In this document: positions 1 through 64,000 of the stretch, piece by piece
Numbering within the stretch: position 1 is the stretch's first letter
Layout of the letters: the number at the start of each line of letters is the position of its first letter
From: Okamejei kenojei
Lineage: Eukaryota
Assembly (NCBI GenBank): GCA_035221665.1
Contig: CM069141.1
Location: 15,128,001 to 15,192,000 of the forward strand
Reading direction: 5' to 3'
DNA length: 64,000 bases
Notes under the pieces: generated by a model
What the model was told of the DNA's origin: nothing
Database searches by the model: none
The model's input: the letters and a program-made list of their open reading frames with translations, nothing else
Position numbers and translations under genes: made by a program

Positions 1-1649
1 TATACGTGATGGCCACATCTTTGATTATTGGTTACTTTAATGGCAACTCCTACCTTAATATCATCTTCCTCTTTGACTCTTTTAATAATGATAACGTGTT
101 TCTACTGATGAGATGTCACACAGAGAGAACCATGAAAAACAAAGTACAATTTTTCTTCCAAAAATATCTGATTTTGAGATGAGGACATGGCCATTTATTA
201 AATCCATGACAATGTGATTTCCATGCAGTTGATGGAAGTGTATTTGAAGCTTCATCTAGAACAGTGCCGCCACCTTAATTGCCTTTTTCAACAGCACTCA
301 CTTTCATTTGCTCTCTTCATAGAAAAAGCACGAAGATAAATTTTGCAAATGAAAACAACTTTAACAAAAATAGAAGTTTTTTTTAAATTGATACATTTCT
401 GGGTGAAATGTGAATTAATTGACTTTTGAGCCTTACTCAATTAAGCCCAAATTAAATGGAAACTATTTGTTCTTCCCTAGCAACAGAATAAAATAGTTTC
501 CATGGTAACTGTGAGATTGCATTGATAAGAAAAGTACATTATATTGACCAAATGCATTGCATTTCAAATATTTTGTCATTTATTAGTTCACAGCACCAGA
601 GGGAAATGGCACAGATTTTCATTCTAATGATAATAGATAGTGATAAATTCTCTTTCAAGCAGTTTGTTTATGTGAAACACAGGTATCCAATATTCACAAA
701 GGCAACAATCAGCAGGTCTCAATCTGAAACGTGACCCATGCCTTCTCAGGACGCAGAGAGCAAACAACACAAGTCTCAAAACATTATGTTTAGGAAGAAA
801 CTGCAGATGCTGGTTTGTACCAAAGATAGACACAAAATGCTGGAGTAACTCAGCAGGTCGGACAACATCTCTGGAGGAAAGGAATCTTCTTCAGACATCT
901 TCTAACATTATGATAAATTCGTAGATATAGATTCAGAAGTTCCTTCAATAATTTTGTTCATAAAAGCACCACATAACACAAATCACGATAGAGGAAGCTT
1001 CATCCTTAATTAGACCCAGTCGGGTAATTTCCATAAGAGTGATTTACAACTAGCTGCAGATTCTGTGCAGAAAATAACCAGGATTTTCACTATAGATCAT
1101 TGTCTAATGACTATACTCGTATGCATAGAGAACATCGGGTGTGAGCTGTAGTAATAGATCCCAAGATCAAGTAGTTCTCTGAAAACCGTAATCTATGTTC
1201 ACACATAAGGAAAAGGTACTAATGTGTGAACCATTACAGCGATGCTGTAAATCGATGGGGAGATGGAATATTATGAGGGGAAATAAGAAAAGCTTGCAAC
1301 AAACACAGAAACGTAGAAAATAGGTGCAGGAGTAAGCCATTCGGCCCTTCGAGCCAGCACCGCCATTCACCATGGTCATGGCTGATCATCTAAAATCAGT
1401 ACCTCATTCATGCTTTCTCCCCATATCCCTTGATTCCATTAGGGCTAAGGGCTAAATCTAACTCTCTCATGAAGGTTTATATACTGTAAAGTGAGATTAA
1501 CAACCATGAGGACGTAAGAAACCGCAGATGCTGGAATCTTGAGCAAAACACAAAGTTCTGGAGGAACTCAACGGGCCAACATCTGGGGAGGAAAAGGACA
1601 GATGATGTTTTTGCGTAGGGACCCTTCTAAGTCGCATCTCCACAAAAAG

Positions 1650-2400
1650 GGAACAAGGCAGAATAGTGGGAACTATAGGCTGGTTAATCTGACTTCGGTG
1701 GTTGGTAAAATTTTAGAGTCCATTATAAATGATGAGGTTACGGAGTACTTTGAAGGGGAGGTTTGCTTGACAAATTTGCTGGAATTCTTTGAAGAAGTAA
1801 ATAACAGGACAGACAAAGGAGAGTCAGTAGATGTTGTTTACCTAGATTTTCAGAAAGCCTTTGATAAGGTGCCACACGTTAGGCTGCTTCGGAAGATTAG
1901 CCCACGGTATCAAAGGGCAGATACTAGCATGGATAGCAGGTTGGCTATCAACAAGTGGCAATAAAGAGGGCTTTTTCTGGTTGGTTGCCAGTGACTAGTG
2001 GAGTTCCACAAGGGTCGGTACTGGGGCCGCTACTCTTAGTTGTATATTAATGATTCGGACGGCTTTGTGGCAAAGTTTGCGGATGATACGAAAATAGATG
2101 GAGGGGCTGGTAGTGTAGAGAAAGCAGGGACTCTGTAGAAGGACTTGGACAGTTTGGGAGAATGGGCAGAGAATTGGTAGATGGAATATATAGCAAAGGT
2201 GGAGTCATGCATTTTGGTAGTAGGAATAAACGCATAGACTATTTTCTAAATGCGGTGGGAATCCAGAAATCGCAGATATAAAGGGACATGGGAGTGCTGG
2301 TGCATGAATCCCAATAAGTTCATCTGTAAGCCGAATCGGTAATAAAGAAAGCAAACTCGATGCTAGCATTTATTTCAAGATGCCTTGTATATAAAAACTA
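1650..2400 (+). mobile_element. CR1-clade LINE RT fragment (decayed)
   Basis: GNYRLVNLTSVVGKILES...CLTNLLEFFEEV...[17 protein letters not shown]. Confidence 0.9.
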
Positions 2401-2640
2401 GATGCTTTTACACAGTAAAAAAAAGCATCAGTAGATGCTTTTACACAGTACTCACGCCACCATCATTCTGCCACCATCATACTCTCTCTGCTCTGCAACC
2501 GTAAGTACGTCACGTGGTACCAGCACGTTGACAGAACAGTGCAATGGGAGCCTTGGTCCGCTATAAACAAATTCTATTATGTAGAGATCCATTATTGCAA
2601 GGGTTTCCTGCATCTCAACTCTATTTACTTACAGTATATG

Positions 2641-3465
2641 CTAGACTAAGTGGGACCCATTGGGTCCCAGCTTCACACGAGAGGGCTGGTCCCCCAACGC
2701 AATATTCCACCTCTGCACCAATTCCAACATTGCTGGCCAGTGGGGGAGGGGGGAGGGGTGGTGGGGGGCGCTTTCTGAAGCATTAGCATGGGTGTTGTGG
2801 GTCAAGTCATGTCAAGCACAGTGAGTGCAGGGCCAACAATCCATTTCAAACCATTTCAAGTCAAGTCAATCAATTTCAAGTCAATTCAAGTAAATCCATT
2901 TCAAGTCAAGTCAAGTCAATTCATTTCAAGTCAAGTCAATCCATTTCAAGCACAAGGCAAGCCAAACAACTCATTGCATTGTCATTTCATTTTCAATTTT
3001 GCATTGCAGTTTCAAGCACGGGCAGGGCAGGCCAAACAACTAATTGGATTGTAATTAAGGGCTAACAAATCATTTATTGCAAGTACATTGCAGACTCACA
3101 GTTCAGTTGATTCACAGCTTAGAATCACAGTTATGGCCTCTCCCTCGTGATCTTCCAGACTAACTGACGCAAGTCCAGGCATCCGGGGCTTTATAGTCCT
3201 GCACTCCCCCCCCCCCGCCGGAAGGGGCGTTACCTTCATGATAGTGATTGACAGGCAAGAGGACCAATCAGCTGATCTCAAGACTTTTTAAACACTCATA
3301 ACTTTTTTATTTGTCATTGATCAGAAAAATCCTCAGGCTGCCTCAGCGGAAGAGGACAGTGAGTAAAATGGCCAAAAATAACATCGATATACGGTGGCAT
3401 TCTTTCTAAAATCAATTTCCACCACAGACAGGAAGTGGTCAAGATGAGACTTTTAGTTATATAGA
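2641..3465 (-). mobile_element. Non-autonomous Helitron-like element
   Basis: Minus strand begins A|TCTATATAAC (3465) and ends CTAG (2641), preceded by the hairpin TGGGACCCA-T-TGGGTCCCA (2651-2669). It carries an internal TCAAG microsatellite at ~2843-2950. Confidence 0.72.
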
Positions 3466-4162
3466 TAATAAATACTCGTAACCAATAAAAATATGTAGAC
3501 TGGCAATATATTTCCAAGGTGGTCTATGATTTGGAGGGGAAATTGCACATGGTGGTGTTTCCACGCATGGTCCCTTGCCATTCCTGGTGGTGGGGGCCAT
3601 GGGTGTCGGAGGTACTATTGGAATAACCTGGGCAGGTAACTGCAGTGCATTTTATACATAGTACATACTGCAACCACTCTGTGCCAGCTGTGAATGAAAT
3701 TAATACTTAGAGTTGGAGAGTACACAATCGCACTCCTGGCATGCCTTGTCGATGATGAAAAGGCCTCAGGGGGTGAATCATACACTGCAGGATACCTGGA
3801 CTCTGTCCTGATCTTGTAGCCACCGGATTCATGTGCTTGGTGCAGTGAAGTTTCTGGTCAGTGGTGGTTCCCGGAATATTGATGGTGGGACTCTCAGCAA
3901 TGGTAGTTTAGTTTTCTTTCATTTAATTTAGAGATACAGTGTGGAAACAGGCCCTTCAGTCAACCAAGTCAGCGCTGACCAGCAATCACCTGTACACTAG
4001 TTCTGTCCTGCACACTGGGGACAATTTACAGAAGCTTTGTACGTCTTTGAAATATGGGAGGAAACTGGAGCACCCTGAGAAAATCCACACGGTCACAGGG
4101 AGAACATACAAACTCCGTACAGACAGCACCTGTAGTCAGGATCAAACCCGGTCTCTGGTGCT

Positions 4163-4296
4163 TCTTCTGTCGTGTGGCGTGCACAGCCTAAAGTTGTTGG
4201 ACAACTTGTTCTATTTGATCTCCCGTTTGTGTACGTCGAGTTGATTGCATTAGTCAAAACAGGGCGGACCACGTGAAGGTTGCAATCTTCCACCCC
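4163..4296 (-). mobile_element. Ribozyme-headed short retroposon, copy 1, inserted into a V-SINE
   Basis: 12-bp TSD GTCTCTGGTGCT at 4151-4162 and 4297-4308; 126-nt body with a short GAA tail. Confidence 0.9.
4243..4296 (-). ncRNA. HDV/CPEB3-like self-cleaving ribozyme (predicted), copy 1
   Basis: Minus strand reads GGGGUGG-AA-GAUUGCA-ACC-UUCACGU-GGU-CCGCCCU-GU-UUUG-AC-UAA-UGCAAUC; P1, P2 and P3 all pair. Confidence 0.85.
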
Positions 4297-5861
4297 GTCT
4301 CTGGTGCTGTAAGGCAGAAACTCTACCCTGGCACCACTGTGTCATTAAATGTCAACGTTAAGAGTTGAATTCAATTCAAGTTTAATGTCATTGCACAGAT
4401 ACAAGTATGGGTACAACGAAATGCAGTTTAGCGCCAGTTCGTAGTAATAAGAAATATATAAGGTTTCTAGTTGGAGATGGTCATTGTCCAGCAGTGCTTC
4501 CTGTCACAACAGCCTATGCCTAAATCTTGCTGAGGTCTTGCTCTAAACAGGCATGGTGGTTTCTTTGACAATTTGCAAATGGCATTTAATATTGTACAAT
4601 TTTTAGCATGGGCAGGATTGATGAAGTTGCTGAAGATAATCGGGGCTGGGATACTGTCCGCAAGCGATGTGGACAATCGACCTCCTGCACTTGCAAAGAT
4701 CTTTCTTTGTACCAGGGGTTATTCCAATGACTAGTGTTTTCCTTTTGATGCTCACCTTCATCAGCCCACACGCTCACTCGAATGCTACAGTACCTCAGGG
4801 TCAAGAGCAGTCACTTTGAGTTTGAGTCTAGTTCATTGTCATGTGAACCGAGACACAGTGGAAAGCTTTTGTTGCGTGCTAACCAGTCAACTTTCACCCT
4901 ATCTCAGGAATCTAGTTCTTTGGTACATGTTAAAATGGCAGCTGTGACGAGGTCTGGTGATAAGTGCTTTCAGCAGACCCAAACTTAGCCTTGGTGAGTA
5001 GGTTATTTAGTACTGCTTGACACTGCTGTCTGCAAAGGCATCCATCATTTTGCTCATGAGATCGAGCATTTGGTTTGGATTAAATTTGTTGTGGTTTTTA
5101 TAAACATATACTCGGGCAATTTTCCCACATTATTAAGTATCTACCACTGTTACTGGAACAGCTTGGCTAGAGGCACAGTTATTTCTGGAGCGCTGCTCCC
5201 CAATACCGCAGCTGGGATGTTGCCTGGTCCCATAGGCTTTGCTGTAACTGGTGATCTCAGCTGTTTAGTCAGAGTCATAAAATCATACAACACAGAAAGA
5301 GGCCCTTTTGTCCCACTGAATCTATTCCAACCACCAACCACCCAATTATATTAATCCTACCCTAATTGTTATTCTCCCCCACATTTCTATCAACCATCAT
5401 GAGATTCTACCCCTCACCTCTGCACTGAGGGCAATTTGCACCAGCCAACCCACATGACCTAGGGAGGTGGGAGGAAACTAGAGCACCCAGCGCAAACCCT
5501 CGTGAACGCAGAGAGAATACGCAAACTCTACTCATCCAGCACTGGAGCTCAGGATTGAACCTGGGTCACTGGAATCTTAAGTCTAGAGACGAGGTACAGA
5601 AACCTGAAGTCCCACACGTCCAAGTCAGGCTCAGGAACAGCTACTTTCCTAAAACTATCAGGTTCGGAACCTGCACAATTCTTATCCTACCTTGAAAACG
5701 GACTACCGACCACCTCTTGCACTGCCATGCACTTGTTTTCTACTTGTCTTTTCCACTACTATAGACATGCTTTGTACTTGTGTTTTGCACCAGATTCTTT
5801 GTTTTTTTTTGGCACAGCCATTATCTTGCGGAATCTAGGCATAATTTTAGACACAAAAGAC

Positions 5862-6100
5862 ACACCCAGAGAGTTGTGAATTTGTGGAATTCTCTGCCTC
5901 AGAAGGCAGTGGAGGCCGATTCACTGGATTCATTCAAAAGAGATTTAGATAGAGTTCTTGGGGCTAGCGGAATCAAGGGATATGGAGAGAAGGCAGGAAT
6001 GGGGTACTGATTGTAGATGATCAGCCATGATCATATTGAATGGCGGTGCTGGCTCAAAGGGCCAAATGGCCTACTCCTGAACCTATTTTCTATGTATCTA
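5862..6100 (+). mobile_element. CR1 LINE 3' end
   Basis: QRVVNLWNSLPQKAVEA...GYGEKAG, followed by the shared 3'UTR and (TATG)n-like tail. Confidence 0.9.
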
Positions 6101-6110
6101 TGTGCATCTA

Positions 6111-6310
6111 AAAAGCTGGAGTAACGTAGCGGGACAGGCAGCATCTCTGGAGAGAAGGAATGGGTGACGTTTCGGGTCGAGACCCTTCTTCAGACCCGAA
6201 ATGTCACCCATTCCTTCTCTCCAGAGATGCTGCCTGTCCTGCTGAGTTACTCCAGCTTTTTGTGTCAATCTTCGGTTTAAACCAGAATCTGCGGTTCCTC
6301 CTTACACTTG
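6111..6310. mobile_element. Penelope-like pseudo-LTR fragment in inverted-repeat arrangement, with hammerhead motif
   Basis: Arms 6111-~6180 and ~6193-6260 are reverse complements. The minus strand carries CTGAAGA-AGGGTCTCGACCC-GAAAC-GTC at 6193-6166. Confidence 0.75.
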
Positions 6311-7096
6311 GCATAATTTATCTGTTTGTGTGCAATGTGTGTTGTCTGAGTCTATGTGCCAGTGATGCTGCTGCAAGATTTTCATTGTAGCCGTACCTCA
6401 CATACTGTAAACTGAACTTGATTTGATGACTACAGCTCAAATGACTGCACTACAGTTCTGCCTTGTTAATCCTTGGATATTATATGTGCCACATTGAATT
6501 GGCTGGAACTTGTCTTCTGTGATGGGGAAGGAGCTAATATAGATTATTCTGGCTGCACATTAAATAATCAAGTGGGGGATTTATTATCACAGTCGATTTA
6601 ACAAAAAATCTACTGGTGGTTGGTTTTTGCATCCTAGCAAATCAAATATATATTGGATTGCAGAATGTTGCATTTATCTCAAATTGCAAATTTGAAAGTA
6701 AACAGCAGTTGCAAAACCAGATAATGCTGAAAATTTGATAATTACCCGCAAAACGATCAAAAGCATTTAATACTATGCAAATAAGAGGCAGCAGTCGCAC
6801 ATCAACATAAAATTAATAAAAATTCGATTTAAATCTGTCGCATTTGATAGCTAATTAACGATAATAAAAGCAATTCTGGAAGACAGCGATAATCACTGGA
6901 GCTGGGTGGTGAGGATTTAACTCTCGCAGTTTGCTGCATTTCTTGCTCATTCTGCAACGTGACTGACTGTGTGAAGTTCCTTGTATTTCCCGAATTTTGT
7001 GTACAAAATTCCGTTGAGTTTCCTCAATCATTTGGGCTCTTTCTGACCACTGATTCCCTCTTTGTCAATGATGCTACAGACGCCAGCTTAGGCTCA

Positions 7097-7358
7097 TTTA
7101 GTTTAGTGATAGAGCACGGAAACAGGCCCTTCGGCCCACCGACCCTGCCCGTACAGCAACATCATCCCACACACACACAAGGGACAATTTAGGGAAACCA
7201 ATTAAACTATAAACCTGTACATCTTTGGAGTGTAGGAGGAAACTCGGAGCATCCAGAGAAAACCAACGCAGATCAAGAGGAGAACGTACAAACTCCATAC
7301 AGACAGCACCCATAGTCAGGATTAAACTTGGGTCTCAGGCGCTGTAAGGAAGCAACTA
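7097..7358 (-). mobile_element. HE1-like V-SINE
   Basis: Same V-domain and tail as the copy at 12366-12638. Confidence 0.8.
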
Positions 7359-8639
7359 CTTTTGGACCTTTGATAACTTCCACCCGTAGAAAACACCCAC
7401 TACACTGACCATGAGATGTGACCCCACTGATCTGTGGAGTAGCTTCCAGGTAGCAACAACCATGATCCATGCTTGGTACTAATCTTCAAATACTTCCAGA
7501 GGTGCAATCTTGACTTCCCTGGAGGGAGGCTTCAACTGGGTGCAAGAGCTTAACTGGGAATTATTTTTAGGCAGTCCCTCGGTATTGTGGATGATTTGCT
7601 TTCACTCTTGTTGTTGGTTTGTTTAGGAGCAGGACCATGTAATTATTGCAAAAAACAATGAAGGACACAATGAGCAGAATGATTCACTTCTTTACCTTAT
7701 CACATTATGAATCTAATTGTTGGTGTAAATGATAAGTTTAGATTCAAAGTCAAGCTAATCATTCATGCACATCGGGGGAATAAACATCAGATCCTGCATG
7801 GACATATTATGTTCTTCAAATAATAAATATCTTCCATGACTTTCAATACTTCCACATCCCCATGGACAGTGTTGTTTCCTTACTACTACTATTCACTAAA
7901 TAATTGACCATCATATGGGTCTCCGAATAAAACATGTAAAATGGGAGATGAGTGCTGTTGCCACACTATTTCCATTCGATTTTTTCTGAAGCACAGTACA
8001 GAGCCTACTAAGTACAATGGGCTAATTTTTGTGCATTTCAAACTGTCAAATTTTCCATGTAGAATGGAGATGAGGAATTTTGTTAGCCTAACGGTGGTGA
8101 AACAATGGAATTCATTGGCACAGACGGCGATGGAAGCCAAGTCATTGGGTATTTTTAAAGCGGAGATTGACAGCTTCTTGATGAGTAAAGGCGTCAGAGG
8201 TGGTGGGGAGTAGGGGGTCGAGAGGGAAAACTAGATCAGTTATTATCGAATGGTGGAGCAGAATCAATGGGACAAATGGCCTCATTCTGCTCCTTGTGTT
8301 TTATGGTCTTAAGTAGTTGTAGGTGTACGTCCCTCGACAAGGCTCCTGGAAGCTTCAGTGGAGCACATGGCATAGAATAAGGATAGCTGTGTGCAACATT
8401 GTTGATTTTTACACTAAAGAGATATTGAGTAAGAAACCATGTCCTTGGTTCACCAGTCAATCCCACTGAGGTTTTGGGTGCTTAAATGCCATTATAAAGA
8501 AACTCAAAAACCAACACGAAAAACCATCAGCATGAAAAATTATTATTGTTTCTGTAGTTCTTTTACTCAATTCTTCCTTGATGGAGCCAGTTAAAGTTGG
8601 TGCAAGTCTTTTAAAGTTTATTCTTGGTTTATAAATGCT

Positions 8640-9495
8640 ACTGTGGTGGCGCTGCCCTGGCAGCAGCGGCTCGCCTGCAGTCCGTCTGTTTTTCTTTTTA
8701 TTTGTTGTTTTCTTGTCTTGTTTATAGCGTTAGTTTGAGTTATTATGTAGTGTGTGTGTGTGTGTGTGTGGGAGGGGTGGGAGAAACGTTCTCAGTCTCT
8801 TCCTTTTGGGGGGACGCGACTTTTCTTGTCGTATCCCCCGTCTCCGTCTGTGCTGAGGCCTATCACGGAGCTGGCGGCCTCCAACTTTAACTGCGACCGA
8901 CCCGAGGCTCCGGAGGCAGAACCAGCCAGGACTTACCAGCGCGGGGCTGGCCGACTTCGGGGCTGCGGCGGGTTCAGGCGTTCCGGCGGCCCGACTCGGA
9001 GCTGTGGCGGCTTTCCGGTGGCGGTGGCGGCGGCAGCGACTTCGGAGGCCCGGCCGCGGGCCCAGTGGACGACATCGTCGGGAGCTCGCAGGTCACAGGT
9101 TGATGACCTGCTTTTCCGGAGCTCCCGCGGCAACAGCTGCGTCCGCTGGACTGGAGGGCGGCAGCTTCGGCAGCTTCGGCCGCCCCGGGCCGCGGAGTTG
9201 AACCGGCCCGCTCGCGGAGCGCGGTTCACCCGCGGGACTTATTTACATCACCCGATGCGGTCACAACATCGGAGGCCCGGGTCGCCTCAGCGCAGAGGAA
9301 GAGGAAGAAGGGAAGAGACAAAGACAAGATTTTTGCCTTCCACCACAGTGAGGAGGTGCCTGGTGAACTCACTGTGGTGGATGTTAAATATGTGTTTATT
9401 GTGTTTTGTTATTTACTATATGTATGACTGCAGGCAACGAAATTTCGTTCAGACCACAAGGTCTGAATGACAATAAAGTGTTCCAAGTTCCAAGT
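8640..9495 (+). mobile_element. CpG-rich non-coding interspersed element with Rex1-type 3' tail
   Basis: Related segments at ~39490-39915 and ~41220-41950. It ends ...AAATTTCGTTCAGACC-ACAA-GGTCTGAATGACAATAAAG followed by TTCCAAG repeats. Confidence 0.6.
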
Positions 9496-11366
9496 ACTAC
9501 AAACATAAAAGATTCAGTGGAAGTGGATGGGACCCATGGCCAGGGGTTTCCCTCTGGTGTTCACCTGATGTTACTGCATGGAAAATAAACTAGGATCATC
9601 ATAATCGTAATAGTAATTTATTAGCCAAGTATATTTTGCAACATACGAGGAATTTGGTTTGCCATACAGTCATACCAAAAAGCAATGCCTTATGAAAACA
9701 CCATTTGTTTTGCTTGCATAAATATAACAAAGTGCTAAAAATATCATATTAACCTGTTGAAAGGATGGTAGAGAAATGCAAATCTCAATTGTATTTTGTA
9801 AATTTAAACAGTTTATGTTTTTGCTTTGCAGTTTTTGATTCATTTATATCACATTAATTGACAGGATACTGCTTTTTTGATAAAAACTGATCATACATTG
9901 AACACCCTTTTTAATATCAGAACATAACTGGTAAAACAATCACAGCACCATTTACTAATAGCTTATGGTTCATTTGTAAGCTAAACCACATTACAGATCA
10001 CAACACAACTACATCTCAATCCACAACACACGTAAAAAGTTGCTCTGACAAACACTTTTCAGCTAACATTTTGAAATTAGGTAAAGTAGAAATGCCATGC
10101 TAATTTTCCAAATATTCATTTGTAAATGATGGCTAATTATAACTGTGGTGAAATAAGAGGAAAAAGATGTGAGCCTGCCTACATTGCTCATGCCAACAAA
10201 ACACAATCTACGCCCGGAGATCTCTCACCATCTCTCGAGAGAGAGTTGAAACACAACTGATTGGATCAATCAAAATGACGTATTGAAAAAAAACTTAATG
10301 AACAGTTGAGGTATAAATGAGTCAATATAATGCAGTTTCTGAGAGTTCGATTTAAAGCACCACTTTTGAACCAGAACACTACATGACATTCCAATAATGC
10401 ATCTAATACAAACTTGTAATAAAACTACTCTGGAGCAAACATATCTAGAAGACATTTCGATCATAGCTGCTACAAAAATAAGCTATAATCAAGTAGATCG
10501 AAGAGACAATAAAAGTGTTTGAAAATTCTTCCTTGATTAAGAGATATTAGAAATGATTAAGTATTTAAACTTGCAGCTAAATTCGGGGATTCTATCAATC
10601 AATATGAAAAATCCTTGAATATTGATGCATAATGAAATAGTCTTAATCTCAATACATGCATTTCTGGATGATAAGGGAATAGTTATATTAGCTCAATCCT
10701 TTTTGTTGGTTCAAAACATTTGGAATTATGAGCAGCAAAACTACAACAATTCCATGCGATTTTTCAACAATCATAGAAAATAGAAACATAGAAAATAGGA
10801 CGAGGCCATTTTGCCCTTCGAGCCAGCACCGATATTCATTGTGATCATGACTGATCATAGACCAGTCATAGATATAACTTTTTCCCCGGTGTGCAATTAA
10901 GAATTTTTTGGAGTGCTCTGGCATTTGAACTTAAGGTTATCTTAAATTCAATTCCCCCTAACAATTCAAAACTTCCAGCATGTTGTAGATTTTGATCACT
11001 GCAAAAGACAAGCCAGAATTTCCAAGATTGCACATCATCTTGTCAACTTGCCACTCTACTCTTTCTATAAATGTAACAAAGTCACCAAAACACCCATTAA
11101 ACAGAGTATGATTTTCAAACAACAGACGCATATCAATGTAGATAAAAACCCATTTATACTGATACCATCCATTTGGTGAATAGATGTGACAGAGGACTTT
11201 TCAATGATTCCACGTGGCCACAAGCAACAAGTATATGAGGACCATTATGGTGAAAACTATACACGTTAAATACAAATTGAATATTGCCAACGATTTAAAA
11301 ACATGTTTTGCTGCTATTTTGTTTTTCTCTTAAAAATGAATCCATAACAAAGAAAAGTTGTGCAAT

Positions 11367-12221
<855 letters not shown>

Positions 12222-12365
12222 TTATACATTATCTTTGTTCACAGTGCTTAGGAATCATGCTGTAACATTGAGGTATTCTTTCCAATATGCCCCTTGAAAG
12301 AGCAACCTAATTAAACGCACTCACTTGCTCACTCTTTTTCACATCAACAAATACTCCTACATTTA

Positions 12366-12638
12366 GGGCAACACAGTGGCACAGCGGTAGAGTTGCTGCC
12401 TTACAGTGTTAGAGACCTGGATTTGATCCTGACTGTGGGTGCTGCCTGTACGGAGTTTGTACGTTCTCACCATGACCAGGTGGGTTTCATCCCACATTCC
12501 AAAGACGTGCAGGTTAATAGGTTTATGTAAATCGTACCTAGTGGGTAGGATAGAACTAGTGTATGGGTGATCATTGGTTGGCATGGACTTGGTGGGCTGA
12601 GGGGCATGTTTACATGCTGTATCTCTAAACTAAACTAA
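12366..12638 (+). mobile_element. HE1-like V-SINE in MFAP3 intron
   Basis: tRNA-like head TGGCACAGCGGTAGAG...GGATTTGATCC, then V-domain and the tail GCTGTATCTCTAAACTAAAC. Confidence 0.85.
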
Positions 12639-13677
12639 AATATTTATCTTGCAGTTCCTTGAGCCCACATTGTTTTCTGCTTTAGATATTTATCAAAATC
12701 CTTTTTTCAATTGCTAACTCTACTTTAACCATCCCCTTTTGGGCAGTGCAATCTGACATGCAATTTGCAGCCTGAAAATCGATATTCCCACATTGTTGCC
12801 TTTCATTGTTTCGCCAATTGACTTAAACATGTCTCGCCTGGTCTAACATTCTATTAAATTTCCTCTGCATTCCCTGCAGCTCAGCTCCAAGCCCCTCACG
12901 ATTAGTCTGCTGCTGCTGCGTTTCACTGCCCTCTTTTTTGGAACTGCTGCTTATCATCTGAAATTATCCAATCCTCTGGCAACGCTCTCAAATCCTAGTT
13001 GGATTGGCAGACGAAACCTCCACGATTTGCACTGCTCATCTGCATAAGATGCATCTCATCCATATTAAGTCATTCTTCAGCTCCGAGTGCAGGCATGCTT
13101 TTAACTTTCTCCTGCACTGCCAGAATGTGGGCCCTGAACATAAACTGGAAGAACCACTCATCTTCAGTCCAGGTACTTTGCAACCTTTGAGAATGAATAC
13201 CAAATTTTCCAACCAGATAAACTGCTCTCTCATTGTTTCTCATTATTACGCTTATGTACCTTCTCACCCCATCTCCTGAAAAACTCACATTGGTGGTCAA
13301 TACTCATGGTCATTTTCATTTAATCTACCTTTGCCTATCTCCACGTAATGTGTTTTATCTTGCACCTCGCTCTTCCCCACCCACAAAATCTGCTTTGAAA
13401 AATGACAGCAAAATCACATAGTACATGTTGATTCCAGACCACCGTAAATGACTTGCAAATACCAACTTTGACAGTGGTTGTTTATCATGGAAAACATAGC
13501 CTTCACTAAAACTGACACTCACTATAAGATAAAATTACAAGTTTTGCTTTTAAATTGCAACATTCATTTTTCAAATAATTCCATGTGTTCGTCTTCAATT
13601 GATAAACTATTTCTAGTGTATTTGCTCTGAAAGGGTAGACAATAAATTATAATTGAGTGATCTAAACTTCACACTAC

Positions 13678-13951
13678 CTGTCGTGCTGCTGTCCTTGAGG
13701 AGACTCCCCTTTGAATTGTACCACAGGATGTTGTAAATCTGGCTACTGTTCACATTGCATTCAATCAACACACTTGTTCCTTCTTTCACTATGAGGACAC
13801 GATGTGCTGGTAGTTTCAAAAATAAATTAGATCCTGCATGTGACACACCCCTTTGCACATTTCCAGAACTGTAATTTGCACTGTTGAATAATCCACAAAC
13901 AAGTGTGCAGCCATGAAACATCAAAGTCACTATTAAACCCGAATACTTCAT
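13678..13951 (-). CDS. MFAP3: MFAP3 first coding exon (signal peptide and start of Ig domain)
   Basis: MKYSGLIVTLMFHGCTLVCG...IVKEGTSVLIECNV...ILWYNSKGSLL. The donor CAG|GTAGTG is phase 1 and joins the next exon as G+AT=Asp. 274+800 nt gives 357 aa plus stop. The probable exon acceptor ttgcag| is at 14114-14113, giving 5'UTR 14112-13952. Confidence 0.9.
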
Positions 13952-15149
13952 TGGAGAAGATTAAGATTTTCAACATTTACAATAGTTGCTGCTGTTGTAC
14001 TGCAGGTCCCTTCAACACAATGCAAGTCCTCAAGCACATATACCGTTACTTCAATCACCACATATGGTTTTATCAGGTATTGGTGTGTGTATGTCCAAGA
14101 TCAATTCAAAACCTGCAATTACAAAAATACAGATTTATAAATACATAAGCGATGTGGAATATTCATTGTCACAGATGGCTGTGGAGGCCAAGTCAATGGA
14201 TATTTTTAAAACGGAGATTGACAAATTGTTGATTAGTACGGATGTCAGGGGTTATGGGGAGAAGGCAGGAGAATGGGTTTGGGAGAGGATAGATCAGCCA
14301 TAATTGAATGGTGGAGTAGACTTGATGGGCCGAATGGCCTAGGTCTGCTCCTATAACTTATGAATTTACAAAGAGTCAAGTATCAATAGTGCCACAAATG
14401 TTTCCATTAACATATCATAAAATACTCTTGGATTATTAATATTGCACTTCTTTAGAAATTATGACAAAGTGGTAACTCACTCGCCATTAAACAGTTGGCT
14501 ACTCTCATCATTTAATCAATGGATCTGAGTTACGGACAGGTTCATGGCTGAAATGATCTCACAATTAATAACATTTGCCAGTATATAATTTTGGGAGATT
14601 TCAGGTTTTTTTTTTTAAGTGAGAACAGCATTTCATAAAATTAGAACACAATATTACAATGGTTTTGAGAAGCAGCACTAAAATGATTGGACCGAATCAA
14701 AAATATAAGTAGAATTGTGCAAAGGAAATAAACATATCGCTAATATGGACAGTGCAAATTGTAATAATTAACACAGATTATCATTCATATGAAACTGATA
14801 ATCTATACAATTCCTTAAGGAACTGTGAATTTTGTTTTTGCAAGACAAATAAAATCATGGCCATGTTTACACAACACTTTAGATGTTCCAAAGCTTTATC
14901 ATCATGTTAAAATTAGCAGATTAGTGCTATCTTATCCCAATGCCCCTAAAATAATAAACTAGTTACTCATGGAAACATTACACATATTCCAAGTGTACAC
15001 TTCAAGGGTCAAGAGTGTCGAGTCAATAGTGTTTTATTGTCATATGTCCCGAAATGGAACAATAAAATTCCTACTTGCAGCAGCACAATAGATACGTAAA
15101 CATAGTACTCTGTAATCACAATGGAATCATGTTCTTTACAGTGCATCTC

Positions 15150-17850
15150 AATAGACAATAGGCAAAAGACAATAGGTGCAGGAGTAGGCCATTCAATGTG
15201 ATCATGGCTGATCATCCACAATCAGTACCCCGTTCCTGCCTTCTCCCCATATCCCGACTCCGCTATTTTTAAGAGCCCTATCTAGCTCTCTCTTGAAAGC
15301 ATCCAGAGAACCTGCATCCACCACGCTCTGAGGGAGAGAATTCCACAGACTCACCACTCTCTGTGAGAAAAAGTGTTTCCTCATCTCCGTTCTAAATGGC
15401 TTACTCCTTATTCTTAAACTGTGGCCCCTGGTTCTGGACTCCCCCAACATCGGGACATGTTTCCTGCCTCTAGCGTGTCCAAACCCGTAACAATCTTATG
15501 TGTCTCAATGAGATTGCCTCTCATCCTTCTAAAGTCCAGAGTGTACAAGCCCAGCTGCACCATTTTCTCAGCATATGACAGTCCCCCCATCCCGTGAATT
15601 AACCTTGTAAACCTACGCTGCATTCCCTCAATAGCAAGAATGTCCTTCCTCAAATTAGGAGACCAAAACTGCACACAATACTCCAGGTGTGGTCTCACTA
15701 GGGCTCTGTACGACTGCAGAAGGACCTCTTTGCTCCAATATTCGATTCCTCTTGTTATAAAGGCCAACATGCCATTCGCTTTCTTCACTGCCTGCTGTAC
15801 CTGCATGCTTACTTTCATAGACTGATGTACAAGGACCCCCAGATCCCGTTGTACTTCCCCTTTTCCCAACTTGACGCCATGAGATAGTAATCTGCCTCCT
15901 GTTTTTGCTACCAAAGTGGATAACCTCACATTTATCCACATTAAACTTCATCTGCCATGCATTTGTCCACTACCCCAACCTGTCCAAGTCACCCTGCATT
16001 CTCATAGCATCCTCCTCACAGCTCACACTGCCACCCAGCAAATTTGCTAATGTTACTTCGAATCCTTTCATCCATTGATGTATATTGTAAATAGCTGCGG
16101 TCGCAGCACCGAGCCTTGCGGTACCCCACTAGTCAACCACTTCTCTATCCATGTCAGCACTTTACCCCCAATAGCCTGTGCCCTAATTTTGCCCACTAAT
16201 CTCCTATGTGGGACCTTATCAAATGCTTTCTGAAAGTCCAGGTACACTACATCCACTGCTATCCCTTGTTGATTTTCCTACTTATATCTTCAAAAAATTC
16301 CAGAAGATTAGTCAAGCATGATTTCCCCTTCGTAAATACATGCGACTCGGGCCGATCCTGTTACTGCTATCCAAATGTTCGGCTATCTCATCTTTTATAA
16401 TTGACTTCAGCATCTTCCCCACCACCGATGTCAGGCTAACTGGTCTATAATTCCCTGTTTTCTCTCTCCCGCCTTTCTTAAAAAGTGGGATAACATTAGC
16501 TACCCTCCAATCCACAGGAAATGATCTATAGAACATTGGAATATTATCACCAATGCATCCACGATTTATAGAGCTACTTCCTTAAGTACCCTGGGATGCA
16601 GACCATCAGGCCCTGGGGATTTATCAGCCTTCAGTCCCATCAGTCTATCCAACACCTTTTCCTGCCTAATGTGGATTTCTTTCTGTTCCTCCGTCACCCC
16701 AGATCCTCTGGCCACTACTATATCAGGAAGATTGTTTGTGTCCTCCTTAGTGAAGACAGATCCAAAGTACCTGTTCAATTCATCTGCCATTTCCTTGTTT
16801 CCCATAATAAATTCACCTTTTTCAGTCTTCAAGGGTCCGGCTTTTGTCTTAACTAATTTTTTCCTCTTCACATACCTAAAGAAGCTTTTACTATCCTGCT
16901 TTATATTCTTGGCTAGCTTACCTTCGTACCTCATCTTTTCTCCCCATATTGTCTTTTTGGTTATCTTCTGTTGTTCTTCAAACATTACCCAATCCTCTTG
17001 CCTCCCGCTCATCTTTGCTACGTTGTACTTCTTCGCTTTAATTTTTATACTGTCCCTGGCGTCCCTTGTCGGCCATGGTCGTCCCTTTCTCCCCTTGGAA
17101 TCTTTCTTCCTCCTAGGAATGACCTGATCCCTTGTTCCACTGTCATCCCTGCTCATGTATCTTTCCAGTCAACTTTGGCCAGCTCCTCCCTCGTGGCTCC
17201 ATAGTCCCCTTTATTCAACTGCAACACTGACACGTCCGATCTACACTTCTCCCTCTCCAATTCTAGATTAAACCTGACCATGTTATGGTCACTGCCTCCT
17301 AATGGCTCATTAACCTCGAGGTCCATTATCAAATTTGGTTCATTACATAACACTAAATCCAGAATTGCCTTCTCCCAATACAAGCTGTTCTAAGAATCCA
17401 TCACGAAGGCACTCTACAAAGTCCCTTTCTTGGGGTCCAGTACCAACCTGATTTTCCCAACCTGCATGTTGAAATCTCCCACAACAACACTGCATTACTT
17501 TTGCTACATGCCAATTTTAACTCCTGATTCAACTTGCGCCCTATGTCCAGGCTACTGTTCGGGGGCCTGTAAATTAGTCCCACTAGGGTCTTTTTACCCT
17601 CACAATTCCTTAGTTCTATCCATACTGACTTCACATCTCCTGTTTCAATGTCACCCCTTGCAATGGACTGAATTTCATTCCTCACCAACTGGGCAACCCC
17701 ACCCCCTCTGCCCACCTGTCTGTCTTTTCGATAGGAGGTATACCCTTGAATATTCAGTTCCCAGCCCTGGCCCTCTTGCAGCCATGTCTCAGTAATTCCC
17801 ACATCACACTTGCTAGTTTCTAACTGAGCCTCAGCTCGTCCACTTTATTC
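15150..17850 (-). mobile_element. CR1-clade LINE, near-complete ORF2 (APE + RT) with frameshifts
   Basis: ORF fragments in order: [61 protein letters not shown]. Confidence 0.95.
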
Positions 17851-18273
17851 CTTATACTATAATTCCTTTATATACTATAATTCCACTTTATTCCTTACAC
17901 CATAATGAACAAAAAAAGTTCAGTGTATATTAACAAAATTATAGTGCAAAGACAAAAACAATGCCCCCCCCTCCCCCCAAGTCTATGTAGTTCAGAGCTT
18001 ATTTGAGGTTGGAGTGTTTAATAGCCTGATGAATGTTGGGAGGAAGCTGCTCCTGAACCCAGAGGTTACAGTTTACAGCCTCCCACACCTTCTTCCCGAT
18101 GGCAGGCATGAAATGAGAATGTGGCCAAGGTGGTATGGGTCACTGGCTGCTGTTTCGAGGCAGCGACTTCTGCAGATCCCTTCGATGGTGGGAGGTCAGT
18201 ACCTGTGATGGATTGGGCAGTGTTCACCACTTTTTGCTATCTCGCTTTATGCACTGAAACAAGGTTCCTTCTG

Positions 18274-19291
18274 TAGCGATGTTACAATACTTACCTTCAG
18301 CGGCGCTGCAGTTCTGGGGGGGGGGGGGGGGGGGGTGGGATTAAAATCTGTTTTCTTCTGCCTGTTGGAGTTGAACTTCCTCAGGTTCTTAAGCTGCTGC
18401 AGAAAAAACGTTCCGACTTCCGTTCTCGGAAGTTTTTTTTTTTTTAAAATCGCGGGACAATTTAATCCCTGGAGTAAAATAAAAAGCTACTTCTAACGCC
18501 GACGACGGGACGGATCTCATGTAGGGGACAAAACAAAATGTAAGTCGTTTATTTTACATATAAACTTGCTTCTTAGGATGACTTTAATCAAAATTTCCCT
18601 GGCAATAATGTGATTTTGGCCCCATACGAACCGGCAATGATTTTCCTGCCGATATGGGGTTCCAATTCACTTAAACCGCAATGTTCCAATTGATCGTGTT
18701 CCACAAAAACCCACTCGCAAGATGATTAAAATGCCCATTAATTTATGGGAATTAAATATTAAATTCCTTCCATTTGGCCTATAAATTCATGACAATGAGA
18801 TTTAAAAATCATGTTATATTGTGAATTCTTGTGTGAATGTTATTTGGACACTTAGGCTATTTGTAAATGTTAATCTTTTCTTAAGAAATGGATAGATGTT
18901 TAGATCTAGTAATTGAATTTTGTAATTAGCTAGAATTAGGTAACTATACAATTAGGTAATTATATGCTTTAATTTCAGGTCACCCAAGTAAGATTGTTTC
19001 ATATTTGTTTCAGAATGCTTCATTCTATAATAACTGAAAATTTCATTCAGTTCTCTTAATTTTTAAGAAAGTTATGGGCTTTTGACTGTCCTCGATCACA
19101 GCTTTTGAGTTAAGTCAATTGTAAAGCAATGGGGAACAAGATGCTAATTTCAGAGTATGAAAATGGCCATAACTGTTTTAATACTGAAGATATGTGAATT
19201 AGGTGTCAAATTAAACTTCATTTTATGCTTTATCTGATGAGATAAATTGCAGATTTGATTTTTAAAATCTCAAAATTTTGTAACATTGCTA
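18274..19291. mobile_element. Non-autonomous TIR DNA transposon (1018 bp)
   Basis: TIRs TAGCGATGTTACAA / TTGTAACATTGCTA (1 mismatch), flanked by the direct repeat CCTTCTG (18267-18273, 19292-19298). Confidence 0.85.
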
Positions 19292-20807
19292 CCTTCTGCC
19301 CACTCTGATAAACAAACAGGTTCCAATGCATTGTTTTGAAGAGCATCAAGGTAAATCTTCCCATTGCTTGGCCAAGATGTATCCCTCAACCAACACGACC
19401 AAAACAGATTACCTGGCCCTCTCATTATTGTTTTCTATATTACATTAGTGACTAAGTTTCAGAAGAATGTAGTTCGATGGAGAAAATATTAGCGAAAGGT
19501 GTTATATAAATGAAGTTTTTTTTAAATCTCTCTCTTATTGCAATATGTATTTTACTTATCAAGTTGTGTAAATAGAAATGCTATTTGATTTATCATGACA
19601 TTAATCCATGCTTTTAACTTCTATGGTTTTTATATTTAAAATAAACAAAAGCAACAAATGGATGCCTCGATATATGCGGTTCCTGAAAGATACACAAGCA
19701 ATATAACCTAACAATATAGCTCATATCACAATTCCCAAATAGACTCCCATTACTTTTAACTGATGCTTGGAAAATAAATTCCAAAGATCATTCTAGTTAT
19801 AGGAATGTCAGCCATTACAAAGACTAACCATTAAGATATAGCAGAAAATATCCTTTTCATTCCAATTGTGAGATCTCAACAAAATTGAGGGAGACTTTAG
19901 TGGAAAAGATATTGTAATTTCAATTATAAATTTTAAACACTTACATTTACACGGCACCTTTCATGACCTGGCAATTTTTCTCAGTTTTCTTGGAGTCAAT
20001 TTTCGCACAGCAAGCTGTTAGGAAGACTAATAAGTGATAATGACACAATAATGTATTTGAGAGTTTGTGAGATAAATATTTGCCAATACATTGCAGTTAA
20101 TTCCCTTAATGATATTTGAAATTGTGTCAACAAATCATTTACACCCAACTGGCTTAATGTCTGATCTGAAAGAAGACAGCTGATAGGAAGAAGTGTGCTC
20201 CATAATAAAACGTCACACTATATTTTGTGGTCAAGTTACATGGAAATTTAAACTCGTAAATTAATAATTTTGCTTCCACAAGATCATCATGTCAAACAGA
20301 AAAGGTTTCCATCTGGAAAGCATCATAAAAAAGCATATGAAATTGTTTGATGCAACCGTTGATCTTAAAAACAACAACATAAGAAACAGAAAGGATATGC
20401 ACCATTGGGCCCTTGGAACCTGTTCTGCCATTCAGTAGGTTTAGTATTGGCATGTGAACCATGGTACAGTGAAAACCTTAGTTTTGTATACTATCTAATC
20501 AGATTAGGTATACATACATAAATACAATCAAGTCAAACGCAAGTACAATAGATAGAGAAAACCAGAATACTTTATGACTTTACTTTAGATTGGGTAAAAC
20601 TGTTCCCAAACCAAGCTCTTTGCACCTCGATGGTATACTTTCTATGGTCCTTCAGTAGAAGTTTAGAAGAGTCACTGGAGACATGCCAAATTTCTTAAAG
20701 ACATTTCCCAAATAAGGGTCCCGCCAAAAACGTCGCCTATCAATTATTTCCAGAGATGCCACCTGACCCACTGAGTTACCCCAGCATTTTGTGGCTATCT
20801 TTATGGC

Positions 20808-21150
20808 TAAGATTGTTAAGGGCTTGGACAGGCTAGAGGCAGGAAACATGTTCCCGATGTTGGGGGAGTCCAGAACCAGGGGCCACAGTTTAAGAATAAG
20901 GAGTAAGCCATTTAGAACGGAGACGAGGAAACACTTTTTCTCACAGAGAGTGGTGAGTCTGTGGAATTCTCTGCCTCAGAGGGCAGTGGAGGCAGGTTCT
21001 CTGGATGCTTTCAAGAGAGCTAGATAGGGCTCTTAAAAATAGCGTAGTCAGGTACTGATTGGGGATAATCAGCCATGATCACATTGAATGGCGATGCTGG
21101 CTCGAAGGGCCGAATGGCCTGCTCCTGCACCAATTGTCTATTGTCTATTT
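20808..21150 (+). mobile_element. CR1 LINE 3' end
   Basis: KIVKGLDRLEAGNMFPMLGESRTRGHSL...WNSLP plus 3'UTR. Confidence 0.9.
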
Positions 21151-21749
21151 ATGCTAAATTTCCAGACACCTCAGGAAGTAGAGGCTTTGGTTTGACTTCT
21201 TGGCATCTGAATCAGTGTGCTTTGTCCAAGACAGATCATGGGTAATATTAGCAATATTAGAGGAACATGTAGCTCTCAACCATTTCTACTTCCGCATCAT
21301 TGATGCTGATTGGGACATGTACACCACCATGCTTCCTGAAGGCAATAACTAGCTCTTTTTCCTTGCACTAGCTTCTTCTTCTTAGATCATAAGGCATAGG
21401 TCCTCATCCCATCAGATCTACCCGTTTACATCAATCTTACATTGGTTTCATTTTATTCTCCCCACATTCCCATCAACTCTAACCCGATTCTACTACTCAA
21501 CTATGCATCAGGGGCAATTTGCGGTGGCTAATTAAGCTACCAACATGTATGTCTTCAGGATTCAAGATGGTGCAAGACGACTCTCTACAAACTGGTCCTA
21601 AAGGAGGACCTACTCTGAAGAAGGGTCTTGAACCTAAACGTCACCAATTCCTTCTATCCAGAGATGCTGCCTGTTCGGCTGAGTTACTCCATGATATTGT
21701 GTCTACCCTACTCTTTTAAATCTCTTTTCCATGGAACTGTTGCGCTATA

Positions 21750-21942
21750 CATCCGCTCTTCGACCTACGATGGGGTTATGTTCTGATAAACCCATCGTAA
21801 ACTGGAAATATCGCGTCGAAAACACATTTAATACATTGCGATCACATGAAGCGACGTGCGGCTCGCTGCTGTTGCCGAGCTTTGCCAATCATAAAGTCGA
21901 AATATCGCAAGTCGAAGCATCGTAAATTTCGGGGAGCACCTG
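21750..21942 (+). mobile_element. Tigger/pogo-type MITE
   Basis: Left flank TA; imperfect TIRs C..CGCTCTTCGACCTACGATG / CATCGTAAATTTCGGGGAGCACCTG. A second, noisy copy lies on the minus strand at ~52572-52778. Confidence 0.75.
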
Positions 21943-22179
21943 CACTGCTAAGAACTTTATTCTGCCCTTTGTTCCACCTATTCTACGAGCTCAGTTATTA
22001 ATAAAAATGTTCAAGAATCTGAAATGTCTTTGAAAATAAAAACCGAGCAGCTTTGCCTGATGACGTCACAACGCCCCCCCCCCCCCCCCCTCCCTCGCCG
22101 ACAAAAGATCTTAGCTGAAGACTGCTTCTGCCCAACGGCCGCTCCTTTGGTCGACACTCGCTCGCGCCTTGGCTCTGGT

Positions 22180-22650
22180 CAATCCCCCTCCCCTCTTTCC
22201 CCTCGGCTCAGCCCAGGCCTCCCCACCTCTCTACCCCCTTCCCCCTTCCCCATAACCTCCCCTCACCCATCTCACCCCCCTCCCTTCCCCCTTCTCTCCC
22301 CCTCCCTCCACCCCTCACCCCCGGCTCTCCCCCTTCCTCTCCCCACTCTCCCCTTCCTCTTCCACCCCCACATCTCTCTCCCTGTCCCTTCCACCCTTCT
22401 CTCCCCATCCCCCACTTCTCTTCCCCCCCTCAACCCTCCCTCTCCCCCCCTCGACTCGGCCCGGGTCTCCACCCCACCCTCTCTCTCCCCCTCGGCTCAG
22501 GCCTCTCCCCCCCCCTCCCCCTCTCTGACCCCCTCCTCTCCCACCCCTCTCTCCCCCTCCCCTCACTTCCCCCCTTCTCTTCCCATCTACCCCCCTCCGT
22601 CTCTGCCCCTCTCTCTCTGCCCTCACTCTCTACCCCCCTCCCCCCCTATC
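22180..22650. repeat. Long C/T-rich low-complexity tract
   Basis: About 470 bp dominated by C and T on the plus strand; followed by (GT)n at ~22755-22850. Confidence 0.9.
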
Positions 22651-22780
22651 TAGACCAGCATGTGAGTTAGGTGCTATGCATTAATGGATAGGGCAGGGAT
22701 GGGGTAAATGGAGCCAATAAATAATATTCATATAATATCAAGGGGAGTGGTTACTGTGTGTGGGTGTGTGGGTGTGTGTG

Positions 22781-22836
<56 letters not shown>

Positions 22837-23948
22837 GTTAGTGTGTGTGTCCCGCCACAGATTTGATAGGCAAAGGGGCAAAGGGACAAAGGGACAAACT
22901 TTTTTTTCATGGAACACTGGAGATTAACGGGCGACCTGATAAAAGTATATAAAATTATGAGAGGCATCGATACATTAAACTGTCAGAATCTTTTTCCCAG
23001 AATGGAAATGTCAAAAACTAAAGAGCATGGCTTTAGGGTAAAGAAAGATACACAATACTGGAGTGTGGAGAGAAGGGATGGGTGATGTTTTGGGTCAAGA
23101 CCCTTATTTAGGGTGAGTAGGGCAAGGTTTAAAGGAGATGTGCAGGGCACGTTTTTTATACTGAGGGTGGTGGTTGCCTCGTACGTGCTGCCAGGGGTGG
23201 TGATGGCGGCAGATACGATAGGGGGTTTAAAGGCATTTATACAGGCACATAAATATGCAGGAAATGGGGGGATATGGATCAGATGCAGGCAGATTAGTTT
23301 ATCTTGGCATCATCAGCACAGACATTGTGGGCCGAAGGGCCTGTTCTGTACCTCTTCTGAAGTCCAGACACCGGGCATTCACGTCTGATGATACAGTCGC
23401 CTATAAGAAGTCCAGATACGACCTTGGTAAGGCCATCAAAAAGGCCAAAAGGTACTTCTGCTCCAATCTGGAGGATGAGACAGATGTTCGGCAGCTGTGG
23501 CGGGGCCTGAATGCGATCACTTCCTACAAGGCGAAACCAGGAGGCAGCTCGAATGTCGGCGAAGCATCACTCCCTGACGAGCTCAATAGTTTTACGCACG
23601 CTTTGATACGGAGAATACTGATGTGCCTTCCCGAGCTCCCATTCGCTGTGATGGTATTTCACTCTCAGTCACAGAGGCCGACGTCAGGAAATCCTTCAGA
23701 GGGGTGAACCCTCGAAAAGCGCCTGGACCTGATGGTATACTCGGTCGTGTTCTAAAAACCTGTGTGGACCAACTGGCTGGAGTTTTTAAGGACATTTTCA
23801 ACCTCTCACTTCTGAGGTCTGAGGTCCCCACCTGCTTTAAAAGGGCATCAATTATAGCAGTGCCCAAGAAGAGTAAGGTGACGTGCCTCAATGACTATCG
23901 ACCAGTGGCACTAACGCCTGTGGTGATGAAGTGCTTTGAGAGGTTGAT

Positions 23949-24002
23949 GGGGTGGAAGATTGCAACCTTCACGTGGTCCGCCCTGTTTCGACTAATGCAA
24001 TC
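23949..24002 (+). ncRNA. HDV/CPEB3-like self-cleaving ribozyme (predicted), copy 2
   Basis: GGGGUGG-AA-GAUUGCA-ACC-UUCACGU-GGU-CCGCCCU-GU-UUCG-AC-UAA-UGCAAUC; the putative catalytic C is at 23992. Confidence 0.87.
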
Positions 24003-24102
24003 AACTCAACGTGCACAAACAGAAGATCAAATAGAACAAGTTGTCCAACAACTTTAGGCTGTGCACGCCACACGAAAGAAGAAGAAGAAGAAGAAGAAGA
24101 AG
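23949..24102 (+). mobile_element. Ribozyme-headed short retroposon, copy 2, inserted into a Rex1 ORF
   Basis: Same 126-nt body plus (GAA)~9. It splits the host reading KCFERL|MEQINPYL; no clean TSD is visible. Confidence 0.9.
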
Positions 24103-25514
24103 GAGAAATGGAGCAAATCAACCCCTACCTCGACAAAAACCTGGACCCACTGCAGTTCGCTTACCGCCACAACAGATCAACGGTGGACGCGATCTCGCTG
24201 GCCCTCCACTCCACTCTGGACTACTTGGACAACAAAAACTCATATGTCAGGCTGTTATTCATTGATTACAGCTTGGCATTTAACACAATAATCCCCTCCA
24301 AGCTGGTTACCGAACTCGCAGAACTGGGTCTCTGCGCATCCCTCTGCAATTGGATCCTCGACTTCCTCATTCAGACCACAGTCTGTTCGTATTGGTGGAA
24401 ATGTGTCAGCCTCGATAACAATCAGCACGGGAGCACATCAAGGCTGCGTGCTCAGCCCCCTGCTGTACTCACTCTATACTCATGACTGCGTAGTCGGTCA
24501 CAGTGCGAACTCCATCATCAAGTTCGCTGACGACACCACTGTTGTGGGACGGATCACTGATGGGGATGAGTCAGAGTATAGAAGGGAGATTGATCAACTG
24601 TCCATATGGTGCCAGCACAATAACCTGGCCCTCAACACCAGCAAAACCAAGGAACTGATTGTGGACTTTGGAAGGAGTAGGATGGGGACCCACAGTCCCG
24701 TTTATATCAATGGGTCGACGGTTGAAAGGGGCAAGAGCTTCAAATTCCTGGAGGTGCACATCTCTGAAGATCTTTCCTGGTCCGAGAACACTAATGCAAT
24801 TATCAAGAAAGCACATCAGCGCCTCTACTTCCTGAAAATATTACGGAGTCGGTTTGTCAAGGAGGACTCTCTCTCATTTCTACAGGTGCACAGTAGAGAG
24901 CATGCTGGCCGGTTGCTTCGTGGCTTGGTTCGGCAACTTGAGCGCCCTGGAGAGAAAAAGACTACAAAAAGTAGTAAACACTGCCCAGTCCATCATCGGC
25001 TCTGACCTTCCTTCCATCGAGGGGTTTTACTTTGCAGTCGCTGCCTCAAAAAGGCTGGCTGCATCATCAAGGACCCATACCATCCTGGTCACACACTCAT
25101 CTCCCTGCTACCTTCAGGTAGAAGGTACAGAAGCCTGAAGACTGCAACAACCAGGTTCAGGAATAGGTACTTCCCCACAGCCATCAGGCTATTAAACCTG
25201 GCTCGGACAAAACTCTGATCATTAATAATCCATTATCTGTTATTTGCACTTCATCAGTTTATTTATTCGTGTGTGTATGTATTTATATAATGATATATGG
25301 ACACACTGATCTGTTTTGTAGTAAATGCCTACCATGTTCTGTGTGCTGAAGCAAAGCAAGAATTTCATTGTCCTATCAGGGACACATGACAATAAACTCA
25401 CTAGAACTTGACTTGTGTTCCTGAACTTGACTTGTGTTCACTAGAACTTGACTTGTGTTCACTAGAACTTGACTTGTGTTGGGTCGAAGGGCCTGTTCTA
25501 TTGACGTGTTTTAA

Positions 25515-25805
25515 TAGTCATAGAGTGATACAGTGTGGTAACAGGCCCTTCGACCCAACTTGCCCACACCGGCCTACATGTCCCAGTTACACTTATCCCA
25601 CCCTCTTGCGTTTGGCCCATATCCCTCCTAACCTGTCCTATCCATGTACTTGTCTGTTTCTTAAACGTTGGGATAGTCCCTGCATCAACTACCTCCTCTG
25701 GCAGCTTGTTCCATACACCCACCACCCTTTGTGTGAAAAAGTTACCCCTCAGATTCCTATTAAATCTTTTCCCCTTCATCTTAAACCTATGTCCTCTGGT
25801 CCACG
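25515..25805 (-). mobile_element. CR1/HER1-type LINE 3' end
   Basis: TRGHRFKMKGKRF...FFTQRVVGVWNKLPEEVV, with a tail resembling the V-SINE tail. Confidence 0.85.
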
Positions 25806-26124
25806 AAATAATCCTAATTTCATTCATCTCCTCATTCACACTAAACCTGTTCCCCAAACTGTCTTTGTTTATTTCTATGGAAACTGAAACATAATCTTAA
25901 TTTCTTAATTATTTCCTCTTACGAATAAAACCTACAATCAGTCAGATATATGTCAGTGCAAGATATAAGTCATTTTCAAGCTCTCAGATGTAAAATAGTT
26001 TTCTGAAATTACTTTATTTGAAATAAGGGGAAACAACCAAATACTAATTCCAAATAGACCACAACGCCCATATCCTGCCACAATAAAATCTAGTAACACA
26101 CGGCCCAACATTGCAGACAAAATG

Positions 26125-26620
26125 TGTAGGAAGGAACTGCAGATGCTGGTTTACACCAAAGATAGACACAAAAAGCTGGAGTAATTCAGCGGGCCAGGCA
26201 GCATCTCTGGAGAAAAGGAATAGGCGATGTTTCGTGTCCAGACCCTTCTTCAGAATGAGAGTCCGGGAAGAGGGACAGAGATATGGAAGGGTGGGGTGTG
26301 AAAAGGACAGATCATTGCAGATGCTGGTCAAGGAAATGTAGAATGGTTCAGTTGGCTGAGGGGAAGTTGACAACAATGCATACAAACAGCAAAATTAATC
26401 AAGAGGACAGCGAAACTAGTCGGAGAATTAGGGTGAGGAGGGACGGGGAGAGAGAGGGAATACAAGGGTTACGAAGATAGACACAAAATGCTGGAGTAAG
26501 TCAGCGGGACAGGCAGCATTTCTGGAGTGGGTGACGTTTCGTGTCGACACCCTTCTTCGGTCATGGGTTACTTGAAGTTAGAGAAATCAGTAGCAATGCC
26601 GCTGGGTTATGAACTGTCCA
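26125..26620 (-). mobile_element. Penelope-like element 3' end with tandem pseudo-LTR fragments
   Basis: Reverse complement of the 40900-41155 Penelope end, with two CTGAAGAAGGG...GAAAC motif blocks. Confidence 0.7.
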
Positions 26621-27480
26621 AGAAATAAAACTCGCCAACGGTTTAATCCGGCCGCTCACTGACCTTAAACTCCATTCTGCTCTTCGCCTCGACGACATCA
26701 ACTGACGGCACATGCGCACTCACCCTCCACTACGCCATCAGAGTGCAGAGGCGCTGTTCACCGCCCAGCCGCAGGGGGCGCTGCAACCACAGGGCAGTGA
26801 GAGGCGCTGTTCGCCGCCAAGCCGCAGGGGGCGCTGCAACCACAGGGCAGTGAGACGCGCTGTTCACCGCCCAGCCGCAGGGGGCGCTGCAACCACAGGG
26901 CAGTGAGACGCGCTGTTCACCGCCCAGCCGCAGGGGGCGCTGCAACCACAGGGCAGTGAGAGGCGCTGTTCACCGCCCAGCCGCAGGGGGCGCTGCAACC
27001 AGGGATGTCCCCATCCCACCTCAGGGATTTTACGCTGAATTTTACATTTTTATAACTCACCTACCTTACCAAATATGAACGTTAGCTTACATTATATACC
27101 TTCATACAATATGTCCTATTCAAATTAAAGGTGAACATTGCTATCCCCATAACATCTTGCATGCAACAAAAGATGCACAAAAAACGGATCGCTTTCTCTA
27201 GGAGCATGCGCATTAACAATTGCCCTGGCGGTCTCCTTTAGAGCATGCGCAGTGAATCCCGGAGGCCTCCATTGGAGCATGCGCAGTGGCAAGCGACTGG
27301 GTCTCCCCTGGAGCATGCGCAGTGGCCGTCAGCTCGCTTCTCACAGCCCCGGTGGAAGTTGAGCGACGTGGCGGTGAGGAGTGGAGGGGACGCGCTGGGG
27401 GTGAGTTGTGGGCTGTGACTGCGACCCATGATGTGCTGTGTGGGGTGGAGGCGAGGGGACCGGTGACTGAGGGGTAAACC
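26600..27480. promoter_or_regulatory. CpG-island bidirectional promoter for MFAP3 (-) and FAM114A2 (+), probably containing both non-coding first exons
   Basis: Non-transposon CpG-dense segment between the divergent genes. It has GCATGCGCA motifs, minus-strand donor candidates (G|GTGAGT at 26723, AAG|GTCAGT at ~26663) and plus-strand donor candidates (GCG|GTGAGG at 27374, GG|GTGAGT at 27401). Confidence 0.75.
26747..27001 (+). repeat. GC-rich minisatellite, 53-bp unit x ~5
   Basis: GCAGGGGGCG recurs at 26771, 26824, 26877, 26930 and 26983, exactly 53 bp apart. Confidence 0.97.
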
Positions 27481-27977
27481 TCTATTTCTGCTGCATCTTC
27501 CACCGTCCCAGGAGGTCTCGCTCACTTCACAGCCAACAGTCTGAAAGAGGTTCTCGCCTTCTAACACTTCACCTATTCCTTGTCTCCAGAGAGGCTGGAC
27601 ACTTCGTTGAGTTACTCCTGCTATTTTTTTTTGTTTCTTATTATAGTTTGGTGCAGTGGCTGCCTGGCCCTTAAAGTCAGTCTGCCCAGAAGTTAGGGAC
27701 TGACGGTCACATCACCTGGGAGTAAGGTGAGGCAGTCGGAGTAATAAAACCTTCAACAACAAGAACCGAGAATGCAACCCATCTCCGAGGGTCCGGCAGC
27801 ATCTGTGAAGGCCAAAGCTTGCCCTTTTACCTCCACAGACCCGCTGCGTTTCTGATTCTAACATCTGCAGTCTCCTTTGCTTTAATAAATCCTTAATGTG
27901 CAAGCTTAATATGCATTTTAGTTTAGTACCTAGGATAGACACAATGTTGGAGTAACTCAGCGGGACAGGCAGCATCT

Positions 27978-30630
27978 CATAGAAACGTAGAAATTAGGTG
28001 CAGGAGTAGGCCATTCAGCCCTTCGAGCCTGCACCGCCATTCAATATGATCATGGCTGATCATCCAACTCAGTATCCCGTACCTGCCTTCTCTCCATACC
28101 CTCTGATCCCCTTAGCCACAAGGGCCACATCCAACTCACTCTTAAATATAGCCAATGAACTGGCCTCAAATACCCTCTGTGGCAGAGAGTTCCAGAGACT
28201 CACCACTCTCTGTGTGAAAAAAGTCTTTCTCATCTCGGTCTTAAAGGATTTCCCCCTTATCCTTAAGCTGTGACCCCTTGTCCTGGACTTCCCCAACATC
28301 GGGAACAATCTTCCTGCATCTAGCCTGTCCAACCCCTTAAGAATTTTGTAAGTTTCTATAAGATCCCCTCTCAATCTCCTAAATTCCAGAGAGTATAAAC
28401 CGAGTCTATCCAGTCTTTCTTCATCAGACAGTCCTGACATCCCAGGAATCAGTCTGGTGAACCTTCTCTGCACTCCCTCTATGGCAATAATGTCCTTCCT
28501 CAGATTTGGAGACCAAAAACTGTACGCAATACTCCAGGTGTGGTCTCACCAAGACCCTGTACAACTGAAGTAGAACCTCCCTGCTCCTGTACTCAAATCC
28601 TTTTGCTATGAAAGCTAACATACCATTCGCTTTTTTTCACTGCCTGCTGCACCTGCATGCCTACTTTCAATGACTGGTGTACCATGACACCCAGGTCTCG
28701 CTGCATCTCCCCTTTTCCTAATCGGCCACCATTTAAATAATAGTCTGCTTTCCTGTTTTTGCCACCAAAGTGGATAACCTCACATTTATCCACATTTTAC
28801 TGCATCTGCCAAACATTTGCCCACTCACCCAGCCTATCCAAGTCACCTTGCAGTCTCCTAGCATCCTCCTCACAGCTAACACTGCCCCCCAACTTAGTGT
28901 CATCCGCAAACTTGGAGATATTGCCTTCAATTCCCTCATCCAGATCATTAATATATATTGTAAATAGCTGGGGTCCCAGCACTGAGCCCTGCGGTACCCC
29001 ACTAGTCACTGCCTGCCATTGTGAAAAGGACCCGTTTACTCCTACTCTTTGCTTCCTGTTTGCCAGCCAGTTCTCTATCCACATCAATACTGAACCCCTA
29101 ATACCGTATGCTTTAAGTTTGTATACTAATCTCTTATGTGGGACCTTGTCGAAAGCCTTCTGGAAGTCCAGATATACCACATCCACTGGTTCTCCCTTAT
29201 CCACGCTACTAGTTACATCCTCGAAAAATTCCACAAGATTCGTCAGACATGATTACCTTTCGTAAATCCATGCTGACTTTGTCCAATGATTTCACCACTT
29301 TCCAAATGTGCTGCTATCCCATCTTTAATAACTGACTCTAGCAGTTTCCCCACTACCGATGTTAGACTAACTGGTCTGTAATTCCCCGTTTTCTCTCTCC
29401 CTCCCTTCTTAAAAAGAGGGGTTACATTTGCTACCCGCCAATCCTCAGGAACTACTCCAGAATCTAAAGAGTTTTGAAAGATTATCACTAATGCATCCAC
29501 TATTTCCTGAGCTACTTCCTTAAGTACTCTGGGATGCAGCCTATCTGGCCCTGGGGATTTATCGGCCTTTAATCTATTCAATTTACCCAACACCACTTCC
29601 CGACTGACCTGGATTTCACTCAATTCCTCCTTTGACCCACAGTCCCCTGCTATTTCCGGCAGATTATTTATGTCTTCCTTAGTGAAGACGGAACCAAAGT
29701 AGTTATTCAATTGGTCCGCCATATCCTTGTTCCCCATGATCAACTCACCTGTTTCTGATTGCAAGGGACCTACATTTGTTTTAACTAACCTCTTTCTCTT
29801 CACATATCGATAAAAACTTTTGCAGTCAGTTTTTATGTTCCCTGCCAGTTTTCTTTCATAATCTATTTTTCCTTTCCTAATTAAGCCCTTTGTCCTCCTC
29901 TGCTGGTCTCTGAATTTCTCCCAGTCCTCTGGTATGCTGCTTTTTCTGGCTACTTTGTACGCATCATCCTTTGCTTTGATACTATCCCTGATTTCCCTTG
30001 TTATCCACGGATGCACTACCTTCCCCGATTTATTCTTTTGCCAAACTGGGATGAACAATTTTTGTAGTTCATCCATGCAGTCTTTAAATGTCTTCCATTG
30101 TATATCCACCGTCAACCTTTTAGAATTAATTGCTAGTCAATCTTGGCCAATTCACGTCTCATTCCCTCAAAGTTACCTTTCTTTAAGTTCAGAACCATTG
30201 TTTCTGAATTAACAATGTCACTCTCCATCCTAATGAAGAACTCAACCATATTATGGTCACTCTTGCCCAAGGGGGCACGTACAACAAGACGGCTAACTAC
30301 CCCTTCCTCATTACTCAAAACCAGTCTAAAATAGCCTGCTCTCTCGTTGGTTCCTCTACATGTTGATTTAGATAACTATCCCGCATACATTCCAAAAAAT
30401 CCTCTTCCTCAGCACCCCTGCCAATTTGATTAACCCAATCTATATGTAGATTGAAGTCACCCATTATAACTGTTTTGCCTTTGTCGCACGCATTTCTAAT
30501 TTCCTGTTTGATACCATCCCCAACTTCTCTGCTACTGTTAGGTGGCCTGTACACAACACCCACCAGCGTTTTCTGCCCCTTAGTGTTTTGTAGCTCTACC
30601 ATACCGATTCCACATCCTCCAAGCTAATGT
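27978..30630 (-). mobile_element. CR1-clade LINE, ORF2 (part of APE plus RT) and 3'UTR, few disruptions
   Basis: [67 protein letters not shown]. Confidence 0.96.
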
Positions 30631-33397
30631 CCTGGACTATTCCTCTGGAGAGAAGGAACGAGTCACATCACTCATCATTGAAGATGTGGGAACTTTATCC
30701 TGCACTGTGGATGGCTCGATTGTAATTTAGCACCTTCTGCAGTGAGGTTCAACACATTTTGGACAGTCAATGAATTAAAACAAAATAAGAATAGTATCAT
30801 CTTGAATTTAAATACATCTTGCCAACCATCAAGAAATGTGCATTTTGCCAAACAGTTGTGCACAGATTAAGTAATTTTGTTGAAAAATAAAATGTTTTAA
30901 AGTAGAAGATAGAACAATGTGCTGAATTTTGTTGATGGTTTTGATGAAGCCAATACCATCAGGCAAGAGGTACAGGAGTGTGAAAACTCCTACCTCCAGA
31001 TACATGGAAAGTTTCTACCCAGCTGTCATCAGGTAACTGAACCACCCTATCAACTAGAGAGCAGTCCTGACCTACCCTCTGCCGCATTAGAGACCTTTGG
31101 ACTAACTTTAATTGGACATTCCTGGACTATAATTTGCATTATACATTATTCCCTGTATCTGCACACTGGTTGGCTTGATTGTAATTGTGTTTAGTTTTTC
31201 CACTGACTAGATAACATGCAACCAAAATCTTTTCACTGTACCTCAGTACATGTGACAAGCTAAAAAAGGTGTGCTGCCCTGAATCATTTCCTCAAGTACT
31301 TATGTTCTGTTACAGTGGTGCCCCAATTAGTACTAGCCTGCAAAGGGTTGATTTGTTATAATGTTATTGTCCTTCAGTCTGTACTTGGAGGGATGTAGCA
31401 AGGCAAGGAAATATCCAGTAAATGGGAGGATATTGGGTTGTGTGAAGGAAATGGGAGAACTGTAGAAAATATTTTATCGGGATGCATCACAGCATGTTTT
31501 GTGAACGGATCCATCCAAGACCCCAAGAAATTGCAGAGATTTGTGGACGCAGCCCAGACTGTCACACAAACCAATTTCCCTTCCATTTACACATCACACA
31601 GCCTCGGCAAAGCCACCAGCATATTCAAGGACGAGTCTCACCCGGTCATCAGGCAAGAGATACAGTAGTGTGAAAATGCACACCTCCAGATTCAGGGACA
31701 GTTTCTTCCCAGCTGTTATTAGGCAACTGAACTGTCCTATTAACAACTAGAGAGTGGTCCTGAGCTACTATCTACCTGGAGGGCCTCCGACTACTTTTAT
31801 CTTGCACTAAGTGTCAATCCCTTATGTATTTGTACTCTGGATGACTCAATTTGTAACCATGTATGGTCTTTCCACTGACTGGTTAGCAGGCAACAAAGGC
31901 CTTTCACTATACCTTGCTACACCTGACAGTAAACTAAACCTTACAGTATATGTCAGCAGATCTTTACAAAGTGGGTTCATTAAGTGGTTTGAAGAAAAAT
32001 GACAGAATGCTTTCCTTTATTTGACAAAGCATAGGATATAAGACCAGAAAGGTTATACTGGAATAATTTGCAACATTAATTGGGTTGCAGGTTTGGTTCT
32101 GCATGGCATTTGCTCACTGTTCCCGGACCAGATATGCCTTCTATGGAGAAAGCGCACAGGAGATTTACAAGGCTGTTACCAGGACTGGAAAATGTTAGCA
32201 CTGGCAAAGAATAAAGAGACTTGTTTACGTTGCAGCAGAGTAGCCTGGGGAGGGAGGTTTAAATGAGTTGTATAACATTTTAAAAGCATTGGGTAGAGTA
32301 TGAAAGCAAGGATCTATTTACCCTGGAATGGCCAAAAGGTAGTGGCATAGATTTAAAGTTGACAGATGGGGAGTAGGGAATGAGTTTTTATTATTTGGAG
32401 CAGAATAAGGTCTTGAATTCAGTGCCTGAAAGATTGGTGGAGGCAGAAACTTCATCACAATTAAACAACACTTGGATATAGACATCACTTACGATCTTAC
32501 GACACAAAGTGGTGGAGTAACGCAGCAGTTCAGGCAGTATCAGAGAAAAAGGATGGCTAACGTTTTGGGTCAGAACCCTTCTTCAGACAGTATTTATATA
32601 TTAAGGGTCATGGCCTGCAAGGCTGTAGCTTGAGTACTGAAAGGTGGAATTAGATTATCTTTTTCACTGGGCTAAAGCCTACATGTGTCATCTCTTTTAT
32701 GTGACTCCATGATTTATATAAAAGACCATTTTAAAATAATTAATTTTAACTTAAACAATAAGACTTTACCACTAAATACTTAAACGTTGCTGGAATAATT
32801 TGCAGTAGAATCTAAATTGATTCAGATTTAACAATCCTATGCAGCCATTCCCCTCCATTGAAATGAAAAAATAAACATTAACGGTGTGATTTAGTTTTTG
32901 TGGCAAGTTTATTGTGTAAATGCAAAACAAAATACTCGCGCTGCTGTTCCCACGTAGGAGTGCAACATTGGTTATGGTCGAGACAAAATGGCAGCAAACG
33001 GGTATAACAATGTTGAGACATTTATGGAAGTTGCGAACAATCAAGCAGGAAAATGTCTGCAATGATGTGGGAGGCTCATCAAAATATGTGCCAGGGTATT
33101 TTAGTGGGTTATTCCTAAGTTCATAAGTCATAGGAGCAGAAGTAGGCTATTCAGAACATCGAGTCTACTCCACCATTCAATCATGGCTGATCTATCTTCC
33201 CCCTGAACACCATTCTCCTGTCTTCTCTCTGTAATCCTTAACACCCTTATTAATCAGGAATCTGTCAATCTCTGTCTTAGAAATACCCAATGACTTGGCC
33301 TCCACAGCCGGCTGCAATGAATTCCACAGATTCGCCACCCTCTGACGAAAGAATTTCCTCCTCATCTCCTTTCCAAAGATGCATCCTTTTATTCTTA

Positions 33398-33576
33398 AGG
33401 GCCTGTCCCACTTCGCCGTGATTTGCATGTCACGCGGAATCCTGCGACGCCGCACATGGCCGCGCATCACTGCCTATGTCATCGCGCATCACGTGCGTGT
33501 CACAACGTGTGCGTCATGACGCGCAAATGATGTCGCGTAAATGACGCGCAAATGACGGCCAAGTGGGACAGGTCCT
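33398..33576. mobile_element. PIF/Harbinger-like MITE inserted in a CR1 3' fragment
   Basis: About 27-bp TIRs AGGGCCTGTCCCACTTCGCCGTGATTTGC / GCAAATGACGGCCAAGTGGGACAGGTCCT; flanks TTA and TGA; CpG-rich interior. Confidence 0.72.
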
Positions 33577-34584
33577 TGAGGCTGTGCCCACTGATCCTAG
33601 ACTCTCCCACTAGTGGAAACATCCTCTCCGCATCCACTCTGTCCAGTTTGAGTGTTGTGTGTTGAGCAGATTACCAGGAATAACTCACCTTAACCATAAA
33701 ATACACTCTTATTTCATTTCAAATTCATAGCAATTTCTCCCTTTATTTCCATATAAATAAAAAATGACCAAAGTGTCTCATAACTATAACTCCTCATAAC
33801 CATGTACAGTTTTGGTCAGTCTGAAGAAAGGTCTTGATCTGAAACATCTAAAATGAATTTAGGAGGAGAGGCAATGCTAGTTTCCCCAGTTGATTCCTGG
33901 GATGAGGTCGGTTGTATGAGAGAGTGAGTGATGCGTTTGCTGGAATTTGGAAAAATGAGGTGACTTTAGTGAAGCATAAACATTTCTCGGTGCTGGACAG
34001 ATGCTTCTCCTGATGTACAGTCTTGCCTGTGGGCTTGTTTCAAGTTGGAAAATGCCATAAGGAACTGAGTTTTCACACAGAGAGTGGTGAATCTGTGGAA
34101 TTCTCTGCCACAGAAGGTAGTTGAGGCCAGTTCATTGGCTATATTTAAGAGGGAGTTAGACGTGGCCCTTGTGGCTAAAGGGATCGGGGGATATGGAGAG
34201 AAGGCAGGTACAGGATACGGAGTTGGATGATCAGCCATGATCATATTGAATGGCGGTGCAGGCTCGAAGGGCCAAATGGCCTACTCCTGCACCTATTTTC
34301 TATGTTTCTATGAGGTCTGAAATCTCTTCACAGGATTTCAGACTTTCTCCATTCCAGAGATAGCGTGTCTCCATTCTGCACAATCAGTGAGTACGTTACA
34401 AACTGAGATTGATAGGACTTGGGGCACGAAAGACGGTAAGGGATGTTTGGATAGGCCAGCATAGTATCGTTTAAGACATTGAGGATTGATCTTACTGAAT
34501 GATGGAGCAGGTTTGTGATTATGTGGATTATCCCTTTGAGTTATCACAAACTAATTTTGGTATTCACTCGCAGATATATCAAAG

Positions 34585-34893
34585 ATGGAGGAAACTGAAA
34601 CTACGGAGGCACCCGAGGATAAAGAATCTTTAATTTCAGAAGAAAGTTTAAGTGTTGCAGCCAACAGACAGGAAAGCAATAAAAAGGATGTAACATTGCA
34701 GCACTCCAAGTCTGAACTTGGGACGAACACTACAGACGATTCTCAAACTGAGGACTACGAGTCTGCAGAAAGGAAACTTGAAATTAATGAAAGTAAAGGC
34801 AAGAATTCCATCAGTATGACAAGAAAGAGACCGGAATCAAAAGGATCCACTCCTGGGATAACCGAACAGCAATCCTCGGAGCTTGATGACAAG
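34585..34893 (+). CDS. FAM114A2: FAM114A2 first coding exon
   Basis: Acceptor cgcag| at 34573, ATG at 34585, acidic low-complexity N-terminus with TRKRPESK, donor AAG|GTAAGC; 103 codons, phase 0. Confidence 0.82.
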
Positions 34894-35062
34894 GTAAGCA
34901 ATATTAGATGTTCTTGTACGAGTGATTATTTAACCTTGATTAAGTGTTTCTGTGTTGCCCTTGATTGCATTGGCAGGAATTTACATTCTCGTCCAAAAGA
35001 TGATTGTGCAAGTGAGAAATATGGTTGGCATTTAACCCCACTGATCATGACCTGTTTTGCAG

Positions 35063-35162
35063 CCAAAGGTCGTCTCTGGTCAGGAGGCAGGAAGTTGGGG
35101 CTACTGGGGCAATTGGGGGAAGTCACTGCTTACTACAGCAACAGCCACAGTTGCATCTGTTG
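35063..35162 (+). CDS. FAM114A2: FAM114A2 exon (GSWGYWGNWGKSLLTTATATVASV)
   Basis: Bounded by tttgcag| and G|GTGAGT; carries the hallmark FAM114 WGxWGxWGKSLL motif. Confidence 0.93.
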
Positions 35163-35349
35163 GTGAGTTTATTGCTGTCCTTTAGAAATATAATTCCTGT
35201 AAAATCTTGTGAATGTTGATTTTTCTAGAATGTTTTTAAATGTACTCTAGTCTATGTACGCCTGCAAGTTCTCCAAGACCATGAGACATGGCATCAGCTG
35301 GGAGCACAGTGACGTGAAATGGTGCCTGGTTCTGTTCAATTGACCTTTT

Positions 35350-36960
35350 CCCCAATACAGTCATACAACGTGGAGACAGGCCCTTTGACTCAACTTGCCC
35401 ACACTGACCAGCATTTCCCATCTATACTAGTCCCACCTGGCTGCGTTTGGCCCATATCTCTCCAAACCTATCTTTTTAATTTACCTATCTAAATGTTCCT
35501 AAACGTTGAATTAGTACTTGCCTCACGTACCTCCTCCAGCAGCTCGTTCCAGACACCCACACCCTTTGTGTGAAAAAGTTACCCCTCAGGTTCCTGTTAA
35601 ATCTTCTTCTCCCTCCCCCCCACTCCCCCCATCACCTTAAACCTATGTCCTCTGGTTCTCGACTTTAAACCTCTCTCAGACAATAGACACCAGGTGCAGG
35701 AGTAGGCCATTCGGCCCTTCGAGCCAGCACCGCCATTCAATGTGATCATGGCTGATCATCCCCGTTCCTGCCTTCTCCCCATATCACCTGACTCCGTTAT
35801 CTTTAAGAGTCCTATCTAGCTCTCTCTTGAAAGTATCCAGAGAACTGGCCTCCACTGCCCTCTGAGGCAGAGAATTCCACAGACTCACAACTCTGTGAGA
35901 AAAAGTGTTTCCTCGTCTCCGTTCTAAATGGCTTACTCCTTATTCTTAAACTGTGGCCCCCGGTTCTGGACTCCCCCAACATCGGGAACATGTTTCCTGC
36001 CTCTAGCGTGTCCAACCCCTTAATAATCTTATATGTTTCAATAAGATACCCTCTCATCCTTCTAAACTCCAGAGTGTACAGGCCCAGCTGCTCACTAGTG
36101 ACGGGACAGAGGTGAGTTGGGAATGTGGGTAATGCTTTGTGGGTTAAGGAGAAGAGGGGGATAGTCTGAATGGAAGAGGTAGACAGAATAAAGGGTTGCA
36201 ATTGAGGGCAAGTAATCCCTGACTCCATCCCCAAACACTATGTCTTTCCCCTTTCTGCAGTGCCCACTAGTCACTGCCTGCCATTCAGAAAAGGACTGTT
36301 AATTCCTACTCTTTGCTTCCTGTCTGCCAACTAGTTCTCTATCCATGTCAATACCCAACCCCCAATACCATGTAGTCTAATTTTGTGCACTGATCTTCTT
36401 GTGTGGGACCTTATCAAAGGCTTTTTGAAAGTCCAGATGCACCACATCTACTGGCTATCCCTTATCCATTCTACTTACATTCCCAAAAAATTCCAGAAGA
36501 TTAATCAAATATGATTCCCTTCCTAAATCCATGCTGACTTTGACCACTCCTGTCACTGCTTTCCAATTAATATTTCCAATTTTAAATGAAAAATTAAATA
36601 ATGGAAGCTAAGGATTGTAGGCAAATTAGTTGTGGTGTCTTAGATCATTCATGAACTACCAAAAAGGTTGTATTGGCAGTCTTAATCCATGTTATGGTGG
36701 ATAAATCTCCAGGGCCTGACCAAGTACATTCTTGGATTTTGTGGAAAGCTTGGGATGAAATTGTGACCTGGAGGGTGGCTACTGGTGTGCCATTATTTAA
36801 GATGGGCAGCAAGTAGATGTCTGGGAACGACAGACCAGTGGGCTTGGGTAGGTTACTGGAGGGGATTCTGAAAGATGAAATCTACCAGTATGTGGATTGA
36901 TAAAGACTGATTGGGTGTAGCCAGCATGAATTTGTTCATGGGACATTGTGTCTGATTATG
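35350..36960. mobile_element. Cluster of CR1 fragments (mostly minus strand)
   Basis: 3' ends at ~35357-35660 and 35680-36092; RT pieces at 36260-36565 (-) and ~36700-36955 (+). Confidence 0.85.
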
Positions 36961-37854
36961 GCATGATGATCATGAAACACCTTGATGTTTCTCTGTGTTA
37001 AAAGTTTAATAATGCAAATTGTGGATGGAGTGGTCCACCTTACAAGAAGTGCATGACGATAGTCAGGTGGAGACTGGAATATTTTTAAGCTATCTCAGTT
37101 AATCGTAGATTGACAACATGTTTACAAAATTCGCTTTTGAATAATCTTTTTGAGTTTGAGATTTTTTTTTGGTGGGGGGCAGGGTGAGAAAGGTTCGGAT
37201 TTAAAGATGTCTTTATTTTATAATTGTTTCAGATCTTGATGTTGCTTATTGAATCTTTAAAATCCAGTCGGGAGGGTCCTGAAACTCGACATGCAATTGA
37301 CAGCTCTTCATTGCATTCATGCTAAATATGGTGTATTAGTTTTGAAATACTTGCTTTTAGTTGCTTTTTTTAATATGGCAGTAGACAATAAGTAAGAGAG
37401 CAGGACAGGTGCAGCCGGAAAATGGGTTACTGATCGCTAGGTTTGTCATCTGAAATCCTTCTGTAGAAGTTACTGACATAGAAACATAGAAACATAGAAA
37501 TTAGGTGCAGGAGTAGGCCATTCAGCCCTTCGAGCCTGCACCGCCATTCAATATGATCATGGCTGATCATCCAACTCAGTATCCCGTACCTGCCTTCTCT
37601 CCATTCCCTCTGATCCCCTTAGCCACAAGGGCCACATCCAACTCACTCTTAAATATAGCAAGAGCTTTAGAATGTTAAATTCATCCAAAAAAACAGAATA
37701 GGATCCTGACAGTAACTTGGTTGCCAGCTCTAAAGCAAGATACGCTTTCAAAATGTGACTGTGATTGCTGATTTTTCACAGCAAAGTTGTTTGCCAATGT
37801 TGAGTTGGTGAAAGCTGAGGTCATCTCTTCTCTCCTTAGACTGACACTAATTAG

Positions 37855-38043
<189 letters not shown>

Positions 38044-38917
38044 TAATGTCCGTGAATGATTAAAATAGAGGACATGACGAAGGATAATGATGCAAATGAC
38101 ACCATGCTTTTTGGGCTGAAAAATCCTCAGTTCTACCTGTTTTTACTATACATTACTTATGAAACTTTATAAAGCCCCTCTTTCGTTAAGGTGCAAGATC
38201 TCAAGAAATTAAGCATTCTCACTGACAACTGGAGGAGCCTAGTGAATAACCAACAAATCTGAAGAAACCAGGCCAATGATATACAGTCATTGAGAGGACT
38301 AGATGCCACATGCTAAGGCTTCAAGCTGGCTAGTGGATGTGCTAGTGGGACATTTTGCTGCTGGCAAATAAGGCTCTCTTCCCAGAGCTTGCTAAGCACT
38401 GTTGACAACAGTGAGCCATCTGACATCTGCAAGGATGGTCATGCAGTCACACACCACAGAAATGTGTCCATGTCAGTCATGAAGCACCATTGAACCCATC
38501 TTACATAATTCCATTTCATTCTTCCCATCTTATCAACTTTCTGCAAATCCTGTCACTCGCCTACCTACACACCAGACACAATTTACAGTAGCCAATTAAT
38601 CTACCAACCATAAAGTTGGGAATGTGGAAGGAAGTGAGCATCCATGGGGAAGCCAAAGCAGACACTTGGAGAACATACAAGCTGCATACAAACAGCACGA
38701 CAGTTGGGGTGTGAGCTGGGTCACTGTCCCGTGACCCTAGCGGCACTAGAATGCCACTTTGTTAGGTTTACACTTTGAAGTAATTAAGCAAAAAGGACCA
38801 TGTAAATGCAAGTAATTAAGGATCTGCACATTGTTGTATCAGTGTTATAACATGATATGTGCCTAACTTAATTTGTGTAAATAATTTTAATTTCTGCAGT
38901 ACTAATTTGCTTTCCAG

Positions 38918-39018
38918 AAAACTCTGAAGAAGGCCCTAAAACTGAAAGTGGAACCTCCTCCCCAACCAGTGGAGCGTTTGGGATGTTTTCTACCATAACA
39001 AGTGCAGTACAAAGCACG
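38918..39018 (+). CDS. FAM114A2: FAM114A2 exon (...GAFGMFSTITSAVQST)
   Basis: Bounded by ttccag| and ACG|GTGAGT; phase 1-0. An alternative in-frame acceptor lies 18 nt upstream. Confidence 0.9.
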
Positions 39019-40329
39019 GTGAGTATGGGTCATAGAAACATAGAAAATAGGTGCAGGAGTAATCCCTTGAGCCAGCACCGCCATTCAATATGATCATGGC
39101 TGATCATCTAAAATCAGTATCCCGTTCCTGCTTTCTCCACATATCCCTTGATTCCGTTATCTAAGTCTCTGATATCTAATTCCCTCTTGAAAACATCCAG
39201 TGAATTGGCCTCCATTGCCTTATGTGGGAGAGAATTGCACAGATTCGCAACTCTTTGGGTGAAAACGTTTTGCTCATCTCAGTCCTAAATGGCCATACCT
39301 TATTATTTTTATTAAATGGTAATAAACACATTAGTTTAGCTTTCACTTTGTCATGAATAAAAACCAATGCATAGTTATCACTAAACTATCTAAAAATGTT
39401 GGAAGAATTTCATAATTTATGTGGATGGCGATATACTTTATTCATGTACTTTTAGAGATGCATAGTTAAATCATAGACTGCAAGTGTCACAGAAAACATC
39501 GCAAAGCTGCGGTCTGTGGAGCGGCCGGCCAGCTGCTGGCGGCGGCGCTCAACTTTACATTGGGAGCCTGGGATCTCTCGCCGAGATCGCCAGTGGTGGA
39601 GCTCCATCCAGCTTCAGAAGCCGATGTCTCCGGTAAGGAAGCGGCCGTTCCCGAGAATTCTCCCAACGTCGGAGCACCATCAACGGGCGAGAAGGGCCTG
39701 GAACATCGGGCCTCCGTAAAGGCGACTGCGGAGGCCTCAAATAGGCCCGACTATGGGTGGACATGGACATGGGGACTGGACTTTGTGCCTTCTGTCACTG
39801 TGGGGGATGTTTTTTATGTTTACATTTCTTTATTATTGTTATGTTTTTTTATGTGCTGCAATGGCAATCCGCATTTCACTACACTAATTGGTGTATGTGA
39901 CTAATAATGAACCTTTGGATCACTGAAATGTCCTTTCAGTGCTCTTCCAGTTATATCATATATGTGTCATTTTTCCAAAACAGTGCCTATAAAGCAATCC
40001 AAATACTAGTGGAGTCATTTTGGAATTTGTTAGGCAGTTTTGGAGTCATTCTTTATGGAGCATTTATTTTCACAGAGTTGTGAGTGTGGAATTATCTGCC
40101 TCACAGGGTGGTGGAGATTGGTTCTCTGGATGCTTTCAAGAGAGTTAGATAGAGTTCTTGTGGCTAGAAGAGTTAAGGGAGAGAAGGAAGGAACGGGGTA
40201 CTGATTGTGGATGATCAGCCATGATGACATTGAATGGCGGTGCTAGCTTAAAGGTCGAATGGCCTACTCCCGTGTCTATTGTCGAACCCCGTGCTAAAAT
40301 AAGTAGCAAGGACATGTTTATATTTCAGA

Positions 40330-41155
40330 CAAACCTTTTCTTAAAGATAGCCCTTACCCCTAGTCCTTGCCTATCAGCCATCGCATACAGCACATAATCC
40401 TCTGATGTTTTCGCCACCTCCAACAGGATCCCACCACTAGTCACATCTTCCCTTCTCCACCCCTTTCCGCCTTCCACAGAGACCGTTCCCTTCACAGTTC
40501 TCTGGTTAACTCGTCCCTTCCCACCCAAACAACCCCCTCCCCAGGTACCTTTCCCAGCAATTGCTGGAGATGCAACACTTGTCCCTATAACCTCCTCCCT
40601 CAACTCTGTCCAGGGACCCAACAGTCCTTTCAGGATAGACAGAGGTTCACTTGCACCTCCTCCAACCTCAGCTACTGTATCTGTTGTTAAAGATGTCGAC
40701 TCTTGTACATCGGCGAGACTAAACGTAGACTGGGCGATCGTTTTCGTTTGAACACCTTTGTTCAGTCCTCCTGGACCCATCTGATCTCCCCGTTGCTAAA
40801 CGCTTTAATGCTCCTTCCCATTTCCCTCACTGACCTTTCTGTCCTAGATCTCCTCCAATGGCAGCGTGAGGCTAAATGCAAATTGGAGGAACAGCATCTC
40901 ATTTAGCTTGGGCAGCTTACAGCCCAGTGGTATGAATATTGATTTCTCTTAACCAAATAACCCTGGCATTCCCTCTCTCTCCATCCCTCCCCCACCCAAG
41001 TCGCTCCAGCTTCTCATTTTCACCCAACAAACAGATAACAATGGCTTGTTTCATTCATTATAATTACTTTTTTGCATATCTTTCATTAATTGTTCTATAT
41101 ATCTCTACATCATGTATATCTTTTGTTTCCCTTTCCTGTGACTTTGTCTGAAGAA
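40330..41155 (+). mobile_element. Penelope-like element 3' part (GIY-YIG endonuclease), decayed
   Basis: YIGETKRRLGDRF...KLEEQHLI..LGSLQPSGMNIDF; ends in CTGAAGAA. Confidence 0.85.
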
Positions 41156-42010
41156 AGTCATTTTGGAAATTGTTAGGCAGTTTTGGAGTCATTCTTTATG
41201 GAACCTTTATTTTCACACAGACGCGCCACATTGAAGGCAGCCTCTGCCACTGTCTGTTTGTATTTCCATCTTTTGTTTATTTTTAGCTAGTTTTAAAAAT
41301 CTGTTTCTTTAGTTCCTCTAGCTTTTCTATGTGGGGGAGGAGGGTAGGGTAAGGGGGAAACGGTTTCCAAGTCACTTCCTGGTGAGGACATGACTATTTC
41401 TCCGAGTCGTTTCCTCGCCCCCCCCCCCCCCCCCCCCTCTCCGCGCCTACCACCTGGATTGGAGTGGCCTTTCCTGCCGGGGACCCGGACCAGAGCTTCA
41501 CTGGCGGCTCAGCGCTGGATACATCGCGGACCAGGCGATTGCTTACCTGGATCGCCGTTGAAGCTCCGGAGTGCTGGGCCAGCTGCTTCAACATCGAGCT
41601 GTGGTTCGTAGAGCTTACATGCGCAGGCGGCGCTGACTTCAACATCGCGGAGTCCTGGGGCCCTTTGCCGAGGGCTGCCAGCGTTGAATCTCTGCCAAGC
41701 GCGGCCTGTGGACTTCGGGAGCCGCGGACTCCGGTAGGAGGTGGCCGATTCAGATGTCCCAAGCCGTTGAGGATGTCCCAACGTCTGACTTCCATCATCC
41801 CGGCGAGTGGGCCCTGAACATCTAGCCGCCCATAGCGGCGACAGCAGGGGTTCCCGAGCCTCCCGACCACGGGAGGACAACAGAGAAGGATGACTAAATT
41901 TTGGAGCCTTCCCTCAAAGTGGGAAAGTCTGATCCCGCTGTGTGGGGATGTTCAAGTTCAAGTTCAAGAGAGTTTATTGTCATTTGTCCCTGATAGGACA
42001 ATGACATTTT

Positions 42011-43400
42011 TTGCTTTGGGAATCTTTTGCCTTTTTCCATGTACCAGAGCACATCACCACACTGGCCAAGAACTATTTCCAAGACCTGCAGCTGTGCATC
42101 ACAACAACTGAATTCAGTACAACATGGCAGCGCTTGGAGGTAGGCATCATGGCAGGCTGCACAGTCTCACACTTGACCTTTACAATGGTCATGGAAGTCA
42201 TCATCAGGGCCTCAAAATGGGTGGTGGGCGGTGAACGAACCAGTGCTGGGCTCCGTCTGCCACCCATCAGGGCATACATGGACGACATGACAACAATAAC
42301 CACTACTGCAGCATGCACCAAGTGGCTACTTGGAAAGCTGCAGGAGAACATCAAGTGGGCCCGAATGAAAATCAAACCAAGTAAATCTCGAAGCATCTCC
42401 ATAGTTAAGGGGGTGCTTAGAGACACAAGGATCTGCATCGGTGACGACCCAATACCAACAATGTCTGAGCAGCCAGTAAAAAGCCTGGGCAGATGGTACA
42501 AACGCAAGTCTCAAGGACAAAGAGCAGGTGCAACAACTAAGGCAAGAAATTGTCAACGGCCTGGAGATCATCAATCAGACCCTACTGCCTGGGAAACTGA
42601 AGCTCTGGTGCCTACAGTTTGGACTCCTTCCTCGGACAATGTGGCCACTGACCGTTTATGAAGCTCCAATAATAACTGTGGAGAAGATGGAGCGAACCAT
42701 AACTTCATACGCGAAGAAATGGCTCGGTGTCCCACGATGTCTAATTAACATCGGCCTCTATGGCAAAGGGGTCCTGGAACTACCTCTCACTAGTCTAACA
42801 GAGGAATACAATTGTTCCAAAGTAAGACTCCAGATGACACTGAGGGACTCTAGAGACAAGATCATCAGTGCTGTTGCGCCGCCCCTAGTAACTGGCCGGA
42901 AGTGGACACCATCTGATGCAGTACAGCAAGCTTCATCAGCCCTGAGGCACAAAGACATCTGTTGAGGAGGCCTATGAGCGTAAGAAGCTGCGCTGCGCAG
43001 AGCTTGCAGCAGAGGCAACGCAGCGTGGCTGGAACACCAAAGTCTATCCAGTTGAAGTGGGATGCAGAGGATTTGCTGTGTCATCTACCATCAGACTGCT
43101 GAAGGAGCTTGAAATTCACGGTCAGGCTCTGCGGAAGACCATAAGATCACTTTCAGACGCGGCTGAAAGAAGCAGCCGTTGGATTTGGCTCAAGCGGAAA
43201 GACCCATGCTGGGCCCCAAGTACGTCATGGTGAATCTTTGGGGCAGTTTGACACGGGACACGCGCTGAGGGCTGATCATCCTGCAGCGGGCCGCCCTTGT
43301 GGAGGGTGTATATTGTTAAAAGGCCAAAACACCCAGTGATGCAAGGGTACACTACTGATGATGTGTCCTGTGCCCAACTGTCCTGAAGGTTACCCAGGCC
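42011..43400 (+). mobile_element. HERO-like (RLE-type) non-LTR retrotransposon fragment with 3'UTR
   Basis: WQRLEVGIMAGCTVS...PPIRAYMDDMT...WARMKIKPSKSRSISI, LPGKLKLWCLQFGLLPR, EEAYERKKLR, PVEVGCRGF; internal deletion near 42960. Confidence 0.8.
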
Positions 43401-44240
43401 AAGATATACGTATACGTATCCCCCGCCCCCCCAATGTTGAGCATCTACCACTCTCAGCAATCAATGAATGTCGTGAAATGCTCCCCACCTACTGGCACAA
43501 GGGACTTCTTAACATCTTGTCCTGCGTACTTGATTCTGAACACGCCAGAACATAGTAGGATGTCTGTGTTAAAGTCTATCGTGTTCTGTGCTCTTTATTA
43601 TTCATATGACTATATGGCGACCACACATTTCACTGTACCAATCGGTACATGTGACAAATAAATGTATCTTGTAAGAAGGGTCTCGACCCGAAACATCACC
43701 CATTCCTTCTCTCCAGGGATGCTGCCTGTCCCGTTGAGTTACTCCAGCTTTTTGTTTCTACTTTTCTTAAAGATAAATCCACTAAGATAATTAATTTCAT
43801 ATTTTAGTTAGACAGAGAGTGATGAGTCTGTGGAATTCTCCGCCTCGGAGGGCGGTGGAGGCAGGTTCTCTGGATGCTTTCAAGCGAGAGCTAGATAGGA
43901 CTCTTAAAAATAGCGGAGTCGGGGGATATGAGGAGAAGGCAGGAACGGGGTACTGATTGGGGATGATCCGCCATGATCACATGGCTCGAAGGGCCAAATG
44001 GCCTACTCCTGCACCTATTGTCTATAGAGAGAGCTTTAAAAACCCAACTGAACTGACAGTAGATTCATTAAAGAAACGAGGAACTGCAGATGCTGACCTG
44101 AAATGTTACCTATCCATATTCTCCAGAGATGCTGCTTGACCCGCTGAGTTACTACAACACTGTCTTCTTAAATTTATTGAATGTGTTTAATTATAAAAGT
44201 TATTCTACGTACTTGGATGATATGATGTAAATATTGCTAA

Positions 44241-44405
<165 letters not shown>

Positions 44406-44463
44406 TAGCAGTGAGTAAATGAAAATAATGAATTTTCTTTTATTCATAAATGCGAGAATACTC

Positions 44464-44760
44464 CAGTGGCACAGCGGTAGAGTTGCTGCCTTACAGCGAA
44501 TGCAGCGCCGGGGACCTGGACGACCCGATTACAGGTGCAGTCTAAGGGGTTTGTACGTTCTACCTGTGACCTGCGTGGGTTTTCTCCAAGATCTTCGGTA
44601 TCTCCCACGTTCCAAAGACGTACAGTTTTGTAGGTTAATTGGCTTGGTAAATGTAAAAATTGGCCCTGGTGGGTGTAGGATAGTGTTAATGTGTGGGGAT
44701 CGCTGGTCGGCGTGGGCCAAAAGGACCTGTTTCCGTGCTGTATCTCTAAACTAAACTAAA
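44464..44760 (+). mobile_element. HE1-like V-SINE
   Basis: Same head, V-domain and tail as the other copies. Confidence 0.85.
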
Positions 44761-45358
44761 TATGTCAGAGGGCAGATTAATTTTAAAAATAGATCAATAA
44801 TTGATTAATTCAGCCATGGCACTTTAATGCAATCTGCCATATTTATAGAGATGCACGGAACCACAGATGAAAAAGACAGTGCTGGAATAACTGAGTGGGT
44901 CAGGCAGCATCTTTTGAAGGAAATGGATAGGTGCCTTTTTGGGTTGGGGACCCTTATTCGGACTGATTGTGGTGAGGGATGGGTCAGATTCTGGAAGAGA
45001 GACGGGCAAGACAAACCTATGTGAGTGATGGGTGACGGGGTTTGATAGGCAGATGAGTGGATAAAGGCCAGAGATGAAAAGAAGACAAAAGGCTCCGAGA
45101 TAAGGAAAGATGAGGCATGAAGCTGGAGGAAGGGATACGCGTGGAAAGGAGCAGGGGAAAGGATGAGTGGGATAATGGGAGAAATGGATGAGCATCTGTG
45201 GGGCACTGAGAAAAGAGGGTTAAAACTAGGGGGAATAAACCACAAACAGCAATGGGGCCCAGCCCCGATCCCTGAGGCACACCACACCTAAGTAGGCATT
45301 GAGTCTCATACTCCACTTTCCTATACAGGAGGCGGTCCTGGAGATTATTCTGCTTTAA

Positions 45359-45559
<201 letters not shown>

Positions 45560-45875
45560 TAAAATTACTTTTTTCCATTTTTTTTTTTTTGTCTGTTGTT
45601 GCCATATTTTTTTTTGGCTTTGAATGCAGATCGCCTGTTCAGGATGATACTTTATTAGATGACCCAGAAATGCCACATTATTTTGCGATTATTAAGTTCA
45701 TAGGTTATGCTAATATTGACAATGTATCGGAGTCTTGTTTAATAATCCTCTTCATGATTGTTTTAATGTGCTCTATGTACTCAATTTCATTAAACTATAC
45801 ACTTTGATTTAGCATGCCTAATGCTAACTGCATTATTTAGCTATTCATGTAAGGGACGTTTGTTACATTCTGTAG

Positions 45876-46013
45876 GTTAAATCAGTGATTAATTCTCTGT
45901 CTGGAGAAGAAAGTTGAAAAGCTGAAGGAGGAGTTGGGAAACAATTACAGAAGCGTTTTCTTCATTTGAATTTGATGATTGAGGAAGAAGAGGAGAGCGA
46001 AGGTACAAAAAAG
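45876..46013 (+). CDS. FAM114A2: FAM114A2 exon (VKSVINSLSGEE...), frameshifted as assembled
   Basis: Starts tgtag|GTTAAATCAGTG. About three single-base removals are needed to read through to the acidic EEEEE end; the 3' boundary is approximate. Confidence 0.8.
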
Positions 46014-47540
46014 GTGTTTGTTGGCAGTCATGTTTTTTTATGATTGTGTGACTAGTTTTCCTCAGACTCTTTATAATCTTTATCATCAGTTTGAAATGAT
46101 GTGTCATTCAGCAGAAATGTATAAATGTTTGGCATAAATTTCTTGCTATCTTTTTATATTCTGTTCTCTGTCTGCAGAATTAGCTGCCCATGGCCTGGTT
46201 TAACACTATAATTTGCTATACCTCCTTTTAAAATAATTTGTAAAGTTCATAAACAGCAACATTTGGGTTATACTGCCTCTCCATGTGGTTCTTCCCACAT
46301 CCATCTCTTTACACATGAATGCCATGTTCATCATCTTTGTGCCCACTTCCCTGTCCCATAATCTCAGTCACTATTTACTGCAAGCTTGGTACTATGTACA
46401 ACATTTTATTTACACGAAAAGAAAAACTAACTCTTGTATTATTACTGGCTGGTCTTTTGACAAGAAAATACAACTGTTCTGAAACAGTTCCTGTTTTCAT
46501 TGCCTTGCCAACATTACCCAAACTATTGGCATAATCTCAATTGTCTGTTTTTTGAATAACTTTGCAGTGTAGTCTTGTTATCCTTATGGAAGTTTATTTC
46601 TATGACATTTACATTAATTTCATGAACTCTATCTCTGTCAACTCCATCAAATAACTAGTTGGCTGGGTTAGACAGCCATTTCTCTGGACAACCCCTTGCT
46701 GAACATTCTTACTAACCAATTCTCATCCCAATGGTAATGTGAGAATTTCCAATCACTGACTGACCTTTATATCAGGTTTGTGTATCCCATCATTTTGTAA
46801 TATATTTGTAATCACCAGTGTTTCTGGTATTATTCCTTCAAGGAGGACAAAAATAATGTGGTCTTTGTCTCTTCAACTTCATCCTTGCTTCTCTCAGCAA
46901 ACTAGCATGCTTCCCAGGTAATGTTTGGCTTTGATGCTGAAACTGATTGTGGTACAGGACTTGTCCAGAAATTGTGAGCACTTATAAAATATGGCAAATT
47001 CACTAATTTTTTGGGAACTTGGCAACAAGGAAAAAGGACATTGAATGCAGCTGCTATATTCATAATCATCCATCCACTGGTTGACTTCTGCCTCAGCAAG
47101 AAGGTCCTTTGCCTCTACCCCATAGAGGACATGTACTTTGCAATGTCTACAAAAGCTGGGACCACCCCCCCCCCCCGGCCCCCCCCCCGAACTAGTATTC
47201 TGCTCCTGGTTCCCTTCACTCTAAATCTCTGAGTTCGGGATTGATGTGTATCTATTTATGGGAACAATCTGCCTGTTGGTCAACGACAAACAAAGCTGAT
47301 TCATGCTCTTTGGTATAAACAAGTGAACGTATAATACAATCTAACCTACGGAAGGTCCAAACTTTGTCCATCTGATCCACGTACATGACTTCAATTACAA
47401 TATTTTTAAGCCACTTCATGTATTGACTACTAGGTGTCCTTTCACTCAGAATAGAAAGGAACATAATAAGCTTGCCAATGTCTGTGCTAGCCTAAAAAAA
47501 GTTTTACTTACATCCACTCCACCTATGTTGCCTTTGCTAG

Positions 47541-47617
47541 TACAGAGGAGATGATGAGGCTCAAGATTTGTGTGAAGAAATTTCCAGGTCTTTTTCAAGC
47601 TGCACTAGCTGTTAACG
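47541..47617 (+). CDS. FAM114A2: Probable FAM114A2 exon (DF..EI..LF..LH....DKIAR-like), garbled
   Basis: Fragmentary similarity in the expected exon order; many indels; boundaries approximate. Confidence 0.5.
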
Positions 47618-49630
47618 TCTGATTAAAATTGCACGAAGTCATGAATTTTCTGACGGAGTCAGTTTCTTATTTATGGGAGAAAATCATCTATTCACTTACT
47701 GTAAGGTGTCTACCACTTATTGTAAGATATGTGCATAAAATAAGAGGGTTCTGGGATTTTAATCTGGTATGTACTGAAGAAAAAAACATCCATTTAAGAA
47801 TGCATAGACCCATCAGTACGAGTAATGAGCCCTTTGGCCCATTTCATCATGCTGACCAAATGAGCCTATATAAAACTAGTTTCCCATTTTCCATGTTTTC
47901 AGTTCCCAATGTCCCTCTAAATGTTTTGTATCCATGCACTTTCCCAATTTTTTTTGTTAAAGATTTAAAGCTTGCATTAACTTTTTCATGGTCGACTGCA
48001 CAATCTCATCACAAAACCATTGTATATAATCACAAACGGATTGCCCCAGCTACCAAAACCCTGAGGCTCAGTCCTCTCGCTCACAAGCTTCAAGTCTCTG
48101 AGATACTATCGTCCACTTCCAGCTCCAAATCTGTTTCCTACCAGTAAGTAAATTAGTCTATCTTCGATGAATAGCTCCTGGAGTAATATAGGAGTACGAC
48201 GTCGGCACTGCCCTCATACCTCTCTCGGTTACTTAAAAAAAAAAGTAATGAGACGGGTTCACGGGTATGGCAGTTAGTTGTGTTTATAGAGATTAAAGCG
48301 CGGGATAACATCCCTTTGGCCTCACCGGTCGCGCCCCCCCCGACCAGCGATCTCCCGCACATTAACCCTATCTCCAACACCCGCTAGGGGGAACATTTTT
48401 ACATTTACACCAAGCCTAGTAACCTACAAGCCTGTAGTCGACTTAGGATATGTTTAACATGTCAGCAGAATCGCCTGGTTGGTTGGCACAGATACATCTC
48501 TTAAACTAAACTAGATGAGGTGATCTCCCACCCACATACCCATGCTGAATATATCTAATCGACCTCTGGTCCAAATATATGTATAGGCTATACCTTGGAA
48601 ACCTCTCCAGTAACTATGCTTATTCTCAAGATTGTTGGGAACTTTAACATTTCTATAGTTCCCAGGTGTCTTTGAAGCCATCCCTTAAAACGAGGCAAAC
48701 GTTTAGCCACCATCACAGCATCTTGCCTGTATGTTATGCTGATATGATTCATATATCTCATCCAGGTTTTCCTGCATTTCTTCTGAGCTTTCCCACGTGT
48801 TCTTGGGATGACCTGATCCAATCCAATAGGATTATTCATACATTAGATAAATCGATCAGAGCTATCTAATATCAAGAACTTAATTCGACGAAATCTGGAT
48901 GTCCTCGAAACGCCCAATCCTTTTCCAGGAGTTCTGGAGGTGATCAGGTATTTATCCACGGAAATAAATACTTCTGATGAACCTTTCCCAATAATCTTCA
49001 GGATAATAATCAATTTTGTTGTCATCCCAATTAAGTAAAGCGGAATATTACTTCCATGTTCGGCAACCTATACAACTCTTTGGTCATTAATGTAAGCACA
49101 ACATATTCTGAGCATCCTAATTTGCATCATGTAAAATCTTTAGTGAAGTTTTGTTCTGAATAATAAAAAAAATGTGCATTTCCTTCAGGTAGAAAGACAC
49201 ACGAATAATGCATAATGAAGTAAGGTCTCAAATAAAAAATTTATATCAAGGAACAGAGAAAAAAGACAGATGAAAGTCTACATGTGATGGGGGCTTTCTT
49301 GCATAAAGATCAACAAAAAGTTTTGCAGTGTGCGGTAAATCTTGACAAACCACACTCTTAAATATATCAGCTAAGTGCCTCAAAATGCTATTATATTAAA
49401 CCACTAGATAATATTAATGTACATTTACCCTATTCTTTTTGTGATTTTTCCTTTTTGTTGTTTTTTTTTCCTTCTTGAAGCATTTTGTCAAAGGGAAGAT
49501 TAAAAGTCTCCAATTAAATCTCGATGCGTTTCTGCCATATAGTTTTTCAATAATCCTTTAGGTCAGCTTTTCTTGTTTTATGAATTCACATGAGCACAAG
49601 GGATATCCATTTATGTCTGTATGCACACAG

Positions 49631-49778
49631 CAACATCCAGTACATATCAGCTGAAAGATAGTGGTGGCTGAGCTCACTGCTCATCCATTGAAACAGTTCC
49701 ATAAATGGCAGAAACTAATCATCACAGCCTAGACCAAGACGTGCTGGGGCATTGATTGTGCCAAAAACTATGTCTAAG
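49631..49778 (+). CDS. FAM114A2: Probable FAM114A2 exon (AELTA.SIEQFHKMAELI...), garbled
   Basis: GCTGAGCTCACTGCT...CCATTGAA..CAGTTCCATAAA follows a cacacag acceptor; contains indels. Confidence 0.7.
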
Positions 49779-50949
49779 TGATGACATTTTAAACTGTTTA
49801 CCAAATATAATGCGGGAGATAGAGCTTCAATTTTAATGGGCTGCATATGGTGATAAATAGAAACAACATTGCATTTAAAAGAAAACATTAATGACAATCT
49901 GAATACTAATTTTGCCGTGTCAAGTATCTATTTCTGTGCGGGAGGAGGAATTAATATAACTTAGCGATCCATACATACACCTAACAAATTGAACTTGGCT
50001 TTGGATGGATGATATGCTTAGTTTTTAAATACAACACATTTTACGTGCTCCCTAACAATGTTTCAAAGGGTAATTTAGGCAAGGTGCCAATATCAATCAA
50101 TTCACAGCCACTCATTGCCTAGCAAGACATTTTCCACCTTAATAAATCATAAAATGGTCAGTGTATTTTAAAATGGCATGGCCTAAATAGATTTCATAAA
50201 AATTGCATAATGTGTCTTTTTGTTTGGGACTTTAACTAAAATCGTGAAGGGTAGAAGCCAGATCTTTTGAATTCTGGCAATTCTGTGGTTGAGAAAGGCT
50301 TTGTTAGACTGTAGCATGCATTGAACTTGATACTTAAAGGCTGTATGATTTTTTACCATAGCATACTCTGTTTATGAATGAACTAGAGTACTTACTGATG
50401 GCGATATGGTATAATTATTTTGGCTACCTGACAGTCATCTAATAATATTAGACACTCTCCAGTTGCTGCAATATCGCAAGTTCTAAGTGGCAAGCAAATT
50501 GATGCAGATATTATAAGTTTCAATTCCTGGACACCACCCTAATTTTATTGATTATTACTGCCGGAAGATAGACACAAAAAGACTCTTGTAAGTAACTCAG
50601 GCGGAGGACCAGGGGGTATCTCTGGAGGGAAGGAATGGGTGACGTTTCGGGTCGAGACCCACTCCTTCATGGTTAACCCATTCCTTCTCTCTCAGACATG
50701 CTGCCTGTCCTACTGAGTTACTACACCAGCTCTTGGTGTGTCTATCTTTGGTTTTAACAAACAGCAGCAGTATCTCGCACTTCCTTTCCTAAACTTATGT
50801 GATATATTACTCTCCCATGCCCTCCAATGAAATAATACAGATTAAACGCTCCACAGTATTACGATGGAGGGCTCCAGTAAAATAGACTGCAAAGCTTTCA
50901 CCTTCGTTGTGTGAACATTTTATCCTAATTTCCAGTTTTTACTCCACAG

Positions 50950-51031
50950 ATTGACTGTCGTCCTTGTGTTAAAGAATATGGCTATACCCTTTCCAAACAG
51001 TTTACTACTTGTTATAAACACAATAATAGTG
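50950..51031 (+). CDS. FAM114A2: Probable FAM114A2 exon (LTVVLCKE...LSKQFTTC), garbled
   Basis: ccacag| then TTGACTGTCGTCCTTGTG...TCCAAACAGTTTACTACTTGT...|GTAAGA. Confidence 0.7.
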
Positions 51032-51467
51032 GTAAGAAAGAAACATCACCTTTTGCAGAACTTTTTTCTTTAGGCAACAATTACATTAGTTTGTTAAGAA
51101 CAGTGAATATAATATAAATAACCACTAATTGGGACTTCCCAAGTGACTTTATGTATTACACACGCCATGCCCTCAAGCAGCTTATATATTTGGATATTTA
51201 CAGTAGTTAGATCTGATTTGTAAAGCCCTCCTTTTTTTTCCGGATGGAAGAAAAATACTAAGTGAAAGTAACAGGAATATTCTGCTTAGTTTTGCCACAA
51301 ACCCACACGAATAATGTGTTTTATATAATTCCAAAATTCAATTAATTTAAACTTTCTTATGTGTCTATAACAATGGTCTAGTTATTACATAAATAGAAAA
51401 TTTAAATGAAAAAATAATTTAATCTTATGTATATAACATTTAAAATATTCTTCTATTTTCTTTACAG

Positions 51468-51524
51468 GCGAAAGAGAAAGTTGACATTCTTTAATCCATT
51501 AATACTACTGGAGTATTTCTGGAG
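51468..51524 (+). CDS. FAM114A2: FAM114A2 exon (AKEKVDILNPLITGVFLE), with indels
   Basis: tttacag|GCGAAAGAGAAAGTTGACATT...GGAGTATTTCTGGAG|GTAAAA. Confidence 0.8.
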
Positions 51525-53684
51525 GTAAAATTTAATTTTGAGTGTATGACTTTGCTTATCAAGTAACTACAGTATCATTAAATTTCTAATGTATAACCCA
51601 AATTATTCTGCTTTTGCACATAGTTTGATTTGAACTTTACCTACGATATTGCCTCAATCAAAATGAAGTGGATTAAAATCAAGTTTGAATTGTGATCCTG
51701 TTGAATGTTTTTCATATTAATATTTAGATCATAGAAGTAAAATTAATATATCACACCAGCTAATACTATCATGGGGATAAAAAATAATTCCATAGCATGT
51801 ATTTGAAGAAGGCAGGGACCTGAACTATAACAGTTAATCCCCTACAACACCACCAAAACAACAGAGTACTGATCATTTTATTTCAATGCTTATGAGCCTT
51901 TACTGTTTATGGCAAATGGATTTCTTGTAAAGTAAACGTTAACAGTTTTATTTAAAATCTATGCCGACAAAGAAAACTCCAGATTGACATGCACATCCGC
52001 CTACAAAAATACAAGATCTTAGTATTATGTGTACATTTAATTGAAATGTACACTATTCATTGAAGTCATAAAATAAAAATAAAAAATAAAAATTCAGAAA
52101 TCAATCATCTATCTGTTTTAGAGGGCAACCTTGCCGGAACAAACATGTTGACTGCAAATATTATACCACAGTGCCTGTTTGGAAGTAACAGAAATAGCTT
52201 TACTGGTCATAGTGAGTCTATGTTGAATTGGAAATCATCACTGTGCAAATGAAATATAGTCATTAAGACTTTAAAAAAAAAAACCATTGAATACAACCAC
52301 CAATTTAAGCACATATAGATGCAAAGTTTATTGGCAAGATGTCCCAAGATTGATTTAGTTGTTCTATTATAGATCACTACTACTTGTGCGGCAGATTATA
52401 AATAAATTAGATTTCTACAATATGTTCTTGAGATGGGCGTGTAATATCAAGATACCAGAAAGGGCATTAGAAAAAATGCAGGCTCAAATCCACAAGTTAC
52501 ATTTTATGGAAGGCAGCCACAAAAAAATGAGGGTTAATCAAAATTATCTCTCACCCATCACATTTACAACTACAGTGCACCCCGATTTACATGCCCCTTC
52601 CAACTTGTGATGTATTCGACGTTAGGCGATCGGCTAGTTGCTCGGGCAACGCGGCGAGCCGCGTGCACTTCTGGTCAACTATCACAAGTAGTATTAATGC
52701 GTTATGTCGACTTGCGATATTTTCGATATACGGGGTTTTATCGGAACGTAACCCCATCAAGGTGCGAGGACAGCTAGTAACTCCACAGGATAATGTGGCA
52801 TATAATAAGAATGGCATGTAAAGACATAGAGCAGAAGCAAGTCCAGTCAAAGCCTCGGTATCTGCTCTGCAGTATCAGTTCTTTTTTTTTAATACTCAAA
52901 GCATTTTTTTTCGTACACTAATCCCGACCACGATTTTTTTTAAATTCCTTAGAAATGTCTACTCTAGTTTGGTCCTGAATGGCCAACACCAGTTTAACAC
53001 TGACGAGATTCAAAATGCTCTAGGAAGGGAAAACTCCACATTTTGCCCAGTCAAATTCTTTATGAATTAAAGGTACAAGAATAAATATGTAATTGTTACA
53101 TTTAAGAATATATTGTTTCAATATAATCGTTATCTCATTCATCTAAACTGAACTAAACTAAATTGAGCTCAGGCCTCAATCCTGCTGCTCATCTCTCATC
53201 CGAAAACTTGGCATATTCAATATCACGGTAAATTTTTTTTGGTAATCCTTAACTATACATAAACTAGGAAATGTCAGAAAATACTCAGCAAAGTTCAGAG
53301 CTTCACATATAAGAGAACAAAACAGTTTAACATTTTCGGTCCGTGAACCTCCTGTCCGAAATGCATGTTTCTCGTTGCTGTTCTCGATACCAACTTTTAT
53401 AATAACGACTTTTTCATTTAATGTACAATACCCATTCTCTCTAGTGTTTTTCCTCTCTTACAACCTTTATAAGGCTTCACTAAACAGACAAATGTATGGT
53501 TTTCATTATGTTTCGTTAAAGCACAACTTTGCATCATTACTTTAGTAAAATCCACTTGCAGCATGTGTTAAGGAGACAAAGAATTGGCAAAGTGCATCTG
53601 TGCTTCTGCTTGTGAAAAATGGTTCATCGACCAAAGGAACGCCTTGCATGCAGTATTTGTAACTAGTTCAAACTTCTCTTCCAG

Positions 53685-53800
53685 GCCTCCAATAGTGCAA
53701 CAGTACACCAGGATGCATTCCGGCTTCTACTTCCAGTCTTCAAATATCTCAAATCCCAGACAGCATTGAACACAACTGCGCGCAATGACTCATTAACTGA
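53685..53800 (+). CDS. FAM114A2: FAM114A2 last coding exon (ASNSA.Y.QDAFRLLLPV...), with indels; stop position uncertain
   Basis: cttccag|GCCTCCAATAGTGCA...CAGGATGCATTCCGGCTTCTACTTCCAGTC. Confidence 0.78.
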
Positions 53801-56800
53801 CTTTCCATGACAAAAATGTTTGCATGAATTGTATGCCAAAAATTAAGAAGCAGCAGGTTGTGGATTCCTATAGGATCTTTTGTAACACTTTTTTATTAAA
53901 TATTGTTTTTTGTTGAAGATAGGATTAACAGAGCAGGAAATAAGGTAAGTAGCTTACTTCTCATAAAAGGTAATAACTTTTCTCTTTAAAAAAAACTCCA
54001 CTATTAATAAGAATGCACTAAGATATTTGGTCCTAACTCAGAAAAAAAAAAAAAAATACATAATTCTTTTTGTCCAAAATTTTCACAAATTTTGTTTTAG
54101 TTTTTCTATGCATGAAAAGAAAACAATGTTTCCACAATTCCTTCCAGATCTTTTCATGGAACTAAAAATTGTAGCTGTATAATAGCAATAAGTTTTTTCA
54201 TTAACATATCTCTAACAGAATTAAATGTATCTTTGTCTTACACTATATGTAAAATCGTAAAATAATTCTGAAAATATTTAAGTAGAAATACTTACCCTAA
54301 CACGTTTTTTTCAGATTTTAACAGTCCCATCACTGGCTGGTCTTTAACTAAATGCATTTATGCACTTTTTTTTGTAATCACCTCTCCCAAACTTTCCAAA
54401 AGAAATTCACACAGTGAATAATCATGCTTCTCATTTTGTGAATCAGCTACATACTCGCTCCCCAACTCCATCTGAAAGTGGTGCAGCTGGTAGACCTGCT
54501 TAGGTCCACTCTGATGCATTCAGTATCTTGGGTGCTGCTGCCATAGTGTTTGCACGTTTTCCCTGTGAGCTGCAGCTTCCTCACCCACATCGTGTTAAAA
54601 TTGGCCATGTAAGTAGTGATTTGGAATTAATAACATGAACAGTGTGAACTGGTGATCGATGGTCAGTGTGGGCGAAGCGCCTGTTTCATGCTGTACCTTC
54701 AATCATATCGAGCAACTTTGTCTTAAACGTCAATGCTGTTTGTTTGAAAAACTGTACTGTGCATTTAAAAAATACTCGAGGAAAGATGAGATTAAAAATG
54801 CAAGGGTCGTTGATTAAAATTTCTTGTATTGGTATAAGCCCAGGGAAAATATATTTCTGACATCTATAAAACCTGTGTCATATGACGCATTTTCCAGCAA
54901 AACCTAATGTGGGTGAGAACTATAATAGTTCCATCATTTGCATATATTTAGCACATCCATTACCAACTTAGAATCAGTTTAAACACTTAATCGTAATCCA
55001 GCTGCAATTATTAGATAGAGTTAAATGTACTTTGCAATTATATGCAATTGACAGCCATCAGAGTGGAGGAATGTAATAAGATTCTCTTAGGGTATATAGT
55101 AATCTCCAGTAATGTCAGTGGTTTCCAATGATGTACTTTTCTCATAATTAAATTAAAAACCTGAGCATTATAATGTTATTCACCTTTTATTTATTTATTA
55201 TATTGTGGCTTTTTGAGAACCTTTACTTAAGTAATTATTTCCTGTTAAAAAGTGAAATAATTGTTTTCACAACATACATTTTTGGCAGTTTTTAATATTA
55301 AAATCTTTAGAAGCTCCCGCTCGTAACAATGAAATTGTTAGTTTTTTTTAAAGATTTACTAATTAATTTGGTCAATGGTGATTTATTCAGCATGAGTAAT
55401 TTGCATATTTACATTGTTAACCAGAACCTGGGTCTTAAAACAAAATATTTTCAGATAAGCCTCACATTGTAGTATTTATTTAATGAAGGGCTGTCTGGAT
55501 AATCATTTGTGCATAGATATAAGTGAATTGTGTGCTTGTCAGTTTTACATGCTGAAGTCTATCTGTTGAATTTGAGTGTCGACTAACTACTAATGTTAGA
55601 GGATTAAGATAGCAGAGATTAATCGGCTTAGGCCATAAAAGCAAAGTTGCGCCTTATTTTAAAAGTGTCCCGGGTTGTTGGCACTCTTTCTACATTTATT
55701 CATTACAAATTTTCCTTGGTCCATAATAGAAAAAATTGTCTTGGTGAAACCTCAAAATCTGAAGGGTGACTTTGTTCTTTACAGTAGGTTAAATTCTTCA
55801 GATGTCGACATTCTTGGGAAACTCAAATGTCCGTGCAAGATGGTCAAGAATGGCAATGGGATCAAATCGGTTTTTAAATTGTATTTTCGAGAGATAAATG
55901 GTGTTCAGAACACTGAGGCACCCCTGATTCTTTCAGATGATCATAGAACTTGAATATCTGAAATGTCTGAGTTTAACGTCTCAACCAAAAGTCATTCCCT
56001 TTGACTGAAATGTTTAAGAAAGAATTGCAGATGCTTGGAAAAATCGCAGTAGAACAAAAAGCAGGGAAACCTCAGCGGGTCAGGCAGCATCTATGAGAAA
56101 TTCTGTGGGCGTCAGCCTCATCCCTTTGACTGGAATATACTTTCTTATGACATTTAAGAGTCATTCCAAAAATAAGTGCTCCAGAGGTGTTGAAATGTGG
56201 CTGGAGCTGAACCAATCTTACTCTGATAGAATTTGGCAATCCACTTGTAACCTGTCATGCTGTATTACAGTGTCCATGAGCTTAGGCAACACAGATGTGT
56301 GAAGCAGTAAACTATGTTTCCTAAATTCCAGTTGAGAGTTTATTTTTATGGTTTCAGTAGATTAGATTAGATTACTCGAAACCTACACACGAGATCTGGA
56401 AAGTCCAAACTTCAGCCTAGCGGCTCATCAGCAAATGGTTCCTTGAGATCAAGAAAGATTTTTCAGTCATAGGGTCACTGTGTATTGAAACATCTGTGAT
56501 CGAAGAGAGAAACTGGGTGTCTGTTGGATCAGTTTAGTAGACTGTCAAGGAATGGCAGCAAAGATTCAGGTAGGATCATCACCACAATGCTACCGAGGAT
56601 AGATGATCATTAATTTTTTATAAATGGTGTGAGAAAGGAATATCAGTGAATATGAAGTGTAATAATGCAACAGCAACATTTTTAATACACCCTTTCTCCA
56701 AGGAATTGACAATAATAAAAACTTGCAATGGCTTACTCAGCTGTGTCTTATTTTTGTAAAAGGAGGGGTGACTGGCCTACGAGCCAAATCAGGACAAAAT

Positions 56801-59687
56801 GGAGAAACTGCCATGTAATCCGGTTGTTTGATTAAGTAATTCCATGCCCCTCACCATTGAGGACCAAGCATTACACATCAGCATGGGTGGTTGAACATTT
56901 GAATGAAAGCCCCTATCCAAGCCCCTGGGCATTGATGCTTAATTGATTTGCACTGCTCAGAGGCCCTAGCCCTAATATACCAAGAATAGTGATCCACCAA
57001 CCAAACTGTGGGTAAAATCATCAGAGAAACAACCTGCCTGTAATAGTTGGTGAATATTAAATTATAATATATATACATACGGTTTTAAAATGTGTGCTGT
57101 TCACTTACATTAATTGTCATTTACATTTTTTTTTGTGCCATTAAAAACGGACGGTCTCATACACCCTTTAGCACCTTTATCATCTCCTGGATTTTATTCA
57201 TAACATGAAAGTCACTTCACCTCAGTCTATTTGAAATATTACAAATAAATATTGTGAATATTTTTCTAAAGTCTTCTGCAAACTATTCCTGAATTAACTC
57301 TGAATTTTGAGAAATGTAACTACTCATTTATCTAAATAGTAATTAATGTTATAGTGCCCTTGAGTTGGTTTATAGACAATTACTGTTTAAAATAAAAGGC
57401 TTTTGCCATTTAAGATGAACAGAGAAATCTCTTTCTGAGTCTCATGAATTCAGCTTCCTCACAGGTAGTGAAGCAGATTCTTATAAGTAAGCGGTTGAAG
57501 GTTTTACAGGGGACACATGAGAATACAGTAACTGAGGTTCCCCGTTTAGTTTTCATCTATCTTATTGAATACCAAGTCTGAAAAATGGGTCCTCGATCGC
57601 GAAACATCACCCCTATTCCTTCTCTCCAGAGATGCTGTCTGACCCTTTGATATACTCTGTTTTTTTCGTGTCTATCCTTCAGTTTTTAAACCAGCCATCT
57701 TTAGTTCCTTCCCTACACAGGATCAAAGAGATAGGTGGCCCCTCGACTACTCCCCCTAATAGGTATGTTCAGATATAATCAGAAAAAAATCGAACCAGGA
57801 GAAATCTTGAACTTTGATAAAAAAATCAAGTTTAGGATTTGGAGTGGAGAGGTAGCCTCTACATTGCAAGGCCATCTACCCCTTTTAACAGATGTAAATT
57901 TATCAAAAAAGCGACATAGTGCTGGAGTAACTAGTTAAGTGAGATCATGGCAGTATTCTGGCACATGGATGAGAAGGACTTTTTGGGGCCAGGCCTCCTT
58001 CTTCATGTGGTGAGGATAGGTAAATGACAGCTGGAAGGCAAGGATAAAATGAAGCCTGGCAAGAAGTGGTGGAACCGGTGGGGCGTGGGATTATAGTAAT
58101 GATGTTGGGACAAAGCCAGAGATGCAAACATAAAGGTGTGACAACGAAAGGATAGTAGAGTTGGAATGTGATGCAAGAGGAAGATCATGTGAGTGCAGAT
58201 GGCCGTTGTAGTGTTGCTGATATGATTAGCTATCTAAACTAAACTACCTGTTTTGGGGGTTTGGGTTGAAGTGAAAAGGCACTGCAGAGGGTTTTTTGGG
58301 TTGAAGTGAAAAGGCATTTGCAGAGGGTTGTTTCGGGGTTTGGTTGAAGTGAAAAGGCACTGCAGATGGGTTGTTTGTCCCCTAAACTTGACAACTTCCT
58401 TTGCACTATAATTGATTATTAGATGCACCTGCTATGAAGTGGTAGAGCTGCAACTTGAATTTGGGGTGGCCCTTGCACCCTGCTTGAAATTGGTGCTTGA
58501 TGGTATAGAAAATGATTTGAAAATTTGGTGGCCTTGCAACACTCTGCTTTACAAAATGGAATATCAAGGAATAGCTGTGAGTCGGCACTGCCCAGCCGCA
58601 CCCCGCATGGGGGGAGAGTGTATCTGAGCCATCCATGCTTGAAGGGACTGAGCTGCCACCCCCCAAGAAATCCATTTTGGCCCAACAATGTCCATACCAG
58701 CCCTCTGGAGACCAGTAGTGCCTGCAGCCAACAACACTCCTACCAGCGCTCCCAGAAAGCCCCCCCCTCCCCCCCGCCACATGGCCACCAATATTTGGAA
58801 TTGGTGGAGGTAGTGGAATATTTGGCGTCAGGGACCAGCCCTCCCGTTGAACATGTACCCCAACTGTTCCCAACATAGTCTCAGAATCAATATTATTAAT
58901 TTGCTCTTTCTACCCCCATCCCCCGGGCTCTATCCACTCACGCAAACCCCTAACTGCACAGGCGTCGGCTAGAGAGGGTGGTGTAGAGATTTGGGGTGGG
59001 GGGTGAGGACACAGGGAGGGCTGTTCCCGAACGCAATACTCCATCCATCACTCACTCCATATTCGCCACTCCCCGTAGAGGGAGGGTTGGCAGAGATGAA
59101 GAGAGGGGGCAGAGAGAGAGGAGGGGAGGACACCCTCCACCCACTCCCCCCCCCCCCCCCCCCCCCCCGGGCACTGCCCCGGTCCCCACTATGTCCGTTG
59201 ACCCCCCCAATCTGCAACACAGCCAGTCAGTATGGTTCAGTAAACTGAGGAACAGCACGGGATCTGCCCCTCACACTATGAATTAGACAAGTTCAGGAGC
59301 CGGGTGTAACCCGGACCCTCTGCGGCAGTCTCACTCACTTTCGCACTCCATCGTGACTCTTGCCTGAGTTTCACCCCCCTGAACGAAAGCACCTCAAATT
59401 CACGTAGTATAATCCACGTCTACTCTGCCATTCAATCATAGCTGATCCTATCTCCCTCCTAACACTTAACCCCCACCCCCCCCCCCCTCCCCCAATGCAC
59501 CTCGATAGATTGGTGGGAATGTAGTCCTGTCCAGCCAGTGAAAATGTCCCCCCCTCTCCCCCCGCCTCTCCAGACCATGCTGCCTACCCGCTGAGTTACT
59601 CCAAACTCTGCGAAACGTCACCTTATCCATGATTCTCGCAGAGACACTGCCTGACCCGCTGAGATAAACTCCAGCACTTTGTTCCAC

Positions 59688-60300
59688 AATAGACAATAGG
59701 TTCAGGAGTAGGGGCCATTCGCCCCTTTGAACCCAGCACTGCCATTCAATGTATCACAGCCTGATCATCCACAATCAGTACCCCGTCCTGCCTCAACCCC
59801 ATATCGAACTGAACTACCGCTGTTTTTAAGAGCCCTTATCTAACTCTCTCTTAAAAGTATCCAAGAACCAGGCCTCCATCGCCTTCTGGAGGCAGAGAAT
59901 TCCACAGACTCACCACTCTCTGAGTGGAAAAAGTGTTTCCTTCCTCGTCTCCCATCTAAATGGCTTACCCCTTATTCTTAACTGTGGCCCCTGGTTCTGG
60001 ACTCCCAAACATCGGAACATGTTTCCTGCCTCTAGCGAGACCCAATCCTTAATAATCTCTTATATGTTTCAATAAGGATTCCCTCTCATACCTTCTACAA
60101 TTCCAGAGTAATACTAGCCCAGCCCTCCAGTCTAACAACATACCATCCTGCCATCCCGGGAATTAACCTCATGAACCTACGCTGCACTCGGCAAGAAAGC
60201 ACCTGCAATAGCAAGAATGTCCTTCCTCAAATTGGGACATCCAAAAACTGCACACAATACCCAGGTGTGGTCTCACTAGGCCCTATACAACTGCAGCGTG
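59688..60300 (-). mobile_element. CR1 3' part, indel-rich
   Basis: Noisy version of the sequence at 15150-15720. Confidence 0.8.
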
Positions 60301-61409
60301 CACGCATGCGGCATTTTCCCACTCCCACCAATATATGATTTGAATCTTCACTCACTGCTCCCTCTCCTGCTACCCCCGGTTCACAAGTTGTTGACAGCGT
60401 TTCAGAGTGCTCGCTGGAGTAACTCAGCGGGTCAGGCAACACTGTGGGCCAAACCATGGATAGGTGACATTTTGGGTCGGGACCTTCTTCAGAGCTTGCA
60501 TGGGGGGGGAGGAAGAGTGAGAGAACGGAGTAATGGTGAGCGATGGCGAGGGGGTCCACAATGGCAGATAGGGGACAAAGGCAGCTGACTGAAGCAGACA
60601 GTGTGAGACTGAGGTTGAATAATTTGTGAAGCTAAGATGAGGGAATTTGTTGGGGGGGTGTGAAGGGGAGAAATAGGTGTTGATCCAGGAGGGCAATGTT
60701 GTGGGGAGAAAAGATGGAGGGTTTAGAGGTTCTTACATTTGAAGTCAATGTCCATACTACTGGGTGTAAACTATCCAAGTGGAATAAGATGATGTGCTAT
60801 TCTCCACTTTTGCCTGGGCCTCTCACTCTGACAATGGAGGAGGCCCAGGACAGAAAGGTTAGTGTGGAATGGGAGGGGGTGTTAAAGCGTTTGCACCGGG
60901 AGATTAGGTAGGTCCAGGCGATTAGCGCACATGTGTTTAGCCGTGACTTTATGTTTAAAATATTCTGGATCGGAAAGTCAGAGAGAGATCCCGAGGATTG
61001 GGATGGGCAAGTGAGGGCAAAGAAAGGAGGGTGGGTAGGGGGAAGGAGGAGCCCTCCAGTGGGCGCAGGCTCTCACCAAGTGACCATCAACCGCAGGCAG
61101 GTGGGATTAGTGTAGATGGGGCATGTTGTCCGTGTGAGGGCAAGAAGGGCTGAAGGGCGTGTTTCACACAGTATCACTCTGTGACTAGTCTACATAGAAA
61201 CATAGAAATTAGTGCAGGAGGAGGCCATTCGGCCACCTTTGAGCATGCATCGCCATTCATGTGACAATCCGGCTGAATCGTGCCGCTAATCAATAACCCG
61301 TGCCTGCCATCTCCCATATCCCTTTGACTCCCACGTAGCCCCTAGAAGCTCTATCCAACCTCTCTAATCCATCCAGTGAATTGGCCTCCACTGCCCTCCC
61401 CCCACCTCC

Positions 61410-61909
61410 NNNNNNNNNNNNNNNNNNNNNNNNNNNNNNNNNNNNNNNNNNNNNNNNNNNNNNNNNNNNNNNNNNNNNNNNNNNNNNNNNNNNNNNNNNN
61501 NNNNNNNNNNNNNNNNNNNNNNNNNNNNNNNNNNNNNNNNNNNNNNNNNNNNNNNNNNNNNNNNNNNNNNNNNNNNNNNNNNNNNNNNNNNNNNNNNNNN
61601 NNNNNNNNNNNNNNNNNNNNNNNNNNNNNNNNNNNNNNNNNNNNNNNNNNNNNNNNNNNNNNNNNNNNNNNNNNNNNNNNNNNNNNNNNNNNNNNNNNNN
61701 NNNNNNNNNNNNNNNNNNNNNNNNNNNNNNNNNNNNNNNNNNNNNNNNNNNNNNNNNNNNNNNNNNNNNNNNNNNNNNNNNNNNNNNNNNNNNNNNNNNN
61801 NNNNNNNNNNNNNNNNNNNNNNNNNNNNNNNNNNNNNNNNNNNNNNNNNNNNNNNNNNNNNNNNNNNNNNNNNNNNNNNNNNNNNNNNNNNNNNNNNNNN
61901 NNNNNNNNN
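61410..61909. other. Assembly gap (500 N)
   Basis: Run of exactly 500 N. Confidence 1.
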
Positions 61910-62107
61910 TCTAGAGAGATAGTATACATAAACATTTCTCGGTGCTGGACAGGATGCTTCTCCTGATGTAACAGTCTTGCCCGTTGGCTTGTTTCAAGTT
62001 GAAAATGACATAAGGAACTGAGTTTTCACACAGAGAGTGGTGGAATCTATGTGGAATTCTCTGCCACAGAAGGTAGTTTGAGCAGTTCATTTTGGCAATA
62101 TATAGAT

Positions 62108-64000
62108 GTTTTTTTTTTTAATAATTTTTTTATTGTAGGAAAACAATATATACCAAGTTCAACTCTTATACGACATTGAGAGTTAGTAATATATATAAAA
62201 TTATAACATAATTGATTATCGATTAATACTAATTATGTTAATTGTAAATAATTAACCATTATAACATTTCATTGTATTTATTTTATAAAATTGAGAAGTA
62301 TATGTAGTATATTCCTAAAAATAAGTAATACACTTAGATTTCTCAAACATAGATATTCTTCTAATTACCAAATAGAAAAATCCCCTCTAATATAACTACG
62401 TAGTACCCAATCTTAAACAAAGTGTTTTTGAATATTCATAATGTTATCAAAAATATTAATAATGTTTGTATTATTGTTTAACTTTAATATTCTCCATAAT
62501 TATTGTATAATTGAAAATACATACTTTTTATATAATTACAAGTTTAAGACGATCTATAATCTTTTTCATACGAACAGAAATAAGTGTGGTACGTATTAAA
62601 AAATTTATATAATATGTTTCTATAATTTTTTTTCCTTAATTAAAGATAGAAGATAGAGAAAAAGAATAGAAAATAGAAAGAAAATGTTGAAAAGTTTGAT
62701 GGAGATTGAAGTCTTACTAAATAATCCAATCTTGAGATACATTCATGATTTGTTATGTGTATTTCTTCATCCATTTCAGATATTCAGGCCTTCAGCTCAA
62801 GTCCCTGCGACACCCGAACCATTGTGAACCCTGTAATAATTTAATATAAGGGAGACCATATCTCCTTGAAGGAATCTAAACCTGTACCATAAGGACAAGT
62901 CTCAATCTCACCAAGTGAAGTGTCTCCGTCATTTCGTAATCCCACATTTAATAATTGTTGGGGATACCTGCCTTTCCAAAATTTTAATATTAATTTTTTT
63001 CCCAATATAAAGAATATCGATTAAAAAGTTCTATGATTTCCTTGTAATTATTTGTTCCGTTTCCGTATTCCAAGTAATGATTAACTTTGGTCATAATCTC
63101 AGTAAAATATTTTTTTTTTTTTTAAATAACTTTCGAGATTATTTTAATTATTTCATTCCAATATTCCTAAAATCACGTAACAATTATAAATCGAGTGTGA
63201 CAAAGTTGCTTCTAAGATTTGACATTTATCACATATAGGTGATAGTTTTGGAAAATATTATGTAGTTTAATTTTAGAATAATGTAATCATGTAAAATTTA
63301 AACTGTATAACAGATACATGCATGTTTAGCATTTAAAGAGTAAGTAATGTATAATGTTGTAGGCTTTCTCCCATATTTCGGACTTATTATTTGACGTTAA
63401 TCATTTTCCAGCGCTGTCTATGTATTTCCGATGATGGAATATCACTTTCCAACAACATATTGTAAATGTAATGATATCATTTTTTCTGTATTTGGATGTA
63501 TTCAAGCATTCATCTAAAATTTCACTCTTTCTATTTTCTAGAATTCTTGTGTATTTGCCAGAGATAGAAGTTTCTGATTTGTAAATATCAGAAATAATTC
63601 ATTATTATGAAAGCCCGTAGGTTTGTTGAATTCTTGAAATGAAAAAAGAATATCCTTATAAAGGATCCCCTATATTTAAAATTCCTTTATTTTTCCATTG
63701 TAATAAAGCTTTATCCATCAATGACTCCACGGTTTAAACGTAAAGTTGTTGGCAATTGTAAGACCTAGCGTATAAAATTTTAGTTTTTAGTGTTTTCTTA
63801 TTTTGTTTCCAAATACTATTCCAATTTCTATTAAATCAAATTTACACTATATAATTTTCTTAGTACATTAGTATTAGCAAATATTATAGAGCTAATTTCA
63901 AATGAAAACAGTCTTCTCTTCAATTTTAACCATTTGGTTTATTATACTATATCTCCTAACAAAAATTCAATTTCTAATGTTAACAGCCCAATAATAAAAC
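62108..64000 (-). mobile_element. L1-clade LINE 3' end (ORF2 C-terminus, 3'UTR, poly-A), AT-rich and indel-rich
   Basis: Minus-strand fragments IQFK.LH.LHYSKIKL..IF...SPICDKCQILEATLSHS..C (CCHC knuckle), GKKLILKFWK and ETLHL; poly-T on the plus strand at ~62109. Confidence 0.8.

Follow-up and report, generated by a model that had tools for sequence, protein, structure and literature searches.

A 126-nt element present twice in the window (the whole stretch of 64,000 nt analysed here) is very likely a bipartite non-autonomous LINE derivative; it has a fixed 5′ end, a repeat tail, a target site duplication (TSD) and no coding capacity. We consider it quite likely that this retroposon descends from a Vingi-type LINE through an internal deletion, is released by its own ribozyme and is copied in trans. 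The deletion would have kept the first ~106 nt of the LINE (ribozyme, start codon and 20 codons) together with a very short, GAA-tailed 3′ end.

We infer both read-through transcription and self-cleavage in the proposed cycle. As the element has no Pol III boxes, a copy would be transcribed inside a host Pol II read-through RNA. A minimal HDV-like ribozyme, whose fold is predicted from sequence, would cut just before G1, giving all such RNAs an identical 5′ terminus, which the pseudoknot would probably shield. An endonuclease/reverse transcriptase supplied in trans by a Vingi element would then bind the 3′ end and prime at a nick, aided by one or two purines matching the tail. The product of the last step is observed: a full-length copy inserted with a TSD of 11–12 bp. 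With a borrowed promoter and a self-made 5′ end, any intact copy in a transcribed region could serve as a source. Precedents for such a cycle are the SIDEs and the bipartite non-autonomous LINEs (PMC3414825, PMC5786205).

Two insertions in the window and the genome-wide family

The bodies of the two copies align over 126 nt with 96% identity and begin at the identical base; no further match in the 64-kb window was better than E 0.87.

4297..4308, − strand: copy 1, upstream repeat of a perfect 12-bp TSD (from sequence)
4171..4296, − strand: copy 1, body of 126 nt, subfamily A (sequence and alignment to copy 2)
4163..4170, − strand: copy 1, short GAA-type tail of 8 nt (read from sequence)
4151..4162, − strand: copy 1, downstream repeat of the perfect 12-bp TSD (from sequence)
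4040..4345, − strand: host repeat of copy 1, a SINE with a tRNA-like head (approximate limits, from sequence)
23608..24311, + strand: host of copy 2, a broken reverse-transcriptase frame split by the insertion (reading frames)
23949..24074, + strand: copy 2, body of 126 nt, subfamily A (sequence and alignment to copy 1)
24069..24074, + strand: copy 2, terminal hexamer before the tail, in a form common to Vingi-type LINE ends in this genome
24075..24102, + strand: copy 2, GAA tail of 28 nt (from sequence)

The original prediction had described two insertions with the same first nucleotide and the same 126-nt body, a perfect 12-bp TSD on copy 1 and the absence of tRNA A/B boxes, and all three descriptions proved accurate. 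The GAA-repeat tail ascribed to both copies is clear in copy 2; in copy 1 it is reduced to 8 nt of impure GAA. Copy 1 was inserted between the A-box-like and B-box-like motifs of its host SINE, which by its motifs we take to be of the V-SINE type. The flanks of copy 2, when inspected for a TSD, gave no clean one. Its host frame, presumably of the Rex1 type, has a weak match to RVT_1 in the domain library (E 1.4e-5, under the curated cut-off). Searching both strands of copy 2 with three simple patterns gave no A box and no B box, and ARAGORN detected no tRNA gene in the 64-kb window. The element is no Pol III SINE: it has no tRNA, 7SL or 5S head and no internal promoter boxes.

In the genome, the first 25 nt of the element have 16,120 matches and the 25-nt 3′ end with its tail has 6,821 (one mismatch allowed; no match to either reversed-pattern control). 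Among 30 copies selected on the 3′ terminus, 28 start at nt 1–3 and two are 5′-truncated, giving a full-length share of >90% in this 3′-selected sample. A TSD score of at least 7 was found for 85 of 105 distinct full-length copies (pooled samples, partly biased) versus 14 of 2,000 mismatched flank pairs. Identical 5′ starts had been taken to speak against random LINE truncation, and the wider sample bears this out; neither staggered 5′ ends nor a majority of copies devoid of TSD or tail was seen. The TSDs are mostly of 11–12 bp, and the tail is a short GAA repeat. Position −11 is rich in purines (75 of the 105 copies, p 3e-6) and position −1 in T (48 of 105, p 0.002).

At least two subfamilies (A and B) are present; copies of subfamily A diverge by 3.4% from their majority sequence. 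The copies are too young for within-family covariation. Recurrent variation affects 17 alignment columns, three of them in nt 1–54 and 14 in nt 55–127. The element is also present in contigs of other sequencing runs, including three runs that we guess to be of RNA, such contigs being uninformative on ends, strand or expression; two metatranscriptome rows sharing fewer than five words with the element carry no weight here.

Vingi-type LINEs and the origin of the 3′ part

Downstream of the predicted ribozyme, copy 2 carries two features:

23995..24057, + strand: relic frame with ATG at the J4/2–P2 boundary, 20 codons and a stop, ending VVQQL (translation)
24008..24069, + strand: 3′ structured module with a closing stem (nt 60–69/112–121) and an inner hairpin (nt 90–96/100–106) (folding)

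The VVQQL ending is the commoner form, and VVLQL is found in 22 copies. The latter lies in the ATG frame; against a profile built from 35 endonuclease starts it scores 7.8, the highest of 91 hexamers (null fraction 4e-4 per position, or p ~0.04 allowing for the 91 positions); this signal was spotted post hoc, is weaker in VVQQL and overlaps a hairpin able to shape the sequence. With these modest statistics, the frame end appears similar to the endonuclease start of Vingi-type LINEs. We dropped the idea that the frame end is what remains of a decayed LINE C-terminus, since it ranked only in the top 1–2.5% of 8,242 null peptides and had no near-invariant W; the N-terminal reading is therefore preferred. 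A functional peptide was rejected as well, because the frame is broken in subfamily B (13 codons in 11 of 18 copies). The earlier statement that the element has no credible ORF thus holds as to coding, while the 20-codon frame tells of origin.

The 3′ module folds with z −2.15 in copy 2 and −4.37 in one subfamily B copy; at least eight of the ten pairs of its closing stem are kept in 92 of 105 copies. Nucleotides 55–106 look 5′-derived, and the LINE-like 3′ part may comprise only the last 6–20 nt plus the tail. Of the proposed design, a ribozyme joined to a LINE-derived 3′ tail, the first half is supported by the HDV-like fold described below, and the second may shrink to this short terminus.

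The candidate partner LINEs are 3.07–3.20 kb long and have a single frame with APE and RT (Pfam Exo_endo_phos and RVT_1), in which Pfam matched no RNase H. Their relatives are about 1,000 aa long with the same domains, and 81 of the 120 relatives listed have a C-terminal zinc knuckle, a trait of Vingi/Ingi that is not known as one of RTE. From this architecture and from their motifs, we take the partners to be Vingi, the 120 relatives listed including no labelled reference. The Vingi clade is described as having a single APE + RT frame, no RNase H and a length of about 3 kb (PMC13708176).

Four of six full-length LINE copies have TSDs (11, 11, 11 and 13 bp), and the other two have no usable TSD; in the two families measured, TSD size and tail end are as in the element. 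Like the element, these LINEs end in a GAA tail preceded by the same form of terminal hexamer. The end of subfamily B is that of a young LINE family over 16 nt, and the end of subfamily A is that of another family over 15 nt. The distance from stop codon to tail is 17 nt in the element and 7–27 nt in the LINE ends of this genome. One Vingi-type LINE has 84.6% identity to the element over nt 14–39 (26 nt, the ribozyme core). Copies of the young LINE family are 98–99.5% identical to one another, those of the other families about 79–95%; among the families compared, none clearly matches subfamily A in age. Vingi/Ingi or RTE had been named as possible drivers; TSD, tail and frame end favour Vingi over RTE, and related Vingi families are likely the current or past drivers of the element.

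A LINE with both ends of the element (the first 54 and the last ~60 nt), which the prediction had led us to look for, did not appear in the searches run. On the 3′ side, a negated-pattern search gave 392 matches, of which 100 were listed, 30 loci taken and six inspected in detail, with no parent among them; the matches listed were subfamily B copies, truncations and insertions only. On the 5′ side, no long continuation was visible by eye in the 100 matches listed of 794, nor was there one in contigs of four sequencing runs. A candidate parent locus at C6 looks like a truncated copy amid unrelated sequence. BLAST of the element against sets of 30, 20, 58 and 12 LINE loci returned terminal, 26-nt core or inserted-copy matches only. 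Anchors combined with an endonuclease motif at gaps of about 51–231 nt gave 1, 7 and 0 matches and no parent, since in the 80 letters displayed each of them reads on as the short element; LQL followed by the endonuclease motif gave 29 matches, none with an intact motif. These comparisons included two LINE families by their 5′ ends only and several families without their 5′ ends. The direct parent is lost, rare or unseen.

Given such ends, a hybrid origin is possible, if rather unlikely. The 5′ 106 nt would then derive from one extinct Vingi, and the 3′ end would consist of a fold-back of nt 60–69 plus no more than a terminal hexamer and tail, either acquired from other Vingi families or adapted to them. 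Several LINEs would then carry the element as a promiscuous passenger, in the manner of the R2/R1 hybrid SIDEs that set a precedent (PMC3414825), with the cleavage mechanism unchanged. Consistent with this, nt 112–121 are complementary to nt 60–69, the ends of subfamilies A and B resemble those of two separate LINE families, and none of the LINEs examined shares more than 15–16 terminal nt, tail included. Still, the stop codon of the element lies at a distance from the tail that fits the LINE-end spacing, and a single parent could also account for the data, two LINE families being known by their 5′ ends only.

The predicted ribozyme

The prediction had mentioned a ribozyme with no detail given; we found that nt 1–54 fit an HDV-like double pseudoknot precisely.

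23949..24002, + strand: copy 2, minimal HDV-like fold, element nt 1–54 (descriptor)
23992, + strand: copy 2, putative catalytic cytosine, element nt 44, first J4/2 base (from its position in the fold)
4243..4296, − strand: copy 1, predicted minimal HDV-like fold, element nt 1–54 (placed by alignment to copy 2)
4296 and 4253, − strand: copy 1, predicted cleavage 5′ of 4296 and putative catalytic C at 4253 (alignment to copy 2)
Element nt 1–7/30–36, + strand: P1, with a G1–U36 wobble
Element nt 8–9, + strand: J1/2
Element nt 10–16/48–54, + strand: P2 (7 bp)
Element nt 17–19/27–29, + strand: P3
Element nt 20–26, + strand: L3
Element nt 37–43, + strand: 7 nt replacing the P1.1 3′ strand and P4
Element nt 44–47, + strand: J4/2

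P1, P2 and P3 contain no mispairs. None of 20,000 shuffles and none of 1,500 random starts fitted the descriptor, whose L3 pattern was composed after inspection of the sequence. Scanning 2.12 Mb of strands (overlapping loci counted) gave 111 matches, 105 of them to the element and five to LINE 5′ ends. The G at the predicted cleavage site is nt 1 of the element. In a less biased set, nt 44 is C in 29 of 33 copies (T in three, a gap in one). The three variable columns inside nt 1–54 are all compatible with the fold (one in J1/2, one changing G-U to A-U and one at the free base just 3′ of the catalytic C). Three of 29 subfamily A copies carry a change at nt 29 that breaks P3. In the ribozyme region, copy 1 differs from copy 2 by a single C>T, in the L4 loop.

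P4 is absent: 7 nt separate P1 from the catalytic C, versus 18–45 nt in the best-fitting LINE copies. P1.1, read from the sequence, would consist of C22-G37 and a possible U21-U38; in HDV-like ribozymes P1.1 has one or two pairs (PMC4908430). J1/2 is 2 nt long in the element; in another ribozyme, linkers of 0–1 nt were nearly inactive and one of 3 nt was slow (PMC4908430). Nucleotides 1–54, as modelled, combine the nested pseudoknot, G1, C44 and P1.1 of HDV-like ribozymes at a score below the Rfam threshold. Rfam gave no match at gathering score in the 64-kb window, and at E 10 it left the element unmatched on three loci bearing its 5′ end; one LINE 5′ end scored 25.9 bits against a cut-off of 50. 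Plain folding of the whole element or of the ribozyme gave no signal (z −0.52 to 1.08), as expected of a pseudoknot.

Four of the Vingi-type LINE families also begin with an HDV-like fold, their best copies having at most one mispair, versus 0 of 1,500 random starts; other single copies of these families fit more poorly, and the 5′ end of a sixth family does not fit.

The pseudoknot might have been kept for end protection or protein binding around a slow or dead ribozyme, with the 5′ end fixed by a Pol II promoter inside the first ~60 nt and Vingi still doing the copying. For trypanosome Pr77, promoter and ribozyme roles are both described (PMC3383444), R2 templates gain cap-like protection from the fold (PMC13708176), and J1/2 of the element is short and its P1.1 weak. 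We nevertheless regard this as unlikely: both subfamilies retain the J4/2 pattern and the C at the catalytic position but vary at the base that follows this C, the first base of the element is the exact predicted cleavage site, and a P1.1 with a Watson-Crick pair over U-U is known from a fast phage ribozyme (PMC13635239).

The predicted fold is that of a subclass of phage theta ribozymes in all segments bar one base. These minimal HDV-like ribozymes of gut phages, four of them active in vitro, likewise have no P4, and a 7-bp P2 and a 2-nt J1/2 occur in both; the subclass shares P3, L3, a six-base loop and J4/2 with the element (PMC10879173). Compared with theta row 1782, J1/2, P3, L3, loop and J4/2 are identical, the element having one A fewer. 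According to the tables of the same source, the six-base loop occurs in 317 of about 7,700 rows listed, and J1/2 linkers of 1–3 nt are the rule among the rows examined (PMC10879173). Those rows have two complementary P1.1 pairs, whereas the element has C-G plus U-U and one base fewer after P1; because of this P1.1 difference, the element probably fails the published theta descriptor. Theta ribozymes often lie at the 3′ end of a phage tRNA; the element has no adjacent tRNA, and its ribozyme occupies the 5′ end of an animal retroposon. Nearly 99% of the minimal-ribozyme matches of that study are in phages, and for a set of human, mouse and protist genomes it reports no eukaryotic match (PMC10879173). 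Viral contigs contained no exact match to a 28-nt core of the element.

In our judgement, the probable explanation is an active P4-less ribozyme, shrunk from that of a Vingi element, whose likeness to the theta core is convergent. Descent from the theta class, with an active 54-nt module passed between phages and an animal LINE lineage, amplified >16,000 times and now cutting host pre-mRNAs wherever it lies in sense, would be a very improbable history.

Relation to known elements

The element is very likely to be filed among the bipartite non-autonomous Vingi/RTE elements, such as the Vingi-1_EE derivatives, Bov-A and RTESINE (PMC5786205); like it, these keep no more of a single-ORF LINE than its 5′ and 3′ parts and have no Pol III head. 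We think it highly unlikely that an RTE-clade LINE gave rise to the element and moved it, even though RTE also has a single APE + RT frame, 5′ HDV-like ribozymes and bipartite derivatives, and bipartite elements headed by a ribozyme are best known from this clade (PMC5786205): in its LQL end, tail, P3/L3, terminal hexamer and TSD size, the element matches the zinc-knuckle-type LINEs compared here (knuckle in 81 of 120 relatives listed), one of which is 84.6% identical to it over nt 14–39. Lack of independent mobility, the copies being random 3′ LINE fragments or an assembly artefact, might have been suspected from the two truncated copies in 30 and from copy 2 with no clean TSD, and is already refuted by the TSDs adjoining nt 1 in most copies, the 16,120 intact 5′ ends, the two or more subfamilies and the presence of the element in contigs of other runs.

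The design of a ribozyme plus a LINE tail is already known from R2 SIDEs, RIME and NARTc. The R2 SIDE and the R2/R1 hybrid SIDE of Drosophila are likewise non-autonomous, with a 5′ HDV-like ribozyme and a LINE 3′ end; they depend on co-transcription and are moved in trans, as we propose for the element (PMC3414825). SIDEs are rare and confined to 28S rDNA, whereas the element is dispersed in >16,000 copies and combines a ribozyme lacking P4 with a presumed partner of APE type (Vingi-like) instead of R2/R1. RIME, NARTc and SIDER of trypanosomatids are short Ingi/L1Tc derivatives whose 5′ hallmark includes an HDV-like ribozyme, and the Ingi/L1Tc group is sister to Vingi (PMC4035085, PMC5786205). 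Their hosts are protists; the element belongs to an animal, and the searches run gave no parent with both of its ends. With Pol III SINEs the element shares small size, lack of coding, a TSD, a LINE-like tail and high copy number; it differs in having no A/B box or tRNA head, and the term 'SINE' applies to its size only.

Our literature search found neither a P4-less ribozyme in an animal retroposon nor ribozyme folds on Vingi. Reports of minimal HDV-like ribozymes are almost confined to gut phages. One present at high copy number in an animal would broaden the class, and would show that descriptor searches requiring a two-pair P1.1 can miss such ribozymes. Vingi is under development as a gene-insertion platform in which the RNAs keep the native 5′ UTR (PMC13708176). 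HDV-like folds on four Vingi-type LINE families would offer a testable reason for the importance of that UTR, and the 126-nt element would be a natural minimal template for the 5′ and 3′ signals that a Vingi protein needs. The thousands of potential self-cleavage sites also make selection against intronic ribozymes testable by strand bias.

The window copies and their family

Both copies of the element lie where the original prediction had placed them, and their bodies were re-located as follows.

Copy 1: 4171–4296, minus strand; 8-nt tail, perfect 12-bp TSD
Copy 2: 23949–24074, plus strand; 28-nt GAA tail, no clean TSD

In alignment the two are 96% identical across 126 nt and have the first base in common. 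We take the host repeats to be a V-SINE (copy 1) and Rex1 (copy 2); the sole library support for these labels is a sub-threshold RT match in the flank of copy 2. The window also has a 500-base assembly gap (61410–61909).

Across the 2.76 Gb assembly containing the window, 25-nt patterns from the two ends of the element, with one mismatch allowed, gave 16,120 (5′) and 6,821 (3′) matches (reversed controls, 0). The 3′ count is probably the lower because the 3′ pattern suits only the subfamily A end and contains CpGs. Among 30 copies taken as the first exact 3′ matches by position, so that 5′ ends played no part in the choice, 28 extended to nt 1–3 and two were truncated.

We pooled 105 distinct full-length copies from all samples (29 best-scoring, 27 3′-selected, 43 from negated patterns, four incidental and the two from the window), leaving out those clipped at a locus end or short of either end. 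TSD scores of at least 7 were found for 85 of the 105 versus 14 of 2,000 mismatched flank pairs; in 59 of these 85 the TSD is 11 or 12 bp long. Base composition before the element is biased as well: position −11 is enriched for purines (75/105) and position −1 for T (48/105). This is a dispersed, mostly full-length, TSD-flanked family lacking Pol III boxes.

A simple, imperfect rule divides it into subfamilies, of which there are at least two: A (126 nt, 87 copies, on average 3.4% from its own majority sequence) and the older B (128 nt, 18 copies, 5.0%). Two older copies (L225:1904-2038 and L180:5004-5139; 84–87% identical to copy 2) mix A and B traits and possibly represent a third, ancestral subfamily. 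At L153 (G000:C2:46053976) the predicted ribozyme part runs straight into the GAA tail; this copy measures ∼52 nt without the tail and probably has a TSD. Other copies are split or tail-to-tail (L048/L049, G000:C1:8841138-8841477; regions L106/L071 and L107/L072), some of them broken by later insertions.

Sequencing runs under eight organism labels contain 70–100% of the element's sampled words. Ten of the 23 run rows may stem from the source of the window DNA; the words also occur in five studies not marked as such. In contigs of four runs subfamily B was present, and no long continuation common to element copies was found (0–3% of records diverge onward).

Predicted fold of the 5′ end

An Rfam search gave no match to the element, and nested folding of its 5′ end gave no signal. 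An HDV-like double-pseudoknot descriptor, whose L3 pattern was set with the sequence already in view, fits nt 1–54 with no mispairs:

P1: 7 bp, beginning with a G-U pair at nt 1
J1/2: 2 nt
P2: 7 bp
P3: 3 bp
L3: 7 nt
Region expected to hold P1.1 and P4: 7 nt
J4/2: C44, then three further bases

P4 is absent. The descriptor fitted none of 20,000 shuffled sequences, while 2.12 Mb of scanned strands (loci partly overlapping) gave 111 matches: 105 in the element, five at LINE 5′ ends and one unrelated. In this fold, a complete minimal HDV-like one, cleavage is predicted at the first base of the element. Recurrent variation avoids this predicted fold: of 17 recurrently variable columns, 14 lie downstream of nt 54, and the three within nt 1–54 are all fold-compatible.

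Among phage theta ribozymes, listed segment by segment in supplementary file 6 of PMC10879173, row 1782 is identical to the element in J1/2, P3, L3, the six-base loop and J4/2; that loop occurs in 317 of about 7,700 rows. In the core the row differs only in having one A more, which completes a second P1.1 pair; the element has U-U at this position. According to PMC13635239, U-U beneath one Watson–Crick pair occurs in a fast phage ribozyme.

Several observations count against activity. The Agam-2 data (PMC4908430), in which J1/2 linkers of 0–1 nt are nearly dead and one of 3 nt is slow, bear on the 2-nt J1/2 of the element; 3 of 29 subfamily A copies carry a change that breaks P3, and T replaces C44 in 3 of 33 copies. 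The main rival explanation, that the 5′ fold is kept for promoter or protective roles, is in our estimate improbable. We regard the element as a real, high-copy retroposon with a well-formed predicted minimal ribozyme fold.

Candidate partner LINEs and the proposed mode of transposition

A search with a degenerate pattern, made from a short Vingi-type protein motif, found 303 matches (control, 0), which protein searches widened to several LINE families. Six full-length copies (3.07–3.20 kb) have a frame with APE and RT and no match to RNase H; their relatives encode proteins of about 1,000 aa of the same make, with a zinc knuckle at the end of 81 of 120. In a comparison by description this make-up agrees with the account of Vingi in PMC13708176, but the RTE layout is similar. 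TSDs are 11, 11, 11 and 13 bp in four of the six copies and unusable in two. One full-length LINE copy, at L207:86-3200, sits in a host-SINE motif also hit by copy 1, the TSD sequences overlapping with a 4-nt offset.

One family is young (98–99.5% between copies, a 778-codon open stretch) and opens, at the 5′ side, with a textbook HDV-like fold:

L228:1444-4664, plus strand
L229, minus strand
L216:2318-4651, plus strand

Four families carry an HDV-like fold at their start. With P1 forced onto the first base, their best-fitting copies show at most one mispair each (0 of 1,500 random starts); the remaining copies fit less well, and the 5′ end of one further family did not fit. In the four, the P4 regions are 18–45 nt. 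The core of one family is 84.6% identical to nt 14–39 of the element. A divergent Vingi-like family, represented by 5′ ends (L266–L269, 92–95% between copies), has its own HDV-like 5′ fold and a weak Rfam HDV match (25.9 bits); its age, about that of subfamily B, makes it a candidate driver. Similar endonuclease fragments cluster at G000 C25, C27, C29, C272 and C398, with an open frame of about 157 aa (36–41% to the query), which suggests that segmental or tandem duplications have carried a LINE piece along.

Most LINE families seen have a similar terminal hexamer and GAA tail (one has TAA). Over 16 nt, tail included, the subfamily B end matches that of the young family; the match of the subfamily A end is with another family, over 15 nt. 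The element is probably Vingi-dependent. Copies would be transcribed by read-through, the transcript would cleave itself, and a Vingi protein would perform target-primed reverse transcription in trans, by analogy with R2, L1Tc and RTE as described in PMC3414825, PMC6765202 and PMC4035085. We consider this whole chain likely. A hybrid or rebuilt 3′ end, which we hold possible though doubtful, would change the origin and leave the cleavage step as it is.

The general design of the element is already known. The strategy is familiar and the catalytic head unusual. The theta ribozyme papers (10.1101/2023.06.13.544163 and PMC10879173), whose searches included genomes of human, mouse and protists, describe minimal forms as almost restricted to phages. 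Full-text searches returned no report of a ribozyme on Vingi elements, nor of an animal retroposon bearing an HDV-like ribozyme that lacks P4; sources outside that search (other literature, Repbase, Dfam, patents) could already list the family or a Vingi ribozyme.

Origin of the element and a nested repeat

An ATG at the J4/2–P2 boundary starts 20 codons followed by a stop, the frame terminating in VVLQL (22 copies) or VVQQL (43). Endonucleases, locatable in 45 of 59 long LINE relatives, nearly all start with a hydrophobic residue plus LQL, 7–66 residues past the first Met. Scored against a profile built from 35 of these starts, VVLQL reaches 7.8. This is the highest value among 91 element hexamers; 33 of the 35 true starts score higher, and 4e-4 of null positions attain it (about p 0.04, frame-uncorrected and post hoc). 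The likeness suggests that nt 1–106 are a LINE 5′ end from which a deletion took nearly the whole frame; a decayed LINE C-terminus is the weaker reading. No parent LINE was found among the family ends covered, two families being represented without their 3′ end and several without their 5′ end. The two older copies of mixed traits retain the 20-codon frame ending in VVLQL.

The 3′ half is stably folded (z −4.37 for a subfamily B copy and −2.15 for copy 2) through a stem that pairs nt 60–69 with 112–121; of the 105 copies, 92 keep eight or more of its 10 pairs. What truly derives from a LINE at the 3′ end may therefore be no more than the final few bases and the tail.

At several unlinked loci (L072, L154, L156 and L157, with L155 a further one missing its left half) a second repeat is inserted at one same point within the element, duplicating ∼11–13 nt around nt 78–90 (C1:59225099, C2:21125762, C4:102058595, C5:36666554 and C2:58218628), which suggests a target preference. 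Its core resembles the minimal hammerhead of Penelope-like elements, and its insertion yields one unit with two nested types of putative ribozyme.
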